Positions 1 through 64,000 of a stretch of 64,000 nucleotides of DNA are shown here, one piece after another. How positions within the stretch are numbered: position 1 is the first letter of the stretch; each line of letters opens with the position of its first letter. The position numbers and the translations under genes were made by a program. Below the pieces are notes generated by a model. That model saw only the letters and a list, made by a program, of their open reading frames with translations. It ran no database searches and was not told where the DNA came from. This DNA comes from a virus, in the IMG/VR virus record IMGVR_UViG_3300024348_000004. One strand, 5' to 3'.

Positions 1-10
1 CTGTTGCACT

Positions 11-649
11 TTGATATCGAAGGAACAACTCAAACATTATAACAAATGGGGGTGGGTACATCTACCCTCTGTTATACCCTCTGATTTGCTGTCTCTCGCA
101 CGTAAGGAAGGACTCGCACTCAGACAATGGATGCTGGACAATAACATGAAAGGAAAACCATGTTATTATGGGCCAGAGGTACACTGGGACGGAATAGCAT
201 GTGCTATGATGTACGAACAGAAACTAGAGAAATGTTACAAGGCACCTTTTATGAGAGAGATTGCAATCACACTACTAGGAACAGATTTACCACATCTGTT
301 CAATGACCAAATGGTCTATAAGATGGGTAAGGGAATCGATGATGATTTCTCATTTGAACCCCATTACGATAATCAATATGGGAGTAATGCTAATAACGCA
401 ATACATACTGTAAACTGTTCATGGATATTAGATGACATGAACTTTAGAAACGGTGGACTTCAAGTCAAAGACACTAAACTGAATTATCAGTTTAATGCTG
501 GAGACATTGTCGCCATCAAAGGTGATACATATCACGAGAGTACACCAAACATGACAGATGAACCAAGAGGTCTATATGCATGTGTGTACACCGAAAAACC
601 CATGAAGATGGATGCATTCTATAATGGGATTTTCGACAAGGGGCTATAG
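11..649 (+). CDS. Phytanoyl-CoA dioxygenase (PhyH)-like 2OG-Fe(II) oxygenase
   Basis: N-terminal 'QLKHYNKWGWVHL', HxD (PHYD), 'WILDDMNFRNGGL', distal His (YHESTPN) and Arg; TTG start uncertain. Confidence 0.8.
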   Translation: MISKEQLKHYNKWGWVHLPSVIPSDLLSLARKEGLALRQWMLDNNMKGKPCYYGPEVHWDGIACAMMYEQKLEKCYKAPFMREIAITLLGTDLPHLFNDQMVYKMGKGIDDDFSFEPHYDNQYGSNANNAIHTVNCSWILDDMNFRNGGLQVKDTKLNYQFNAGDIVAIKGDTYHESTPNMTDEPRGLYACVYTEKPMKMDAFYNGIFDKGL

Positions 650-715
650 CTCAGTAGGGAGAGCGACTGGTTTGCAACCAGTAGGTCGTGGGTTCGATTC
701 CCTCTAGCTCCACCA
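640..715 (+). tRNA. tRNA-Ala (UGC)
   Basis: Acceptor GGGGCTA/TAGCTCC with G3:U70, D-arm GCTC/GAGC, anticodon arm ACTGG-TTTGCAA-CCAGT, TTCGA T-loop, encoded CCA. Confidence 0.95.
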
Positions 716-737
716 CGTTTGGAATAGGAAGAGTACA

Positions 738-938
738 ATGTTGTACGTAGATTATATGTTTGAAGTGAATGAGAATGGTATATGTTTCACCGACAAACAT
801 AAGGATGAAATGTTAACCACGGAACAAACAAAACTGGTGGAAGGTGAAACACTCACTGTTCAGTTGGATGAGTTTGGACGTATATGCTTAGTGAGGCAAC
901 ATGTTAAAGGAAATGAAGGAAACTTTTACAGTAAATAA
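738..938 (+). CDS. Hypothetical protein
   Basis: 66-aa ORF with AGGAAG upstream. Confidence 0.6.
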   Translation: MLYVDYMFEVNENGICFTDKHKDEMLTTEQTKLVEGETLTVQLDEFGRICLVRQHVKGNEGNFYSK

Positions 939-1035
939 AATCTACCAATCGAGATGGGTGTGGTATCACACCATATTAGCTGCAGAGATATTCCTAACCA
1001 ACATATTATTGATTGCGATATTGGTCAAACTATAA
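913..1035 (+). CDS. Small membrane protein, 40 aa (MKETFTVNKIYQSRWVWYHTILAAEIFLTNILLIAILVKL)
   Basis: Read manually; AAAGGA upstream; C-terminal hydrophobic helix. Confidence 0.55.
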   Translation: MKETFTVNKIYQSRWVWYHTILAAEIFLTNILLIAILVKL

Positions 1036-1050
1036 TCGCCTATATAATAA

Positions 1051-1079
1051 CTGTTACAATATTGTAACATAACTGAAAC
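1051..1079 (+). promoter_or_regulatory. Pho-box-like 11-bp-period direct repeats containing a perfect 18-bp palindrome
   Basis: CTGTTAC-AATA-TTGTAAC-ATAA-CTGAAAC; TGTTACAATATTGTAACA at 1052-1069 is self-complementary. Confidence 0.5.
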
Positions 1080-1154
1080 ACTTAAGACACAAGACTAAGT
1101 ACCTATATGGGAAGTGCAGATGTCGGATAGTTTCAAACATAACAGGAGACGAAA

Positions 1155-1268
1155 ATGCATTATTACGCATCATGGTCTGCCTCGTATCTTAGGACACAAG
1201 CAGACAAATTTAATGATTTTATGAAATGCGGTAGACTCAGTAGAGTTATCAACAATTCATTCAAATAA
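1155..1268 (+). CDS. Small protein, 37 aa (MHYYASWSASYLRTQADKFNDFMKCGRLSRVINNSFK)
   Basis: Read manually; AGGAGA RBS upstream. Confidence 0.55.
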   Translation: MHYYASWSASYLRTQADKFNDFMKCGRLSRVINNSFK

Positions 1269-1272
1269 CCAC

Positions 1273-1302
1273 TTGACGGTTGTCCCATATCCATTGTATA
1301 AT
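1273..1302 (+). promoter_or_regulatory. Sigma70-type promoter
   Basis: TTGACG-18 nt-TATAAT, overlapped by inverted repeat GTCCCATAT...ATATGGGAC. Confidence 0.65.
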
Positions 1303-1371
1303 AATATAAGGAATATGGGACTACCTATATAAAAGAACGAAATATATTATTTTTTACAGGAGAAATACATA

Positions 1372-2241
1372 ATGGCAATTCAAATTATCACCTCGAAAAT
1401 TGGTGATTCTTGCACAACTGAGGACATCAATAGATTGCACCTCGAAATGTCACGTAAGAGAATCTTTACGATGACCGCACCAAACCAAATCATCAACCTT
1501 CATTGTCTTACGGACGATGCTACGGGTTTACATGAAGATATCAAAGTAATCGATTACGTAGAGAATGAGTCCATCACGGATGTTCGATTCAATATGTTAC
1601 AATTCATGGATACCACTAACGGATTTGATGCACATGATAAAATCGTTTTATGGGATGCAATGTTACATCCACTTGACTTATGTCAGACTAGGGTAATTGC
1701 TGGATTCCCACCTGCTGGTGACCATAGAGAAGCACTAGACTTCATCCCCGATATGGACTTGGAACTTGGTATGAGAATCAAGAACGAGATGCTTCCGTTT
1801 TTACAACTTGTGACCAAGTGGTGGAATACAGAAGAATTAGGATATGAGGACTGGTACGTATCATTCAATGGTAGTGACTGTTCGCATCTTTGTCGTGCAT
1901 TTGAAGAAGACCCAGTAGCAGCACAATCCACATCATTCGCAGAGTTCCTATCAACAAACTTCAAAGGAGTATTGTTACCAACAGAACCAGGCGCATTCTC
2001 ACCTTATTACGTAGGGAATAAAGAAAAGACCGATGAGTTAAATACTCAGTGGGAAACCAATGTAAGACCATACTTCCCCGATGCATGGACAGGACATGGT
2101 GGTGAAGAAGAAGCACCATTCCTCGAATGGAATCATGAGTATAGGGATGTAACAAAACAGGTCAAATTCTTATATCTCGACAATACAGAGAACAAAATGA
2201 ATCCAAAAGATGACTGGTATCTTTTGTTGTGGTTCCTGTAA
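1372..2241 (+). CDS. Divergent glycosyltransferase-like protein
   Basis: N-terminus 'IITSKIGD...EDINRL...LHCLTDDATGL' resembles phage nucleotide-diphospho-sugar transferases; no clear DxD. Confidence 0.4.
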   Translation: MAIQIITSKIGDSCTTEDINRLHLEMSRKRIFTMTAPNQIINLHCLTDDATGLHEDIKVIDYVENESITDVRFNMLQFMDTTNGFDAHDKIVLWDAMLHPLDLCQTRVIAGFPPAGDHREALDFIPDMDLELGMRIKNEMLPFLQLVTKWWNTEELGYEDWYVSFNGSDCSHLCRAFEEDPVAAQSTSFAEFLSTNFKGVLLPTEPGAFSPYYVGNKEKTDELNTQWETNVRPYFPDAWTGHGGEEEAPFLEWNHEYRDVTKQVKFLYLDNTENKMNPKDDWYLLLWFL

Positions 2242-2903
2242 ACTACACTAATACATCACACGATGTCGTGCAAGGGTTCCTCTCTATAGAGGAATCCGAA
2301 CACATTGCTAGGGTATTGAAACGTTCAGAAAGAGACGTACTCAGACTACCCAATCCCGAATGGAACGATTCCAACTACCCACCTCTAACAAAACAACACG
2401 TAGTCTATAATTGGTTAACCCATCCCGACATCCGTCCGTTGAATATACCACAACGACTGCTCGGTCTTGACCTATTCAAAGATATCAACAATCTCACACT
2501 TCAATGTTGGGGTAACATATTACGACAGGGTGAACACATCACTCCACACCAACATCACGAAGAAGACAAAGAACCCCTATCCGACTTCCACAAAGATACC
2601 ACACCACAGGAACGAGCCAAAACGCAACTCGTCCCAATGGTCGCAACCAACATATTCCTAGACGGAGTAGAACCCTCATACACACATTACGAAGATACAA
2701 AACAAACGTTAAACATTAAGGGAGACTTACACATAGTAGGTGCATACCACAGACACGAAGTCAAGACGAATGTATACCGTACACCACGCTACTCGCTGGC
2801 CATGGATATCTATTTCAGAGATTACACCAAAGGATGGGATACGATAGAGAAAGGATTCGGTAACACTAAGAGGTTTGTTGACGTTTCCCGAAGTAACGTC
2901 TAA
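2229..2903 (+). CDS. Putative 2OG-Fe(II) oxygenase
   Basis: 'WGNILRQGEHITPHQH', distal 'HEV', 'RYSLAMD'. Confidence 0.65.
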   Translation: MVPVNYTNTSHDVVQGFLSIEESEHIARVLKRSERDVLRLPNPEWNDSNYPPLTKQHVVYNWLTHPDIRPLNIPQRLLGLDLFKDINNLTLQCWGNILRQGEHITPHQHHEEDKEPLSDFHKDTTPQERAKTQLVPMVATNIFLDGVEPSYTHYEDTKQTLNIKGDLHIVGAYHRHEVKTNVYRTPRYSLAMDIYFRDYTKGWDTIEKGFGNTKRFVDVSRSNV

Positions 2904-3096
2904 TCGTAAAGACTCGCATATACGCTACTATTGTCATGAACGCAGTAATGGTAGTACCGATAGTAAACGCAGAAGTCATCCCAAGAATTTCAATACAGAT
3001 AAACAATCCGATTAGATTCAGAGGATAGTTAATGAGCAGTCCAGTAAAGACTGTAGTAAAGGTTTCTTTGTGATATCTTCGAGTTTCTTTGTTCAT
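2866..3096 (-). CDS. Small membrane protein (2 TM)
   Basis: Two hydrophobic segments, C-terminal 'RRYF'. Confidence 0.65.
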   Translation of the reverse strand: MNKETRRYHKETFTTVFTGLLINYPLNLIGLFICIEILGMTSAFTIGTTITAFMTIVAYMRVFTIRRYFGKRQQTS

Positions 3097-3360
3097 ACCT
3101 TAGTATAACACGCTGAGATGCCTTTGTATAGGGGGTTTCGAATATAATGTCTGAGAGCGAAATGGGAGGATGAATATAATGTGTGTAGTAGTGTGCAGAA
3201 GTGTGTAATTATATTCGTATTTGAGATGGATGGGAGAATGTGGAATAAAGTGGGTTTTGGTGGTGCTGTTCGGGGATACAAAACCTATTTTTAGCGGAGA
3301 GTCAAGCACGAGAGCATGTTGACAGCACCTCAGAAACGTGATAAGGCAAGGCCATAGGGG

Positions 3361-3390
3361 TTGACAATGCCCCTCACTTTCTTATATAAT
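3361..3390 (+). promoter_or_regulatory. Early promoter with conserved CCCCTCACTT spacer
   Basis: TTGACA-atgcccctcactttctta-TATAAT. Confidence 0.85.
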
Positions 3391-3417
3391 GGTTACATAA
3401 ACTAAGGAGATACATGC

Positions 3418-3603
3418 ATGATTCAGTACATAGACATCAATGACTACGTAGGTTCTATCCCCCACTTACATGAGATGGTGGAATTCGAGAAGGGCAGTGA
3501 CCCTATCAATGACGGTATTGTCCTCTATGGGTTTGATGAGATAGGATTGGGTGGATTCAAAGACCCTCAACACGCAATGGTTCCCTTCTTTATGTGTTTA
3601 TAA
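3418..3603 (+). CDS. Small early hypothetical protein
   Basis: AAGGAG RBS; downstream of early promoter. Confidence 0.7.
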   Translation: MIQYIDINDYVGSIPHLHEMVEFEKGSDPINDGIVLYGFDEIGLGGFKDPQHAMVPFFMCL

Positions 3604-3657
3604 AGGTAGTCGCTGGGAAACCCTTATGGGCAAGGCGTCTCAGAGGCGCCATAAAAC

Positions 3658-3687
3658 TTGACAATGGCCATCACTTTTTTGTATAAT
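3658..3687 (+). promoter_or_regulatory. Early promoter
   Basis: TTGACA-atggccatcacttttttg-TATAAT. Confidence 0.85.
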
Positions 3688-3693
3688 GGCTAC

Positions 3694-3792
3694 ATGATAA
3701 AGAAACTAAGAACTACTGGTCTGCTCGATGCGGACTTCCTTCAACCCCTACTGTGTCTTGCAGTAATGATAATCCTAGGAGAAGTGTTATGA
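3694..3792 (+). CDS. Small hydrophobic peptide, 32 aa, probably leaderless
   Basis: MIKKLRTTGLLDADFLQPLLCLAVMIILGEVL; ATG 6 nt after -10 box; ATGA overlap with next gene. Confidence 0.5.
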   Translation: MIKKLRTTGLLDADFLQPLLCLAVMIILGEVL

Positions 3793-4019
3793 TAAAGAAA
3801 GATGGTCACGGACTCATCGGTACTCACATCGCAACAGGTATGGGAGTGGAGATTAATCTAACCAAACAGGAGATGCTTCTTGCATGTGCGAAGGTTGAGA
3901 TTAATGAGTCGTGGGAGAAAGCCATGGACATGGTCAAAGCACGTCTCGGTATCGAAGTCATCGGTCAGATAGAAATTGAACAAATAGTCATAAATGGGGT
4001 TGCAAAGACCTTCCATTGA
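3789..4019 (+). CDS. Early hypothetical protein
   Basis: AGGAGAAG RBS before ATG 3789. Confidence 0.7.
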   Translation: MIKKDGHGLIGTHIATGMGVEINLTKQEMLLACAKVEINESWEKAMDMVKARLGIEVIGQIEIEQIVINGVAKTFH

Positions 4020-4028
4020 TGGTATAAT
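4000..4028 (+). promoter_or_regulatory. Sigma70 promoter with extended -10, upstream of candidate ncRNA
   Basis: TTGCAA-17 nt-TATAAT, with TGn before the -10. Confidence 0.7.
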
Positions 4029-4034
4029 TACTGT

Positions 4035-4400
4035 GTAACAGGGAAAAAAGAAGTTAATCTGAGAGTTATTCTTTTATTATGTACCTATGTGAAGTCTCAG
4101 AGGGTCATGTCCGAACATGCATAGCGGGATGAGAAGACCGCTGCTCTACAACGCAATAGCTGTAGGGCTCTCAGAGCGCCTTAAGTGGCGATAGGAGAAG
4201 TACATTCTGTGACTCTCTGAACCCCTGAGTTGCTCTCTAAGCGATTGCGTGTGTAGGGGACTATGAAACGCCTTAGTGGCGCTCACAGACTAACGCAAAA
4301 CAGTGCTGTGGGACTCCTAGAGAGATTCGAAGTCGGGTCATGCGCCCCACTAGATTTACTTTAAGGGTTTTCTAACACTTCAGAGAAAAAAATTCTCTGG
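4035..4400 (+). ncRNA. Candidate large structured non-coding RNA (family not recognised)
   Basis: GC-richer region without a credible ORF; many helices with G-U pairs, a duplicated hairpin, complementary loops and a terminal hairpin. Confidence 0.65.
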
Positions 4401-4427
4401 CCAAAAATAAAGACTGGGAGGTTTTTC

Positions 4428-4922
4428 ATGAAAATTACTGGAACACACATTGCAATATTCGTTATTCTTACCTACTTCGGATTACAATCTACACTCGTAG
4501 AAGCAAATGACCAACTCAGACCCGATGATAATAGGTTTGGAGACGTAAGAATACAGGAGAATGTCTATCAAGGTACTGTTGTATCTGTATATTCTGTTAA
4601 GATTAAGAAGGATGAAGAGGGTTACTCTCTTTATGGTGGTCTCCTAGGCGGTTATCTAGCACGTGAGAGTATGAAAGGTAAGGGTGAGTCAGAGGAAGTC
4701 CTTGGTACACTCGCAGGCGGACTCGTAGGGTCTAAGATTGGACGTGAGGTAAATAAATCTCGCAACACCGTGGATGGTATACAGTTAATCATTGATGTGC
4801 CAGGCGTAGGTGTCAAGTCTATTATACAACAAAAGACTTCTGCATTTAATTTTAGTAGTGGTGATTCAGTTTATCTAGTCGGCACTCGAAATAATCTACG
4901 TGTATTGAAAAAAAACCCCTAG
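4428..4922 (+). CDS. Glycine-zipper 2TM (SlyB/17-kDa antigen-like) envelope protein
   Basis: Signal peptide; 'GGLLGGYLA...GTLAGGLVGSKIG'; C-terminal 'GDSVYLV' beta domain. Confidence 0.75.
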   Translation: MKITGTHIAIFVILTYFGLQSTLVEANDQLRPDDNRFGDVRIQENVYQGTVVSVYSVKIKKDEEGYSLYGGLLGGYLARESMKGKGESEEVLGTLAGGLVGSKIGREVNKSRNTVDGIQLIIDVPGVGVKSIIQQKTSAFNFSSGDSVYLVGTRNNLRVLKKNP

Positions 4923-5037
4923 ACGTAGTAGGGTATACCATGTATAATGGTATTATATTAACCGAAACTGGTTTTATTGTACTGGTGATAACTAAAGCAC
5001 CGTTTTAATAAATCAGATTCAAACTTAGGAGACGTAT

Positions 5038-6522
5038 ATGTCTTATATTAGTACAAGTGATGGTCTCGATACTTTAAAATCGACCTTGGAATCCTTAAAC
5101 CAATCAAAAGAGGGGAGTGCCTTTTCCGAGAAAGGCGAAATAGAGGTTTCGTTTGGTAATACCTACGTCAGTTCTCTGTTTGTTTTAGGTAACCGTTCCT
5201 ATCAAAGGGAAAAGGTTGCATCTATACCTTTTAAACAGGGTATACTTCAGACTGTTTTGGAGAATGCCTTTAAGAGGATTCCTCAAATACACATTCTAGT
5301 CAAGTTTGATGAGGATGGTAAGGTCACATCACTTGAGTTGATGGATGGCCAACAGCGTTTCTCCAGTCTACTCGACTTTGTCAACAATGAATTTCCACTC
5401 GCACCGTCTTTGACCGTTCGTGGTGTGAGATTAGGTGGTCTATACTTTAATCAGTTAGACGTTGACACACAACAGTTTATATTAAACCACTCAGTTGACG
5501 CTGTGTGGTATATGAATCTTAATTCTGCAGAAATCTCAGATATGTTTGTTGATGTGTTGAACAATACGAACGATATGAAACCACAAGAGAAGCGTAATGC
5601 ATACCTAGGTGAGTTCCCCGAATACGTAAGGGATACCTCTAGGACTACGCCTAAGGGGTTACCACAGACGTTCAAGTTCAATCCTTTGTTCGAACGTGTC
5701 ATTGACTCTAAAGGTAAGGAGACGTTGAAACACTTCTCTAAGAACTTTAAACTCAATGCAAGAATGGAAGTAGACCAGTGGGTCTCGCAACTTGCATACC
5801 TATCTTACTCTGCCCATGACTGGACGGATGGTATCTCGCAACAAGGACACTCTAAGTGGGTCAAAGAAATGACCACTGGTACAGGTGCATACGCAGAGTC
5901 GTTCACCGATAAGAAGTTTATGGACAAGTTATTGTCTGTGACTAAGGAACTGGTACAGAGTGTACCTAGTGCAAAGAGAAATCGTTTGACACCTGCTTTC
6001 ACTCACATACTTGCGTTGTATTATATGAACCTCACAGGGAGATTAAATTCAAAGGCAAGTGTTACCAAATCCGTCTTTGCAAATAAGTTTATTAGTGTGT
6101 TGGAAGAATGGAATGACAAGGACAAGGCACTCTTCAGAGACGAGTCTACCTATAACGGTAATCCTATGCCGCCTGCACTTGAACTCTTTGGTGGTTACAA
6201 CAAGAATGCAATCATGACGATTAAATCTATTCTTGATAAGTACGACCCACTTGAGTATGGTGTGACCTTTACAGACGATGCATCCTTTCCAAAGGAGTGG
6301 ATAATCAAGAAACTAGAGGAACAGGGTGGGACTGATTATTACACTGGTCTGCCTTTAGACATAGATAATGCAGAGGGTGACCACTATATTGCAAAGTCAG
6401 CAGGAGGTAAGACTGAATACTCTAACCTCGTAGTGTGTTCCCGAAGTGTGAACAGACAAAAATCAAACATGAGTGCAAAAGCATTCATCGAATATTGTGA
6501 ACAATTTAAACTGGAGAAGTAA
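5038..6522 (+). CDS. DUF262 (GmrS/ParB-like) + HNH endonuclease (GmrSD-like)
   Basis: 'YQR', 'LMDGQQRF', 'FVDVLN'; C-terminal 'DHYIAKSAGGKTEYSNLVVCSRSVNRQKSN' HNH motif. Confidence 0.85.
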   Translation: MSYISTSDGLDTLKSTLESLNQSKEGSAFSEKGEIEVSFGNTYVSSLFVLGNRSYQREKVASIPFKQGILQTVLENAFKRIPQIHILVKFDEDGKVTSLELMDGQQRFSSLLDFVNNEFPLAPSLTVRGVRLGGLYFNQLDVDTQQFILNHSVDAVWYMNLNSAEISDMFVDVLNNTNDMKPQEKRNAYLGEFPEYVRDTSRTTPKGLPQTFKFNPLFERVIDSKGKETLKHFSKNFKLNARMEVDQWVSQLAYLSYSAHDWTDGISQQGHSKWVKEMTTGTGAYAESFTDKKFMDKLLSVTKELVQSVPSAKRNRLTPAFTHILALYYMNLTGRLNSKASVTKSVFANKFISVLEEWNDKDKALFRDESTYNGNPMPPALELFGGYNKNAIMTIKSILDKYDPLEYGVTFTDDASFPKEWIIKKLEEQGGTDYYTGLPLDIDNAEGDHYIAKSAGGKTEYSNLVVCSRSVNRQKSNMSAKAFIEYCEQFKLEK

Positions 6523-6524
6523 TT

Positions 6525-6893
6525 ATGGAAGTTATGACCTACACCAAAAAAGCAACACTCGAACGTCTTGAACGACAATCCGCTAATGAGACACTTGAAA
6601 AACTTGTCAATCGAATTAAAAACTGGCACTACGATAGGAATCTTATTGATGGTGCTACGGATAAAGACCAGTTAGCAAAACTCATTCAAGAGATGGGTGA
6701 ACTAAGTGATAATATTTGTAAAGGTAAGGACGTTGCAGATGACATTGGTGACATCATGGTAGTGTTAATTAATATTGCCGAACGTAATGGTTTATCGTTA
6801 CGTCATTGTCTTGAAGTTGCATACTCTGATATTAAAGACCGTAAAGGTAAAATGGTTGATGGTGTTTTTGTAAAAGAGTCAGATGCAGAATAG
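6525..6893 (+). CDS. mazG: MazG-like nucleotide pyrophosphohydrolase
   Basis: 'KLIQEMGEL...DDIGDIMVVL...AYSDIKDRKGKMVDGVFVKE'. Confidence 0.85.
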   Translation: MEVMTYTKKATLERLERQSANETLEKLVNRIKNWHYDRNLIDGATDKDQLAKLIQEMGELSDNICKGKDVADDIGDIMVVLINIAERNGLSLRHCLEVAYSDIKDRKGKMVDGVFVKESDAE

Positions 6894-7422
6894 TAATTTA
6901 ATAAGTCAACGTTGGAATCCGCCTGCTGATTGGATTAGTGAGGCGGGTTTAAACACCCACTGGTTTGGGTTAATTGATTTAATTACTGCACTCAAACATC
7001 AAGGTGTAAAGAATGCATCTATGATTGAGATAGGAACTAATCGTGGTGAGAGTACAGCACTCTTTGCCATGAGTGGTTTATTTAAACAGATAACAACAAT
7101 CGATATTGCATTTAAAGAACCTGCATACGATACAACTATTTTTAATAATATTAAATACTTAAGAGGCGACAGTAAAACCGTACATAGTATTTTTTATAAT
7201 AATTCAATAGATTTTATTTATATTGATGGTGACCATTCTTATGAAGGTGTTAAAGCAGATATAAATAATTACTTTAACAAACTTAAAACAGATACTACAT
7301 CTTTTATTGGTGGTCATGATTATACAAATGAATGGCCTGGCGTTGTCTCCGCTATTGACGAGGCGTTTCCCGAAAAGACGAAGCAGAAATTTAGTGACGG
7401 TTCTTTTCTTATTAAAATATAA
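6883..7422 (+). CDS. Class I SAM-dependent methyltransferase (Methyltransf_24-like)
   Basis: 'EIGTNRGES', 'DFIYIDGDHSYEGVKAD', 'GGHDY'. Confidence 0.85.
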   Translation: MQNSNLISQRWNPPADWISEAGLNTHWFGLIDLITALKHQGVKNASMIEIGTNRGESTALFAMSGLFKQITTIDIAFKEPAYDTTIFNNIKYLRGDSKTVHSIFYNNSIDFIYIDGDHSYEGVKADINNYFNKLKTDTTSFIGGHDYTNEWPGVVSAIDEAFPEKTKQKFSDGSFLIKI

Positions 7423-7435
7423 CTAGGAGAATATT

Positions 7436-8203
7436 ATGAAATTTAATATACCAAACCCTAACGTTGTATCGATTGGAGGTTCACAAAATGAAGAACCGCA
7501 AACGACACAATATCAAGAACCCAAGATTGTTAATGAAGTTGAGTCAACTCGACAAATGGCAGAAGAACAGAGACCGCCTGAACCACCCGCCAGAGTTAGA
7601 GATATCGAAATCATTAATAACGTTTTTTCGCCAGAGTGGTGTGATGAACTTGTTTCGTACATGGAGAAGCATCCATCAATCGGACAAGGAAGTGTCGGAT
7701 ACCAACAAGGACAAGAAGAACGAGGTCAAATCAACGAAGAAATAAGAAACTGTACAACTGCTTGGATGGAAGTGACATGTGAATATTCTAATCAAATGTT
7801 TAATGAAGTGTTACACCAAATGAAAATGACAAACATGTATACCTTTGGATTTGATTTGGAAAACATTGAAGTTCCACAGTACACTCGTTACGATTATGTT
7901 AGTGGCGGTGCTGACCAACACTATAACTGGCACATTGATTCATACCTAGGTGGTATGGGTACACGTCATGACCGCAAACTCAGTGCAAGTATTCAGTTAA
8001 CAGACCCTAGTAAATATGAAGGTGGGGACTTGTTAGTTGGTGATGATGCTCGTATGGCAGAAGACCCACTCATGGCAGAGGCAATGAGACAACAGGGAAC
8101 AGTAATATTCTTCCCATCATTCCTTAGACATTGTGTTACACCTGTTACTAGAGGTTCACGTAGTTCACTAGTAGTATGGGGTGTTGGCCCAGACTGGAGA
8201 TAA
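7436..8203 (+). CDS. 2OG-Fe(II) oxygenase (prolyl-4-hydroxylase/PKHD-like)
   Basis: 'YNWHID', 'RKLS', 'YEGGDL', 'FFPSFLRHCVTPVTRGSRSSLVVW'. Confidence 0.9.
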   Translation: MKFNIPNPNVVSIGGSQNEEPQTTQYQEPKIVNEVESTRQMAEEQRPPEPPARVRDIEIINNVFSPEWCDELVSYMEKHPSIGQGSVGYQQGQEERGQINEEIRNCTTAWMEVTCEYSNQMFNEVLHQMKMTNMYTFGFDLENIEVPQYTRYDYVSGGADQHYNWHIDSYLGGMGTRHDRKLSASIQLTDPSKYEGGDLLVGDDARMAEDPLMAEAMRQQGTVIFFPSFLRHCVTPVTRGSRSSLVVWGVGPDWR

Positions 8204-8207
8204 GACG

Positions 8208-8504
8208 ATGGTTGAATTCAACGAAGAAGAACTTCAGAATTCAAAACGAATATTTAAAAGTGCAACCCCTAAGTATACTTTTGATTGGTATGTGAAGTGG
8301 GTTGCATCTGCTTTTGTTTTAGTTGCAATGAGTATGCGAGGCATACCCGAATTACAAATGTATGATTTGAGTCTTTCCATTGTTGGTATTTTTCTATGGT
8401 TAATAGTTTCAGTGCTTTGGAAAGATAGGGCATTGATTTTATTAAATGGAGTGGGCCTTTTGTTCCTTATAAATAATCTAACAAGAGCAATGCTAGGAGT
8501 TTGA
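8208..8504 (+). CDS. Small multi-pass membrane protein
   Basis: Three hydrophobic helices; 'WKDRALILLNG'. Confidence 0.75.
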   Translation: MVEFNEEELQNSKRIFKSATPKYTFDWYVKWVASAFVLVAMSMRGIPELQMYDLSLSIVGIFLWLIVSVLWKDRALILLNGVGLLFLINNLTRAMLGV

Positions 8505-8506
8505 TT

Positions 8507-8635
8507 ATGGAACTATTGACAACTATCTTTACACTACCATGGACAATTATATCTGTGTTAGTCAATCTCTTTGTATGGTCATCCATCGTAGTACTCGCTG
8601 GTAGACATATCGAAGAATATTTTAAGGAGAAATAA
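8507..8635 (+). CDS. Small membrane protein, 42 aa
   Basis: Read manually; AGGAG RBS; one TM helix. Confidence 0.55.
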   Translation: MELLTTIFTLPWTIISVLVNLFVWSSIVVLAGRHIEEYFKEK

Positions 8636-8637
8636 AA

Positions 8638-8811
8638 ATGGGAACAGAATTAATACTTGTACACATAGTGTTTATTGCATCATGTGTGTTCTTCAGTTAC
8701 AAAAGTGGCGAACACAGTGGTAGACAGAAAATGTTACAAGACCTACTTGACTCAGAAGTTTTAACAATTGAAAGTTTAGAAGCACTCTACGGAAGTGACC
8801 TAGACAAATAA
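8638..8811 (+). CDS. Small membrane-anchored protein, 57 aa
   Basis: Read manually; AAGGAG RBS; MGTELILVHIVFIASCVFFSY. Confidence 0.55.
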   Translation: MGTELILVHIVFIASCVFFSYKSGEHSGRQKMLQDLLDSEVLTIESLEALYGSDLDK

Positions 8812-8825
8812 CAACAGGATTAATA

Positions 8826-10109
8826 ATGAAAAAAATACTTGGAATTAATATTTCACACGATGCCGCCATTGGTACCGTGGAAGGGACTAAGGTAACTGGT
8901 TCGTTTGACGAGGCAAGATACCGCAGAGATAAGTACTGGTGTCCCGATTTCGACCCCGACAATGATGAGACGTGTCTGTTCGACAGCATAGATGTTCGTG
9001 CTGGAGATGTCCATGACTGGGATGAAATTATATTCGCCTCTTTTGATAGACGAAATTGTGCTGTTACAATCACCCCCGATACAAAACACCCTTCCAACAA
9101 ACACTCTATTCAATTAGATAGATTGAAGACAAGAGAATTTTTGCAAGACTTACAAGCGTCTCCATTAGGTGTATCACGTCTAGAAGAGTTGCAAGAGAAG
9201 TGGGGTAAAAAAGCAATTGACTTTAGACATGAAAACGAAAATGCAGATGATGATGTCATCGACCAAATTCGTAAACATCAAATTGATAATCGTGCTTGTT
9301 ACTTTGTAAGAGAACATCATCACCTGTATCATGCATATAATGGATATGCTCTATCACCTTTCTTTGACAAAGGTAAAGGTGCTATCACTATAGTGTGGGA
9401 TGGCGGTGGTGGTCAACCATTGTATAATGAATATCCAGGCTATCAAGAAATTGAATCAATTTATTATAGTGACCCATCAAGAATGGGGGAACTTAAATGG
9501 CAGAAATTATCTAACATTAGAATGATGGATGATTTGCAAACACAGTATTTCCCGAACGAGATGTCGCAGTCTACTTGGACTATAGAAGATAAGACAATCA
9601 ACAAGAAGGACGATAATTTTAATTCATCTCCAGTAGAGTATGTTCTCACATCTAAACCATCTAGTGGTATGAACTTTAGTAATATTAGTTCCGCTCTTGG
9701 AACAGATGAAGAAGGACGTGCTGCTGGTAAAGTTATGGGTATGGCATCGTACTCACCAGTAGATGCTACGTTTAACGTACACAACAAATATTCAGTTGCA
9801 CAACTAGTTGAACGAACTTCGTTTGAGGAGTCATGTAAACTAATTGACAAAGCAATAGAGATGTTCCCGAAGTGTAAGAACATAGTGTTGAGTGGTGGGT
9901 ATTCTTTGAACTGTACAAACAATTACAAGTACTTAGAAAAGTATCCCGACCATCAATTCTTTGTTGACCCTATCCCACATGATGGTGGTACAGCAACAGG
10001 TGCTGCTCTTTGGTTAGAAGAACACTTGAGGCACGAACAGTTAGGATTAGTAACAAATGGTGGATTGGGCGATACAACTGCCGATTTAGAAACAGTAATA
10101 GAGGATTAA
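8826..10109 (+). CDS. Carbamoyltransferase N-terminal (Kae1-like) domain, NodU/CmcH family
   Basis: 'ILGINISHDAA', 'HHHLYHA', 'DGGG', 'GKVMGMASY', 'LSGGYSLNC', 'PHDGGTATGAA'. Confidence 0.85.
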   Translation: MKKILGINISHDAAIGTVEGTKVTGSFDEARYRRDKYWCPDFDPDNDETCLFDSIDVRAGDVHDWDEIIFASFDRRNCAVTITPDTKHPSNKHSIQLDRLKTREFLQDLQASPLGVSRLEELQEKWGKKAIDFRHENENADDDVIDQIRKHQIDNRACYFVREHHHLYHAYNGYALSPFFDKGKGAITIVWDGGGGQPLYNEYPGYQEIESIYYSDPSRMGELKWQKLSNIRMMDDLQTQYFPNEMSQSTWTIEDKTINKKDDNFNSSPVEYVLTSKPSSGMNFSNISSALGTDEEGRAAGKVMGMASYSPVDATFNVHNKYSVAQLVERTSFEESCKLIDKAIEMFPKCKNIVLSGGYSLNCTNNYKYLEKYPDHQFFVDPIPHDGGTATGAALWLEEHLRHEQLGLVTNGGLGDTTADLETVIED

Positions 10110-10111
10110 TT

Positions 10112-10735
10112 ATGAAGACAGCAATTATTAGAGATTTAGATGAGGTCATCGACCTTATAGTCGGCAAGGCACAAATTGTCGCCATCTTCCAAGGTGAATC
10201 AGAATGGGGCCCACGTGCTCTAGGCAACAGGTCTATTATGTTTGACCCTAGACATCCCGAAGCAAAACAAATCGTCAACAACGTCAAGAGGCGTGAGTAC
10301 TATCGACCTTTCGCTGGAAGCATCATGTTAGAACATGCTGAAGAGTATTTTGAAATGCTACAGTTAAAAGAATCCCCATGGATGTCATTCGCTATCAAAG
10401 CAAAAGACAAAGCATACAAAGACATCCCAACACTAGTACACGCAGATGGTACATGTAGAATTCAAACTGTTACACGTGAACAGAACAAGAACTACTATGA
10501 CCTTATTGAGAAGATGTATGAAGCGACTGGTGTACCAGTTATCTTTAACACTTCATTTAACTTAGGTGGTGAACCATTAGTTGAAACTATTGAAGATGCA
10601 ATCAATACTTGTAACAAGTCAGAGATTAATTTTTTATATGTTCCCGAAGACGAAGATATACATATTCCGTTTGAATCATTACATCATAAAAACATGAGTG
10701 AAATTATTGAGGCGAATAAGAGCGAGATAGCCTAA
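10112..10735 (+). CDS. Carbamoyltransferase C-terminal (YrdC-like) domain
   Basis: 'EWGPRALGNRS', 'KRREYYRPFA', 'HADGTCRIQTV', 'NTSFNLGGEPLVET'; GAGGA RBS. Confidence 0.9.
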   Translation: MKTAIIRDLDEVIDLIVGKAQIVAIFQGESEWGPRALGNRSIMFDPRHPEAKQIVNNVKRREYYRPFAGSIMLEHAEEYFEMLQLKESPWMSFAIKAKDKAYKDIPTLVHADGTCRIQTVTREQNKNYYDLIEKMYEATGVPVIFNTSFNLGGEPLVETIEDAINTCNKSEINFLYVPEDEDIHIPFESLHHKNMSEIIEANKSEIA

Positions 10736-10743
10736 ATATTTTA

Positions 10744-11070
10744 ATGATTGAAGTAACGGATATTGCCATACAAAAACTTATCGAAAAACAAGTTGACAAA
10801 GTTAGACTTGGAGTTACTGGCGGTGGATGTAGCGGATACGAATATGTCTTTATCAGAGACGAATATAAAGACGGTGACCTAGAAATAGATTACGGTAAGT
10901 TTAAATTTTTGATAGATACAATGAGTCAACCATTTTTAAATGGAATGACATTAGATTATGAAAAACAAGGATTGAATGAAACGTTTACGTTTCAGAATCC
11001 TAATGAAGAAGCCAGTTGTGGTTGTGGAGTGAGTATTACATTTAATGAAGACATCATCAGCAAAAGCTAA
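10744..11070 (+). CDS. iscA: Iron-sulfur cluster assembly accessory protein (HesB/IscA)
   Basis: 'GGGCSGYEY', 'NPNEEASCGCGVS'. Confidence 0.9.
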   Translation: MIEVTDIAIQKLIEKQVDKVRLGVTGGGCSGYEYVFIRDEYKDGDLEIDYGKFKFLIDTMSQPFLNGMTLDYEKQGLNETFTFQNPNEEASCGCGVSITFNEDIISKS

Positions 11071-11428
11071 AGGAAGAAAACTTCAACAGTGGTTTGCCAA
11101 ATTAATGGTAGACACTCTTAACCTCCATGAGGAAGACATAGAGTCGAGACCTATGGGTTCACAAGGGGAAGACATTATAATGGGAAGAGAGTCACGAGAG
11201 AAGTTCCCATACAGTATTGAGTGCAAGAACCAAGAAGCAGTGAACGTATGGAAAGCATATGAACAAGCAGAAAGTAATTGTGGTAAGTACGAACCCTTAG
11301 TTGTGATTAAGAGAAATAGAAGTAAACCATTAGTAGTGATTGATGCTGAACACTTCGTTACATTACATAAAAAACAGTTGACTCCATTAGAGTTACAACA
11401 AATAGAAATTGGAAAAGATATTAGATGA
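11045..11428 (+). CDS. PD-(D/E)xK nuclease, Holliday-junction-resolvase-like
   Basis: 'KAKGRKLQ', 'GEDII', 'SIECKNQE'. Confidence 0.7.
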   Translation: MKTSSAKAKGRKLQQWFAKLMVDTLNLHEEDIESRPMGSQGEDIIMGRESREKFPYSIECKNQEAVNVWKAYEQAESNCGKYEPLVVIKRNRSKPLVVIDAEHFVTLHKKQLTPLELQQIEIGKDIR

Positions 11429-12804
11429 AATCATTTAATGAAATAACAGAAGCAAGAGATGAGGATAATAAAAAACCATATCGTTTGGTAGTCCTTGTCG
11501 AGCGTCCTAAGAAAATTGCTCAGGATGGCACTTCTGCAAAACTAGTATCCAAGGCAGAGAAGTTAGGAGTAGAATGCTACAACTGTAGAATTAATGGTGC
11601 TTACATTATCAGAGAAGACGATGGTAAGATTACAATTCATAACGAAGGCGATGACAAGGGTTTTGAATTAGACGAGGATACAATCGTTTTCATTCGTGGT
11701 GATGTCACTAAGAAAGATTCCTACATGGATTTGATTTCTCAGATAGAGAGATATGGTATCCCATGTAATAACACACGTGAGTGTATCGAAGTGTGTTGTG
11801 ATAAGTTTAGAACTTATCTAAGATTACAAGAGATTGGTATGAACCAACCTAAGACTGTATTGATTCCAAACGATACACCCGAGGCAGTTGATGCTGCCCA
11901 TGAAGCACTAGATAATAAATTCCCAATGGTACTTAAAACACTTAGTGGTTCAAAAGGTGTTGGTGTGCTATTGATTGAAACTGAAAGAAGTTTACAATCA
12001 CAGATTAGTTTGATTTATAAGATTGACCCCTACACTGATATTCTATTACAAGAATACATTGAGTCCGACTATGACGTAAGATGCGTGATAGTGAACCAAG
12101 AAATTGTTGGTGCAATGAAACGTAATAAGATTACAGACGACTTCAGAAGTAATGCATCACAAGGTGCAACAGTTGAGTTGATTGAAATGACTGAACTGGA
12201 AAAAGAAGAATGTCTTAAAGCTGCAAAAGGTGTGAACGGTCAATGGGTTGGAGTGGATTACATTCCTGCTAATAAGAGAGATAAAGATGCACCTTATATT
12301 CTTGAAGTCAATCATAGTGCTGGTAGTAAAGCAATCTCTGAAGCAATCGAAGAAGACATTACTAAAATGGTTCTTAAACTTTACTTCGACAGAGACATGT
12401 GGAGAAAGGAACCTAAACAGTGTGGAGTGTTAGAGTCCTTTATAGTTGACGGTCAAGAGATGACTGGTAAGTTGGATACAGGAAACTCTACTTCAGTATG
12501 TTCTTTACATGCAGAAGATGTGGAGATTAAAAACAAGAAAGTCACATGGAAACTAAATGGTGAGACACATACTAAACCATTACATAGAAGTGTCACATTA
12601 CAAAAACCTGCTGAGACAAGACCAGTAGTGTTAATGGATATAGAGTTTCTAAACACTGTATACAAAGACACTGAAGTGTCATTAGATTCAAGAGGCAGTA
12701 TCCCTCTTCTCATAAACCGAGACTTCATGTCTCGTGCAAATGTTATGATTAATTGTTCAAGAAAATTCATGCTAACAAACAAAGGCAAAGATATTTCAGA
12801 TTAA
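11425..12804 (+). CDS. rimK: RimK-family ATP-grasp ligase fused to RimB-like retropepsin protease
   Basis: 'CDKFRTY', 'PMVLKTLSGSKGVGV', 'QEYIE', 'FRSNASQG', 'GVD', 'LEVN'; C-terminal 'KLDTGN..CSLHA', 'RPVV'. Confidence 0.85.
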   Translation: MKSFNEITEARDEDNKKPYRLVVLVERPKKIAQDGTSAKLVSKAEKLGVECYNCRINGAYIIREDDGKITIHNEGDDKGFELDEDTIVFIRGDVTKKDSYMDLISQIERYGIPCNNTRECIEVCCDKFRTYLRLQEIGMNQPKTVLIPNDTPEAVDAAHEALDNKFPMVLKTLSGSKGVGVLLIETERSLQSQISLIYKIDPYTDILLQEYIESDYDVRCVIVNQEIVGAMKRNKITDDFRSNASQGATVELIEMTELEKEECLKAAKGVNGQWVGVDYIPANKRDKDAPYILEVNHSAGSKAISEAIEEDITKMVLKLYFDRDMWRKEPKQCGVLESFIVDGQEMTGKLDTGNSTSVCSLHAEDVEIKNKKVTWKLNGETHTKPLHRSVTLQKPAETRPVVLMDIEFLNTVYKDTEVSLDSRGSIPLLINRDFMSRANVMINCSRKFMLTNKGKDISD

Positions 12805-12808
12805 TCAC

Positions 12809-12838
12809 TTGACAATGGTAGTCACTTAATAGTATACT
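12809..12838 (+). promoter_or_regulatory. Early promoter
   Basis: TTGACA-atggtagtcacttaatag-TATACT. Confidence 0.8.
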
Positions 12839-12845
12839 CTTCATT

Positions 12846-13556
12846 ATGACACAAACAAATAAAATATCTGTACAAGAAAGAATGCGAATGAAAGCACTAG
12901 ATGCTTTTGATGAAGTAGAATTTCAAATCGACAAATACCTAGAGAATGGCAAGAACCCATTCAGTATGTACAAGTACTTGCAACAACTAGAGTATAGTGG
13001 AAAGGTTGTCGCCTACATGAAAGGTCTTACAAATGATTTGACCTTAGAGTTAAAGAATGAAGAAGGTGATGACCAATTAGATGAAGGGTATGATTTCTAC
13101 ACCGCCGCTCAAAAGAAAAAGTTTATTAAGTGGTTAGATAAAATTGAAGAAGACATTCAAAGATATTGCGATGAATACACACCAGTTCGTAAACCAAGAA
13201 AACCACAAACACCCGAACAGATGGTTAAGAAACTACCCTACTTAAAACAGTGGGAGAGTTACAAGAGTATCGAACCAGTAGAGATTATAAGAGCAAAAGG
13301 ATTATACACTTATAACACTTCAAGTAAAAAGTTTACTGCCTTCGAAGGGTATGGACTCAAAGTCAAAGGTTCTAAGATTATTGATTTTGATAAATGTTCA
13401 GAAAAGACCTTGACAGATAGCAAGTTACTTGATAGGCTAGTTAAAGGTGGTAATATAATTGCGAAAGGTTTCATTGATGAAATCCCTAGGTCTAAGTTGA
13501 AAGACGGAAACCCGCTCATTACCAAAAATACATTATTATTAAAAGTGATTAAATGA
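12846..13556 (+). CDS. Hypothetical protein upstream of rnh
   Basis: Long ORF directly after promoter; resembles the T4-like gene commonly found before rnh. Confidence 0.7.
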   Translation: MTQTNKISVQERMRMKALDAFDEVEFQIDKYLENGKNPFSMYKYLQQLEYSGKVVAYMKGLTNDLTLELKNEEGDDQLDEGYDFYTAAQKKKFIKWLDKIEEDIQRYCDEYTPVRKPRKPQTPEQMVKKLPYLKQWESYKSIEPVEIIRAKGLYTYNTSSKKFTAFEGYGLKVKGSKIIDFDKCSEKTLTDSKLLDRLVKGGNIIAKGFIDEIPRSKLKDGNPLITKNTLLLKVIK

Positions 13557-14386
13557 TACTTATAGACTTTACACAGACCATCATTGCTGGTCTAATGGCA
13601 CAACTCAAAATGAATGGTGGAGAAGTTTCAGAAGATATGTTAAGACATATGATTCTAAACTCAGTGCGAAACTATCAAAAGAAATATGCACGAGAGTACG
13701 GAGAGATTGTTCTTTGTACAGATGCTTCCCATACATGGAGAAAAGACTTCTATCCACTATACAAAGCGAATCGTAAGAAGACACGTGATGCATCTGATAT
13801 GGATTGGGGTATGTTGTTTGACACACTACAGAAAGTAAAGGAAGAGATTAGAGATAACTTTCCTTACAGGTATATGTACGTAGAGAAGTGTGAAGCGGAT
13901 GACATCATTGCAATATTAGTTAAACATGCAACAGAACCTGTACTCATTGTATCAGGCGATAAAGACTTTCAACAGTTACATCATTACGATGTGAAACAGT
14001 GGTCACCTAATCTAAACAAAATGATTCGTTGTGAAGACCCTAGTATGTTCTTGAAGGAACATATTCTAAGAGGCGACAAGTCAGATGGTATTCCTAATAT
14101 ACTATCTAACGATGATTGCTTTGATTTGGGTATCAGACAAACACCACTGAGAAAACCAGTACTCGAAAAGTACCTCAGAATTAGCATTGAAAAGGACGAT
14201 AAATACTATCGTAACTACTTAAGAAACCAAACTTTAATTGACTTGGATTTAATACCCGACCATATTGAAGAATCTATCTTAAGCGAATTTGACAAAACCA
14301 CGATAGTTAAGGGCAAAGTTTTTAACTATCTCGTATCTCATAGATTAAATGAGTTACTTAACCATGTAGAGGATTTTACATTATGA
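13553..14386 (+). CDS. rnh: T4-type RNase H (5'-3' exonuclease)
   Basis: 'MILIDF', 'WRKDFYPLYKANR', 'EADDIIA', 'SGDKDFQQL', 'GDKSDGIPN'. Confidence 0.95.
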   Translation: MILIDFTQTIIAGLMAQLKMNGGEVSEDMLRHMILNSVRNYQKKYAREYGEIVLCTDASHTWRKDFYPLYKANRKKTRDASDMDWGMLFDTLQKVKEEIRDNFPYRYMYVEKCEADDIIAILVKHATEPVLIVSGDKDFQQLHHYDVKQWSPNLNKMIRCEDPSMFLKEHILRGDKSDGIPNILSNDDCFDLGIRQTPLRKPVLEKYLRISIEKDDKYYRNYLRNQTLIDLDLIPDHIEESILSEFDKTTIVKGKVFNYLVSHRLNELLNHVEDFTL

Positions 14387-14901
14387 CAGAAGAAAAGAAA
14401 AGAGGGAGAGGAAGACCAGCAGGCGCTCCCAACAAACCAAAACTAAAACTGATTACAAAAAAGCAAGACTTGCTTCCAAGTGCGGATGCATATGAAATTT
14501 TTTGTCAAGCAGATATCGTTGCAAAGAAAGACCCTAAACTTGCAGTTCAAGGTCTCCAAGTATTTAACCAAAGGAATGCTTCAATTAAACCAATCCTTAT
14601 GTGGGTGTACAGAGACGACATTCAAAGTAAGTTGCCAGAAGGAACAACACCTTACAATGAAAATGGCGCTCCAGCATCCGACCTCACTGAAACCGCACTT
14701 AAGTTTGAACACAAGAAGTTTCAGTATTTCGTAACAGAACAAGTACCACCTGCTCGTAGAGAGACAATGTGGATTGAACTGTTAGAAGGCATTCCAACTA
14801 TGGAAGCAAAAATGATTGACTTAGTTAAAGACGGTACTTGGCCTTTCAAAAATGTAACAAAGGAAATCGCTAAAAATGCGTTTCCCGAGGACATAAGATA
14901 A
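14383..14901 (+). CDS. Conserved T4-like hypothetical protein with N-terminal AT-hook-like motif
   Basis: 'KRGRGRP'; 'LPEGTTPY', 'RRETMWIELLEGI'. Confidence 0.7.
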   Translation: MTEEKKRGRGRPAGAPNKPKLKLITKKQDLLPSADAYEIFCQADIVAKKDPKLAVQGLQVFNQRNASIKPILMWVYRDDIQSKLPEGTTPYNENGAPASDLTETALKFEHKKFQYFVTEQVPPARRETMWIELLEGIPTMEAKMIDLVKDGTWPFKNVTKEIAKNAFPEDIR

Positions 14902-14912
14902 CTAAATATTAA

Positions 14913-15012
14913 TGTGGTTCGAGACTATACATAAAGAACTAGAGAAGTTTATAAGACAAACTTCAATATGTAAACTTCTAGTCGCACACCGCCCCATGGG
15001 TTAACCCCCACA
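14913..15012 (+). promoter_or_regulatory. Structured 5' leader with alternative pairings
   Basis: Follows ACTAAATA (14901); GAAGTTT can pair with either of two AAACTTC copies; GACTA/TAGTC and TACATA/TATGTA helices. Confidence 0.45.
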
Positions 15013-15025
15013 AAAAGGATATATT

Positions 15026-16312
15026 ATGGCAGAACAAAATCAACCCCCATCACAGTTTGCTCAAGAGCAGGCCCCCGAAGTTTTAACTGAAACTCAACAA
15101 ATACAAAGAAGAGTCCAAGACTTTAAGGTACAACTCGCTCCGAAGTCAGCACAAGCAGTTAGTGGTATTCTAGAGAATGGTCTAGCGAAAGGACAATACA
15201 CTTTACAAGACTTAGATATGTTAGTTGTAATTCGTGAAGAACTTACAAAAGGTATTATTGACTTTAATACAACTGTTCAGATTGCTGAGGCGAGACTCAA
15301 AGAAATTCAACAAGAAGAGTACTTGCAGAGTGCTAACAAAGAAAATGAAATCAATCTAATGCATCAGCAAGCACTTGCAGATGAGAGAGTTGCAAGGAAG
15401 AAGGCGGAAGAGGAACTCAGAGTTCTCAAAGACATTTACGAGAGTCGTGTTAAGAACACCGCACCTGCTCCAGTTGAAGTAAAGGGCAATGCACCTAGTG
15501 TAACAGGTGAACCACCTGCAGAACGTCAACCAGCAGAACCACCAAAACCAACAGGTAAAACTTCCCCAGCATTTGCAGCTGCTCGTGCATTGAATCCTGT
15601 AACTGCAACACAATCACAGATTGATGAGTTCAAACCAAGTGGTACAACTACAGAAGAATTTATTGAGGAAGTTGAAAGAGTCAATGAAGTTGCTATCGCA
15701 GATGCACTTATCTCAGACGAACCAATCTCAGAAGATGAAGAGTTTGTAGAAAAGGTTGAAGAGACTAAGAAGTCCTTCGCAGAGTGGACAGAGGAAACAG
15801 TAACTGAAGAAGATTTTACTGAAGAAGAACAACTAGAGTTAGACATCGCAATTCAAGATGATATTGACGAACAACAGTTTAACGATTCATTTGTTAACCC
15901 AGTGACTGCTGGAAATGCTCCAAACATAAAAGCACAAATGCCTGAAACACAACAAGTGACTGCACCAGTAGATGCAAAATCATTTGACACTGAAGAAGAA
16001 TTACTCGCAGATATGCAAGAACGTATTGATGCATCTCAAGAAGAGGAATACGATGAAATTGTAATTCCTAGTTCAGACGAACTTCAAAGAATGACAAAGG
16101 CAAAGATTGTCGAAGTTGCTGATGTATTGAATGAGAAATTTAATGCTGGATTTAATGTGACTACAGAAGACACTAAGGCAAAGATGATTCTTGATTTCCA
16201 AGAACAGACTGATGTCTTAATTGCAAAATTGCAAGACACTGGCGAGTTCGTAAGTGCAGACAATGAGGGTGAAAATGATTCCACGGATGTCCGAGACGGT
16301 GGCTACTTCTAG
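15026..16312 (+). CDS. Highly acidic, partly coiled-coil hypothetical protein
   Basis: 428 aa; E/D-rich; Pro-rich linker. Confidence 0.75.
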   Translation: MAEQNQPPSQFAQEQAPEVLTETQQIQRRVQDFKVQLAPKSAQAVSGILENGLAKGQYTLQDLDMLVVIREELTKGIIDFNTTVQIAEARLKEIQQEEYLQSANKENEINLMHQQALADERVARKKAEEELRVLKDIYESRVKNTAPAPVEVKGNAPSVTGEPPAERQPAEPPKPTGKTSPAFAAARALNPVTATQSQIDEFKPSGTTTEEFIEEVERVNEVAIADALISDEPISEDEEFVEKVEETKKSFAEWTEETVTEEDFTEEEQLELDIAIQDDIDEQQFNDSFVNPVTAGNAPNIKAQMPETQQVTAPVDAKSFDTEEELLADMQERIDASQEEEYDEIVIPSSDELQRMTKAKIVEVADVLNEKFNAGFNVTTEDTKAKMILDFQEQTDVLIAKLQDTGEFVSADNEGENDSTDVRDGGYF

Positions 16313-16736
16313 AGACTCAGTAGTCTTACCTGTAGCAATCGGTCAAATAAGTAATCAATATGTAGAACACTTTGAGAATATCAGAGATGATGTTTTGCGT
16401 TTTAATTTACCCACAGAATACACAGTTAAACTAGGAACGAGATACGATACAGATGGTGTGTACTTATACACCAAGGATGATGTTATGCTTATCTCATCAC
16501 TAGACTTAGGTCTAGGACAAGGAACAGATAATATAAGACTCGGTACCTTCTTAGCAAAGTCAAAAGGAAATCCGACATCTTGTATACTTTCAATACATGA
16601 GGACGACCAGTGGTTAGCAGTTCCTAAACACTTTAGTCCATTCCAAGAAGGAGAGGAAATAAATTATGAATACATTGAACAACATGAAGAAGACGGTGAA
16701 TGGGTGGAACGACACCTTAGAATCACAAGGAAATAA
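16287..16736 (+). CDS. Hypothetical protein
   Basis: In-operon ORF; start uncertain. Confidence 0.6.
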   Translation: MSETVATSRDSVVLPVAIGQISNQYVEHFENIRDDVLRFNLPTEYTVKLGTRYDTDGVYLYTKDDVMLISSLDLGLGQGTDNIRLGTFLAKSKGNPTSCILSIHEDDQWLAVPKHFSPFQEGEEINYEYIEQHEEDGEWVERHLRITRK

Positions 16737-16739
16737 TAA

Positions 16740-17672
16740 GTGTCCGAAAATAGAAACATCCCAATTACAGCAGTTGACCAATATGATTTTCTCGAACATC
16801 GTAGAGGACAAGAACAGAAACACTGGCAGAGAAAGAAAGGCACTCTAACAGAACTTGACTCTATTCTTACTGTAGAGATTAACACCACAGAACTCTGTAA
16901 TAGAACATGTGTGTTTTGCCCAAGACATGACCCTAAAGTATTCCCCAATAGAAACTTACACTTAACCATTAAAGGTGCAACCACGATTGCAGAAGAACTT
17001 GCCGACAATGGATTCAACGGTAAGATATCCTTTAGTGGATTTGGGGAGAACTTATTGAATCCTAACTTTAGAGAAATCGTTAAGGTGTTTAGATACAACT
17101 TACCGTATGCAACACTAGAGTGTAACACTAACGGCGACAAACTAGATTCAGACTATGTCATAGGATTGTATAAGAGTGGATTAGATTTACTCTACATTAA
17201 TCTGTATGATGGCATTCATCAAATGGAAGGTTTTGATTTGATGATGGCAGAAGCAAGAGTGCATGAAGACCAATACAGATACAGAATGCATTGGGGTGAC
17301 TTTGAGAAACACGGACTGATACTAAACAACCGTAGTGGTGTAGTTGATTGGGTTGGTATCGAAGATGATAGCGTAGAGAATTTAAAAGGTAAACCATGTC
17401 ACTACCCATTCTATAAAATGTTTGTAGATTGGAACGGTGATGTGTTGTTCTGCTCTAACGATTGGGGTAGAGAACATGTCGTAGGTAATCTATTGACTAT
17501 GTCCCTACATGAAGTGTGGTTTAGCAAACCGATGACAAAGATTCGTAAGAGATTAATGAAAGGGAACAGAGAGATGTCCCCTTGTAACAAGTGTAGTGTC
17601 GATGGGAGTTTATTTGGTAAACAATCATTTGACCTAGTGAAGGAATATTATGAAAATCCTAATAACAGGTAG
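16740..17672 (+). CDS. Radical SAM protein with C-terminal SPASM/twitch domain
   Basis: CxxxCxxC (CNRTCVFC), 'SGFGE', 'NTNG', 'CHYPF...GDVLFC', 'CNKC'. Confidence 0.9.
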   Translation: MSENRNIPITAVDQYDFLEHRRGQEQKHWQRKKGTLTELDSILTVEINTTELCNRTCVFCPRHDPKVFPNRNLHLTIKGATTIAEELADNGFNGKISFSGFGENLLNPNFREIVKVFRYNLPYATLECNTNGDKLDSDYVIGLYKSGLDLLYINLYDGIHQMEGFDLMMAEARVHEDQYRYRMHWGDFEKHGLILNNRSGVVDWVGIEDDSVENLKGKPCHYPFYKMFVDWNGDVLFCSNDWGREHVVGNLLTMSLHEVWFSKPMTKIRKRLMKGNREMSPCNKCSVDGSLFGKQSFDLVKEYYENPNNR

Positions 17673-18222
17673 TACAGGTTTAGCAAGAAACATTAGTGAC
17701 ACTTTTACTTCCACACCAGTTGGTGGTGGAATGAATATCGTTAACGAAGCACGTATTGAAGATTTGATGCTTTGGGAAGACTGGGAATGGCAGGAATACG
17801 ATGTGTTTATCAACAATGCTTTCGGCGCTCCATTTGACCAGTGTGACTTACTGGAAAAATCTTTCAATGCATATCGATATGATATGAAGAAGATTATCAT
17901 CAACATATCTTCACGTGCCTCACAACCAAACATATCCAAAGGTTACAAGTATGCAGCTGCAAAAGCGGCACTCAACCACATGTCTAACAATTACACCTAC
18001 AATTCAGATAAGAAGTGTAAGATTACTACTATGAATTTAGGTTTAATCAATCATGAATTGCCTTCATTATCATATCAGTCAATCTCCAATGCTATTTGGT
18101 ATCTTACAACGTCATATCCCGATATTGAGATTCCCGAAGTGACTATGCAAGCACATGCAAACTATGAAGAAGTGCAGAGTGATAAAGAAACTCTCAGAGA
18201 CATGGAAAGATTTACTAAATAG
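17650..18222 (+). CDS. Short-chain dehydrogenase/reductase
   Basis: 'ILITGSTGLA', 'INNAF', 'INISS', YxxxK (YAAAK). Confidence 0.85.
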   Translation: MKILITGSTGLARNISDTFTSTPVGGGMNIVNEARIEDLMLWEDWEWQEYDVFINNAFGAPFDQCDLLEKSFNAYRYDMKKIIINISSRASQPNISKGYKYAAAKAALNHMSNNYTYNSDKKCKITTMNLGLINHELPSLSYQSISNAIWYLTTSYPDIEIPEVTMQAHANYEEVQSDKETLRDMERFTK

Positions 18223-18226
18223 TATT

Positions 18227-18475
18227 ATGAGTATAGAATATAACGATTTTGGGTTCACTGCTATTGATGCAGATGAACTCGCATCCATCGATACAAAGAT
18301 TGTTGAGAAAACAGTCGCATCCGCAACCGCCATTGCTAAGATGGACGATTTCATTCGTCCGCTTTTGGAGAATCTTATGAAAGATTCCGATAAAGACTAC
18401 ATCTACTGGCCCAATCGAGTTGAAATTCTTCGTAAGAAGTTAGACGAACTCGATGACATTCAAAAAAATTCTTAA
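18227..18475 (+). CDS. Conserved small T4-like hypothetical protein
   Basis: 'DFGFTAIDADEL', 'DYIYWPNR'; late-promoter box 5 nt upstream. Confidence 0.7.
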   Translation: MSIEYNDFGFTAIDADELASIDTKIVEKTVASATAIAKMDDFIRPLLENLMKDSDKDYIYWPNRVEILRKKLDELDDIQKNS

Positions 18476-18482
18476 AAACCCC

Positions 18483-18512
18483 TTTACATTGCCCCTCACT
18501 TTTGAGTAGAAT
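18483..18512 (+). promoter_or_regulatory. Early promoter
   Basis: TTTACA-ttgcccctcacttttgag-TAGAAT. Confidence 0.8.
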
Positions 18513-18559
18513 ACACAAGTTAGATAAATTAACTGTGTTTTTACCAAAAGGAGAAAAAA

Positions 18560-18823
18560 ATGATACAAAGTCAACACGAACTATCCGCACATGAACGAGC
18601 GTACACCGATTTAGGTCGCAAAATCATTCAAGAGTGTGAAAATAATACTATTTTCCCAAAGGATGATGAAGAGTCCCTAACATTGTGGAACTCTGCTGTG
18701 ACAGCAGCAAACAAATTCATGTCTTTTGGTACAACATGGTCAAAATTTCAAGGAATTGATGACTTAAGTAAAAACGAAAGACTTGCAGTCAAGAAATATC
18801 TTAACGGAACAGCATGCGATTAG
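18560..18823 (+). CDS. Early hypothetical protein
   Basis: AAGGAG RBS. Confidence 0.7.
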   Translation: MIQSQHELSAHERAYTDLGRKIIQECENNTIFPKDDEESLTLWNSAVTAANKFMSFGTTWSKFQGIDDLSKNERLAVKKYLNGTACD

Positions 18824-18993
18824 TAGTTGCAAGCTATGGTGATGTTGTAATCACCCAAGACCGTGTAAATGGTTACAAGCGATACATTGTTGACTGGAAG
18901 AACGGTAGTAAGCAATTGTTTAGTGGGTTACATTACACATTAGATGATGTTAAGGAAAGAACAGAGAAGAGGATAACTTCTTTACCGATTTAA
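18814..18993 (+). CDS. Hypothetical protein, 59 aa
   Basis: Read manually (MRLVVASYGDVVITQDRVNGYKRY...); fills the gap between genes. Confidence 0.55.
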   Translation: MRLVVASYGDVVITQDRVNGYKRYIVDWKNGSKQLFSGLHYTLDDVKERTEKRITSLPI

Positions 18994-19012
18994 ATAGGGG
19001 TGCTTGACACTC

Positions 19013-19096
19013 GGGTAGGGACAGGGTCAATAAAAACAAAATCTACAACTCATTATACGATGTTTGTTTGAGACCCATCCCGCCAGAATTTTTTAT
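19013..19096 (+). other. Long intergenic hairpin (terminator or small RNA)
   Basis: GGGAcaGGGTC...AAACAAA...TTTGTTT...GACCCaTCCC, then a T-run. Confidence 0.45.
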
Positions 19097-19108
19097 TGAG
19101 AGTATATT

Positions 19109-19414
19109 ATGGGCATGACAAACCATTACGCTGGTTCACTTCGATACAGTATGAACGGCAAGAAACGAAAGACAAAATCTATGCGAACTCGCACAAAGAG
19201 GATGTCAGATTTTAATTGGGATTCCCCACTCGTGGAACCCAAACCAGTTCGAGAGACTAAGGAATATCCTTCCGCTCCACTTGGTCTTCCGAAAACAAAC
19301 GTAGACGATTCATGGAAGGTAGAAGAGTCTAAAAACTTCACAATCGCACCCGCTTATAATAAAGGTGCTTATCAAGTCATCCCACGTGATGACGTTAAAC
19401 ATATAGGAAAATAA
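19109..19414 (+). CDS. Conserved basic phage hypothetical protein
   Basis: C-terminal 'TIAPAYNKGAYQVI' motif seen in T4-like marine phages. Confidence 0.7.
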   Translation: MGMTNHYAGSLRYSMNGKKRKTKSMRTRTKRMSDFNWDSPLVEPKPVRETKEYPSAPLGLPKTNVDDSWKVEESKNFTIAPAYNKGAYQVIPRDDVKHIGK

Positions 19415-19417
19415 ACT

Positions 19418-19633
19418 ATGGAAAACTTAAACTTAGTAAATTTGATGATGTCAATCTTGGCACTACTTGTCTTTGGATTCTTCCTGGCAGGCGCTTGGTT
19501 AATCGTAGATGATTCAAATAAGATGTTCAAGTTGCGAAAGGATTTGAAACGTAAACATCCCGATTTGACTAAGGGTCAACTTCAAGCTCTGGCACGTCAC
19601 CAGTATGCTCAGTCCATAAAGGACGAAAAATAA
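19418..19633 (+). CDS. Small membrane-anchored protein
   Basis: N-terminal TM helix. Confidence 0.6.
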   Translation: MENLNLVNLMMSILALLVFGFFLAGAWLIVDDSNKMFKLRKDLKRKHPDLTKGQLQALARHQYAQSIKDEK

Positions 19634-19635
19634 AT

Positions 19636-19665
19636 TTGACAAAGCCCCTCACTTTTTTATATACT
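19636..19665 (+). promoter_or_regulatory. Early promoter
   Basis: TTGACA-aagcccctcactttttta-TATACT. Confidence 0.85.
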
Positions 19666-19694
19666 ATACACATAGATTGAAAAAGGAGATACAA

Positions 19695-20063
19695 ATGAAC
19701 GATTTAGAAAAAAGAAATGTTGCGGAAACTAATGCTATTGAACTAGTAGAACTAGTTGAGACTTTATGTGCAGATATTACTACTGCTATAAACAACAAGT
19801 GGGAACATACTATTGGGAATACAACCCATGACTATAGTATTGGTAAGAAGTACATTCGAGTATTCAGTGATAATGGAAGTCAACGTTCAGTTTGGGGTTT
19901 CATTAATGTGGGTAATGACAAGTTTAAAGTTGGTGACGTTTTAAAAGCATCGGGTTGGAGTCAACCCGCTCTTAACTCTGCCAGAGGTAACTTGTACGAT
20001 GGATATGAAATTGCAAAAGGATATTCAACTCACAGAGTGCATGGGCCAGATTACTTAATTTGA
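19695..20063 (+). CDS. Conserved early phage protein
   Basis: 'GKKYIRV...GDVLKASGWSQPALNSARGN'; AAGGAG RBS. Confidence 0.7.
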   Translation: MNDLEKRNVAETNAIELVELVETLCADITTAINNKWEHTIGNTTHDYSIGKKYIRVFSDNGSQRSVWGFINVGNDKFKVGDVLKASGWSQPALNSARGNLYDGYEIAKGYSTHRVHGPDYLI

Positions 20064-20089
20064 CAAAGCCCCTCACTTTTTGTTACACT
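20060..20089 (+). promoter_or_regulatory. Early promoter
   Basis: TTGACA-aagcccctcactttttgt-TACACT. Confidence 0.85.
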
Positions 20090-20121
20090 ATGTGTATAAT
20101 ATAAATTTAGGAGAAAATATT

Positions 20122-20571
20122 ATGGGAATCAAACATAAACAAATTTTAGACGGTACTGCAAGATGGTACGTAGTTACTACTCAGAATGTTGAGGAGTACG
20201 GTGTGAACTTTCACAAGTTCAAAGGCGGTTCCGAGTACGTGATTGGTTTCCATGTTGAGAAGTGTATCTTCGAGGAAGATGCATATGGTGAGGGTGAACA
20301 CTCTTACTATGAGGCACCTTCTCTTACCGAGGCGTCAGTTGCTGCTCTCGTGATGAAACACGTGAACAGGTACAACGGATTGGACGGTTCGTTTGATTAC
20401 ATCACTCAGATTGATGTGATTGATTCTCCTTTCAACACACCCGACCACCCAACGTGGAGTGGTGATGCGGAAACTCTCATTGAGGAGTTGGATGCAATTC
20501 ACGATAGCAAGGTTGCTAACGGAGAACTTGATGCTCCGTTTATGGAAGAAATTTATTCGGAGGCTGTATAA
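20122..20571 (+). CDS. Early hypothetical protein
   Basis: AGGAG RBS. Confidence 0.7.
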   Translation: MGIKHKQILDGTARWYVVTTQNVEEYGVNFHKFKGGSEYVIGFHVEKCIFEEDAYGEGEHSYYEAPSLTEASVAALVMKHVNRYNGLDGSFDYITQIDVIDSPFNTPDHPTWSGDAETLIEELDAIHDSKVANGELDAPFMEEIYSEAV

Positions 20572-20924
20572 TGTATACTATTAAAGAATTTGAAGTCCTT
20601 ACACTTGAAGAGAGTGTAGGTGGCACATCACTACAAGGAACTATATTTTCAGATTACAACACTTTGTGTAATGTGCTTGGTAAACCAACCTTTACAGATG
20701 CCGACCCTAACGAGAAAGTTTCTTGTGAGTGGTGTCTCAAAGTTAAGTACTGGGAAGAAGGTGCTGATGTGGATGACTGGGATTATGCCGATGTTACCGT
20801 ATACGCTTGGAAGTATGGACGTATTCCAGTTGAAGAGTGTCAATGGAACGTTGGTGGTAAATCTTGGATTGCTACTGATTTGATTGAAACCATTTTGGCG
20901 GAGGATATTGCCAATGCAGCTTAA
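20571..20924 (+). CDS. Early hypothetical protein
   Basis: GGAGG RBS; TAATG overlap. Confidence 0.7.
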   Translation: MYTIKEFEVLTLEESVGGTSLQGTIFSDYNTLCNVLGKPTFTDADPNEKVSCEWCLKVKYWEEGADVDDWDYADVTVYAWKYGRIPVEECQWNVGGKSWIATDLIETILAEDIANAA

Positions 20925-21171
20925 GGAATACAAAACTATGGAAGCGGAGTATGCTGGAGGCATTACACTTCAATTCAAGTTTGAAAATGGGTACGGTGCC
21001 AGTGTAGTGAAACACGATTTCAGTTACGGTGGTAAAGATGGTCTTTGGGAAGTCGCAGTACTTGACGAAGATTTACAGATATGTTACCATACACCTATAA
21101 CACAAGATGTTATTGGTTATCAGACATGGAAACAAGTCGAAAAAATTTGTGAGGAGATACAATCATTATGA
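20914..21171 (+). CDS. Conserved phage hypothetical protein
   Basis: 'FENGYGASVV...SYGG..GLWEVAVL' motif. Confidence 0.7.
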   Translation: MQLKEYKTMEAEYAGGITLQFKFENGYGASVVKHDFSYGGKDGLWEVAVLDEDLQICYHTPITQDVIGYQTWKQVEKICEEIQSL

Positions 21172-21365
21172 CATTTACTTTTGAACAAGCAAAACTTATT
21201 GCATCTAATACTGGTGGAAAGCTCAGTGCAGATGATGTGATGAATCTTGCAACTTATGGAACAACCAATGCTATGGACATGGCACCCGAAGAGGTGGGCG
21301 AAGGTTGTCTTTGTGGGGTGAAAAATTGCCCCGATGAATACGACCATGTCACACATGGAGTATAA
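21168..21365 (+). CDS. Small protein with C-terminal Cys/His cluster
   Basis: 'CLCGVKNCPDEYDHVTHG'. Confidence 0.6.
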   Translation: MTFTFEQAKLIASNTGGKLSADDVMNLATYGTTNAMDMAPEEVGEGCLCGVKNCPDEYDHVTHGV

Positions 21366-21366
21366 C

Positions 21367-22995
21367 ATGAAATATTTTTTAAGTTTAATATCCCTAACCA
21401 TATTAGTTGGTTGCGGAGGCGGTGGTGGAGCTGCTGGGGTCTTAACCCCTGTAGTCGCTCCTTCTGGCATAACCTATTACACAGGTTTTACCACAACCAC
21501 TTTAGATGATGTCACTAACCAGTTTGTGGTTATCGATGGATACATCGAAGGTGCTAATGTGTTCCTTGATTGGAATTACAATGGTCTTCAAGATACAGGC
21601 GAACCATCAGCAAGTTGGATGGGTGTTGACCCTGTTGTTACTGTTTGCATCAATTACGATTCTCAAGGATGTATTGAGACTGGAGCATATGACCCGCCAG
21701 ATAATTATTACTACTTTCTAACAAGGGAGTCTGAAGAATATGCACCAAGTGATTTTAATGGACAGTTTCTAGATGACAACATAACAGATTATTCATCCTA
21801 CTGTAAATCATTAAGACCAGTGATGTCTGTAGTACCCGAAGGTGCTTATGATTCTGATAGGGGATATGTAGACACTGCATATGAAATGATGGCGATGCCA
21901 AGTGTATTGGAGAGAGACATTACAGACGGAACTAACATCACTCCATTCACGACATTAATCAATCCTCTCTTTTCATCTTTGATGGTAACAGATTATCCAA
22001 TTAACGAATCATGTAGTACAGGTGCTGTATCTCAAGGCGAGAACATCGTTCAAGCAATAGAACAATACATCAATACATTTTTAGAAATGTACGATATCAG
22101 TTTAGATTTCTTCTATGAGGATTTCTTTAAATCCGAGGACACTGCAAAACAACAATTAGCGATGGACATTGTTGACATCATATCAACAGTAACAACTGCT
22201 AAGGATATTTTAGAGGATACTGTTAACTTACCTTATAGGTATGTCTTTAGTGAAGGAGTCATGTCAGATGTTATGAGTGGTAATTTCACCACACTAGATT
22301 TTGATATGAATCATACAATAGAAGAGGAACAAGTGTTCAACGATTTAGTGACTTACTCAGAAAGTTTGTACAGTGGTATTACAGCAGACAAAGATGGCAA
22401 TCTATATTCATATGAGGGAGACATCATCCCCATGTCATTTAGTAACATCTCTGTATCTGCTTCTAGTGTAGAAACATCTACAGTTCATCAAGCAACAAAT
22501 ATTATGGGAATGGATGACGTACATCTTTATTCTACAGTTGCAAGTGGTTATGATAATGGTATCCTATCAGATACCAGTTTTACTAGAGTGCAATTCTCCA
22601 AACCAAACTATTATAGGTCTATGCAAACCAACCAAAGAGGTAAACTTTTTTGGGTCACACATGACTATAGATTTTCTATTGCCTTTGGGCCTGGCAACCC
22701 TATGGCCAACTTCAATACGAATTCTGTAGTTAACAATGGTGACTTGAATACCGCTCAAGACATTTTAAATTCCATCGATAGTGTATCACATTACATAGAA
22801 GATGCTCAGAATACCATCTCATATTTGTACACTGGTGATGAATTGCAGTATGCAAAAACAATTGATGGAATAGAATACACATATTCATACACCGTTGGTG
22901 GTGATGAATTCTGTTTGACATATAACACTAGTACACAAGCAGAGTCAATGAATAGAACTAATCCTTATGTACAGTGTTCGGAGTTAATACAATGA
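21367..22995 (+). CDS. Large acidic lipoprotein
   Basis: Lipobox LVG-C followed by poly-Gly; 'IDGYIEGANVFLDWNYNG..D.GEP', 'NITPFTTL'. Confidence 0.75.
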   Translation: MKYFLSLISLTILVGCGGGGGAAGVLTPVVAPSGITYYTGFTTTTLDDVTNQFVVIDGYIEGANVFLDWNYNGLQDTGEPSASWMGVDPVVTVCINYDSQGCIETGAYDPPDNYYYFLTRESEEYAPSDFNGQFLDDNITDYSSYCKSLRPVMSVVPEGAYDSDRGYVDTAYEMMAMPSVLERDITDGTNITPFTTLINPLFSSLMVTDYPINESCSTGAVSQGENIVQAIEQYINTFLEMYDISLDFFYEDFFKSEDTAKQQLAMDIVDIISTVTTAKDILEDTVNLPYRYVFSEGVMSDVMSGNFTTLDFDMNHTIEEEQVFNDLVTYSESLYSGITADKDGNLYSYEGDIIPMSFSNISVSASSVETSTVHQATNIMGMDDVHLYSTVASGYDNGILSDTSFTRVQFSKPNYYRSMQTNQRGKLFWVTHDYRFSIAFGPGNPMANFNTNSVVNNGDLNTAQDILNSIDSVSHYIEDAQNTISYLYTGDELQYAKTIDGIEYTYSYTVGGDEFCLTYNTSTQAESMNRTNPYVQCSELIQ

Positions 22996-23495
22996 GAATG
23001 AGACACTTAAGTTTTTTATCAGGCGCCTTGTTAGGTTTCCTGTGTGGTGTTATGACAATGAAGGTTGAGGCGTCAGACCCAAACAACGAAATCTATTGCA
23101 TGGCACAGAACATTTATTTTGAGGCAGGTAATCAACCACTCGCTGGTAAGATTGCTGTATCGCAAGTAGTGTTAAACAGGGTTGAGCATTATGCTTATCC
23201 CGATACTGTTTGTGGTGTAGTATACCAAGCAAAGTTGAGAACAAATTGGAAAGGTGAAATGGTTCCTAAAATCAACGCTTGTCAATTCAGTTGGTATTGT
23301 GATGGTAAGTCAGACAATCCAGTGGACAGTACAACTTGGTTATCCTCTATGCACATTGCAAGAGATGTGATACAATCTAAGTATGGTGACATTACAGAAG
23401 GTGCAACACATTATCATGCAACTTGGACATTACCATATTGGGCAGACTCATTGAACGAGACTGTAGTTATTAACGAACACATATTTTACAAATAA
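22992..23495 (+). CDS. Cell wall hydrolase, SleB/Hydrolase_2 family
   Basis: 'CMAQNIYFEA', 'VVLNRV', 'CQFSW', 'GATHYHA', 'HIFY'; N-terminal anchor. Confidence 0.9.
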   Translation: MRMRHLSFLSGALLGFLCGVMTMKVEASDPNNEIYCMAQNIYFEAGNQPLAGKIAVSQVVLNRVEHYAYPDTVCGVVYQAKLRTNWKGEMVPKINACQFSWYCDGKSDNPVDSTTWLSSMHIARDVIQSKYGDITEGATHYHATWTLPYWADSLNETVVINEHIFYK

Positions 23496-23497
23496 TC

Positions 23498-24034
23498 ATG
23501 AACTTATTTTACTTAGACAAAGACCCCGAAATTTCTGCAACACTACATTGTGACAAACATGTAGTAAAGATGATTATCGAGTACGCTCAGATGCTATCTA
23601 CCGCACATAGAATGTTAGACGGTACTCAGTATACCGATGCATCTAGTGGTCGTAGGATTCAGAGATGGAGACTAGACAACTCAAATATGGAAGATGTGTT
23701 ATACAAAGCATCACACATCAATCACCCTTCTACACGATGGGTACGTGAGAACGCAATCCAGTATCAGTATGCATATGATATGTTTACTGCACTGTGTGAC
23801 GAATACACTCACAGATATAAAAAGATTCATGCAACTGATTTTAAACTTAGAGGATTACTCAATCAGTTACCAAACAAGATTACACTAGGTGGATGGTCAG
23901 AACCACCTCAGTGTATGCCAGACGATGTGAAGATGGAATCGACTCTCGATGCATACCATAAATACTATGCAGTCTACAAGAAGGAATTCGCAAAGTGGAC
24001 AGAACGTGACGTACCAACCTTTATGAGTTTATAA
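23498..24034 (+). CDS. Pyrimidine-dimer DNA glycosylase-like protein
   Basis: 'MNLFYLD...HCDKHVVKMIIEYAQMLSTAH', 'HINHPS', 'PQCMPD'. Confidence 0.7.
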   Translation: MNLFYLDKDPEISATLHCDKHVVKMIIEYAQMLSTAHRMLDGTQYTDASSGRRIQRWRLDNSNMEDVLYKASHINHPSTRWVRENAIQYQYAYDMFTALCDEYTHRYKKIHATDFKLRGLLNQLPNKITLGGWSEPPQCMPDDVKMESTLDAYHKYYAVYKKEFAKWTERDVPTFMSL

Positions 24035-24035
24035 T

Positions 24036-24344
24036 ATGCCAACATACGATTTCTTAAATACCGAAACTGGTGAAGTGACAGAACACTTCATGTCTTACAC
24101 TAAGTTAGACCAGTTCAAAGAAGATAACCCTCACTTAAAACAACAAATAGCCGCCCCTAGAATTGTAGGTGGTCATGGTGACAGAGTTAAAGCGCCCGAT
24201 GGGTTTAATGATGTACTTAAGAATATCGCCTCCAAAAATATCGACACTCCACTTGGGGAAAGATATCACAGAAAAGATGCTAAAGAAGTTAAGACAAGAG
24301 AAACAATAAAAAAGCATATTGACATTCAAAGCAAAAAGCAGTAA
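24036..24344 (+). CDS. FmdB-like small protein (Cys-less)
   Basis: 'MPTYDF.N.ETGE', 'NPHLKQ'. Confidence 0.65.
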   Translation: MPTYDFLNTETGEVTEHFMSYTKLDQFKEDNPHLKQQIAAPRIVGGHGDRVKAPDGFNDVLKNIASKNIDTPLGERYHRKDAKEVKTRETIKKHIDIQSKKQ

Positions 24345-24358
24345 AATAGGTATATATT

Positions 24359-25018
24359 ATGATAGATTTACATGAACTAGAACTACTCGACATGAAAGCC
24401 GAATCGGTGGACGGAAAGCGACTTTACCAAACACCCGAAGGTAATAAGTATCCAAGTGTCACAACCGTAACAGGTCTTCTTAACAAAGAACATATAAAGT
24501 TGTGGAGAGCTAGAGTTGGTGAACAAGAAGCGAATAAGATTACCGCACAGGCAACAAAACGTGGTACTAAGATGCATGACATCTTTGAAAAGTATCTTAG
24601 ACAAGAAGAAGAAATTATCTTTGATAACATTCTTCAAGAACAGATGTTCAATTCCGCTTTACCCTTATTAGATGAAATCCAGCCTATCGCTCTAGAAGCG
24701 CCTCTGTATTCCGATACACTTAAGATGGCAGGAAGAGTGGATTGTGTTGGTCTCTTTGAAGATAAACTTACAATCATTGATTTCAAAACATCAAGTAAGT
24801 GGAAAGAAGAATACATGGCAAAACCATGGTTTATTCAGATGACTGCTTACGCTATGATGGTTGAAGAGATGACTGGTTATGAAGTTGAGGAGATTCTTGC
24901 TATTGTTGTAGTAGAGGGTCAAACAGGTGGTGTTCAGGCATTTGGGAGTTTTCCAAATGAACACGTTGATGAATTAGTTAGTTTACGAAAACAGTACACT
25001 AACTTATATGGAGTATAA
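24359..25018 (+). CDS. PD-(D/E)xK exonuclease (RecB/Cas4-like)
   Basis: 'YPSVTTV', 'RGTKMH', 'AGRVDC', 'IIDFKTS', 'QMTAYA'. Confidence 0.85.
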   Translation: MIDLHELELLDMKAESVDGKRLYQTPEGNKYPSVTTVTGLLNKEHIKLWRARVGEQEANKITAQATKRGTKMHDIFEKYLRQEEEIIFDNILQEQMFNSALPLLDEIQPIALEAPLYSDTLKMAGRVDCVGLFEDKLTIIDFKTSSKWKEEYMAKPWFIQMTAYAMMVEEMTGYEVEEILAIVVVEGQTGGVQAFGSFPNEHVDELVSLRKQYTNLYGV

Positions 25019-25019
25019 A

Positions 25020-25325
25020 ATGAGTGAAGTGAAAGAATTTAATTTAGAAGGAGATTTCAATTGGAATAAGATAATCTCTAAAGGTGATGAGTGGGTTGAG
25101 TCCCAAGCATACGATAGTGCATATGACACACTATTGGAGTATCTTGCAATCGACAGTGAAGAAGATGTGACAGAAGAAGTCTTAGATAAGGCAGACCATC
25201 TCATAGATTACCTAACAACTGATTATGCAGAAGGTGGTCTTGGTGTTCATGACACTAGTCCAACTTACTATGCATACTATAGTATCGTTAGAGATTGGAG
25301 AGACAACTTAGAGAGTGGATTTTAA
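25020..25325 (+). CDS. Acidic hypothetical protein
   Basis: In-operon ORF with GGAG RBS. Confidence 0.65.
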   Translation: MSEVKEFNLEGDFNWNKIISKGDEWVESQAYDSAYDTLLEYLAIDSEEDVTEEVLDKADHLIDYLTTDYAEGGLGVHDTSPTYYAYYSIVRDWRDNLESGF

Positions 25326-25326
25326 G

Positions 25327-25782
25327 ATGCAAATTGAAATTGGAAAGGAATATGCTATATATCCTAAGTTTAAAAAATCGTATGTAGAACGTGAAGTGTT
25401 TAAGGACAATGATAGTGAAGACAGAGTTGTTGTTGAGACACTATGGAGAAGTGGTGTTTATCTTATCAAGGTAACTAACGAAGAAGACAAGGAGACCTTA
25501 GAAGCATATATGTCAGAAGGTGCAACAGGTGATATGGAACCTTGTGAGTTCGAAGAGAATGAATTCGTAGAATCTTATGATGGGTGTGGTATGGATATAT
25601 ACGTTCACCTTGCAGAAGGAAGTGAAGCAGACGAAGACGAAATGCAAGAACAACTTGAAGAAGAAGGGCATGATTGGTTTTGGGAAAACAATTATGATTC
25701 ATGGGATGCAGAACACTTCTTTGGTTTACCATTGCAAGTAGATGAAGTAGACCCCAATAATAGATACGACTTGAGGTTCTAA
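25327..25782 (+). CDS. Acidic hypothetical protein
   Basis: In-operon ORF. Confidence 0.65.
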   Translation: MQIEIGKEYAIYPKFKKSYVEREVFKDNDSEDRVVVETLWRSGVYLIKVTNEEDKETLEAYMSEGATGDMEPCEFEENEFVESYDGCGMDIYVHLAEGSEADEDEMQEQLEEEGHDWFWENNYDSWDAEHFFGLPLQVDEVDPNNRYDLRF

Positions 25783-26021
25783 TGATTAGCAAGAAAAATT
25801 TTACAGAACAAGTTGAAAAATTAATTGTACGTGGAAGAGGTTGTGATGTAATGTCAGCAATCATTAAAGTGTGCGAAACAAACAGTCTTGAACCCGAAAG
25901 TGCTAAGAGACTATTATCAAATCCGCTGAAAGAAAAACTTGAAGCAGAGGCTCAAAAATTAAACTTAATCAATCGTGGCCAAGTGAGTCAGGCGAATATC
26001 ACGAAATTTTATGAGGACTAG
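25782..26021 (+). CDS. gp33: Late transcription coactivator gp33
   Basis: 'F...VEKL', 'LSNPLKEKLEAEAQKLNL'; synteny with gp59/gp32. Confidence 0.85.
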   Translation: MISKKNFTEQVEKLIVRGRGCDVMSAIIKVCETNSLEPESAKRLLSNPLKEKLEAEAQKLNLINRGQVSQANITKFYED

Positions 26022-26022
26022 A

Positions 26023-26325
26023 ATGAAAGAATTAATCAATGAAGTAATAACAATTGTTACTGCCACAGGTGAGTACGTTGGTAAACTGGATACACTCCAA
26101 CAAGATGACACCTCAGTTGCACTAACTAACCCTAGGATGATTATCCAAAACCAAGAAGGTCAAATGGGATTCGCTAGGGGAGTTGCTGTAACAGGTGAAG
26201 AGAACCCTAAGACAATGGTTGTGAAAGACTACATCTTTATGTGTGCAACTAACGACAAAGTCACAGAAGCATATAACGCTGCTACTGGTGAAATCCATAT
26301 CCCCGAGAAAAAGATTATTACTTAA
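26023..26325 (+). CDS. Sm-like beta-barrel hypothetical protein
   Basis: 'TIVTATGEYVGKL', C-terminal 'IHIPEKKII'. Confidence 0.6.
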   Translation: MKELINEVITIVTATGEYVGKLDTLQQDDTSVALTNPRMIIQNQEGQMGFARGVAVTGEENPKTMVVKDYIFMCATNDKVTEAYNAATGEIHIPEKKIIT

Positions 26326-26915
26326 TGACATCTAGGGATGGATATGATGCATATACGTTGTACCTTGGAATTAAGTTGCACTTCAATTCTAAGGATTATG
26401 ACTTCATTAAATACAACGGAAAAGTACGGAGTGATATCAACTCTTTCCTAAAGCGGAAAGATAAGTTTCACTTCGGAAAACTTCACAAAATTTATAAAGA
26501 TAACCTACAAGACTTCTATATCGCCAATCTATCTCAGAAAGATAGTTGGGCGGGAGACTTGTTAAACGAAGAAGCAGAACGTGTCTACGCCGATTGGAGA
26601 AAACGTCAACAGAAGTTGTCGTATATGTTTCAATCAGAAGTGTCAGATGTGTTACGTAAAAGAACAATACAAAAAGTTCTAGAAGTAAAGAACGGTCAGC
26701 ATCCTTGGTTATTACGAGACTATCTAGCAAAGAATGTCTCACTCGAAACTCTTTGTATCATGGATGAGATAATCGGGTTCACTACAGATTGGGAGAGACT
26801 AATCTCTGAGAAGGTAGTGTACCCCGATGTCCATATCAAGATACGAAAGTACAAGACGTTTGTAAGTGTAGACCATAAGAAATTTAAGAATATTCTTTTG
26901 GATGCATGTTCATAA
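26325..26915 (+). CDS. gp59: Helicase loader gp59
   Basis: 'YLGIKLHF...YDFIKYNGK', 'KRKDKFHF', 'SLETL'. Confidence 0.9.
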   Translation: MTSRDGYDAYTLYLGIKLHFNSKDYDFIKYNGKVRSDINSFLKRKDKFHFGKLHKIYKDNLQDFYIANLSQKDSWAGDLLNEEAERVYADWRKRQQKLSYMFQSEVSDVLRKRTIQKVLEVKNGQHPWLLRDYLAKNVSLETLCIMDEIIGFTTDWERLISEKVVYPDVHIKIRKYKTFVSVDHKKFKNILLDACS

Positions 26916-26984
26916 ACGCCTAAATAAAGTCGTCTATTATAAAAACCCTCTTGTGTTATTACAAGTGATGACGTATAATAGACT

Positions 26985-27028
26985 AATACAATGCAAATAC
27001 AATGTTAATACAATAGGAGAATACAATG
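26985..27028 (+). repeat. Four AATACAAT repeats in the gp32 leader
   Basis: Copies at 26985, 26996, 27007 and 27020; the last includes the start codon. Confidence 0.75.
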
Positions 27029-27922
27029 TCAGCATCATTAGATAAACTAAGAGCAGCTATGGAAACTGCTTCACCTACAGAAGGTGCAAAAAAATCCTAC
27101 ACAGACGACACGATGTGGAAACCCGAACTTGATAAAACAGGTAACGGTTTTGCGGTAGTTCGTTTTCTACCCACACCCGAGGGAGAAGAGATGCCATGGG
27201 TATCATACTTTGACCACGGTTTCCAAGGCCCAGGCGGTTGGTATATTGAGAAGTCTTTGACTACACTTAATAAACAAGACCCTGTGTCAGAATACAATAC
27301 TCAGTTATGGAATACTGGGATTGAAGCAAACAAAGAAACTGCTAGAAAGCAGAAGAGACGTTTACACTATGTGTCAAATGTTTATGTTGTTTCAGACCCA
27401 AAAAATCCATCTAACGAAGGTAAAGTATACAAATACAGATATGGTAAGAAAATCTTTGAACAACTCAAAGAGGCTATCTCACCAGCATTTGAAGACGAAC
27501 AAGCAATCAATCCTTTCGACCTAAGAGAAGGTGCGAACTTTAAGATTAAGATTAGAAAAGTAGACGGTTACTGGAACTATGACAAATCAGAGTTTGACTC
27601 ACCTACCGCTTTGTTCGAAGATGAAGCACAGTTGAATACTATATATTCATCTGCTCATTCATTATCAGGCATAATTGCGCCAGAAGAGTTCAAGTCTTAC
27701 GATGAACTCAAAGAGAAACTCGATAGAGTTCTCGGTCTAACTGGTTCAGTGAGTAATTCAACTGCAGAGTCAGTTGCGGAAGATATGGACGAAGTGCCAT
27801 GGTCTAACGTTAACAAAGAGACGGTTGCAGATGAACCTGTAATCTCATCAGCGGAAATGTCTTCTAGTAGTTCAGAAGAGAATGATGCGATGGATTACTT
27901 TAAGAAGTTGGCTAACGATTAA
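27026..27922 (+). CDS. gp32: Single-stranded DNA-binding protein gp32
   Basis: 'WKPELDKTGNGFAVVRFLP', 'HGFQGPGGWYIE', 'NYDKSEF'; acidic tail. Confidence 0.97.
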   Translation: MSASLDKLRAAMETASPTEGAKKSYTDDTMWKPELDKTGNGFAVVRFLPTPEGEEMPWVSYFDHGFQGPGGWYIEKSLTTLNKQDPVSEYNTQLWNTGIEANKETARKQKRRLHYVSNVYVVSDPKNPSNEGKVYKYRYGKKIFEQLKEAISPAFEDEQAINPFDLREGANFKIKIRKVDGYWNYDKSEFDSPTALFEDEAQLNTIYSSAHSLSGIIAPEEFKSYDELKEKLDRVLGLTGSVSNSTAESVAEDMDEVPWSNVNKETVADEPVISSAEMSSSSSEENDAMDYFKKLAND

Positions 27923-27949
27923 TTAGTTAGTTAACTACTTATAAATGGG

Positions 27950-28108
27950 AGTCTACACATCTATATCATGTGTCCATGTGAAGTGTAGACTAACTGAGAC
28001 CGTAGGAATGGGGGTACTCAGTAAGGGAAAGGTAGTCGGGGTCAAAGCGGGGCTATCGGTACAGAGCGGGATGCTGTAAAGTTGATTGGGGCGACTGTAC
28101 ATCTTTTT
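27950..28108 (+). ncRNA. Candidate structured RNA / rpsU leader
   Basis: Four consecutive hairpins with G-tract loops after TATAAAT (27940); ends in a T-run. Confidence 0.5.
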
Positions 28109-28128
28109 AAATAACGAACGGAAAATTT

Positions 28129-28365
28129 ATGCCAAGTGTAACACCAAGAACAGATAAACGAAAGTCTAACGAAGAACCCTTTGATAGGATGTTGAGACGT
28201 TGGAAGAAATCATGCGAACGTGCTGGTATCGTTCAAGAGGTTAGAGACAGGCAATACTTTGAAAAACCTAGTTCTATTAAGAACGAGCAAAAACAGGCAA
28301 TCAAGCGTAGGAAAAAAATCAACGCAAAGAGGTCTGCTCAAAAAGGTTTTAGACTAGGGAGATAG
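28129..28365 (+). CDS. rpsU: Ribosomal protein bS21
   Basis: 'EPFDRMLRRWKKSCERAGI..EVRDRQYFEKPS'. Confidence 0.92.
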   Translation: MPSVTPRTDKRKSNEEPFDRMLRRWKKSCERAGIVQEVRDRQYFEKPSSIKNEQKQAIKRRKKINAKRSAQKGFRLGR

Positions 28366-28367
28366 AT

Positions 28368-28583
28368 ATGGTAGGGCCTAAAGGAGAAACAACTTACAAC
28401 CTTCATAATGGTTCATGGGAAGGTGGTAAAGGTTCCCACACTAGAGGGAAGGATAAGAAATCATACGATGCTTATGATGCTGGTTGGGACGCAATTTTTG
28501 GTAAAAAGAAAGTAGAGAAGAAAGATGAAACAACTGAGGAGACCACAACGTCCAAAGACGAGGTACCACCAAGTTCTATTTGA
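28368..28583 (+). CDS. Small 'GGKGS...WDAIF' phage protein
   Basis: AGGGAG RBS; recurring phage motif of unknown function. Confidence 0.6.
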   Translation: MVGPKGETTYNLHNGSWEGGKGSHTRGKDKKSYDAYDAGWDAIFGKKKVEKKDETTEETTTSKDEVPPSSI

Positions 28584-28683
28584 GAAGGATTCGCCCTTCC
28601 GAGCTCAAACCATTCCTAATAAGAAAAAACGTATTCCACGTAAATCAAAATATCCTAGATTAGAACGCAACAGCGTATCCTAA
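28525..28683 (+). CDS. ArfA-like basic peptide, 52 aa
   Basis: Read manually: MKQLRRPQRPKTRYHQVLFEKDSPFRAQTIPNKKKRIPRKSKYPRLERNSVS. Confidence 0.45.
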   Translation: MKQLRRPQRPKTRYHQVLFEKDSPFRAQTIPNKKKRIPRKSKYPRLERNSVS

Positions 28684-31143
28684 TTTCGCAGACGAATCAT
28701 TATCATTAACAACAGGCATACTAGATATTGCATTATTAGTAACATTAGTTTGATTGTTATTCTGTTGTGTTACTGCAGTATTGATTGGCGCCTTTTCTGA
28801 TTCAGTCTTTGATTCCAATTCCATTTCTCGAGCAGTCTTAACTCGGTCACCAGTCTCTTCATATTCCATATCACCAAAGAAGTCTTCTTCACCAGTCGCT
28901 ACCATAGTACTCTTAGCATAGTCTTTTCTTTCGTCTAGGGTACCTTGAATGTCTGTTACTTGTTGTTCAGACCTTATCTTAGTCTGTTCAATCTCTGCAG
29001 ATGTCATACCTTCAAAACCAGTCTTGACATTACTGTCATCCATATAGTCTAGTTTGCCAGAATCAGCCTTATTCTGTAGGTATTCTCTTTTCGCATCACC
29101 TTCGAGAGTTTCTCCATTTACGGTAATACTACTTCTCATACCTTGAGCAACATTTCTCTCTCTTCGTCTCAACTGCATATCAGCATCCCATGCTTGCATT
29201 TCTTGAGCCTCTCTTTCATTGATGAGTTCTTGGGTACCAGTATCTTCCAATCCAGTCGCCATCGCTCGAATCGCTGGTGACACTTCACCAGTAGAGTCAA
29301 CTGCTTCAGCCTGTTCATCTGAAATTGGTGCATCAGCATCTTTTCCGAAAATCTTTTTGACCAACCAGTTCGGTAATATCTTTGAAGCAAAATCTCTTAA
29401 CATCTTACCGATGTCTATGTCGAATACATTCTTAAAGAAGTCCCCGATTGCTTTAAACGGTGCCATGAGTAAATCCCATAGTCCACCAAACATACCAGTA
29501 AGACCTTCCATGACTCTATCAAAGTCACCTGTAAATAGTCCCACAACCAAATCAAACATACCAGCAAAGATATCAAAGATTGCTTGACCTATGTTCATGA
29601 TGTATGATATTCCAGTGTCTATGATACCTTTAAACCATCCAACATTCTCATACATTGCCATAAACGCATTGTAGAGTATCACACCAGCTGCAAGTATAGC
29701 AACACCGATTGCAATGAACGGTAGTGCAGTCAATAACATACTACCAGCAGTCATAAGTAGACCGCCAATAAATGCAAGACCAGCTACAATGAATGGTATG
29801 ACAGCGGTAATCATTCTAGCAGCAGCTGTTGCCATTGCTTTGCCTGCATTTAGTATTGCCGTTCCCATTGCACTTGCACCAGCCATTAGGAATACAAGAC
29901 CCGATTTGATTGATGAAGTTGCCGCCATGACCATCGACTTACCAGCAAGTATTAATGACATCCCCATTTGTTTAACGCCACCTAGTATGCCAGAAAGACC
30001 TTTACCGATTACGTTTTTTGCAGTGTCAAATCCAGCGGAAAGACTGGAGGATATAGAACTCACACCTTTTCCAATTACTTCAGCGGGCGAACTTATGAAT
30101 GACTGAAGTCCTTTCAATCCACTCTTCAACCCATCACCGATACTATTAAAGAATCCTGTAGTACTCATTACCAAGTTTTGGAATAAGTCTTCTGTACCGA
30201 ATACCTTACCAACAGCATCAATGTTTTTAACTACATCATCTGCAAGTCCTACAAGGTCAAACCCTGTGAGTGTTTTAAGACCATCTGAGAATTGACCAAG
30301 ACGACCCGAATCCTCTGAAATTTCTTTCATTCTGTCGCCAATTAAAGTTTCTTCTACATCTTTAACTGCTTGTTGTTTATCAAGTACCTTTTGGTTCTGT
30401 TGTTTTAACTCATCTAATTTAGTGCCTTGTAATTCTAGAGTTTCTTTCTCTTTAGCAAATCTTAAATCCAAAGACTCCATAGTTCTTTTCTTAACTGATT
30501 CTGCTTTCTTATCGAGTTCATCTCTTCTTGTGTTTGCTTCACCCAAATCTTTGGCAGTTTGAGCTGCACCTGTTAGTGCAAACTCTTTAGCAAGTTTTTC
30601 AGCATCTTTTCTTGCCTTTTCGGTTTCGGCAAGAAGTGTTTGATATTGTTCTGTCTTACCAAGGATTGTTTCTGTTTGTTGTTCTTGTCTATCTTGAAGT
30701 GCTTTTTTCTTACCATTCAACATCTGTTCACGGAATGCAAGGTTCTCATTCTCTTCCGATGCTTCCATGAATTTTTTATGTGAGTTGACGTACTTCGATA
30801 AATCTACATCAGGAAAGGATTCCTCTAACTTTTTAAATTCTTCAGATGACTTATCGACAGTTCCTTCCATAACACTAGCAAGGTTAGATTGCAAACCTAA
30901 AAGTTTGTTTCCCTGTAAAGCGCCTGAGTAGGTGGACTTTTGAGTATTGATAGAATCGAGTGATATCTTTGATAGCGCTTGGTTGGTAGTTTTAAGTTTT
31001 TCAATAGAAGCACCAAACCGTTTGTTAACGCTCTTCATGCCCTTATCGATATCTCTACCACCTTGCTGTAACGTCTTTTCTATGTCAGTCGTTACACTGG
31101 TGATTCTATCGTTAATCTTCTTTATGTCCTTGTCATCTGCCAT
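28660..31143 (-). CDS. Tape measure / gp29-like protein
   Basis: 827 aa; N-terminal coiled coil, Gly/Ala-rich hydrophobic middle, C-terminal 'QNNNQTNVTNN'; follows gp26/gp51. Confidence 0.75.
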   Translation of the reverse strand: MADDKDIKKINDRITSVTTDIEKTLQQGGRDIDKGMKSVNKRFGASIEKLKTTNQALSKISLDSINTQKSTYSGALQGNKLLGLQSNLASVMEGTVDKSSEEFKKLEESFPDVDLSKYVNSHKKFMEASEENENLAFREQMLNGKKKALQDRQEQQTETILGKTEQYQTLLAETEKARKDAEKLAKEFALTGAAQTAKDLGEANTRRDELDKKAESVKKRTMESLDLRFAKEKETLELQGTKLDELKQQNQKVLDKQQAVKDVEETLIGDRMKEISEDSGRLGQFSDGLKTLTGFDLVGLADDVVKNIDAVGKVFGTEDLFQNLVMSTTGFFNSIGDGLKSGLKGLQSFISSPAEVIGKGVSSISSSLSAGFDTAKNVIGKGLSGILGGVKQMGMSLILAGKSMVMAATSSIKSGLVFLMAGASAMGTAILNAGKAMATAAARMITAVIPFIVAGLAFIGGLLMTAGSMLLTALPFIAIGVAILAAGVILYNAFMAMYENVGWFKGIIDTGISYIMNIGQAIFDIFAGMFDLVVGLFTGDFDRVMEGLTGMFGGLWDLLMAPFKAIGDFFKNVFDIDIGKMLRDFASKILPNWLVKKIFGKDADAPISDEQAEAVDSTGEVSPAIRAMATGLEDTGTQELINEREAQEMQAWDADMQLRRRERNVAQGMRSSITVNGETLEGDAKREYLQNKADSGKLDYMDDSNVKTGFEGMTSAEIEQTKIRSEQQVTDIQGTLDERKDYAKSTMVATGEEDFFGDMEYEETGDRVKTAREMELESKTESEKAPINTAVTQQNNNQTNVTNNAISSMPVVNDNDSSAKLGYAVAF

Positions 31144-31147
31144 TTAA

Positions 31148-31534
31148 TTATTTTCCGAATGCTTTTCCTGCTTCTGATATTCCAAACGCACCTAACGTTA
31201 CTACAACAAATGAAGTGTAGATAGTGTCAGATACTTTTAAGTCCATATCCCAAAATGCAGTAATTAAATCTGCCATTCCGAATACGACCATTAAAAAGAA
31301 TGATGCAAATCCTATGATTGCTTTTTCATTGATGTCATTTTCATCTCTGAACAATGCACCAACAGAGAACCTTTCTTTTGGTTTTGCTGCTGCTGTTGCA
31401 ACTTGCAATTCCTTAGATAACTTCTCCATCTCTTTGATTTTGTCCTGTGCTTCGTCTAACTTCAAGACCATCTCTGTATACTTAGCAACATCTATCTCGA
31501 CATTACCTTGACTAATTTTTTTGTCGTCACTCAT
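31148..31534 (-). CDS. Membrane protein (coiled coil + 2 TM), possible holin
   Basis: Hydrophobicity pattern; GAGGA RBS. Confidence 0.5.
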   Translation of the reverse strand: MSDDKKISQGNVEIDVAKYTEMVLKLDEAQDKIKEMEKLSKELQVATAAAKPKERFSVGALFRDENDINEKAIIGFASFFLMVVFGMADLITAFWDMDLKVSDTIYTSFVVVTLGAFGISEAGKAFGK

Positions 31535-31579
31535 AATTTGTGTCCTCTATTATTATGAATCACTTACGCATAACGAATA

Positions 31580-31768
31580 TTAATTATTCTTTCGTTGTTC
31601 GTTCTTTAGCCTTTCCTCTTCTAAGTGTTGAAGTAATAGGTTGATGTATACCTCTCGTTCCCATGGTATCATCTCATCTAGTTCAGTTAATGAATACTTG
31701 TGGTGTTGCATTAACTGAAAGTTGGTGTTATAAAAATTCAACACCGACTCGTGGGAAAGGCCTATTAA
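31580..31768 (-). CDS. gp51: gp51-like baseplate hub assembly segment (likely frameshift extension of gp26)
   Basis: 'LSHESVLNFYNTNFQLMQHHKYSLTELDEMIPWEREVYINLL' in the -1 frame relative to gp26. Confidence 0.8.
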   Translation of the reverse strand, partial: LIGLSHESVLNFYNTNFQLMQHHKYSLTELDEMIPWEREVYINLLLQHLEEERLKNEQRKNN

Positions 31769-32469
31769 AAAAAACTTTGGATGCCTTCCAGTACTCTAGT
31801 GTTCTCTTTGGAACATATTTCGCACGAGTAACTTACTTCATGTCTTAGTTTTGGTAAACTATCAAAGAACTGCCCGAGTTTGTCTAGTTGATTAAACGTC
31901 AAACTATCAAAAAACTCATCTAACTCTTTTTGAGATACATCTTCCATAGGATACACTTCATTGGCATCAAATACAGAAGTGATACATCTCTTCACAATCT
32001 CCATACTCTGTTGTGTTTCGTCCATCTTTGTCAATCCATCGATGTCTCTAACACTAGGAACTTTCAATTTAACACCCAAGTCATCTGTTAACATGACTGT
32101 GTCTTCTTCAGGCATTTCACTTGTGGGTGCAATGTCTTCCAAATTTAAATCTACTTTTGCATTTCCTCTACATCCTTCGTCTGTACAACCAAGTACTAAC
32201 TTAGATGTTTCACCAACTGAAACAGAACGGACTTTAATAAACAACCATTCCATATCCATCATAGCAATATTTGGTATTTTTAATTTACCAAATGTACATG
32301 CATCAAGCATCTTAATGATTGATTGCATAACTTGTTCTTGGTCATTGCTTTCTTTTGCCATGACTAGAACTTTTTGTTCCTTTACTAGGAATGGTCTGTA
32401 TTCTACTTCTTGACCATTACTAGGTAGCACTGTTTTATAAGTCGGTGCCGACTGAATCGGTAATGCCAT
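31765..32469 (-). CDS. gp26: Baseplate hub assembly protein gp26
   Basis: 'MALP...YRPFLVKEQK', 'RSVSVGE', 'CEIC...LEGIQSFF'. Confidence 0.9.
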   Translation of the reverse strand: MALPIQSAPTYKTVLPSNGQEVEYRPFLVKEQKVLVMAKESNDQEQVMQSIIKMLDACTFGKLKIPNIAMMDMEWLFIKVRSVSVGETSKLVLGCTDEGCRGNAKVDLNLEDIAPTSEMPEEDTVMLTDDLGVKLKVPSVRDIDGLTKMDETQQSMEIVKRCITSVFDANEVYPMEDVSQKELDEFFDSLTFNQLDKLGQFFDSLPKLRHEVSYSCEICSKENTRVLEGIQSFF

Positions 32470-32488
32470 AATTACTCCATATTATATT

Positions 32489-33325
32489 TTATTGAGTTCC
32501 AAAAAGGTCTCTCACATTCTTGTAACTGTTATCAATCCTCGATTTTGCAGTAGTAAGTCCTGAGACTTTATTCTGTAACCTTCCAGCAGAACTAGAAAAT
32601 CTAGAACCGATTGCTAAGGCCTCTTGCAAGTTATCGATTTGACTCCTACCACTATTTAGTCCGTTCGGAGTCGTCCCTTCACCATTGTAAACAGGGTGAG
32701 GAGTTTTCTGTGGATTTTTACTCTCCACATATTCTGTAGTAAAATATCTGTATGCAAATTGTACACTTACACTTAACATTTCACCTTGTGCCATATCCAA
32801 TACCAGTTCATCGATTGATGTTGGATATGCATCATGTAATCTTGTTATTAGACTTGCACCTTGTTGCCCATCGGAAGCAAAGGTAGGATTATACCCATCC
32901 TTTCTAAGGTGTTTAATTTCTACTTCACCAATATAGTCTTTATAGAATGCAAAGATAGGTTGTGTGTTTGGGTCTGAACCTTCTCCTTGTTCAGGAGCTG
33001 CAGTGTCACCACCATAGATTGAGTCTAACCACAATTGCATGATTCTTCTATCTAAGAAATCAATGTCACAATAGAATGTGAATGTTGCAGTTCCACCGTC
33101 ATCAATTTTACCTGTTGGAAGAAATTTAGATTTACCTTGTGTGTTCCTTTCAGTAACTTCTATTTTTCTACTTGGAATAGTTGCAGTCTTACATCTAACT
33201 GCATTGAGTGTTAACCCTTGAGGGCCAAAAAACGCAACCTCAAATTGGTTTGCCATTGCTGGAGCTTTAATTGCACCGATGATAGTGTCTATCGAGTCGT
33301 GCCTATTTCTTGGTTTATCTTCCAT
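32489..33325 (-). CDS. Tail-tube-like baseplate protein (gp54/gp19-like)
   Basis: 'NQFEV', 'C..ATIPS', 'TFTFYCD', 'LHDAYPTSI', 'VQFAYRY'. Confidence 0.7.
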   Translation of the reverse strand: MEDKPRNRHDSIDTIIGAIKAPAMANQFEVAFFGPQGLTLNAVRCKTATIPSRKIEVTERNTQGKSKFLPTGKIDDGGTATFTFYCDIDFLDRRIMQLWLDSIYGGDTAAPEQGEGSDPNTQPIFAFYKDYIGEVEIKHLRKDGYNPTFASDGQQGASLITRLHDAYPTSIDELVLDMAQGEMLSVSVQFAYRYFTTEYVESKNPQKTPHPVYNGEGTTPNGLNSGRSQIDNLQEALAIGSRFSSSAGRLQNKVSGLTTAKSRIDNSYKNVRDLFGTQ

Positions 33326-33408
33326 TATACTTCCTTAAATAAATAACAATGCCAATACAAATCCAACATTAAAACCTAGTGAGCATACTAGAATGAAATC
33401 TTTTATCA

Positions 33409-34005
33409 TTATATTACTCTCTTGAGTGATTCAGCGTATACTCTGTTTGCATTGAATGCTGAACCTTGGTTATCTACAAATTTCTGAGATGGTAACATTG
33501 CAACCACGTCCCAGTAATCATATGGTATCTCTCTTATTTGACCTTTAATATGTGTGGTGAGATACTCTTTCACACACGGTCTTGCCCATTTTAACTTTGA
33601 TATGGACTTAACCATATCGTATGTAAGTTTTAGTCTAGTGTTCTCATCATCCCCCATATCGGGGTCTACTGCTAACTGGTCAAAAACTTCTAACAACTCC
33701 AACCTCTTTCTTGGTGGGAGATAGTGTAAATTTAAACCTAAGAATCCTTTACCTCTAGGTTCTATTGGTATCACTACAGGGTATTTATCCCAATACGGCA
33801 ATGTAGCATACCCCTTTGCATCATAATTAAACAACACTAGAGTACCTAAAAATGGTCGTCTTATTGGTGTTCCTTCTACTAGTAACTTATTACGATTGAC
33901 CTTTATATTTCTAAGATTGTCCTTAAACCATTCTCTAGCTTCTAAGGACTTTTCTTCAATCTCAGATGGAAGTAAGTTATCATAGTTCTTAAGAATAGAT
34001 GCCAT
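33409..34005 (-). CDS. gp2: DNA end protector gp2
   Basis: 'FNYDAK...LPYWDKYP', 'GLNLHYLPP', 'PCVKEYL'. Confidence 0.9.
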   Translation of the reverse strand: MASILKNYDNLLPSEIEEKSLEAREWFKDNLRNIKVNRNKLLVEGTPIRRPFLGTLVLFNYDAKGYATLPYWDKYPVVIPIEPRGKGFLGLNLHYLPPRKRLELLEVFDQLAVDPDMGDDENTRLKLTYDMVKSISKLKWARPCVKEYLTTHIKGQIREIPYDYWDVVAMLPSQKFVDNQGSAFNANRVYAESLKRVI

Positions 34006-34010
34006 ACATC

Positions 34011-34018
34011 TATTTATA
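34011..34018 (-). promoter_or_regulatory. T4-type late promoter for gp2
   Basis: TATAAATA on minus strand, 5 nt before ATG. Confidence 0.8.
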
Positions 34019-34450
34019 CTAAGTTAGATGGTCTTCAGTTAATATTCTAAATTTATATTTACGGTCTTTACAGTATTCGTTTGCTGCTTTGAACTTTGCT
34101 TGATTGATAAGATAAGTTGCAACCTCGTTGATGTATCTTTTGGTTTTTCTTTTGGGTTCTTTAGGAGGTTTAGTTTGTTTCTTAGGTTTAACTTCTATAA
34201 TCTCATGCAACACTTCACCCCTAGTGTTACGATACTTGATATAGAAATCAGGGAAGTATCTATGAACCTTTTTATCTACTGGTGAGATGTATGGAATGAT
34301 GATTTCTTCACTACCCCATTCAATAATATTGTTGTTATCATCACAATATTGCATGAATCTTCGCTCCCACAGCGAACGATAGACAATCTTTGTGGGGTCG
34401 CCTGTATATTTTTTGTAATTCTTCGGTTTAAACCGTCCGCTATATGACAT
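34019..34450 (-). CDS. gp4: Head completion nuclease gp4 (TnsA-like)
   Basis: 'YRSLWE', 'WGSEE', 'RYFPDF', 'IEVKP'. Confidence 0.92.
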   Translation of the reverse strand: MSYSGRFKPKNYKKYTGDPTKIVYRSLWERRFMQYCDDNNNIIEWGSEEIIIPYISPVDKKVHRYFPDFYIKYRNTRGEVLHEIIEVKPKKQTKPPKEPKRKTKRYINEVATYLINQAKFKAANEYCKDRKYKFRILTEDHLT

Positions 34451-34488
34451 AAATAGATGTAACAATAATGAAACTCTAGGTATTTATA
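34448..34488. promoter_or_regulatory. Face-to-face late promoters for gp48 (+) and gp4 (-)
   Basis: CATAAATA at 34448 (+); TATAAATA at 34481-34488 (-). Confidence 0.65.
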
Positions 34489-34489
34489 C

Positions 34490-35578
34490 ATGGCATCACT
34501 AAACAAAATTCTATCGAAAGTCAACTCTGCTTCATCAGCATTGAAATCAGTAAAGGGTCTTAAGTCTAAAATCTCAAATACAGACTACAAAAAAACAATC
34601 GCAGACCTATCAAACTATGATGCTCTTAAAGAACTAGCAGATAAAGAAAGAGAGATATTAGAAGGAAGAAGAAGTAGACTCAATCAAGATGAGGATGCTG
34701 CTAATAAAATGAAATCCATTAAGGCTGCTAAGAGACCACCCGCTGGACAAACAAAAGAACTACAGTATCCTTTAGAACAACTCAACAACTATCTAGAAAT
34801 AAAAATTAGACCAAGAAAACAACAGAACAGTGGTGCTAATGCTAAAAACTTAATGAATGATTCAGAGTCATACATTTATATGTACGTTCCTACTGGACAA
34901 GTAAGTGAAGCGAAAGTTTCATACAAAGAAGGTGAGGTTGGTGTAGCTGCAAGGGGTATTTTGGATGTCATGGGAGCAGACGGTTTCGTTGATACAAGTG
35001 TGGCAATTGGTGATGCATTGAATGCTGCTATATCGTCAGGTCTAAATAAGATGGCTAATATGGCAACAGGTGATGTTGTTAACTTTGCACAGGGACAAGC
35101 AGTCAACCCGATGAAAGAACAGATGTTAGAGGGTGTTGGGTTTCGTTCATTCAGTATGGAATTTACAATGAGACCAGTATCGCAAGAAGAAGCAGATGTA
35201 TGTAAAGAAATTATATACACTTTAAGAACTGCCATGTTACCCGACACTTTTGGTTCGGATGAGACAAATCAGATTGAAAATTATTTCAACTATCCGAACA
35301 TTATCGATTTAAGATGGGAAGGGCCTATTGCAAATACTATGGACGGATTCTTACCAGCAGTAATTACAGATGCATCTGTAACATATGGTGGCGGTAGTAC
35401 ACTAGAGACTTTTTCCGATGGCACACCACTAGAGATGAAGTTGAATTTATCATTTACTGAGATTAAAGTTCTTACACAGGAAACGTATCAGATGATATCA
35501 CCACATCCAAAAGCAGACACTAGTATAGGTGGTGGTACACAAAGTATATTTAACAATAGAGATACAACCAACGGATAA
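34490..35578 (+). CDS. gp48: Baseplate tail tube cap gp48
   Basis: 'NPMKEQMLEGVGFRSFSMEF', 'LSFTEI'; synteny. Confidence 0.85.
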   Translation: MASLNKILSKVNSASSALKSVKGLKSKISNTDYKKTIADLSNYDALKELADKEREILEGRRSRLNQDEDAANKMKSIKAAKRPPAGQTKELQYPLEQLNNYLEIKIRPRKQQNSGANAKNLMNDSESYIYMYVPTGQVSEAKVSYKEGEVGVAARGILDVMGADGFVDTSVAIGDALNAAISSGLNKMANMATGDVVNFAQGQAVNPMKEQMLEGVGFRSFSMEFTMRPVSQEEADVCKEIIYTLRTAMLPDTFGSDETNQIENYFNYPNIIDLRWEGPIANTMDGFLPAVITDASVTYGGGSTLETFSDGTPLEMKLNLSFTEIKVLTQETYQMISPHPKADTSIGGGTQSIFNNRDTTNG

Positions 35579-35583
35579 CAATT

Positions 35584-36321
35584 ATGGCATCACAATTATT
35601 TAAAAACTTTCCAACGATACAGTATAAACTTAATGATGGCAGAATTATCCACATCAAAGATTTCTTCCGTAAGGGTAAGATTGAATTACAAAAAGTTAAT
35701 ACACTGATTGATTATGAGTTTTATCAATTAGATGAAGGTGAAAGACCCGATATAGTTGCTTCCAAACTATACGGAGATAGTGATTTGCATTGGGTATTAT
35801 TCCTAGTGAATGAGATAGATAATTACTATGATTGGTATATGGACAACACCACTTTTAATAATTATCTAGATAAAAAATATGAAGGTGTATATCTAACCGC
35901 ATCATCTTCAACAGATATTGTGGGCCCACACAACACAGATGGACAGGGTAATATCACATCCGATAATAAATTCTTATTGGGTGAAATAATCACACAAGGT
36001 ACAACAACAGGACACGTATTACAGGTCGACCCATCGAACAACCGACTTAGAGTTACTGCTGGAGATTGGAGTGCAGACCAAACTATAACAGGCTCTCTCA
36101 AGAGTTCTACAGTACAAGGTGTAGTGCAACCAAGAGATTCCATATCACACTACGTTAATAGTAAGGGTATAAAATCCTCAACACCTCAGAGTGGATTTCA
36201 AAGTGTAAGTATATGGGAAATGGAAAATGCACTTAATGAAGATAAGAGAAAAATTAAAGTAATCAAACCGCAGTATATAAAAACTGTGGTAACCCAATAC
36301 GAATCACTTTTGCAAGTTTAA
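35584..36321 (+). CDS. gp53: Baseplate wedge protein gp53
   Basis: 'GERPDIVASKLYGDSDLHW', 'NEDKRKIKV'. Confidence 0.9.
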   Translation: MASQLFKNFPTIQYKLNDGRIIHIKDFFRKGKIELQKVNTLIDYEFYQLDEGERPDIVASKLYGDSDLHWVLFLVNEIDNYYDWYMDNTTFNNYLDKKYEGVYLTASSSTDIVGPHNTDGQGNITSDNKFLLGEIITQGTTTGHVLQVDPSNNRLRVTAGDWSADQTITGSLKSSTVQGVVQPRDSISHYVNSKGIKSSTPQSGFQSVSIWEMENALNEDKRKIKVIKPQYIKTVVTQYESLLQV

Positions 36322-36324
36322 TAT

Positions 36325-37788
36325 ATGACAACAGATAACCGTAAGGGTGGTGAGTTTTTTATAAACTCAATAACACTCTCCAATCAATTCAAAGAATCCG
36401 TTGAGATAACCAAACTCATAACTGGATTTCGCTTGTACGAATCTATCTACAAAAAGTACACTACTGGAGAGATACACTTCATTGATGGTCTAAATTTAAT
36501 TAAAAATTACAGGTTTACTGGTCAGGAGTTCATACGTGTTTCCATATCTATGAAACAGGGAACTGGAGAAAAGGCGGCTAAAGAAGATAGTATCGATAGA
36601 GACTTTCGTGTATATAAGGCATCAAATATAAACCGTGTCAATGATACTACACAGACGTATGTATTGAGACTATGTGACCCACGAATGTTTGCGTGTGAGC
36701 GTGTACGTGTAAGTAAGGCGATGCGTGGTTCGTATGATAAGATGTTACAAAACATCTTAGTAGAAGACGTTAAGATGAAACCCGAAGAGTTCGACTCATG
36801 GGAAACGACCATACCCGACAACAATCAGATGGTATGGCCCAATTGGAAAGTCTCTAAAATAATAGACTGGATAACACAAAACTCATCTATAGGAAACAAG
36901 ACATCGTTTAAAAATGGTATGTTCTTTTTCCAAACACTAAATGGTAAGTATAAGTTCAAATCTATTGACACTATGATGGAACAAGAGTATCCACTATCAT
37001 TTTCTTACAGACCAAGAACAGAAAACTTGGATACTGGAGAAACCGACATCAATGCCCCAAGTGGTTTGAACACACAAATTGTAAGTTACACTAGACCACA
37101 AGCATTCGATACGCTTAGAGGTACTATCGCTGGAGCGTATGCTAGTTCCATGAAAGTGTATGACCCTGTTAGGAAAATTGAAGAGGATATTGTATTTGAC
37201 TTGGAAGAAAGTTTTAAAAAGGGTAACCATGTCTCTGGCAAAAATCCAATAATATTAACAGATGGTGGTGAATCTTTTACTGAGATGACACTTACTACAG
37301 AAGATATTGTTGACAAATTTGTATCCCCCAATGTGACTGAGGTGGATGCTAATTTAGCACCCAACAAAGCATTTGACAGTGTTGTGGTCTATGATTACAC
37401 TACTACACATGTATTTGACCAATCAACATCTCTTACTGAAAATGAGGTGTTCCAAGGTCAGAAGAATAAAGACAACGCAAAATTAGAAAGACAATCGATG
37501 ATGGAGATACTACAACAACATACTATGGTAGTGTCCATTCCATTTAGAACAGATATTAGTTGCGGAACTATTATCAACTTAGAATTACCCGAACCGCAAC
37601 TAGCATCTAGTGCAGAAAGTAAAGATAAACTGAATGACGGTAGATATTTAATTACTGATATATGTTTCCAAGGAAATGTATTAGAGAATGGTGGTCTATG
37701 TAATATAGAGTGTGTTAAGGAGAGTTTTGCTAAAGCGATAACATCCATCAACCCACAAGACAGTATGGAAGCACCCGAGGACGATTAA
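36325..37788 (+). CDS. Baseplate hub protein (gp27-like)
   Basis: 'LYESI', 'FFFQT', 'GRYLIT'; lies between gp53 and gp5. Confidence 0.65.
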   Translation: MTTDNRKGGEFFINSITLSNQFKESVEITKLITGFRLYESIYKKYTTGEIHFIDGLNLIKNYRFTGQEFIRVSISMKQGTGEKAAKEDSIDRDFRVYKASNINRVNDTTQTYVLRLCDPRMFACERVRVSKAMRGSYDKMLQNILVEDVKMKPEEFDSWETTIPDNNQMVWPNWKVSKIIDWITQNSSIGNKTSFKNGMFFFQTLNGKYKFKSIDTMMEQEYPLSFSYRPRTENLDTGETDINAPSGLNTQIVSYTRPQAFDTLRGTIAGAYASSMKVYDPVRKIEEDIVFDLEESFKKGNHVSGKNPIILTDGGESFTEMTLTTEDIVDKFVSPNVTEVDANLAPNKAFDSVVVYDYTTTHVFDQSTSLTENEVFQGQKNKDNAKLERQSMMEILQQHTMVVSIPFRTDISCGTIINLELPEPQLASSAESKDKLNDGRYLITDICFQGNVLENGGLCNIECVKESFAKAITSINPQDSMEAPEDD

Positions 37789-39107
37789 TGAAAATGTTTT
37801 ATGGTATAGTAGAAGACCGTAACGACCCACTAAAGATTGGTAGGGTTCGTGTTCGTGTACATGGTTTACATACAGATGATAAACAGATGATTGCAACCCC
37901 CGATTTGTCATGGTCTCAAGTTATTCTACCAACAACTTCTGCTGGACTATCAGGATTCGGAACACAACACGGACTCGTTGAGGGGTCTACTGTTATTGGT
38001 TACTTTAGAGATGAAAATGTTCAACAAGATTTTGTAGTAACAGGGTCTGTTGCTGGTATTCCTGCTCAAGGATATAGAGAATCTATAACCGATGAGTTAA
38101 TAAAGAGAGAGGTCATCAAAGGATTTAATGACCCACGTAGATTAACATCAGCAGACTATGTCGACACCCCCGATGGCGCTTCACCTACACAATCCCCAAA
38201 TCGTACATTTGGTTTAGAGAAAGGTTTAGATGAGTTCCCCAAGAAACCTCAAGAGATAGAAATCAATCTTATAGATGGAACAGGGTCAACAATAACAGAG
38301 TTGGAACTTACTGATTCAGACTTACCATACTATCCGTTGTATTATGATAAGACAGATGTATCTCAATCCGCAACAGGAGATAAGGATTACACTAGTAGAG
38401 ATATAAGTGCAGTTAACTCCAAACCCGATACACCGATGGGTATGATACCTTCAGTAGCGGCACCAATATATCCGTTTAACAAAACAATAGAAACTGAATC
38501 GGGACACTTGATAGAAATCGATGACACTCCTACACTAGAAAGACTAGCTATCGAACATCGTTCAGGAACGTTTCAGGAAATCCATCCCGATGGTAGTGTG
38601 GTGCAACGTATAGTAAATGATAACTATCAAGTAATTGCAAAGGACAACAAACTTTATATAGCAGGTAATGCTGATATAACTGTAGAAAAAGGTAATGTCA
38701 CTATCAATGTGAATACAGGTAATGTATCCACAACAGTACTCAAGGGTAATGTTGACACTAAGGTTATGGAAGGAAACGTTGACTTATATGTTAAGGGTAA
38801 TGTATCCGAGGTCATTGATGGTAATGTTGATTCACAGATTGGTGGAACACTTAATGCTGATGTGGTTGGTAATACTACATTCACTTCACCAACCACAACA
38901 ATGACTACAAACTTAACGGTTGATGGTACAGTTCATATCACTGGTGCTCAGACAAATGATTCTACAATTCATGCAGTCGGTGATATATCAACTGATGAAG
39001 GAAATGCTCCAACACTTGCAACACATAAACACAAATCGACTTCACAAGATAGTGGTGAAGGTGTTAACGCAGGTAAGAAAAAAGATACAAGTGTTGCCGA
39101 TGAGTAA
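37788..39107 (+). CDS. gp5: Baseplate central spike gp5 (no lysozyme domain)
   Basis: 'GIVEDRNDPLKIGRVRVRV' OB fold, 'TESGH..EIDDTP', VxGN beta-helix repeats, 'HKH' apex motif. Confidence 0.9.
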   Translation: MKMFYGIVEDRNDPLKIGRVRVRVHGLHTDDKQMIATPDLSWSQVILPTTSAGLSGFGTQHGLVEGSTVIGYFRDENVQQDFVVTGSVAGIPAQGYRESITDELIKREVIKGFNDPRRLTSADYVDTPDGASPTQSPNRTFGLEKGLDEFPKKPQEIEINLIDGTGSTITELELTDSDLPYYPLYYDKTDVSQSATGDKDYTSRDISAVNSKPDTPMGMIPSVAAPIYPFNKTIETESGHLIEIDDTPTLERLAIEHRSGTFQEIHPDGSVVQRIVNDNYQVIAKDNKLYIAGNADITVEKGNVTINVNTGNVSTTVLKGNVDTKVMEGNVDLYVKGNVSEVIDGNVDSQIGGTLNADVVGNTTFTSPTTTMTTNLTVDGTVHITGAQTNDSTIHAVGDISTDEGNAPTLATHKHKSTSQDSGEGVNAGKKKDTSVADE

Positions 39108-39119
39108 TGTATGAGAACG

Positions 39120-39127
39120 TATAAATA
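39120..39127 (+). promoter_or_regulatory. Late promoter
   Basis: TATAAATA, 5 nt before gp25 ATG. Confidence 0.8.
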
Positions 39128-39132
39128 GAACT

Positions 39133-39555
39133 ATGAAAGATGTAAAAAACAATGCTTCAACCGTAGCAACTTCAAATCTATATTCTGATTTGGATTTATT
39201 GTTTCAACCACATCCAGTTACTGGAGATGTGACTAGGAAAACAGATGTTGCATCTATTAAAAGGGCAGTAAGAAATATTGTTCTAACAAATGCATATGAA
39301 AGACCATTCAAACCAGGCTTTGGTGGTAATCTAACAAGTAAACTATTTGAATTAAATACAGATAGAGGAATCCGAAGAGTTGGGGAATCGTTATCTAAAA
39401 CTATAACAACCTTCGAACCAAGAGTTGAGAATGTAACAATTCGTATAGATGAAGATAAATTCGATACCAATACACTAGATGTATCAGTATCATATAGTAT
39501 TAAAAATGGAGTAAGAGACCAATCCGTAAAAATCGCAGTAACGAGGGTAAGATAA
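39133..39555 (+). CDS. gp25: Baseplate wedge gp25
   Basis: 'YSDLDL.F', 'ERPFKPGFG', 'FEPRV'. Confidence 0.92.
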   Translation: MKDVKNNASTVATSNLYSDLDLLFQPHPVTGDVTRKTDVASIKRAVRNIVLTNAYERPFKPGFGGNLTSKLFELNTDRGIRRVGESLSKTITTFEPRVENVTIRIDEDKFDTNTLDVSVSYSIKNGVRDQSVKIAVTRVR

Positions 39556-39556
39556 A

Positions 39557-41431
39557 ATGGCAAAAGTAAACAGTTCACAATTAAACATTACGGAATTAGA
39601 CTTTGATAATATTGCTCTGAATCTAAAAGACTTTTTAAAGGGACAAGACCAACTAAAAGATTATAACTTCGAAGGGTCGACTATGTCAGTATTGATTGAC
39701 CTTCTTGCATACTCTTCTCATATCAGTGCAGTTAACACTAACATTGCTGGTAGTGAATTGTTTCTTGATTCCGCACAGATAAGAAAGAATGTAGTATCTC
39801 GTGCTAAAGATTTGGGATTTGTTCCCTCTTCAGAAACTGGTGCAACAGCACTTGTCGATTTAACTGTTTCAAATGTTAGAAATGGTGATGGTAGCATACC
39901 AACTTCTGGCGACATGACACTCAACAGGGGTGCAATCTATCAAACTGTATATGATGGAAGTACTTATGATTTTGTTGTTACAGAAAGTACGAAACCATCT
40001 CAGAACGGAAATGAATTTAGATATTCAAACGTAGGACTTACACAAGGCACTTATGCAAATGATACCTTTGTATTTGATACACAAATGTCAAATCCAAAGT
40101 TTGTCCTTAGTAATGCCAGAGTAGATAAACAACACATCCAAATAAGTGTGAACTCGGGTGGTTCTTCTGCTACTTACACACTGTCAACTGGTATCTCAAA
40201 TATCACAACTACATCTAAAGTATTCTATGAACAAGAAAACGAAGATGGGTATAGAGAAATATATTTTGGAGATGGTGTACTAGGTGCAGCTCTTAAAGAT
40301 GGTGACATCATTACAGTAACTTATATCGTAGTTGATGACTATCATGCAAATGGTGCTAATGTATTCACACCTGTAAATGGTATTAATGGGTTCAGTAATA
40401 TTTCTGTATTGACTGTTAGTAAGGCCGCTGGTGGTTCTGAAAAAGAATCTATCGACTCAATCAAATTTAAAGCAACAAAGTTTTACACTTCACAAAACAG
40501 ACTGGTAACACTGAATGACTATAAAGCAAAGGTCAGTGAGTATTATCCAAACGCAGATGCAGTTGCGGTATGGGGTGGTGAAGACAACAACCCACCCGAA
40601 TATGGTAAAGTGTTTATTGCACTTAAACCTAAGAACGCAGACTATCTATCAGAAGTAGAACAGAAACAAGTTGTTCAAAAACTGAATGCATTAAACATGT
40701 TAACAGTTAGACCAACTATTGTCAACCCCGAGATTATTAAGATATTAATTTCTACTACATTCAAATATAACCCTGCTGGAACCACACTAAGTAAAGGTGA
40801 ACTTGAGAGTATTATAACCAATGCTATTAACACATTTGATGCATCTAATTTGAGTAACTTCGATTCTATATTCAGACATTCTAATTTAGTAAAATCTATA
40901 GACGAAGCAAATGATTCTATACTCTCTAACATCACAAACCTAAGATTACGTAAATCACAGAAAGTGGTTACAGACCAATCTAAAGGTGTTACAGTAGACT
41001 TTGGTAATGGGTTATATAACCCTGTATCAGGTTATGCAACAGAAATAGGTGGTATCATAGTTACCACTGGTTTCAAGGTGTCAGGGGACACAGTAAACAC
41101 ACAATATTTTGACGATGATGGAAAGGGAAATCTAAGAAGATTCTATCTATCAGGCGCAACAAGAATTTATCTAGATAATTCAGCTGGAACAGTTGAGTAT
41201 TCTACTGGTAAAATTTCAATTAATAATATCTTCTTCACTTCAACAGAGAAGACAGATAGTACGATTGACTTCACCATTATACCAGCATCATTTGATGTTG
41301 TTGCTTCTAGAGGTAATCTAGTTGACATCGACCAACAAATGATTTCGGTTAAAGGTGAGATAGACACCATCGCAAGTGGTGAAAGTAGTGCTGGTGTTGG
41401 GTATAACTCAACATCTAGTACATCATATTAG
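39557..41431 (+). CDS. gp6: Baseplate wedge gp6
   Basis: 'LDFDNI', 'DYNFEGS', 'FLDSAQIR', 'QNRLVTLNDY', 'WGGEDN'. Confidence 0.92.
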   Translation: MAKVNSSQLNITELDFDNIALNLKDFLKGQDQLKDYNFEGSTMSVLIDLLAYSSHISAVNTNIAGSELFLDSAQIRKNVVSRAKDLGFVPSSETGATALVDLTVSNVRNGDGSIPTSGDMTLNRGAIYQTVYDGSTYDFVVTESTKPSQNGNEFRYSNVGLTQGTYANDTFVFDTQMSNPKFVLSNARVDKQHIQISVNSGGSSATYTLSTGISNITTTSKVFYEQENEDGYREIYFGDGVLGAALKDGDIITVTYIVVDDYHANGANVFTPVNGINGFSNISVLTVSKAAGGSEKESIDSIKFKATKFYTSQNRLVTLNDYKAKVSEYYPNADAVAVWGGEDNNPPEYGKVFIALKPKNADYLSEVEQKQVVQKLNALNMLTVRPTIVNPEIIKILISTTFKYNPAGTTLSKGELESIITNAINTFDASNLSNFDSIFRHSNLVKSIDEANDSILSNITNLRLRKSQKVVTDQSKGVTVDFGNGLYNPVSGYATEIGGIIVTTGFKVSGDTVNTQYFDDDGKGNLRRFYLSGATRIYLDNSAGTVEYSTGKISINNIFFTSTEKTDSTIDFTIIPASFDVVASRGNLVDIDQQMISVKGEIDTIASGESSAGVGYNSTSSTSY

Positions 41432-41512
41432 TATGCATAAAGTGGTCTAGGACACATGGTGTGTGCCTAGAGTAGCATTCCATTAACTTGGTTTTTATAG
41501 GAGAAAAACAAA

Positions 41513-41992
41513 ATGGCAGATAAAAAAATTAGCGCATTAACAGCGGTTGCTGACGCAGCAATTGGTGGAGATGATTTACTACATATCGTAGATAACCCAG
41601 GCGGTACACCTGTTAATAAAAAGATGACTATTGCTCAACTTTTTAAGAACATCCCTACATTCTTGGCGAGTGACGATATCACAACTTTAACAGCAAGTGC
41701 AACAGACCTTGCATCTTCATTCGTTACTATTATTAATGGTAATGGTTGGGGTGCTCATACCAACTTTACGTTGGATGACGGTACTGCAATTGGTCAGTTA
41801 AAAATTATTATTGCAGGTACAGAACCAGCATCTTCATACGAAGGTAGGATTACAGTTACTAATTGGCAGAAGTCAACTACAGCTGCTCCACAAATCAAAT
41901 TAGATTCACAAGGTGAAGCTGTTGTATTGATTTGGACTGGTACTGCATGGAACCTAGTCGCTAACACTGGCGCAACAGTAAGTTTTGCTTAA
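41513..41992 (+). CDS. Small virion structural protein (KISAL N-terminus)
   Basis: 'MADKKISALT'; beta-rich C-terminal domain; hairpin CTAGG/CCTAG in leader. Confidence 0.6.
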   Translation: MADKKISALTAVADAAIGGDDLLHIVDNPGGTPVNKKMTIAQLFKNIPTFLASDDITTLTASATDLASSFVTIINGNGWGAHTNFTLDDGTAIGQLKIIIAGTEPASSYEGRITVTNWQKSTTAAPQIKLDSQGEAVVLIWTGTAWNLVANTGATVSFA

Positions 41993-42002
41993 GTAGATAT
42001 AT

Positions 42003-45000
42003 ATGCAAGAGTACCAAACAGATAGTTTGAGTTCGAGACTTCCTTCTCTACTTCCCGAGTATTTGAAGGAAGAATCTCCAGCGCTTGAAAGCTTTCTAAA
42101 AGCGTACTTTGAATTTTTAGAAGCAGAGATTATTACTCTCTCTTCACAATCTACTTTAGATAACTTGAGTTTAGAAGACGGTGTCGGGGACTTAATATTA
42201 GAAGACGCCACCGTCTCTAACAGGTTTAGTGATGAGTCAAGAAAGATAGTCACAGAACAAAGTGTTACTAACACAGAAAAGACTGCTGGCCCATTTACTA
42301 AGGGTGAGTATGTTGTTGGTAATAAAAGTAAGTCAGTTGGTAAGGTAACATTAGTTACAACTGATAAACTATATGTACAGACAATTGAAGGATATGGTTT
42401 TCAAAAAGAAGAAACTATTACTGGTAGAGAGTCTTTACAAACAGCAGTTGTAGAAAGTTTCAAACAGAATACAGTTCTTGCAACAAATAAGTTGTTAGAC
42501 TATTCGGATGTAGACAGAACAACAGAAGAATTCCTTCAGTATTTCCAAAATGATTTAATCCCATCTTTGGATATTGGTAATACTGTTAATCGTAGACTTA
42601 CGATTAAAAACATAAAAGATTTATATCAATCAAAGGGTACTGCTGAATCAGTCAAGTTCCTTATGAGATTGTTGTACGGTGAAGATGCAACAATTAGATA
42701 TCCCGATAATGAAACACAGTATATATCCGAATCGGGTTATAACGAAATTAGAAGATTACGTGTTGTAGTAGATACAGGACTACCATCTGCAACAGATAGA
42801 ATTATTCAATACACCCCCAACAGCACATTTATAGAAGCAGAAGCTATTATCGAAAGTGTGTTTGTAGATAACTTCGATGAAAAAGAGTATGCCTTAGAGA
42901 TTACTATAAATCACTCAGGCACATTCACTCAAGGTAGTGTAGTAACTTTCATTGACAGAGATGGTATAACAGAGTATACTGGTACTGTATTAGGTATCAT
43001 CAATCAAGTCAGTAGAGAATCCTCTTCAACTTATGTATCGCATGACGATGACGGTGTCATCTTACTAGAAGGTGAAAATACTGGTGGACTATTATACGAA
43101 CAACAAGGTGTAGGTTCATTATACACCAAGAATGATATTATAGAATTCGCTGGAAGTAAAAGTAATCACACAGCACTAAACGCTAGAGGTGCAGTTGATG
43201 GTTTGACTAGAGGTGGCATCACTAAAATCTACATCGATACAGAAGGTACTGGTTATGATGGCGAGGACTTAATTGTATTTGATAATGCTGGAACTTCAGG
43301 TGGTGGTGCAGAAGCAGTAATTGGTTCTGTAGGTGACGAAGTCATGCTCGAAGGTGGTACAGTATATGGTCACTTTACTATTACTGCAACTCAAGGACAA
43401 ACCCTATTTGGTGGTGCTGGAGTTACAGATGACAATGGTATGGCAATATTCTTCAATGATGCAGACCTTGTAGTTTTTAAAAATGATATAAGACAAACAC
43501 CAAACACTACTTACACTACACACGATTATACACATAGAAATGACAGAGTTGTATTCACCGCAGGTTTGAATGCTGGCGATAGAGTTGACTTATACACCGA
43601 ATTTAACAGACTAACATATGAAGATAATACAAACAATGGGGATACCATTGTACTAGAAACTACCGTAGGGAATGTTAGAAGTATACGAATTAAATCAGGT
43701 GGTAGTGGATACGAACAAGTCCCTGCTTGTTGGCCTGGTGGTTACATTTACTTTAATGACCTTAGTGGATTTGAAGTTGGTGAAACAGTTACAGGTGGCA
43801 CCACTGGTGCAACATCTACTATCTTGCGTATAGAAGAAGATAGAAACCGACTAGTGGTCAAACGATTGCCGACAGACACTGGTGGATACCAAAATGGAGA
43901 AACAATTATTGGTGGTACAACATCCACTAGTAGAGTGAATGTCGAAACACAGGTTACTAGAGGTGAGGGTGCTAGACTATTTGCATACTCAGATGATATC
44001 GGTGGTATCACATCTATAAATCTCATAGAACAGGGTAGTCATTTCTATTCAGATGGTATTTTATCAGATACTAGTTTCTTCCCAATGTTAATTAGTAGTC
44101 CATCAGCAGTACCACAACAAAATGTAGTCATTGAAGGACAAGTTTCAGGAAGTACTGCAACCATTGTTAAGTATGATGCAACAAGACACATACTAGTGTA
44201 TAAAAACTTAAGTGGTTGTTTCGCTGATAACGAGACTGTTGCATTTAACAATGTCGACACATTTAAGATTTTAAAAACAAATCCATATAATGGTATTGGT
44301 AAGTTTGCTGGTGAAGGTAACATGCAAGAACAGTTTGTCACAGACAAAGGACAACTCAATACTTCCGCTAACCACTTACAAGATAGTTTATATTACCAAA
44401 CACACTCATATGTAATTAAAGTTGCAGAGTCTATTAACAAATACAGGTCAGTAGTAAAAGACTTGTTACATCCTGCTGGACATATATTCTTTGGTGAGGT
44501 TGGACTAGAAAAGTCAGTAACAGGTATTACACCTACATCTAAATTTGTGCCAACAATTATCTTGGTTATGAAACCTGTTTTGTATGTACCCGATGCATTC
44601 TCAAACTCATTGAGAACATATTTACTCCATGCAGATATGTCTTCAACAGGCCCCGAAGGTGGTGTTGGACTATTAACACTTGATGAAGCAGGTCAACCAA
44701 CTAATAATACAGACCCAAGAACTGGTGGTGAAATAACAGAACCAAGAACAGAATATGGCGATTCTTCACATAGAAGTCGACATATGAACATCCTTAAGAT
44801 TGTCAATAAATCAGTTCCTTCAGTTAGAGTAGATAATGTGAGAGGTGTTGTTAGGTCTGTAGGTTCAGTCAATTTAATGGACAATCAAATAACACTTGAT
44901 TATCATAATAGAAAGTTCGTTGCAGCTGACCAAGGTAAGATACAAAGTTTACATGTACATAGTGAAGAAAGACTCATTATGGAAGACGGTTGTTATATAG

Positions 45001-45542
45001 AATTCGAAGAAGATGCATGTTTAATGAGAGCAGAAGAACAAGTGGGTGCTATCGTTAAAGGTGAGTTTGGTTCTACATTCTTATCAGAGGATGGTGAGTT
45101 CAATATAAGATTAGAAAGTGCTACAACAGACGAAGAGAAAACATTCTTTGTCTCAGAAGCTACAATTGATTTTGATGATAAATATACATTGACAGAAGAC
45201 GGTTTAAGATTGGTGATGGAAGATGGTTCCCCAATAACAGACGAAGAATCTTCTGAAAATAGTATTACAACATATATCCCATTTGGCCCAACATTTAAAA
45301 CCATAAATACAATGAGCGGTCAACAGACATATCGCATCTCCTATTATATTAAAGATGAAGAAGATGATGGTATATTGATGGAGGACGGATATGGAACCAT
45401 GTTAAATGAAGATTCCATACCCGAAGGACTTAGAATTTCAGATTTGGATTTTGTTTATCCGAAGATGTTTATGCCTAAGTTTAAGACTAACGAAAGAAAA
45501 CGCATAGATTTATCATATTCTGCCTACGTAAAGTCGGCATAA
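42003..45542 (+). CDS. gp7: Baseplate wedge initiator gp7-like
   Basis: 'FLKAYFEFLE', 'LYQSKGT..S.KFLMRLLY', 'QDSLYYQTHSYVIK', 'LLHPAG'. Confidence 0.8.
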   Translation: MQEYQTDSLSSRLPSLLPEYLKEESPALESFLKAYFEFLEAEIITLSSQSTLDNLSLEDGVGDLILEDATVSNRFSDESRKIVTEQSVTNTEKTAGPFTKGEYVVGNKSKSVGKVTLVTTDKLYVQTIEGYGFQKEETITGRESLQTAVVESFKQNTVLATNKLLDYSDVDRTTEEFLQYFQNDLIPSLDIGNTVNRRLTIKNIKDLYQSKGTAESVKFLMRLLYGEDATIRYPDNETQYISESGYNEIRRLRVVVDTGLPSATDRIIQYTPNSTFIEAEAIIESVFVDNFDEKEYALEITINHSGTFTQGSVVTFIDRDGITEYTGTVLGIINQVSRESSSTYVSHDDDGVILLEGENTGGLLYEQQGVGSLYTKNDIIEFAGSKSNHTALNARGAVDGLTRGGITKIYIDTEGTGYDGEDLIVFDNAGTSGGGAEAVIGSVGDEVMLEGGTVYGHFTITATQGQTLFGGAGVTDDNGMAIFFNDADLVVFKNDIRQTPNTTYTTHDYTHRNDRVVFTAGLNAGDRVDLYTEFNRLTYEDNTNNGDTIVLETTVGNVRSIRIKSGGSGYEQVPACWPGGYIYFNDLSGFEVGETVTGGTTGATSTILRIEEDRNRLVVKRLPTDTGGYQNGETIIGGTTSTSRVNVETQVTRGEGARLFAYSDDIGGITSINLIEQGSHFYSDGILSDTSFFPMLISSPSAVPQQNVVIEGQVSGSTATIVKYDATRHILVYKNLSGCFADNETVAFNNVDTFKILKTNPYNGIGKFAGEGNMQEQFVTDKGQLNTSANHLQDSLYYQTHSYVIKVAESINKYRSVVKDLLHPAGHIFFGEVGLEKSVTGITPTSKFVPTIILVMKPVLYVPDAFSNSLRTYLLHADMSSTGPEGGVGLLTLDEAGQPTNNTDPRTGGEITEPRTEYGDSSHRSRHMNILKIVNKSVPSVRVDNVRGVVRSVGSVNLMDNQITLDYHNRKFVAADQGKIQSLHVHSEERLIMEDGCYIEFEEDACLMRAEEQVGAIVKGEFGSTFLSEDGEFNIRLESATTDEEKTFFVSEATIDFDDKYTLTEDGLRLVMEDGSPITDEESSENSITTYIPFGPTFKTINTMSGQQTYRISYYIKDEEDDGILMEDGYGTMLNEDSIPEGLRISDLDFVYPKMFMPKFKTNERKRIDLSYSAYVKSA

Positions 45543-45545
45543 CTG

Positions 45546-45553
45546 TATAAATA
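45546..45553 (+). promoter_or_regulatory. Late promoter
   Basis: TATAAATA. Confidence 0.75.
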
Positions 45554-45585
45554 GTATAATAAATATCTGTAGGAGATAACTAAAA

Positions 45586-47067
45586 ATGGCAGCAATTATA
45601 ACAGAAAAGTTTCGTACCCATAATGCGAAACAGTTCAAAGAGGATTTTGGTGAATCAGCTTCATCAACGTATATTTTCATAGGAAGGTCACACGCATGGC
45701 CAACTGATACTTCACCCCCTGTTCCAGTAAACGGAACCAGCGAAGAGATGGATTCATTTGATGACATGCTTTCAATGAAGAAAGTGGGTAGTGGTGATGT
45801 ATCACATTGTTTACCAAGATACGATTGGACTCTAAACACAATTTACGATGAGTATGCACACGATTACAGTACAGGAAACACTACACCAAATGGTGGTAGT
45901 AACCTATGGGGTGGTAAATTCTATGTAATGACAGATGACTACAATGTATACAAATGTATTAGAACTGCAAGAAACAGTGCAGGCGCTGTAGTTGGTTCAA
46001 ACGTTAAACCTACAGGAACATCAGCAACATCTTTGATTTACACTGCAGATGTTGATGCTTCAAACAACGCTTATCCACAAGGATATATTTGGAAGTATAT
46101 GTATACAGTTACTGCCGCTGATACAATCAAATATGTTACTTCAGATTTCATCCCAGTTAAAACTCTTGGTGCTGTAGCAGCTGTTGCTGGTACTGGTAGT
46201 AATGGTACATTGGGGTCTACTGCAACAGACGATTCTTCTTCATTGTGGGATGTTGAGAATAGTGCAGTTAATGGTGCCATATATCACGTAAGAGTTGACA
46301 ACGGTGGTGCAAGTTACACTGCTGGAACATATACTGGAGTCCCAATTGCTGGGGATGGTACAGGTGCTACATGTTCAATTGTTGTTGGTAGTGATGGCGC
46401 TATCGATTCAGTTAACTTAACTACAACCGCATATGGTTCGGGTTACAAACGTGCTTCAATCGAACTTGCTGAATCAGGTCAATCAGGACTTGTTGCTGGT
46501 TCGGGTGCAGTATTGACACCAATCATTTCACCTATGAACGGACATGGTGCAGACCCAGTTGAAGAACTTGGTGGTAACCATATCATTGTAAACTCAAGAT
46601 TTGAGTTTGCTGAAGGTTCGGGTGACTTCCCAACAGACAATGACTTTAGAAGAATCGGTCTTCTACAAGACCCATTTGCTAAGGGTACTACATCTGTATT
46701 TACAGATACAACTGCAAATGTATGTTCAAAAATGACACTTGCAAACGCTAGTTCTTTAGAGGTTGATGATTTAATTGCTTCTGCTGGTACTGAAGTATCG
46801 GGAACTGCTAAATCTAGAGTAATCTCAGTAAGTGGTAACGTTGTTACTCACCAGCCGATCGCTAATAGTAAAGGTGCATATGTAAACTTCACTTCTGCCG
46901 ACACAGTGTTCAGAGGTTCAAGTAGTATTAGTGATGTTTCTTCAGTAGATAGTGCATTCCCCGAAGTAGAAAGATTTAGTGGTAACTTATTATATGTTGA
47001 AAACAGAGGTGCGGTAACACGTGCTGCTGACCAAATCGAAGATATCAAACTTATCATCGAAATGTAA
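45586..47067 (+). CDS. gp8: Baseplate wedge gp8
   Basis: 'MAAIITEKFR', 'VYKCI', 'GYIWKYMYT', 'GHGADPVEELGG', 'EDIKLIIE'. Confidence 0.9.
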   Translation: MAAIITEKFRTHNAKQFKEDFGESASSTYIFIGRSHAWPTDTSPPVPVNGTSEEMDSFDDMLSMKKVGSGDVSHCLPRYDWTLNTIYDEYAHDYSTGNTTPNGGSNLWGGKFYVMTDDYNVYKCIRTARNSAGAVVGSNVKPTGTSATSLIYTADVDASNNAYPQGYIWKYMYTVTAADTIKYVTSDFIPVKTLGAVAAVAGTGSNGTLGSTATDDSSSLWDVENSAVNGAIYHVRVDNGGASYTAGTYTGVPIAGDGTGATCSIVVGSDGAIDSVNLTTTAYGSGYKRASIELAESGQSGLVAGSGAVLTPIISPMNGHGADPVEELGGNHIIVNSRFEFAEGSGDFPTDNDFRRIGLLQDPFAKGTTSVFTDTTANVCSKMTLANASSLEVDDLIASAGTEVSGTAKSRVISVSGNVVTHQPIANSKGAYVNFTSADTVFRGSSSISDVSSVDSAFPEVERFSGNLLYVENRGAVTRAADQIEDIKLIIEM

Positions 47068-47070
47068 TTC

Positions 47071-47089
47071 GTGGGGACTTGTTCCCCAC
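47071..47089 (+). terminator. Hairpin after gp8
   Basis: GTGGGGA...TCCCCAC; weak U-tail. Confidence 0.45.
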
Positions 47090-47111
47090 ATTAAAATAAA
47101 AGAGTGGAATT

Positions 47112-50100
47112 ATGCCAGAAAAGACAGATTTAAATATATCTCCGTATTATGACGATTACTCAGAAGATAAAAAGTATAGTAAAATACTTTATCGAGCTGG
47201 GCGTCCTCTACAAGCAAGAGAACTAACACAATCCCAATCCATTCTTCAAGGACAGATTGAGAGATTTGGTTCTCATATCTTTGAAGAAGGTTCATTAGTA
47301 ACAGGTGCGGAATCTGATATTGATATGGATGTCTTTTATGTGAAGGTTAAATCTGCTAATCCTAATGCTGGCGGTGAAACATCGGTTGAATCGTACAGAA
47401 CTGCATTTCATGGTAAATATGTTCAAGGTAAAAGTTCAGGTGTTGTTGCAAAGGTAACAAACTCTACAGCAGAAACTACAGACGACCCTGTAACACTATT
47501 CCTTCATTTCCATTCACAGGGTACAGATGTTTATAACTCACCTGTATTCTATCAAAATGAGGTACTACAGGAAGTATCGATTTCTGAAGATGGTACGATT
47601 AACGTTGTTAGTGGTAATAATAATCAGTTTACAATAAAAGCAACTACAGACGACCCGATAGGTAGGGCATCTCTTGCTAGTATTTCAGAAGGTATTGTTT
47701 TTATTAGAGGATTCTTCTGTTTAGTAGATAAACAACAAATTGTTCTAGAGAAATATTCTGCTGCTCCGAGTTATAGAGTAGGTCTAAACATAACAGAAAC
47801 AATTATAGATAGTGCAACAGACACTACACTATTGGACAACTCACAAGGTACATCAAACGAGAATGCTGCTGGTGCAGACAGACTTAAGATGGAACTTGTC
47901 CTCTCCAAATTTAAATTAGACACAACAGATGATGCTGACTTTATTGAACTTGTAAGAGTTAATGGTGGTATCATCGAAAGTAAAATCACTAGACCGCAGT
48001 ATGGTCAGATTGAACAAACATTAGCACGAAGAACATTTGATGCTAACGGTGATTTTGTTGTCAATCAATTTACACATAGTCTTAGAGAACATTTAAACAA
48101 CACAACAAACAACGGTTTTTATACTGAACAATATGGTGGTGATGCAGACAGATTTGTTATGCAAATATCGCCAGGTAAAGCGTATGTCAAAGGTTTTGAG
48201 ATTGATAAAATTGGTACAACATCTCTAAACTTTGCAAAAGCGAGGTCAACAGTCACACTTGCTGGTTCTAATACACCAGTCAGATTAGGTAATATTTTAA
48301 GAGTCACAAATGCACATGGATTGCCAGAATTTGGTAATGAAGGCACAAATGCAAGTCAAGAAAGATATGGTGATATGGACTTGTATGATACTGTACAGAA
48401 TTCATCAAACGTTAATGCTGGTTCCCCAAGTTTTGCTGGAAAGCATATTGGTAAAGCACGTATTAGAAATGTAGACTTACATAGTGGTGTCGATGATTCA
48501 AGTGGCGAATACAACCAATCTTCTCAATGGAACATATATTTATTTGATATCAAAATGTATACTGAAGTTAAAGCAAATACATTTACTGGTACATTTACTG
48601 AAGGTGACCAAATAGTATCTACAAACTCAGCAGGTCAAATTGTTGGTACAGGTATTGTTGCATACAACACAAGTAACACAACTGTGTATATTCACGATGT
48701 TACTGGTGGGTTCTATACTGGTGATACTATATCCACTAAAGGTAAGACAAGTGCAACAGGAACAATCACAGAGACAAGAACCTATAACGTAGACCGTACT
48801 CGTGGGGTTACACAAGCTTCAAAAGATAATACTTTACAAACATTCGTTGGTGATGCTGTTGCAGATGCCGACAATACTTTATCGGGTTCTATTTCATTAT
48901 CGACAGGCGGCGCACTAACAGGATTTGGTTCAAGATTCGCAACCGAACTTAAAGAAGGTGACATCATCATTGACGGTACTGGTAACCAAAGAGTTATTGA
49001 AACTGTTACAGATGCTAACAATGCCCAATGTACCGCCACCTCTGGCGTATCTCCAATCTCAAACGGTAGTGTAACAAGACGTAGAGTTAGAATTCATAAA
49101 CAAGACCAAACTGCAGCTATTTACGCATGGCCTAGAGATTGGGTTGCTGAACATACTGGTAAGAATGTTAAAGTAAGAAGACAACACATAGTAACAATAA
49201 ACAGTGGTGCATTCACTATTAGTGCTGGTTCACAAGCAACCTTCGAAGCAAGAAATACAGATAACTTCTCAATCGCAGTAGTAAAAGCATCTACAGATAG
49301 TAGCGCATTCGATGCTGGTGATTTACTAGACATCGAAAACCTAAGTCCAAATGTGACTGGTAATCAGTTAACATGTACACTAGCAAACAATAGTGGTGCG
49401 ATTCTTAAAGTTACATCTACAGTATTGTTGACTTCGCCAAATTCTCGTTCCAAAACACTAAACAAATCAAGATTGCTTAAAGTCACTCAACCTAGAAGTG
49501 CTAATGGTTTTTATGGAACTGCATATGATGATAAAGAAATTACACTAGGTGTTGCTGACGTTCATAAGATTCATGCAATATACGAAGGTGGAACTACACC
49601 AGTTATGCCGAATGCGAGTTTTGCCACAGTTACTGGAACATTTACACAATACGAAACTTTGGTTGGACAGACATCAAATGCACGTGCAATATTAGTATAC
49701 TATGCTGGTAGTGGTGCTATATCTCATTACAGAATGGTTAGTGGTTCATTTGTTGAGAGTGAAGTAATTGTTGGCGCATCATCAGGTGCATCTGTTACTA
49801 TATCAAACGTACATCAAGGTTCAGAAGATATTAAGAGTAGATACTTCTTTGACAATGGTCAAAGAGATGGGTACTATGACCTTGGAAAACTAACAAGAAA
49901 AACTGGAGAACCTGCTCCTAACGGCCCACTACTTATTTGTTTCGATTATTTTTCTGCTGGTGCTGGAGAATATTTTGATGTTGAATCATATAGGTCAATC
50001 GACTATGATGACATACCAGTATATTCCCCCAATAGAATAGACTTAGGTGGTTTAGAACCCGATGGAACATTCGAACTCTCAGATTGTATTGACTTTAGAC

Positions 50101-53100
50101 CAGTTGCTGGACAGATTCTTGGAACTTCTAATTTTAAAATAAACAATGCATCTACTCCAACCAACGCAATTGATTTATCAAATAATACAACTGGTGCTGT
50201 ATTTGCTCCGTTTGGTTATGATACAGGTAGAAACTTTGGTGACTCAAGAGATGGCATTACGCAAACACATGCAATCACAACTGATTCCCCAGTTCCAGGC
50301 TCAAGTGTAACTGGTGACATAAAATTCTATGTAGGTAGAATCGATAAAGTATATCTACACAAATCAGGCACATTCCAAACTGCAGTAGGGATACCTTCAC
50401 TATCACCAACTAAACCAAAAGGTATAGATGATGCTATTGAGTTATTCGAACTAGAGATTCCTGCTTATACTGCTAGTTTAAAAAATGTTAGAGTAAGGTC
50501 ACACGACCATCGTAGATATACGATGAAAGACATCGGTAGGATTAATAGCCGTGTGACTAACTTAGAAAGAATTACATCTCTTTCTCTATTAGAAAAAGAC
50601 ACACAAACAAAACAGATACTAGATTCCGATGGTTTCGATAGATTTAAATCAGGATTTTTAGTAGATAACTTTAAAGGACACAGAGTTGGAGATGTTAACC
50701 ATCCCGACTATAACGTTGCTATTGACACTGAACTTGGTGCTATGAGACCTAAGAACTTTTCACAGTTCTTTGATATATCTTTAAACACTGCTCTTTCTTC
50801 AGATTATCAGAAGACAGGGGATTTAATTACCTTACCATACACAAATGTCAATTTAGCACAAAATGATAAGGCCTCTAGACATATCAATGTCAACCCATAT
50901 CACGTATTCAGTTTCTTTGGTAATGTCAAGTTAACACCCGAAACAGATATATGGCAAGACAGAGACCAATTGCCAGAAGTAAGAATTAATAGAGAAGGTA
51001 ACTTCGATGCACTTGTGTCTGAAAATAAAAATGCTATGGGAACCGTTTGGAACGAATGGCAGACTACATGGGCGGGTAAACCCGAAACTGTTGCTACTGA
51101 AGTACAAGCAACTTCAAATGGTTCTTGGAATGGAGACCCAACACAACATGGTAGATGGACTTCAGGATTTCAGGTAACAAGAGAGATTACAGAGACTGTA
51201 GAAACACAAACAAGAACTGGTGTATCAACAAGTGTTGTTGAAGACTTTGTAGAAACAAGAAATGACAGAGTTGTAAGTGTAACACTTATACCATTCATGC
51301 GTGCTAGAACTATTGCGATACATTGTACAAACTTAAAACCAAATACATTCCATTATTTCTTCTTTGATAACGAAAGAATAGATGGTTTCGTATCACCTAG
51401 TACTGCTGTATACTCACATAATGGTTCTGTTTCAGTTGCATCAATTCCAAAGACAGATAAGAATGGTGAACTGAAGGCGAACTTCTTTTTGCCTGGCGGT
51501 AAATTCCCTACTGGTCAAAGAGAATTAAGAGTTACTTCAAGTTACAATAATATATCATCACCTAATTCACACGGTAGTGGTATGTATCAGGCTCAGGGTC
51601 ATTTAACATCGACTCAAACTGAAATTACATCTACAAGAAATGGTAGAGTTATTCGTGAAAGAACAGCTGGTGAAAGACAGATTACAAAACCTGGCGAAAG
51701 GACGAATGTCTTGCCTTGGGATACTGTTGCACCACCAGTACCTATTCCCGAAATACCACCTATTAGAGAAGTTTACATTGAACTTCCACCACAAATTTTA
51801 ATAGAAGAAGTTATTATTGAAAGAATCGTGGAGATTGAAGTTCCTGTTATATCAGTAATTCAATCACCGCCTGTTTTCATTCCATTGCCGAATGATACAA
51901 CTCCGCCACCTGTTTTGGTTCCACCTGTTCCAATAATACCGCCAGAACCAGTTTTGGAACAGTTCGATGGTTGGCGAGATTTCACAGGTCGATTTACACA
52001 ACCTCAATTCCCCGAAATGGAAAGAGGATGGGGTGACCCACTTGCTCAATCGTTCCTAGTAGAACAATCAGGTGGTACCTTTGCAACTGGAATTGATGTA
52101 TTCTTCCAGTCTAAAGATACACATATCCCAGTTTCTGTTGAAATTAGAAACATGGTTAATGGTTATCCTGGCCAAATAGTATTGCCTTTCTCAGTGGTAA
52201 CATTGAACCCATCTGCTGTGACCACATCACAAGATGGAAGCAAGGCGACATCATTTACTTTTGAGTCACCAGTATACCTTCAACAAGATGTTGAGTATTG
52301 TTTCGTAGTTTACTCTAACTCAAATGAGTATGAGGCTTTCATATCTAGAATGGGCGAAAAAGATATTGCAACAGGTCAGACAATTGCTGGACAACCATAT
52401 GCTGGTTCATTGTTCTTATCACAGAACGCATCAACATGGACTGCTACACAGGAAGATGACCTCAAGTTTACAATCAGAAGGGCTGTATTTAATCAATCAA
52501 AAACACCAAAATTGGTATTTGAAAATGATGCATTACCAACTACAAAACTACAATCGAACCCGATTGAAACATACATTGGTAAAAACTATGTGAAGGTATA
52601 TAACTACTCACATGGTATGTATAAGTCAGATTCAAATGTTATTCTAAGTGGATTAACAGGTAATGCATTAAATGGTGCATTACGAATTGCAACACCTAGT
52701 TTATCGGGAACACCAAGTGCTGGTACATATACTGTACAACAAACAAGTACAACTGGTAGTGGTACTGGTTGTTCTGTAGAAATTGTAGTTGTAAATAATA
52801 ACATCACTAGTTCTACTATTACGAACCCAGGCCAAGGACATGTTGTTGGTAACACTTTAACATTTACAAACTTTGATGGTGGAACAGCGTCTTGTACAAT
52901 AGTTATCGATGCGGTTGGTGATACTCTAGGTGGGTTCCCACTCGAAGAGTTGAATAAAACTCTTGGATATAGTACTATTAGTAATATAGAAATCGATGCA
53001 TTCACAATAGTACCCGACCTATCATCATATGATTTAAAAGCAAGTTATGGTGCCTTGGAATCTACAGTAGGTGGTGGAGCAAATTCTTTTGCAACAAGAA

Positions 53101-53876
53101 ACTACTATTACGATTCTATACACACAATGATTCCGAATGTTATTCCGCCATTGACAAGAGTTTTGGCTGCAGTAACTAGAACACCTATGGATACGCCTGA
53201 AGGTTACAACCAAGGTGGGAACGCATATGATAAGAACTCAACACAAGATTTCATTACACTAAATGATAACGCATACTTTGGAACATCAAGTGTTGTTGCA
53301 TCGCCAATCAATGAACAAAATGAAATGGCAAGTACGAAATCCTTTACGTGTACGTTGCAACTACAATCAGCAACACCTAATATATCACCAGTCATAGACG
53401 TGGGTACAATTGGTGCTATTGCGATATTGAATAGAATTAACAAAATTGATACTTCTGCAGACGTGCCTGGAGAGCCTGGAAGTCCTGTTACTAATTACAT
53501 CCCGTCAACAGACCCCGATGGTGATAACAACGCAATGGTTTATATCACTAGAAAAGTCAATCTAAAAACTCCTGCTACATCTCTAAGAGTTGTTGCAGAT
53601 GTATTTAAACCCGAAACTACTGGTGTTGAAGTACTATATAAGGTGTTGAAAAATGATGACTCAACACCGTTTGATGATTTGGGGTGGACATACTTTAATG
53701 GTGATGGTTCGCCAAACACTGTAGTAGAATCGGATGCTAGAAACTTTAAAGAAAACGAATGGTCAGTCGAAGACTTGCCAGAGTTCAGTGCTTTCTCAGT
53801 TAAGATTGTAGGTAAGGGAACAAACACTTCAGTAATTCCTATGGTATCTGCTCTTAGATGTTTAGGACTTGCATAG
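47112..53876 (+). CDS. Large virion structural protein (VrlC/DUF4815-like)
   Basis: 'SPYYDDY', 'QARELTQSQS', 'RFKSGFLVDNF', 'DPLAQSF', 'QNASTWT'. Confidence 0.8.
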   Translation: MPEKTDLNISPYYDDYSEDKKYSKILYRAGRPLQARELTQSQSILQGQIERFGSHIFEEGSLVTGAESDIDMDVFYVKVKSANPNAGGETSVESYRTAFHGKYVQGKSSGVVAKVTNSTAETTDDPVTLFLHFHSQGTDVYNSPVFYQNEVLQEVSISEDGTINVVSGNNNQFTIKATTDDPIGRASLASISEGIVFIRGFFCLVDKQQIVLEKYSAAPSYRVGLNITETIIDSATDTTLLDNSQGTSNENAAGADRLKMELVLSKFKLDTTDDADFIELVRVNGGIIESKITRPQYGQIEQTLARRTFDANGDFVVNQFTHSLREHLNNTTNNGFYTEQYGGDADRFVMQISPGKAYVKGFEIDKIGTTSLNFAKARSTVTLAGSNTPVRLGNILRVTNAHGLPEFGNEGTNASQERYGDMDLYDTVQNSSNVNAGSPSFAGKHIGKARIRNVDLHSGVDDSSGEYNQSSQWNIYLFDIKMYTEVKANTFTGTFTEGDQIVSTNSAGQIVGTGIVAYNTSNTTVYIHDVTGGFYTGDTISTKGKTSATGTITETRTYNVDRTRGVTQASKDNTLQTFVGDAVADADNTLSGSISLSTGGALTGFGSRFATELKEGDIIIDGTGNQRVIETVTDANNAQCTATSGVSPISNGSVTRRRVRIHKQDQTAAIYAWPRDWVAEHTGKNVKVRRQHIVTINSGAFTISAGSQATFEARNTDNFSIAVVKASTDSSAFDAGDLLDIENLSPNVTGNQLTCTLANNSGAILKVTSTVLLTSPNSRSKTLNKSRLLKVTQPRSANGFYGTAYDDKEITLGVADVHKIHAIYEGGTTPVMPNASFATVTGTFTQYETLVGQTSNARAILVYYAGSGAISHYRMVSGSFVESEVIVGASSGASVTISNVHQGSEDIKSRYFFDNGQRDGYYDLGKLTRKTGEPAPNGPLLICFDYFSAGAGEYFDVESYRSIDYDDIPVYSPNRIDLGGLEPDGTFELSDCIDFRPVAGQILGTSNFKINNASTPTNAIDLSNNTTGAVFAPFGYDTGRNFGDSRDGITQTHAITTDSPVPGSSVTGDIKFYVGRIDKVYLHKSGTFQTAVGIPSLSPTKPKGIDDAIELFELEIPAYTASLKNVRVRSHDHRRYTMKDIGRINSRVTNLERITSLSLLEKDTQTKQILDSDGFDRFKSGFLVDNFKGHRVGDVNHPDYNVAIDTELGAMRPKNFSQFFDISLNTALSSDYQKTGDLITLPYTNVNLAQNDKASRHINVNPYHVFSFFGNVKLTPETDIWQDRDQLPEVRINREGNFDALVSENKNAMGTVWNEWQTTWAGKPETVATEVQATSNGSWNGDPTQHGRWTSGFQVTREITETVETQTRTGVSTSVVEDFVETRNDRVVSVTLIPFMRARTIAIHCTNLKPNTFHYFFFDNERIDGFVSPSTAVYSHNGSVSVASIPKTDKNGELKANFFLPGGKFPTGQRELRVTSSYNNISSPNSHGSGMYQAQGHLTSTQTEITSTRNGRVIRERTAGERQITKPGERTNVLPWDTVAPPVPIPEIPPIREVYIELPPQILIEEVIIERIVEIEVPVISVIQSPPVFIPLPNDTTPPPVLVPPVPIIPPEPVLEQFDGWRDFTGRFTQPQFPEMERGWGDPLAQSFLVEQSGGTFATGIDVFFQSKDTHIPVSVEIRNMVNGYPGQIVLPFSVVTLNPSAVTTSQDGSKATSFTFESPVYLQQDVEYCFVVYSNSNEYEAFISRMGEKDIATGQTIAGQPYAGSLFLSQNASTWTATQEDDLKFTIRRAVFNQSKTPKLVFENDALPTTKLQSNPIETYIGKNYVKVYNYSHGMYKSDSNVILSGLTGNALNGALRIATPSLSGTPSAGTYTVQQTSTTGSGTGCSVEIVVVNNNITSSTITNPGQGHVVGNTLTFTNFDGGTASCTIVIDAVGDTLGGFPLEELNKTLGYSTISNIEIDAFTIVPDLSSYDLKASYGALESTVGGGANSFATRNYYYDSIHTMIPNVIPPLTRVLAAVTRTPMDTPEGYNQGGNAYDKNSTQDFITLNDNAYFGTSSVVASPINEQNEMASTKSFTCTLQLQSATPNISPVIDVGTIGAIAILNRINKIDTSADVPGEPGSPVTNYIPSTDPDGDNNAMVYITRKVNLKTPATSLRVVADVFKPETTGVEVLYKVLKNDDSTPFDDLGWTYFNGDGSPNTVVESDARNFKENEWSVEDLPEFSAFSVKIVGKGTNTSVIPMVSALRCLGLA

Positions 53877-54088
53877 TGACTGAATATTGGAAAGTAGAAG
53901 GTCATTCATCATTAGCAAGAGATTCGGAATCTACTGCTGTGGTGAATACTGATATTAATGCTTATAGGGCGCAAAAACTTAGGAAAGAAACCTTCAAAAG
54001 ACAAGTAGAAGAGATAAATAATTTAAAGAAAGATGTTTCAGATATTAAAACATTATTAACACAACTGGTAGATAAAATTCATGGCTAA
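53876..54088 (+). CDS. Small coiled-coil conserved protein
   Basis: GTG start; 'KVEGHSSLARD..S.AVVN', 'EINNLKKDVSDIK'. Confidence 0.65.
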   Translation: MTEYWKVEGHSSLARDSESTAVVNTDINAYRAQKLRKETFKRQVEEINNLKKDVSDIKTLLTQLVDKIHG

Positions 54089-56624
54089 ACAAGTAGACCA
54101 ATACAGTACTATAGAAACATTCAGACAAGTCTTCAATGAAGTATCTTCGGATATGGGAGACACAAGTGGTCTGAGAACAGAGAGTCAAGAAACTCTTGTT
54201 GATGCAGTTAATAGTATTGAAGATAAAGCATTCTTTTTCCAAGAATATCGCTTCGTTGCAACAGCAGGTCAAACCACGTTTAGTGGTAATGATGTTGCAA
54301 ATCACGAGTTAGAATTTAAAGCTAATAGAGTTCAAGTGTATGTCAATGGTATACAAAAGAACTTTTCTAGTGAATATTCTATCAGTGGATTTGGTATACT
54401 TAACGCAACTACTTACAATTCAATTCAGTTACAGTCTGCTGCTTCAGTCGGCGATGAAGTAACCATCTTCTCATTCACAGGTTCATACTTAGGAACAGAT
54501 GCCGCTGGTTCAACAACAGGTTTTTGGTCTACTACTGCTACAGGTGATATCTATAATAATAACTCAAAAGGTGTTATCATTAACGGTGAGGTTGACCCTA
54601 GGGTAACCTCTCGTGAAAGTTCTGATATCAAAATTCAGTTAGAAGGTAAAACAAAAATCAATGGTGATGTAACCGTCCATACTGGAGGTACATTAACATC
54701 TCCAACACTTACAGATGGTAGTGGTGCTACAATTACTGGTGGTGATTACGCTGGTATTGATGCAACACTTACTGGAGACTTGAGTGTCGGCGATGCTGGT
54801 ACGTTTGGTGGTACACTTGGTGTCACAGGTAATACAACAGTTGGAGGCACATTTGGTGTTCAAGGTGCTTCAACATTATCTAGTTCATTAGATGTAACTG
54901 GTATAACAAATTTAAACAGCACGACAGAATCTTCAAGTACTTCAACAGGTGCTTTGATTGTTGATGGTGGTGTTGGAATCAAAAAGAAATTATTTGTCGG
55001 TGGGAATGTCGACTTTGCTGCTAATCTACAAGTAGATGGTAACTCAACATTAAGTGGAAGTGTTAACATTGATGGTGCTACAGATATCGATTCAACACTA
55101 GACGTTCTTAATAACACAACATTACGAGCAGATTTAGGTGTTACTGGTAATACATCAATGACAGGAACGTTGGACGTTGATGGTGCTACAACATTAGACG
55201 GAACAAGAATCGATGGTGATTTAGACCTTAACGGTAGTGCAGACATCTCTACTAACGCATTAATAGGCGGAACTTTAGGAGTTACAGGTGCTACAACATT
55301 ATCAAGTACACTAGATGTAACTGGTACTACTAACTTTAATAGCACTACTCAGTCTTCAAGTACTACTACAGGTGCAGTTAGAATTGATGGCGGTCTTGGA
55401 ATTGCAAAGAATACTCATGTTGGCGGAACACTTGGAGTTACAGGAAATACTTCTCTTGGCGGAACACTTGGAGTTACAGGAAATACTTCTGTTGGCGGAA
55501 CGCTTGGAGTTACAGGACTTACATCTTTAAGTGATGCATCTTTGAGTGGTACACTAGACGTAACTGGTCAAACAAATTTAAATAATACTGCACAATCAAC
55601 ATCTTTGTCAAGTGGTGCTTTGATTGTTGATGGTGGTGTTGCAATCGCAAAGAATTTAAATGTCGGTGGTAACATTACTGCTACTGGAAATATTACTGCA
55701 AACGGTAATATAACATTCGGTGATGCAGATACAGACAATATTGTTTTTAATGCTGATGTCGATTCAGGTATCATGCCAGATGACCATGAGACTTATGATT
55801 TAGGTGCTGTTGGTAAGACATGGAGGAAAATCTACGCAAAAGATTTTTATGGTGAATTGACTGGAAATGCATCTACTGCTACTGCACTTGAGACCGCAAG
55901 AACACTTGGTGGTGTATCATTTGATGGTACTGCAAATATTAACTTGCCAGGCGTAAACGCTAGTGGTAATCAAGACACAAGTGGTAATGCCGCCAGTGCT
56001 ACAATATTAGAAACTGCAAGAACTATTGGTGGAGTGTCATTTGATGGTTCTGCTGCTATTAATTTACCTGGCGTAAACACTAGTGGTAATCAAGATACAA
56101 GTGGTAATGCTGGAACAGCAACTACACTTGCCACTGCAAGAAGTATTTCAGGTCAATCATTCGATGGTTCAAGTAATATTACACTTAAAACTTCAGGCAT
56201 AACTGAAGAGACTAATCTGTACTTTACGAACGCTAGAGCAGATGCTAGAGCAGACACAAGAATTGGTGCTGCTGATATAGAAGACCTAAATAATGTTAGT
56301 AGTGGTGCAAGTAGTGGTCAGGTACTAGTGTGGAGTGGTTCTGCTTGGGCGCCAGGCGACCAAAGTACAAGTACAAGTTCTGTAGGTGAGGATGCTAACT
56401 TTGTATATTTCACAGACAATAGAGTTGCAGACACATTAAAGGTCTCAAACGGAACACCTACATATAATAATGGTATCAAATTATCATATAACGATAACGC
56501 AGACGGTGGTGACAACACTACTACCGATGGGAGAATAGATTTGGCATTAGATTATGAAATAACAAGTAGCGCACCTACAGCAGTCGGAAGTACTAGTAGT
56601 GGTCATCTATGGTTTGTGATATGA
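54081..56624 (+). CDS. Tail fibre protein
   Basis: G/T-rich 'GGTLGVTG' and 'GALIVDGGVGI' repeats, 'TARTIGGVSFDG' repeats, C-terminal 'GHLWFVI'. Confidence 0.8.
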   Translation: MAKQVDQYSTIETFRQVFNEVSSDMGDTSGLRTESQETLVDAVNSIEDKAFFFQEYRFVATAGQTTFSGNDVANHELEFKANRVQVYVNGIQKNFSSEYSISGFGILNATTYNSIQLQSAASVGDEVTIFSFTGSYLGTDAAGSTTGFWSTTATGDIYNNNSKGVIINGEVDPRVTSRESSDIKIQLEGKTKINGDVTVHTGGTLTSPTLTDGSGATITGGDYAGIDATLTGDLSVGDAGTFGGTLGVTGNTTVGGTFGVQGASTLSSSLDVTGITNLNSTTESSSTSTGALIVDGGVGIKKKLFVGGNVDFAANLQVDGNSTLSGSVNIDGATDIDSTLDVLNNTTLRADLGVTGNTSMTGTLDVDGATTLDGTRIDGDLDLNGSADISTNALIGGTLGVTGATTLSSTLDVTGTTNFNSTTQSSSTTTGAVRIDGGLGIAKNTHVGGTLGVTGNTSLGGTLGVTGNTSVGGTLGVTGLTSLSDASLSGTLDVTGQTNLNNTAQSTSLSSGALIVDGGVAIAKNLNVGGNITATGNITANGNITFGDADTDNIVFNADVDSGIMPDDHETYDLGAVGKTWRKIYAKDFYGELTGNASTATALETARTLGGVSFDGTANINLPGVNASGNQDTSGNAASATILETARTIGGVSFDGSAAINLPGVNTSGNQDTSGNAGTATTLATARSISGQSFDGSSNITLKTSGITEETNLYFTNARADARADTRIGAADIEDLNNVSSGASSGQVLVWSGSAWAPGDQSTSTSSVGEDANFVYFTDNRVADTLKVSNGTPTYNNGIKLSYNDNADGGDNTTTDGRIDLALDYEITSSAPTAVGSTSSGHLWFVI
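55420..55517 (+). repeat. 36-bp tandem repeat (~2.7 copies) in fibre gene
   Basis: TTGGCGGAACACTTGGAGTTACAGGAAATACTTCT unit, near-identical copies. Confidence 0.85.
55863..56180 (+). repeat. 120-bp (40-aa) tandem repeat (~2.6 copies) in fibre gene
   Basis: GNA..AT.LETART.GGVSFDG.A.INLPGVN.SGNQDTS. Confidence 0.8.
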
Positions 56625-56625
56625 T

Positions 56626-58236
56626 ATGGCAGATGAAATTTATATAAACATTGGCTCTACGATACAACAACCGTATCAAGGACAAGCTATTGCAACTGGT
56701 ACATCACCAGTCATAAGACAACGTATAGCTCGACAACCTGCCAATCAACAAGTACCCTTTACGTATCAGAATAGGAGTCCATTCACCTATGCTAGACAGG
56801 GACGAACGCCAGCACCATATCAGCATCAAGTTCCTGCTACATATGTTGGACAAGGTAGACAACCCTCTACCTATGTAAATCAGCAACCTAGTACGTATAG
56901 AAGTCCTGTTGATGCAAGACAACCATATATTGCTAATGCAAGACAACCGAGTACATATCAAAATCAGATTCAAACACCGTATATTGCTAATGCAAGACAA
57001 CCTAGTATCTATAACCTACAGGGTAATATTCCGTATCAGAATCCTGTTATTGCACAACAACCTTATCAAAACCAAGTAAATAAACAGATACCGTTTACGT
57101 ATACCAATCAAACAACGTATCAGTATACTGCTAATGCTCAGCAACCGTATCCATACATTGCTAATGGACAATATGTAGCACAAACACAGCAACCTTATAC
57201 ATATCCGTACATTGCGAATAGACAAAACACTGCTCAACAACCAGCGTCTTACAGACATCCTGTAATTGCAAATAGACAAACTACGATTGATAATGCTAAT
57301 CCTTCAATTGCAAATAGACAAACAGCGGTAGATGCTACATATCAAGTTATTGCACAACAACCAGCAATACAAGAATACACATATCAAGCAAACGCTCAGG
57401 CGAGTGTACAAGCGCAATCACCTTATATTGCTCAGATACAAGGTAGTTATGGGTTTAGACAACCAGCAACATATCAGTTCACTACACAATCAATTGCTCA
57501 AAGACCAGTGATATATACAGCGACTGGTAATTACCAAGCAAGTTATCAAACCTCGATACAACAACCTTACATATATCAGCAACCAAATCAAGTACCTGCT
57601 ACAGGACAAAACCAATTAGCGGTCGCTTATACGTATCCCGACCCTATAGTTGGAGAATATTTCCATGGTACAGGAAATCACCAACAGTATAGTTATGGTG
57701 GTTTGGTTGGAACAGACGAATTTGCTGCCATGGGCAGCAGACTTGGGTCATACTATACTCCAGCAGGTGTTGATGGTAATACTAACAGTGGTTCCCCTCA
57801 ATCTGGCGCAACAGGTGCTTACTTACCCCCATTCAGTGGGGTACCCGCCCAAGTTTTAGCGGGTCAAGGAACACAAGGCGTACCAACATCTTGGAAGACA
57901 ACTCAAAGAATGGGTGGACAAATGACTTGGACTGGGTTGTACTCACATGACCCAGCTGTGAATAATCATATACAATTAAAACCAAGTCAACCTATGAGAT
58001 TAAATGCTACTGGTCAGTGGAGTAGGATAGAATATGCTTACTGGAGTTATCAGAGTAATACTTGGAATCACATTAGTGGAATACCAGTGATATATATGCA
58101 AGCGGTCAATACAGGGTCTCCAACTGGCGGAATATATAATATTCAAGGGGTGAACTGGATTGTTGGTGGAGGACTACCATCAGCTCATCAGGGTTACACA
58201 GTGACTGCTGCCCCTAAACGATTGAGGTTCTATTAA
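56626..58236 (+). CDS. Q/P/Y/T-rich fibre chain A with C-terminal globular tip domain
   Basis: Residues ~16-340 repetitive with all Pro at even positions; ~195-aa non-repetitive G/W/Y-rich C-terminus. Confidence 0.75.
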   Translation: MADEIYINIGSTIQQPYQGQAIATGTSPVIRQRIARQPANQQVPFTYQNRSPFTYARQGRTPAPYQHQVPATYVGQGRQPSTYVNQQPSTYRSPVDARQPYIANARQPSTYQNQIQTPYIANARQPSIYNLQGNIPYQNPVIAQQPYQNQVNKQIPFTYTNQTTYQYTANAQQPYPYIANGQYVAQTQQPYTYPYIANRQNTAQQPASYRHPVIANRQTTIDNANPSIANRQTAVDATYQVIAQQPAIQEYTYQANAQASVQAQSPYIAQIQGSYGFRQPATYQFTTQSIAQRPVIYTATGNYQASYQTSIQQPYIYQQPNQVPATGQNQLAVAYTYPDPIVGEYFHGTGNHQQYSYGGLVGTDEFAAMGSRLGSYYTPAGVDGNTNSGSPQSGATGAYLPPFSGVPAQVLAGQGTQGVPTSWKTTQRMGGQMTWTGLYSHDPAVNNHIQLKPSQPMRLNATGQWSRIEYAYWSYQSNTWNHISGIPVIYMQAVNTGSPTGGIYNIQGVNWIVGGGLPSAHQGYTVTAAPKRLRFY

Positions 58237-58237
58237 G

Positions 58238-59356
58238 ATGGCTATAGGATTTACACAACAAAATAACCCTTTCACATTCCAACAAACGTTGAGTGTGGAA
58301 ACTGAAGGAAGAAGACCTGTACCTGCTATAGCACAACAACCAGCTACGTATTCATATCCTGCTATCGGACAACAAGAGTATCAAGTTACGTATCAACACC
58401 CTGCTAGTTACAGAACACCTGTTATCGGTACTCAACCATATACTGCAAATGCTCAAGCACAGACGACTTATCAGAGTCCATTTACATATTCAAGAACAGC
58501 ATTCAAAGAAATACAGGTAACTATACAACAAAATGCTCCGTATATAAACCAACAACCTTCTACATATCAGCATCAGAGTCCGACTACTTCACAGCAACCG
58601 TCTACTTATCAACATAGACAACCTGCTACATACCAAGTTGCATATCAACACCCGACAACATATTCTAGACAAGGTGTTGCACAAACACAGGTGTCTTATA
58701 GACATCCATTTACATATGCTAGACAAGGACAAACACCGTTTACATATACTAGAGAAGCTAGACAACCTTATATTGCTAATGCTAGACAACCTACTACATA
58801 CCCTGTAATAAGCACGAGGAATTATAATCATCAGCAACCAGCGATAACAACATATCCATATACTGCTGATGCACAGACACCGTTCACCTATCAACATAGA
58901 CAACCTAGTACTGCAGTTGCTAATGCTCAGACACCATTTACGTATCAGAATAGGAATCCATTTACATATAGGAATCCTGTAAATGCACAGACACCTTACA
59001 TTGCTAATGCACAGACACCTTATATTTTACAGAGGGCATATAACACCCCTGTTATTAGGATAACACAACAACCTTATCCGTATATTGCGAATGCACAGCA
59101 ACCTTATATTGCTAATGCTAGACAACCCACTACATACCAAGTTACGTATCAAGTTGCATATCAAGTGCAACAACCTTACATATATCAACAAGATTATAGT
59201 ACAACTAGAAGTATTGGGCCGATCGCTAAAGTTAAAGGGATATATGTAAATGATGGAAACCAAATAAAGAAACTAGATAAAGTGTACGTCAATGATAGTG
59301 GCACTGTTGAGAAGATTCACCAATCTGTTCCAACTGCACAGTTTAGTAAAACATAA
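58238..59356 (+). CDS. Q/P/Y/T-rich fibre chain B with C-terminal attachment hairpins
   Basis: Residues 11-313 with all Pro at odd positions; C-terminal 'KGIYVNDG...KVYVNDSG'. Confidence 0.75.
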   Translation: MAIGFTQQNNPFTFQQTLSVETEGRRPVPAIAQQPATYSYPAIGQQEYQVTYQHPASYRTPVIGTQPYTANAQAQTTYQSPFTYSRTAFKEIQVTIQQNAPYINQQPSTYQHQSPTTSQQPSTYQHRQPATYQVAYQHPTTYSRQGVAQTQVSYRHPFTYARQGQTPFTYTREARQPYIANARQPTTYPVISTRNYNHQQPAITTYPYTADAQTPFTYQHRQPSTAVANAQTPFTYQNRNPFTYRNPVNAQTPYIANAQTPYILQRAYNTPVIRITQQPYPYIANAQQPYIANARQPTTYQVTYQVAYQVQQPYIYQQDYSTTRSIGPIAKVKGIYVNDGNQIKKLDKVYVNDSGTVEKIHQSVPTAQFSKT

Positions 59357-59361
59357 AAAGG

Positions 59362-59369
59362 TATAAATA
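59362..59369 (+). promoter_or_regulatory. Late promoter
   Basis: TATAAATA, 5 nt before ATG. Confidence 0.8.
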
Positions 59370-59374
59370 GTTAA

Positions 59375-59707
59375 ATGGCCATAATTGCAAATATATTCGT
59401 AGACCAAGGTGCTGACTTTCAGATTACTGTTGACGTTACAGATGTTAACGGTGCAATTTTGAATATGTCAGGGTATAGTGCAACAGGACAAATTCGAAAA
59501 ACTTATGAATCTAGTACAGTAGCAGCAACATTTGCTTGTACTGTAACAGATGCTACAGGACAGGTCACTATGTCACTCAGCGACACTGTAACAGCAGCTA
59601 TGAGTCCAGGCAGGTATGTTTATGACTTGGTCACAACTGATGGTAATGGTCTCAAGACACGTGTTGTTGAAGGACAAGCTATAATTACGCCGGGAGTTAC
59701 AAGATGA
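59375..59707 (+). CDS. Virion structural adaptor (BppU-N-like beta-sandwich)
   Basis: 'NIFVDQGADF', 'GRYVYDL', 'RVVEG..IITPGVT'. Confidence 0.7.
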   Translation: MAIIANIFVDQGADFQITVDVTDVNGAILNMSGYSATGQIRKTYESSTVAATFACTVTDATGQVTMSLSDTVTAAMSPGRYVYDLVTTDGNGLKTRVVEGQAIITPGVTR

Positions 59708-59958
59708 GCAATATTAAAGGAACATTAAGTAGAGTCGCAACAATAGGCGGCAGAGTACAAGGTGGAAGCAATCTACGTGCGAAACAAGTTGCAGTAGGAA
59801 ATGCTGCTTCTGTTGCGGGCGGTTCGGACTTAACTACAAAATCAATCAATGAACTTGCAGACGTAAACGCAACTGAAACAGATGACGGTCTTCTATCTTA
59901 CGATGCTGCTTCAGATAAGTGGACTACAACTACCATCCTCGATGGTGGAACATTCTAA
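59704..59958 (+). CDS. Small fibre-linker protein ending in DGGTF
   Basis: 'INELADV', 'LLSYDA..DKW', C-terminal LDGGTF. Confidence 0.65.
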   Translation: MSNIKGTLSRVATIGGRVQGGSNLRAKQVAVGNAASVAGGSDLTTKSINELADVNATETDDGLLSYDAASDKWTTTTILDGGTF

Positions 59959-59982
59959 TTGTCTAAATAAAAGACAAATCAA

Positions 59983-60060
59983 GGTTGTCGACAGTGAGAC
60001 AGCGACCCACATAGTGAGTGGACAGAATACATAATGAATCATATTCTAGACAACTAGAAT
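59983..60060 (+). promoter_or_regulatory. Structured leader with twin AGTGA-loop hairpins
   Basis: TGTC-gacagtga-GACA and CCAC-atagtga-GTGG, downstream of TCTAAATA (59962). Confidence 0.45.
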
Positions 60061-60106
60061 TAACATAATTTTATTAAAAAATAACTAATTTTTTCAGGAG
60101 AAAAAA

Positions 60107-61738
60107 ATGGCAACAGTAATTCAAATTAAAAGAAGTACAGGTGTTGCGGCTCCATCTACGAGTGATTTATCAGTAGGTGAGTTGGCATATGTACAAGATA
60201 GAGCGAATTCGGGAGCTGGTGCGAAACTATATATCGAATCAGTAGACTCAGATAACTCTACTCCACTTATTCAAGCAATTGGTGGTAAATATTATACGGA
60301 TATACTAGGTGGTTCAGCTGCAACACCTGCTAACTTTAAAGTTGGTAATGGTGCAACTGCTGGTGCAAGTGTACAGTTATTGGAAGATTCAGACAACGGA
60401 ACAAACTTCGTTGCATTGAAAGCTGCCGATACATTAGCTGCATCAACTACATTCGTACTTCCAACTGCAGACGGTTCTGCAAACCAAGTAATTGGTACAG
60501 ATGGTAGTGGAAACTTATCATTCTTATCAACAACATCAACACTAGCAGGTGCAACGGATTCAGATATCTCTTCTCCAGTAGCAGGACACGTTCTTGTTCA
60601 TGACGGAAGTAACTCATTTGACAACGTAGCATTTAGTGGTGACGTAACATTAGCATCTAGTGGTGCTGTAACAATCGGTGCCGATAAAATTACAACTGCT
60701 AAGATTCTTGACGCTAACGTAACAGTAGGAAAAATTGACTTCTTAGTAGATGAAGATGACATGTCTTCAGACTCTGCAGTTAAAGTTCCTTCTCAGCAAT
60801 CTGTTAAAGCATATGTAGATTCAAACATCACAGCACAAGACTTAGACATGGCTGGTGACAGTGGAAGTGGTTCAGTCGACTTAGACTCTCAGTCAATCAC
60901 ATTTAGTGGTGGAACTGGTGTAACAACTTCTGTATCAGGTCAAACAGTAGATTTATCTATTGGTCAGGCAGTTGCAACAACATCTAACGTAACTTTCAAC
61001 AACGTAGACGTTGATGGAACACTTACATCGGATGATATTACATCTACAAACATCAGTGTTGCAGGTAATGCTACAATCACTGGAAACTTAACTGTACAAG
61101 GCACAACAACAACTGTAGACTCAACAACAGTTTCAATTGCAGACCCAGTGTTTGAAATTGGTTCTGATGCTTCAGATGATAACTTAGATAGAGGTATTAA
61201 ATTCAAATATAACGATGGAGCTGCTAAACTCGGTTTCTTCGGTATGGACGAAAATAATCAAAAATTTGTTGCTCTTAAAGCTGCAACAGATTCTTCTTCA
61301 GTATTCAGTGGTACAGCAATGGACGCTGTATTCGGTGGATTAACAGTATCAAGTGTATCATCAACTGGTGATTTATCAGGTGCTGACCTTTCATTAAGTG
61401 GTGCAATTACAGGTTATGCTGGTTCAGCTCTTACTGCTGGTGAGTTATTCATTGCGAATGGTTCTACTGGTGAAATGGAAGCTGCAGTTTTAACTGCTGG
61501 AGAAGGTATTGATGTAACTAATGCTGACGGTGCAATCACATTGTCTGCAGAAGACGCTACAACATCTAATAAAGGTATCGCAAGTTTTGCTTCTGCTATC
61601 TTTGATGTTTCAAGTGGTGCTGTATCTATTAAAGATGCAACTGCTTCAGTAAAAGGTATTGCTTCATTTTCTTCAAGCAACTTTACAGTATCAAGTGGTG
61701 CGGTAACAGTTACTGCTATTGACGGCGGAACATTTTAA
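60107..61738 (+). CDS. Tail fibre protein
   Basis: 'MATVIQIKRS...GELAY', 'GNLTVQGTTTTVDST', C-terminal IDGGTF. Confidence 0.8.
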   Translation: MATVIQIKRSTGVAAPSTSDLSVGELAYVQDRANSGAGAKLYIESVDSDNSTPLIQAIGGKYYTDILGGSAATPANFKVGNGATAGASVQLLEDSDNGTNFVALKAADTLAASTTFVLPTADGSANQVIGTDGSGNLSFLSTTSTLAGATDSDISSPVAGHVLVHDGSNSFDNVAFSGDVTLASSGAVTIGADKITTAKILDANVTVGKIDFLVDEDDMSSDSAVKVPSQQSVKAYVDSNITAQDLDMAGDSGSGSVDLDSQSITFSGGTGVTTSVSGQTVDLSIGQAVATTSNVTFNNVDVDGTLTSDDITSTNISVAGNATITGNLTVQGTTTTVDSTTVSIADPVFEIGSDASDDNLDRGIKFKYNDGAAKLGFFGMDENNQKFVALKAATDSSSVFSGTAMDAVFGGLTVSSVSSTGDLSGADLSLSGAITGYAGSALTAGELFIANGSTGEMEAAVLTAGEGIDVTNADGAITLSAEDATTSNKGIASFASAIFDVSSGAVSIKDATASVKGIASFSSSNFTVSSGAVTVTAIDGGTF

Positions 61739-61776
61739 TTAATAATCCAAATTAACCGATTCAATAGGAGAATAAA

Positions 61777-62601
61777 ATGGCAACAGTAATCCAATTTAAA
61801 AGAAGTTCTACTCAGAATGCATTACCAGGCGTAAGTGACCTTGCACTTGGTGAACTGGCGGTAAACACCTATCACGGTAGGTTTTACACTGAGAAGAATG
61901 ATGGTTCTGCTGCTGTTGTAGAGGTTGGGTCTAACCCAACTTCTCTAACTATCAATGATGCTTTAACATTCCCAACTGCAGACGGTTCTAGTGGACAGTT
62001 ATTATCAACAAATGGAAGTGGAACTTTAGGTTTCGTAAATGCACCAAGCACTGGTGTAACAACTTTCAAGTATGATATAACTGGTAACACAACCGTAATT
62101 TCAGGTTCAGATGATAATGGTGTAACACTTGCTTACACTGTTGGACTAGAACAAGTCTATCTGAATGGTGTTAAATTAGTGAGTGGTGATGACTATGCTA
62201 CAACTAGTACTTCAGTTATCACATTACAGGCGAACGCTGTGGCGGGAGATGTATTACAAGTAGTTGCACAGACTTCAATATCAAACCTTGTACAAGGTTT
62301 CTTCACAACAGTTGCTTTAACAGCAACGACTGCTGACCAAGTATTGACTTCTAACGCAAAAGCAGTAATTGCAATTAAACATGTAATTGTTGCAACACAT
62401 GCTACTGGTGGTACTCACGCTGCTGAGGTTCTTTTAATCAATGACGGTTCGAATGTATACTTCGTTCAGTATGGTGATGCATACTCAGGTTCATCTCTAT
62501 TCACACTTTCTAGTGATATGAATAGTAATAACATGAGATTGCTAGTAACACCTGCTAATACGAATACTACATTTAAAACGTTCCAAATTAGAATGCAATA
62601 G
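61777..62601 (+). CDS. Tail fibre protein
   Basis: 'MATVIQFKRS...GELAVN', 'VYLNGVKL'; shared C-terminal domain. Confidence 0.75.
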   Translation: MATVIQFKRSSTQNALPGVSDLALGELAVNTYHGRFYTEKNDGSAAVVEVGSNPTSLTINDALTFPTADGSSGQLLSTNGSGTLGFVNAPSTGVTTFKYDITGNTTVISGSDDNGVTLAYTVGLEQVYLNGVKLVSGDDYATTSTSVITLQANAVAGDVLQVVAQTSISNLVQGFFTTVALTATTADQVLTSNAKAVIAIKHVIVATHATGGTHAAEVLLINDGSNVYFVQYGDAYSGSSLFTLSSDMNSNNMRLLVTPANTNTTFKTFQIRMQ

Positions 62602-62614
62602 GGAGGCATAAGAA

Positions 62615-63025
62615 ATGGCTAAAACAAGAGGTTTCGAACTTGCCGAGTTAATCCGTGGTATACAGTTTGATGTCAGTAATGATGTTATTACTACTACAAA
62701 GGATATTCGTTCTAATGGACATACACAGGGTGGTTCTACCACTACTGCAGTAACAGAAGTTGCTATCGATACGTTTGCTCATGCAACGTATAGGGCTGCA
62801 AGATATGTTGTTGCTATGTCTTCGGGTTCAGATTTTCACTCTACTGAAATTGTCGTAGTACATGACGGTTCAGCAGTGACTCTAACTCAATATGGAACAT
62901 TGAAATCATCTAACCTTGCATCGTTTGATGCTGACATTAGTGGTACAGATGTAAGATTGAAAGTAACTCCAGCAAGTAGTTCATCTACAGTTATCAAATT
63001 TGATAGGACAACGGTAGACGCTTAA
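62615..63025 (+). CDS. Virion structural protein
   Basis: 'IDTF...YRAARYVV...TEIVVVHDG...QYG' domain shared with neighbours. Confidence 0.7.
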   Translation: MAKTRGFELAELIRGIQFDVSNDVITTTKDIRSNGHTQGGSTTTAVTEVAIDTFAHATYRAARYVVAMSSGSDFHSTEIVVVHDGSAVTLTQYGTLKSSNLASFDADISGTDVRLKVTPASSSSTVIKFDRTTVDA

Positions 63026-63045
63026 TCATTAAAAAAACTATTTTT

Positions 63046-63071
63046 AGGGGACTTTTCAGTCCCCTTTTTTT
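63046..63071 (+). terminator. Rho-independent terminator
   Basis: AGGGGACT-TTTC-AGTCCCCT followed by a T-run. Confidence 0.85.
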
Positions 63072-63084
63072 AACTCTCATAATG

Positions 63085-63092
63085 TATAAATA
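63085..63092 (+). promoter_or_regulatory. Late promoter
   Basis: TATAAATA, 5 nt before ATG. Confidence 0.8.
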
Positions 63093-63097
63093 GTATC

Positions 63098-63841
63098 ATG
63101 GCAACGAAATCAAAGTTCTACACAGACCTAGGGATAGCATCCCAAGATAACTCGACAGTAGATGGGGACTTAACGGTCACTGGAAATCTAACTGTTTCGG
63201 GTACTAGTTTTACAATTGATTCAACAACAGTTTCTGTTACAGATTCTATGTTTGAACTTGCAAGTGGGAACACTTCAAGTGACTTAATCGATATTGGTCT
63301 TTATGGAAACTATGATGATGGATTGTCAGATGGCGCAACTGAATATACTGGTTTATTTAGAGATGCTTCCGACTCAACATGGAAGTTGTTTGACGGATTA
63401 GAATTAGAACCAGGCAATACTGTTGACGCTACTGGTTCAGGATTTGCATTTGCAGATTTTAAAGCTGGTGATATAGAAGCGACAGGTCAGTTGACAGCAG
63501 TTGGGCCACTGAGTTTAGGTAATCTAAGAGTAGATGCTGATGATTCAGTCACTACAACTTCAACAACTGAAGCTACATTAGATACGTTTTCACTACTAGC
63601 ATACAGAAGTGGAAAGTATCATTTACAGGCAACTAGTGGAAGTAATTATCATGCAACAGAAGTTATGGTAATACATGATGGAAGTAATGCTTACTTTTCA
63701 CAATACGGTGATATAACAACAGGAACTTCGTTATTTACCCTATCTGTTGACACTTCCTCGGGTAGTGTTAGACTTAGAGTCATCCCCGCTTCAGCAAATT
63801 CAACAGTATTCAAATTTAGTAGAAATATTTTAAAAGTTTAA
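63098..63841 (+). CDS. Tail fibre-associated protein
   Basis: 'GNLTVSGT..TIDST', 'GLFRDASD..WKLF'; shared C-terminal domain. Confidence 0.75.
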   Translation: MATKSKFYTDLGIASQDNSTVDGDLTVTGNLTVSGTSFTIDSTTVSVTDSMFELASGNTSSDLIDIGLYGNYDDGLSDGATEYTGLFRDASDSTWKLFDGLELEPGNTVDATGSGFAFADFKAGDIEATGQLTAVGPLSLGNLRVDADDSVTTTSTTEATLDTFSLLAYRSGKYHLQATSGSNYHATEVMVIHDGSNAYFSQYGDITTGTSLFTLSVDTSSGSVRLRVIPASANSTVFKFSRNILKV

Positions 63842-63924
63842 CCCGATTCACCTTGTTATGAACACTCCAATGTTCTAAATACAGTAGTAAGAAATCACAT
63901 TTAACGTACAGGACACACGCAAAA

Positions 63925-64000
63925 ATGGCAACACAAAACAAATTTGTAGTAGAGTACGGAGTCAGTGTTGGAACCACCGAAGTAATTAATTCATCAGGAA
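63925..64000 (+). CDS. Start of next structural gene (truncated by window)
   Basis: MATQNKFVVEYGVSVGTTEVINSSG; TCTAAATA at 63874. Confidence 0.6.
   Translation, partial: MATQNKFVVEYGVSVGTTEVINSSG

Follow-up and report, generated by a model that had tools for sequence, protein, structure and literature searches.

The gene-free stretch at positions 4,035 to 4,400 of a 64,000-nucleotide viral sequence (IMG/VR record IMGVR_UViG_3300024348_000004; hereafter the window) carries a pseudoknotted RNA domain of ~100 nt directly behind an early promoter and a conserved, gapless site at its 3' end, with a variable middle between them. We read this stretch, tentatively and with a probability of roughly 0.4, as the right half of a single-copy control block of 1.0-1.5 kb that would serve as a transcription-primed replication origin with a structured primer RNA. 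The block is a precise origin candidate, present in single copy, whose three conserved parts can be recognised in dozens of uncultured genomes. The pseudoknot domain, whatever its function, is small enough for direct structure work. The genome from which the window derives is that of an uncultured marine T4-like myovirus with baseplate, RNase H and MazG genes. Its nearest record has a capsid protein with 68% identity to that of Methylophilales phage Melnitz.

Table 1. Features of the candidate control block and its flanks, in positions of the window.
Feature	Position	Strand	Description
Left element	3141-3305		Two AATATAAT boxes 32 bp apart; GTGTG three times, at 3181, 3191 and 3201; further fixed motifs
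76-aa ORF	3789-4019	+	Left flank of the region; end overlaps promoter; candidate block-associated protein
Sigma70-type early promoter	4000-4028	+	TTGCAA-17-TATAAT, extended TG
H-type pseudoknot	4046-4101	+	S1 4046-4052/4069-4075; S2 4058-4064/4095-4101
Hairpin P3	4106-4119	+	CCGA loop; double changes at 3/4 pairs
Hairpin P4	4122-4143	+	T-loop-like UGAGA loop; double changes at 5/6 pairs
Variable middle	4144-4299	+	CTNAG-rich
3' site core	4300-4348	+	Consensus ACAGT-N5-GGGACTCCTA-N20-A, then C-run
Parts of the site			ACAGT 4300-4304; 5 variable bases; invariant 10-mer 4310-4319; 20 variable bases; invariant A 4340; C-run 4345-4348
A/T tract	4386-4394		Fixed distance from site; A7T2, weaker form in this genome
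Glycine-zipper lipoprotein gene	4428-4922		Right flank of the region

Homologues divide the region into three parts

A sequence-only reading had taken the region for one large structured RNA of 365 nt, with duplicated modules and kissing loops. It had also noted alternative pairings, and more than 40 helices of at least 6 bp can indeed be drawn, so homologues were needed to decide among them. Synteny yielded one sister species and a third species, which lacks the lipoprotein gene; a motif common to these three species gave more relatives from IMG/VR and metagenomes, and an independent pattern built from the 5' part added 11 loci. The resulting set comprises 142 loci with 36 distinct sequence variants, from marine T4-like myoviruses, and divides the region into an RNA domain, a variable middle and a 3' site. 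RNA and site are present in one copy each per record.

The search for a known Rfam family that had been proposed as a check gave no match in Rfam 15 for the element in the window, at gathering thresholds or at E≤10 (manA, wcaG, GOLLD, ROOL, RNase P, tmRNA, riboswitches and introns included), nor for 16 further loci, 15 of which are homologues. ARAGORN found no tmRNA, blastn against GenBank phages returned nothing, and no copy was detectable in the cultured relatives Melnitz, HTVC008M, Mosig, DLP_6 and C48C1; two Melnitz matches that were examined lie within coding sequence. Pattern matches at L049 and L050 were discarded as chance, and loci anchored on MazG proved to be mostly unrelated phages without a copy. 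The one match among prokaryote genomes (L260, JAAXIF010000075.1) is a contig in a Sphingobacteriales MAG with the same phage context. It is probably mis-binned or an infecting phage and may be a host clue or a binning error; no host is drawn from it.

The genes downstream of the block vary by lineage (the lipoprotein gene in the window, unrelated ORFs or a new promoter elsewhere), and the block is therefore not a gene-specific leader. A riboswitch or gene-specific 5' leader was rejected because a consistent downstream gene class is absent, and a leader for the lipoprotein gene is ruled out by the lack of that gene in most homologues. A DUF7220 gene lies upstream of the region and reversed in the window (2866-3096, minus strand), and downstream of the site and forward in L146 and L178; this change of position and orientation indicates rearrangement around the block. 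A 494-aa protein (GmrSD-N plus HNH; 5038-6522 in the window), which has a promoter of its own, adjoins the block in three species.

The modules and kissing loops of the sequence-only reading fall in the middle part, the length of which ranges from 15 to 523 nt in the homologues and which is absent or replaced in some relatives. The middle contains a second promoter and an ORF of 57-65 aa in many relatives, and a CTNAG-rich stretch in others. CTNAG words number 7 in the 300 bp preceding the site, against a genome average of 0.86, and many of the alternative helices stem from their repetition. All of the helices that had been listed are present in the sequence, but most are not conserved, AGCGG/CCGCT being the only one that is. 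Of the largest (4097/4210), the 4210 arm is missing from the sister species and altered by mutation in close strains. Two copies of the CGCC hairpin are found in this species alone, against one in the sister species and none in the 19 other lineages. Both of the loops proposed to kiss, at 4151 and 4241, are changed in the sister species, with loss of the kiss; no other lineage has the 4241 loop, and the 4151 loop was judged from the sister-species and close-strain comparison. The absence of a credible ORF is borne out, with a 46-aa minus-strand GTG frame the only one present, while the GC content, described as richer, is raised but only mildly (0.43-0.47).

At 4192-4197 a word that resembles a ribosome-binding site, but is followed by no start codon, is probably a decayed site of this type, and suggests a decayed gene cassette. 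On these comparisons the middle is evolutionarily disposable. The ORF of 57-65 aa (L178:5263-5436, minus strand; L189:1935-2126, plus strand) has its own sigma70 promoter and stands between RNA domain and site in several lineages; it ends 1-20 bases short of the site and has no PHROG match. The arrangement is similar to the PeSL cassettes of T4-like phages, which likewise combine early promoters with small ORFs shuffled between conserved elements (PMC4122927, PMC2839356), and shuffling of this type may explain the variable middle, although PeSLs are multi-copy promoter-terminator repeats and the RNA and site described here are single-copy.

A pseudoknotted RNA domain and an invariant 3' site

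Covariation is confined to ~100 nt (4046-4143) and the 3' third of the region is DNA-like, so that a single 365-nt RNA is unsupported. The sigma70 promoter that had been proposed in front of the region is present and conserved, with a TTGACA-like -35 box across homologues and a -10 box upstream of the pseudoknot in every parsed homologue (the parse itself required one); the RNA domain starts no more than ~25 nt from the -10 box in most of them. The sequence-only reading had suggested a pseudoknot or a loop-loop multimer. A pseudoknot does exist behind the promoter, but its helix S2, the strongest real one of the region, had been missed, and the multimer is unsupported.

In an alignment of 21 sequences, with rows trimmed by reference to the 5' strand of S2, itself located by complementarity, the 7 bp of S2 are paired in 147/147 cells, and each of the seven pairs shows double changes. 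None of 500 shuffles reaches the S2 score, and slid controls come nowhere near it. Because the strand was located by complementarity, a test against foreign complements serves as a guard: S2 occurs in 12 sequence versions, and the complement is found in the version's own sequence in 12/12 cases and in foreign sequences in 9/132. The pseudoknot was recovered unaided by RNAalifold. S1 has 4-9 bp, with sequences that differ in each S2 class, and a conserved RAG precedes the 3' strand of S2. The stem of P3 varies from 2 to 7 bp across homologues and is weak in L190 and L285, while a P4 stem of 4-7 bp and varying sequence accompanies the loop motif in all distinct sequences that have it (29/29). 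Thus covariation, proposed as a check on the whole region, is found in the 5' domain but not in the middle modules and loops. The element is conserved far above the level of the flanking proteins. We regard the fold of pseudoknot and two hairpins as almost certainly real, and the assignment of the domain as an uncatalogued RNA motif, missing from Rfam, is well supported.

Folding of the region against shuffles gave z = -2.6 on the plus strand and -2.7 on the minus strand, values too similar for a choice of strand from folding energy alone. The domain is nevertheless probably a plus-strand RNA: pseudoknot formation requires single-stranded nucleic acid, and both the promoter and the G-U pairs, already cited for this strand by the sequence-only reading, point to the plus strand. 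Look-alikes of RNase P P4, group I P7 and tmRNA, recognised by eye, were rejected because the matching letters covary away among the S2 variants or stand in the wrong order. Among orphan structured RNAs of marine T4-like phages, the manA (RF01745) and wcaG motifs lie in the 5' UTRs of metabolic genes (PMC2864571), whereas the RNA of the block has neither a constant downstream gene nor an Rfam match. It shares with the ornate GOLLD and ROOL RNAs (bioRxiv 10.1101/2024.12.08.627333) the character of a phage-associated orphan structured RNA, but is conserved over only ~100 nt and not several hundred, and its kissing loops are not conserved.

The 3' site behaves differently from the RNA domain. The A at +21 and the C at +26 are present in 35/35 variants, while the 20-base spacer shows 38% identity between variants and never changes in length; the inner 5 bases vary between two fixed flanks, as the matches selected on the RNA alone show. 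An A-to-T junction lies at +67 to +71 in 25/36 variants. No covarying helix was found in the site (mean folding z -0.2), and no lineage-specific long-range pairing of site and RNA domain survives permutation tests: none of 12 long-range pairing tests is significant after correction, one sequence's empty segment shifting the absolute energies of four pseudoknot rows, a control and three tests, by a constant and leaving the own-versus-permuted comparison unaffected. As the site is gapless and without covariation, it is probably a DNA element (4300-4394), and its fixed spacing, free sequence and lack of pairing are the signature of a putative protein-binding DNA site. The non-template strand just before the site is G-rich (G 0.34), with clear G clusters in only 21/35 variants.

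Site and RNA domain lie 75-583 nt apart, and the site is single-copy in five long records. All 11 matches to the RNA pattern alone (6 distinct) carry the site downstream in the same orientation, and the RNA domain was never found away from the block. The site is kept without this RNA domain in three lineages (L186; L213, L222 and L229; L208 and L225, which both have a different pseudoknot), so the RNA domain is not essential. In L208 (3540-3690) a different pseudoknot-like element with a UGAGA hairpin occupies the same position, with a reverse promoter pointing toward it, and may be a replacement of the RNA domain.

The wider block

In 21 lineages a third conserved part, the left element, precedes the 3' site by 970-1425 bp. 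It aligns without gaps and is iteron-like, its three GTGTG words being spaced by exactly 10 bp; the GTGTG block is inverted as a unit in L200 and L220. It is present in one copy in four of five long records, its pattern being unmatched in the fifth. Directly upstream of the RNA, a homologue of the 76-aa ORF is found in 20 further variants at 35-57% identity. The protein has a confident alpha/beta model (pLDDT 95) but matches no known family or fold, the best fold score (Z 4.3) being uninformative, and comparison of the small ORFs of the block with PHROG, Pfam and folds gave no match.

Early promoters in the block lie at 3361, 3658 and 4000. At 3356-3374 and 3648-3695 the promoters have a stem-loop around the -35 box and an 81% identical 48-bp repeat, like PeSL cassettes.

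At fourfold sites the top strand is A+C-rich to the left of the block and shifts toward G+T on the right, with keto skews in plus-strand genes of -0.2 to -0.45 to the left and +0.17 to +0.19 just to the right. This step, which runs in the origin direction, is modest: it reaches z 2.5-4.1 (95-99th percentile) in five related genomes that have orthologous flanking genes in common, and equal or larger steps occur elsewhere. Coarse GC3 skew gave no signal.

A candidate transcription-primed origin and competing explanations

A replication primer RNA had been a minor alternative in the sequence-only reading; it is the reading favoured here, although not as a large multimerising RNA. T4 origins prime with promoter-made RNA, and the active ones are found close to shifts in base composition (PMC3016281). 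An early promoter, spaced repeats and a compositional shift as in T4 origins, together with a structured RNA and an invariant site, favour a transcription-primed origin. In its support we count the covarying RNA immediately behind a promoter, the gapless site downstream, the gapless repeats ~1.1 kb upstream, the strand-bias step, the linkage and single copy of RNA and site, and the G-rich non-template strand. Against it stand the lineages that keep the site without this RNA domain, the modest size of the strand-bias step, the ORF with its own promoter that often separates RNA and site, the clear G clusters in no more than 21/35 variants, and a GC content of 43-47% where T4 oriF has an A+T-rich unwinding element; the sole conserved A/T tract, at +67 to +75, is short.

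In such an origin, host RNA polymerase would transcribe the RNA right after infection, and the 5' pseudoknot domain would protect or position the transcript, or bind a protein. The G-rich stretch before the site could hybridise to the template as an R-loop, and a protein at the fixed-spacing site might set the position of the RNA cut or of the handover to the replisome. The upstream repeats would, as has been suggested at T4 oriE, serve as binding sites of an initiator or helicase loader.

The T4 origins have been mapped, and the rules for an origin are listed as open questions in a review (PMC3016281). The block resembles T4 oriE in kind, not in sequence: oriE has early promoters, small genes (repEA/repEB), evenly spaced repeats and a compositional shift (PMC3016281), but its repeats are 12-nt units, whereas those of the block are 5-mers at a 10-bp phase, and no sequence homology is shown. 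With oriF and oriG (PMC3016281) the block shares a promoter that fires into a downstream element and an RNase H gene in the phage genome. The promoter there is a MotA middle promoter and here a sigma70 early promoter; the T4 R-loop is sequence-independent, oriF needing no specific sequence or structured RNA beside its A+T-rich unwinding element, and the downstream region of the block is not A+T-rich. No covarying pseudoknot RNA or invariant downstream site is described for the T4 origins in PMC3016281, and the block has both. A literature search, which did not cover the candidate list of PMC10690425, found no such element described and no paper on the origin in marine T4-like phages.

Outside the phages, the block may be compared with the plasmid origin of ColE1. 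RNA II of ColE1 is a structured, promoter-made primer with G-rich and C-rich stretches, separated by some hundred bases from a fixed DNA position downstream. The block shares this arrangement and both kinds of stretch, but ColE1 is a plasmid with antisense control and an RNA of fixed length, whereas the distance in the block varies as given above and its RNA has no Rfam match. If the origin reading holds, the block would work like T4 oriE/oriF or ColE1, while departing from each of them in the traits given above. A more specific proposal is somewhat less probable: a clade of marine T4-like phages would have a sequence-specific ColE1-like origin, in which a pseudoknotted RNA dedicated to priming acts jointly with the invariant DNA site and the iteron-like repeats. 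If so, this RNA would be a type of structured origin RNA without a described counterpart in T4-like phages.

The strongest rival, which we judge unlikely but to be taken seriously, is that the pseudoknot domain is an early small RNA in its own right, which acts in trans as a protein decoy or as a binder of tRNA, ribosome or RNA polymerase via its T-loop-like hairpins, and lies beside an unrelated DNA site that is part of an origin or serves packaging or recombination. The compact, self-contained fold at the 5' end of the transcript and the site that exists without the RNA are consistent with this, as is the second promoter that follows at once in many lineages; in the lineage of L142, L147 and L183 a GC hairpin with a short T run comes directly after the RNA domain. 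The linkage of RNA and site could be mere synteny, the 76-aa ORF being equally linked. A terminator after the domain is missing in most lineages, however (this genome was scanned, the others judged by inspection), and an RNA acting in trans would sit uneasily with its constant confinement to the block.

Closest to the sequence-only reading is one long RNA running from the pseudoknot to the C-run, ribozyme-like or ornate, with the middle as a variable insertion domain; GG(G/T)T after the pseudoknot would pair with the C-run, and the invariant 10-mer would be a core or an anti-Shine-Dalgarno mimic. Pairing of 4-7 bp is possible in 24/26 pairs, and the 10-mer contains CTCCT, complementary to the ribosome-binding sites of a phage that also encodes bS21. 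Own pairing hardly differs from permuted pairing, however (4.6 versus 4.4, p = 0.058), and the failure of every long-range test after correction, the persistence of the C-run without the RNA domain, the unconserved kissing loops and an unpaired spacer of fixed length (20 nt), unusual for an RNA, make this explanation improbable.

Still less probable is a cis-acting, promoter-proximal antiterminator for a long early operon, with the 3' site as a separate DNA element. The model would be the put RNA of phage HK022, which consists of two hairpins and, unlike the RNA of the block, is not known to contain a pseudoknot. The position right behind an early promoter, the few consensus promoters in the next 20 kb of plus-strand genes and the varying downstream genes fit an antiterminator, but the RNA is single-copy despite several early promoters, and the second promoter that is often immediately downstream would bypass it.

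A packaging-initiation (pac) region or genome end, with the RNA incidental or a packaging helper, is very improbable. The asymmetric single-copy site, the A/T tract and the phased repeats do resemble the pac architecture of P1, SPP1 and P22, but the terminase-like gene, judged from sequence and gene order, is ~75 kb away, and contig ends do not pile up at the 3' site or the left element. That an intergenic spacer folds by chance holds for most helices in the middle; as an explanation of the 5' domain and the 3' site it is refuted by the complete covariation of S2 and by conservation far above that of the flanking proteins, and its probability is negligible.

Elsewhere in the window, the gap between a gene-32-like SSB gene and the phage bS21 gene (28129-28365) is conserved and structured-looking (27920-28128). 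It has no Rfam match at gathering score, and homology to the RNA domain was rejected because the model of that domain does not recover it; a 6-bp stem (27993/28017) and likely pseudoknots can be discerned in it, and it is similar in four genomes.

What the first reader, a model, noticed from the sequence alone, without database searches (positions are those of the whole stretch)
56626..59356. Two genes encoding mirror-image strands of a putative ~100 nm antiparallel beta-ribbon fibre
Seen (hand-counted): in chain A (56626) all 35 Pro in residues 16-340 are at even positions; in chain B (58238) all 35 Pro in residues 11-313 are at odd positions, i.e. an unbroken 2-residue beta periodicity. The spacing is mirrored: 19 A/B Pro pairs sum to exactly 341 (28/313, 44/297, 52/289, 62/279, 70/271, 80/261, 88/253, 94/247, 100/241, 108/233, 118/223, 126/215, 140/201, 156/185, 174/167, 212/129, 226/115, 280/61, 314/27). 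About 8 would be expected from parity alone, and 11 of the 12 Pro in A44-126 match. In the same register Tyr repeatedly lies opposite Ala/Gly (Y47/A294, Y55/A286, Y83/A258, Y91/A250, Y111/A230, Y129/A212, Y159/A182, Y177/G164, Y253/A88, Y297/G44; reciprocally A105/Y236, A123/Y218, G181/Y160, A257/Y84), so PFTYQ-type modules sit opposite PYIANA-type modules. Inference: A runs out about 330 residues (~110 nm at ~3.3 A per residue) to its C-terminal globular domain, a likely receptor-binding knob, and B runs back. This gives a heterodimeric stalk-and-knob fibre unlike the usual parallel homotrimeric fibres. I know of no description of this architecture.
Basis: partly seen in the sequence, partly recalled or inferred. 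Interest (0 to 1): 0.92.

Follow-up and report, generated by a model that had tools for sequence, protein, structure and literature searches.

The report
Two-gene zipper fibre of marine phage
Two neighbouring genes of an uncultured marine T4-like phage encode repeat proteins that match residue by residue when one is read backwards, and about 100 related gene pairs keep the match through compensating insertions and deletions, so the two chains most likely zip head-to-tail into a roughly 100 nm two-stranded fibre, a design I could not find described.

Summary
Observation confirmed: Pro parity 35/35 and 35/35; 19 Pro pairs at sum 341 (p about 1e-4). The mirror is a family rule. Across 74 A/B pairs the register is fixed by the conserved ends, stalk lengths correlate (r 0.92-0.97), indels compensate, held-out partner identification is 15/15, and natural one-chain hairpin fusions exist.

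One correction: the directly facing residues sum to 339, not 341. There, covariation peaks in 12/12 held-out clusters, Pro faces Gln/Arg, aromatics face Ala/Gly (61 pairs, no aromatic-aromatic pair), and two low-confidence AlphaFold models use that register. Side signals at plus and minus 2 match the diagonal contacts of a right-twisted two-stranded beta-ribbon with Pro at non-H-bonded sites.

A second, paralogous pair (C/D) obeys the same code yet is orthogonal. The cassette follows a fibre gene with a constant tip motif in the baseplate/fibre region; A's head is variable. I found no PDB, Pfam, cultured-phage or literature match. Oligomeric state, virion location and receptor binding are inferred; A+B could not be folded together. 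This scan has already reported the family on other genomes.

The parts
54081..56624 (+). Upstream fibre gene U (847 aa); putative carrier fibre whose C-terminal tip is proposed to anchor the A/B duplex
   Evidence: PHROG tail-fibre hits to E 1e-54. In the 45 non-redundant A or fused loci where it could be read, the gene directly upstream ends in the same tip motif (almost always ..G[H]LWFV[IV]) while its length varies, about 360-890 aa
56547..56624 (+). Conserved tip motif of U (LDYE..SSAP..VGST..GHLWFVI)
   Evidence: docking role inferred
56626..56670 (+). A residues 1-15: conserved N-terminal base segment (MxDEIYINxG..QQP)
   Evidence: near-invariant columns; lies beside B's C-terminal base in the register
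56671..57645 (+). A residues 16-340: outgoing strand of the stalk; Pro all at even positions
57646..58236 (+). A residues 341-536: variable distal head domain (196 aa), no known family
   Evidence: no Pfam/PHROG/Atlas hit; unrelated to the heads of the other 14 clusters
58238..59212 (+). B residues 1-325: returning strand of the stalk; Pro all at odd positions; pairs with A at i+j=339
59213..59356 (+). B residues 326-372: conserved C-terminal base module (IGPxAKVKG..VYVN..EKIHQ)
   Evidence: invariant columns; weak phrog_13729 hit, E 4e-5; best-modelled part, pLDDT 55-74
59375..59707 (+). Conserved 110-aa downstream gene, LtfC-like beta-sandwich; always follows B
   Evidence: PF23926 E 2e-6, phrog_3304; syntenic; role untested

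Best explanation
A and B are the two strands of one long, right-twisted, two-stranded antiparallel beta-ribbon on the virion of a T4-like marine myophage. A's N-terminus and B's C-terminus form a small base. A runs out about 325 residues (roughly 105-110 nm at 3.3-3.4 A per residue, less if coiled) to a variable head, and B runs back. Facing residues (i+j=339) follow a code. On the non-H-bonded face Pro pairs with Gln/Arg, Asn with Thr, Ile with Ala/Ser/Asn/Gln. On the H-bonded face Tyr/Phe pairs with Ala/Gly (also Arg/Val) and Gln with Thr/Ser, while aromatic-aromatic pairs are excluded. Pro sits only where the backbone NH points outwards, so it costs no cross-strand bond and blocks edge-to-edge growth into sheets or amyloid. 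The irregular order of 6/8/10-residue units gives a single register and keeps the pair apart from the paralogous C/D pair of the same phage. SHOWN (computationally): complementarity, register, co-evolution, fusions, orthogonality. INFERRED: physical binding; ribbon geometry; docking of the base on the tip of upstream fibre U; use as a thin long-reach extension that presents an exchangeable adhesion/receptor-binding head.
For: Register predicted without free parameters from the two conserved ends is the top Pro-Pro offset in 58/74 pairs (33/41). Stalk lengths r=0.97 and 0.92 over 15 clusters; head length uncorrelated (rho 0.04). Compensating indels in both genes: -46/-46, -10/-10, +12/+12, -2/-2, and the series +8,-4,-8 and +12,+4,-10,+8. 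Leave-one-cluster-out partner identification 15/15 in both directions; window pair scores 501 against best non-cognate 184, A-A 153, B-B 164, parallel 34, unit-shuffle null 112+-16. Ungapped score +488 at 339 and negative at every other sum. MI and mean-field DCA peak at S-2 on both parities, with S-4 only on the Pro parity and S mainly on the other; this is the lateral-plus-diagonal pattern, since at non-H-bonded sites the diagonal partner lies at lateral sum minus 2 (PMC7961788). Fused single-chain forms are internally palindromic at the same anchor. AF2 strands 13-58/321-366 and 13-41/413-441 both sum to S-2. The code learned on A/B is best at S-2 in 25/26 C/D pairs, with 3 aromatic-aromatic pairs in 7894.
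Against: No experimental data. Both AF2 models have mean pLDDT 38 and pTM 0.19; only the proximal 30-46 pairs and the base are modelled (pLDDT about 45-74). AF2 and the covariation analysis draw on the same family signal, although on different sequences. 16/74 pairs miss the ungapped anchor, where examined because of one-residue shifts, so bulges occur. Several fused forms score weakly (L089, L254). Sequence cannot tell one ribbon from a bundle of three. The head has no known family, and no cultured phage carries the genes.
Confidence: 0.72

Rival explanations
1. Same pairing and register, but three A/B duplexes assemble on a trimeric U tip into a six-stranded needle or three-ribbon rope, like an enormously extended T4 gp37 needle split into two genes.
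For: U matches tail-fibre families, which are normally trimers (own knowledge). The gp37 needle is six antiparallel strands from three out-and-back chains (PMC9659904), and fused A-B forms have that out-and-back topology. The Tyr-rich face could pack ribbons together.
Against: Pro occupies 21% of the outward-pointing positions on both edges (35 of 163), which would break a continuous barrel. No HxH iron motifs. No covariation at any offset beyond lateral and diagonal. No sequence match to gp37.
Confidence: 0.18
2. B is a transient assembly chaperone or ruler that pairs with A during folding and is absent from the mature fibre.
For: Fibre genes are often followed by chaperone genes (own knowledge); B has no head.
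Against: B is covalently fused to A in 21 or more loci without a conserved cleavage site being apparent. A single extended strand of A has no evident partner once B leaves: A-A scores 153 against 501.
Confidence: 0.04
3. The chains pair antiparallel but not as a beta-ribbon (for example a polyproline-II or mixed double strand, as in the antigen I/II stalk).
For: High Pro/Gln content; low AF2 confidence over most of the stalk.
Against: Strict period 2 rather than 3; parity-specific diagonal signals; AF2 strands assigned E by DSSP over 46 uninterrupted pairs.
Confidence: 0.05
4. The mirror is a chance by-product of low-complexity repeats or of DNA duplication.
For: Both genes share a repeat vocabulary and direct DNA repeats; self-antiparallel Pro counts reach 16, although symmetric pairs are counted twice there.
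Against: Shuffles, 15/15 partner identification, compensating indels and out-of-sample C/D validation.
Confidence: 0.01

Closest known systems
T4 gp37 long-tail-fibre needle (six-stranded antiparallel beta needle; PMC9659904; about 150 x 25 A, PMC3004832)
   Same: Thin antiparallel beta stalk at a fibre tip; the chain goes out to a head and returns, as in the fused A-B forms.
   Different: The needle is 15 nm, a homotrimer of one gene product, with iron-binding His sites (own knowledge). Here 55-180 nm, two gene products, Pro-punctuated, no HxH, no sequence match.
Streptococcal antigen I/II (P1/SpaP) stalk (PMC12701859)
   Same: Long two-strand antiparallel stalk that projects a globular adhesive head.
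   Different: Intramolecular, alpha-helix intertwined with a polyproline helix; bacterial; no beta register code.
Designed and natural beta-hairpins with lateral and diagonal cross-strand preferences (PMC7961788); long hairpins in PDB 3GW6, 6PSN, 5GAQ, 6QZ9
   Same: Same chemistry and geometry; weak structural matches (Z 2.8-3.1) to the modelled ribbon only.
   Different: Tens of residues, one chain, mostly embedded in barrels or oligomers; not a free 325-pair two-gene duplex.
Canonical phage fibres (triple beta-helix, beta-spiral, coiled coil, collagen; own knowledge)
   Same: Stalk-plus-variable-head layout in the fibre gene cluster.
   Different: Parallel homotrimers; the parallel A-B score here is 34 against 501 antiparallel.

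Membership tests
Two-stranded antiparallel beta-ribbon (structural class) | Strict two-residue alternation in both strands | tested here: met
Two-stranded antiparallel beta-ribbon (structural class) | One lateral register with covariation on both faces | tested here: met
   S-2 best in 12/12 A/B clusters and 25/26 C/D pairs
Two-stranded antiparallel beta-ribbon (structural class) | Diagonal contacts of opposite sign on the two faces (right-handed twist) | tested here: met
   DCA: S-4 on Pro parity 1.87 vs 0.10; S on the other parity 2.84 vs 1.11; geometry from PMC7961788
Two-stranded antiparallel beta-ribbon (structural class) | Continuous paired strands along the whole stalk in a model or structure | tested here: inconclusive
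   AF2 gives 46 and 29 proximal pairs at the right register; the remainder has pLDDT under 50
Two-stranded antiparallel beta-ribbon (structural class) | Physical 1:1 binding with free edges | not testable with these tools
T4 gp37-type needle | Sequence or profile homology to gp37/Stf tips | tested here: not met
   no PHROG, Pfam or PDB-sequence hit
T4 gp37-type needle | HxH iron-binding motifs along the needle | tested here: not met
   2 His in stalk A, 7 in stalk B, none as HxH
T4 gp37-type needle | Six-stranded trimeric assembly | not testable with these tools
   no multimer prediction available
T4 gp37-type needle | Structural match to the solved needle | tested here: inconclusive
   not among the matches of a low-confidence model
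Antigen I/II hybrid stalk | Alanine-rich alpha-helix paired with a polyproline-II strand | tested here: not met
   both chains have the same period-2 composition and no helix is predicted in the stalk
Parallel homotrimeric phage fibres | Parallel in-register shaft of identical chains | tested here: inconclusive
   parallel A-B pairing scores 34 vs 501; A3 or B3 homotrimers cannot be scored from sequence but would not explain mirrored indels
Receptor-binding protein | Head binds a host surface receptor | not testable with these tools
   head is variable and distal but has no family

The most novel reading that the evidence does not exclude
A free-standing protein duplex: two separately encoded chains form a single 100-180 nm two-stranded beta-ribbon whose register and partner choice are set by a short residue-pairing code, with two mutually orthogonal duplexes in one phage; a natural, programmable protein analogue of strand complementarity.
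Probability: 0.6. Interest if true: 0.92.

Novelty: categorically new. Interest (0 to 1): 0.84.

Why it matters
Isolated two-stranded beta-ribbons are usually short and prone to aggregation, and known phage fibre shafts are parallel trimers. A 325-545-pair ribbon made from two genes would be a new fibre architecture that costs only two residues per 0.33 nm. The roughly 100 natural pairs give a readable lateral code (Pro-Gln/Arg, Asn-Thr, aromatic-small, no aromatic-aromatic) that makes sharp, cheap tests possible with short peptides, and could serve as a design rule for orthogonal protein zippers and length-defined linkers. It also poses an evolutionary puzzle: each length change in one gene must be matched at the mirror position in the other.

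Tried and rejected
AF2 on two fused chains left most of the stalk unmodelled. These blanks come from low-confidence models and do not show a new fold. ESM Atlas: only unnamed viral clusters under 0.9 for B, nothing for the head. tblastn against 50,697 cultured/GenBank phage records: no match for B or the U tip (one E 0.9 hit). Genome contigs: only two MAG contigs, probably binned phage DNA. Nine paper searches for this architecture or motif and its parts found no description; the library omits most subscription journals. Rejected: DNA-level inverted duplication; Pro directly facing Pro (6 observed vs 168 expected at the lateral register); homodimeric antiparallel or parallel A-B pairing.

Full report
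Context. The window is a piece of a T4-like myophage genome: tail tube, baseplate hub, gp5/gp6/gp7/gp8-like wedge genes, then a DUF4815 protein, a small virion protein and a run of fibre genes. Its ssDNA-binding protein is closest to Methylophilales phage Melnitz (56%) and Pelagibacter phage HTVC008M (53%); the host is unknown. A (536 aa) and B (372 aa) lie between an 847-aa fibre gene U and an LtfC-like gene, each separated from the gene before it by one base.

Observation. Parity (35/35 and 35/35) and the 19 Pro pairs at sum 341 are exact. Against Pro-gap shuffles maximised over all offsets the null mean is 12.4 and p is about 1e-4. The listed Tyr/small pairs are all correct. The mirror is not a DNA inverted repeat.

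Family. Searches gave over 400 clusters at 90% identity and 199 representatives at 50%. Where context or taxon was available it was viral or marine-metagenomic. Four architectures occur. A-type: conserved N-terminus, stalk, variable head. B-type: stalk and conserved C-terminal base. Fused: A start, stalk, middle region, stalk, B end. And a paralogous C/D pair in which the base elements are swapped between the chains. Fused chains are internally palindromic at the same anchor as the window pair (P0001: 17 Pro pairs at sum 456, p 0.001).

Co-evolution. The register can be predicted with no free parameter from A's Pro16 and the residue five before B's xKVKG motif. It is the top Pro-Pro offset in 33/41 and 58/74 pairs; exceptions examined have one-residue shifts. 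Stalk lengths correlate over 15 clusters (r 0.97 and 0.92; the second uses a noisier end-caller) while head length does not. Close relatives show matched indels in both genes at mirror positions: -46/-46 (L038/L238), -10/-10, +12/+12, -2/-2, and the series +8,-4,-8 (L029/L062) and +12,+4,-10,+8 (L043/L123). A pairing matrix learned without the test cluster picks the cognate partner 15/15 times in both directions.

True register. Mutual information per offset peaks two residues short of the Pro-Pro sum on both parities (1.10/1.05 bits against 0.70/0.76), and mean-field DCA agrees. Held-out scores favour S-2 in 12/12 clusters. At S-2 Pro faces Gln or Arg (Pro-Pro 6 observed vs 168 expected), Asn faces Thr, Tyr/Phe face Ala/Gly/Arg, Gln faces Thr/Ser, and Tyr-Tyr is 0 vs 118 expected (counts symmetrised). 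In the window this is sum 339: 27 of A's and 29 of B's 35 Pro face Gln/Arg; there are 61 aromatic-small and 0 aromatic-aromatic pairs (33 and 6 at 341); the held-out ungapped score is +488 and negative at every other sum; the alignment runs from A22/B317 to A337/B2 with one short two-residue slip near A269-277.

Geometry. The secondary couplings are parity-specific: S-4 on the Pro face and S on the other face. In hairpin peptides the non-H-bonded lateral pair 4/9 is accompanied by a diagonal 2/9 contact caused by the right-handed twist (PMC7961788), that is, lateral sum minus 2. This places Pro at non-H-bonded sites, where its missing NH points outwards, as a two-stranded ribbon requires (inference from established beta-sheet geometry).

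Models. AF2 of two fused chains is poor overall (pLDDT 38, pTM 0.19) but gives long strands at 13-41/413-441 (sum 454, S=456) and 13-58/321-366 (sum 379, S=381), both S-2, plus a small beta base from the B C-terminus. Contacts were not displayed; pairing is read from the matching strand limits and from fold matches spanning residues 16-364.

Second pair. Twenty-six C/D pairs have stalks of 182-544 residues with r=0.99. The A/B-derived code scores best at S-2 in 25 of them, with 3 aromatic-aromatic pairs in 7894 (173 at S). In 9/9 contigs with both pairs, A-B and C-D score far above all crossed combinations (A-B scores in-sample there). A phage 98% identical to this one carries a 525-residue C/D pair (L001/L327).

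Attachment and function. Every A or fused locus read follows a fibre gene ending in the same tip motif, and C/D follows a gene with a related GDLW-type end. With the conserved A N-terminus and B C-terminus lying together in the register, this suggests a three-part base that docks the duplex on the tip of U (inferred). Heads are 104-366 aa and fall into several unrelated groups, some with Hint domains, as expected of exchangeable adhesins (inferred). The head here has no family.

Comparison. It works like the T4 gp37 needle or the antigen I/II stalk (a thin out-and-back stalk carrying a head) but fails the membership features of both that could be tested. No description was found in the library searched. 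Earlier reports of this scan describe the same family on other genomes; they are not independent evidence. In the lines shown to me I did not see the S-2 register or the diagonal signature, but those notes are truncated.

Verdict. Real, strongly selected, residue-level antiparallel complementarity between two gene products (about 0.93). A two-stranded beta-ribbon virion fibre is the best reading (0.72), a three-duplex needle the main rival (0.18). All structural and functional steps await experiment.

Noticed in passing
L187:179-1414: 411-aa ORF joining A1-193 to B54-273 of the L049 cluster at a shared QQPFPYIAN motif, giving a headless near-perfect hairpin; natural deletion or assembly chimera on a 1.67-kb contig.
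   Followed up: partly
L327 / L321 (contigs of L001, L004): Close relatives of this phage carry a C/D pair with 525-545-residue stalks (about 175 nm) downstream of the region matching this window; earlier notes place one about 2.7 kb beyond this window's end.
   Followed up: partly
L170:10510-14858, L171:10004-14460: C/D pairs are followed by a conserved cluster including 2OG-Fe(II) oxygenases before gp13; they might modify the Pro/Tyr/Thr-rich fibre (untested).
   Followed up: no
L025, L028, L087 (A heads); 13 of 26 C heads: Hint-type domains as or behind the head, which suggests autoproteolytic release or ligation at the fibre tip.
   Followed up: partly
L008:5702-5950; L036:4268-5022: Some loci have a small gene (82 aa, no clear family) or a gap of about 750 bp between A and B.
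   Followed up: partly
P0348, P0355, P0344: Fused variants with a different repeat vocabulary (R-R-P and Y-H-N units, far fewer Pro) but the same termini; their pairing code was not analysed.
   Followed up: no
window 54081-56624: U keeps constant N- and C-termini while its middle varies from about 360 to 890 aa among relatives.
   Followed up: partly
L045 and L049 clusters: One-residue parity breaks in B (and in A of L052) imply tolerated beta-bulges in the duplex.
   Followed up: partly
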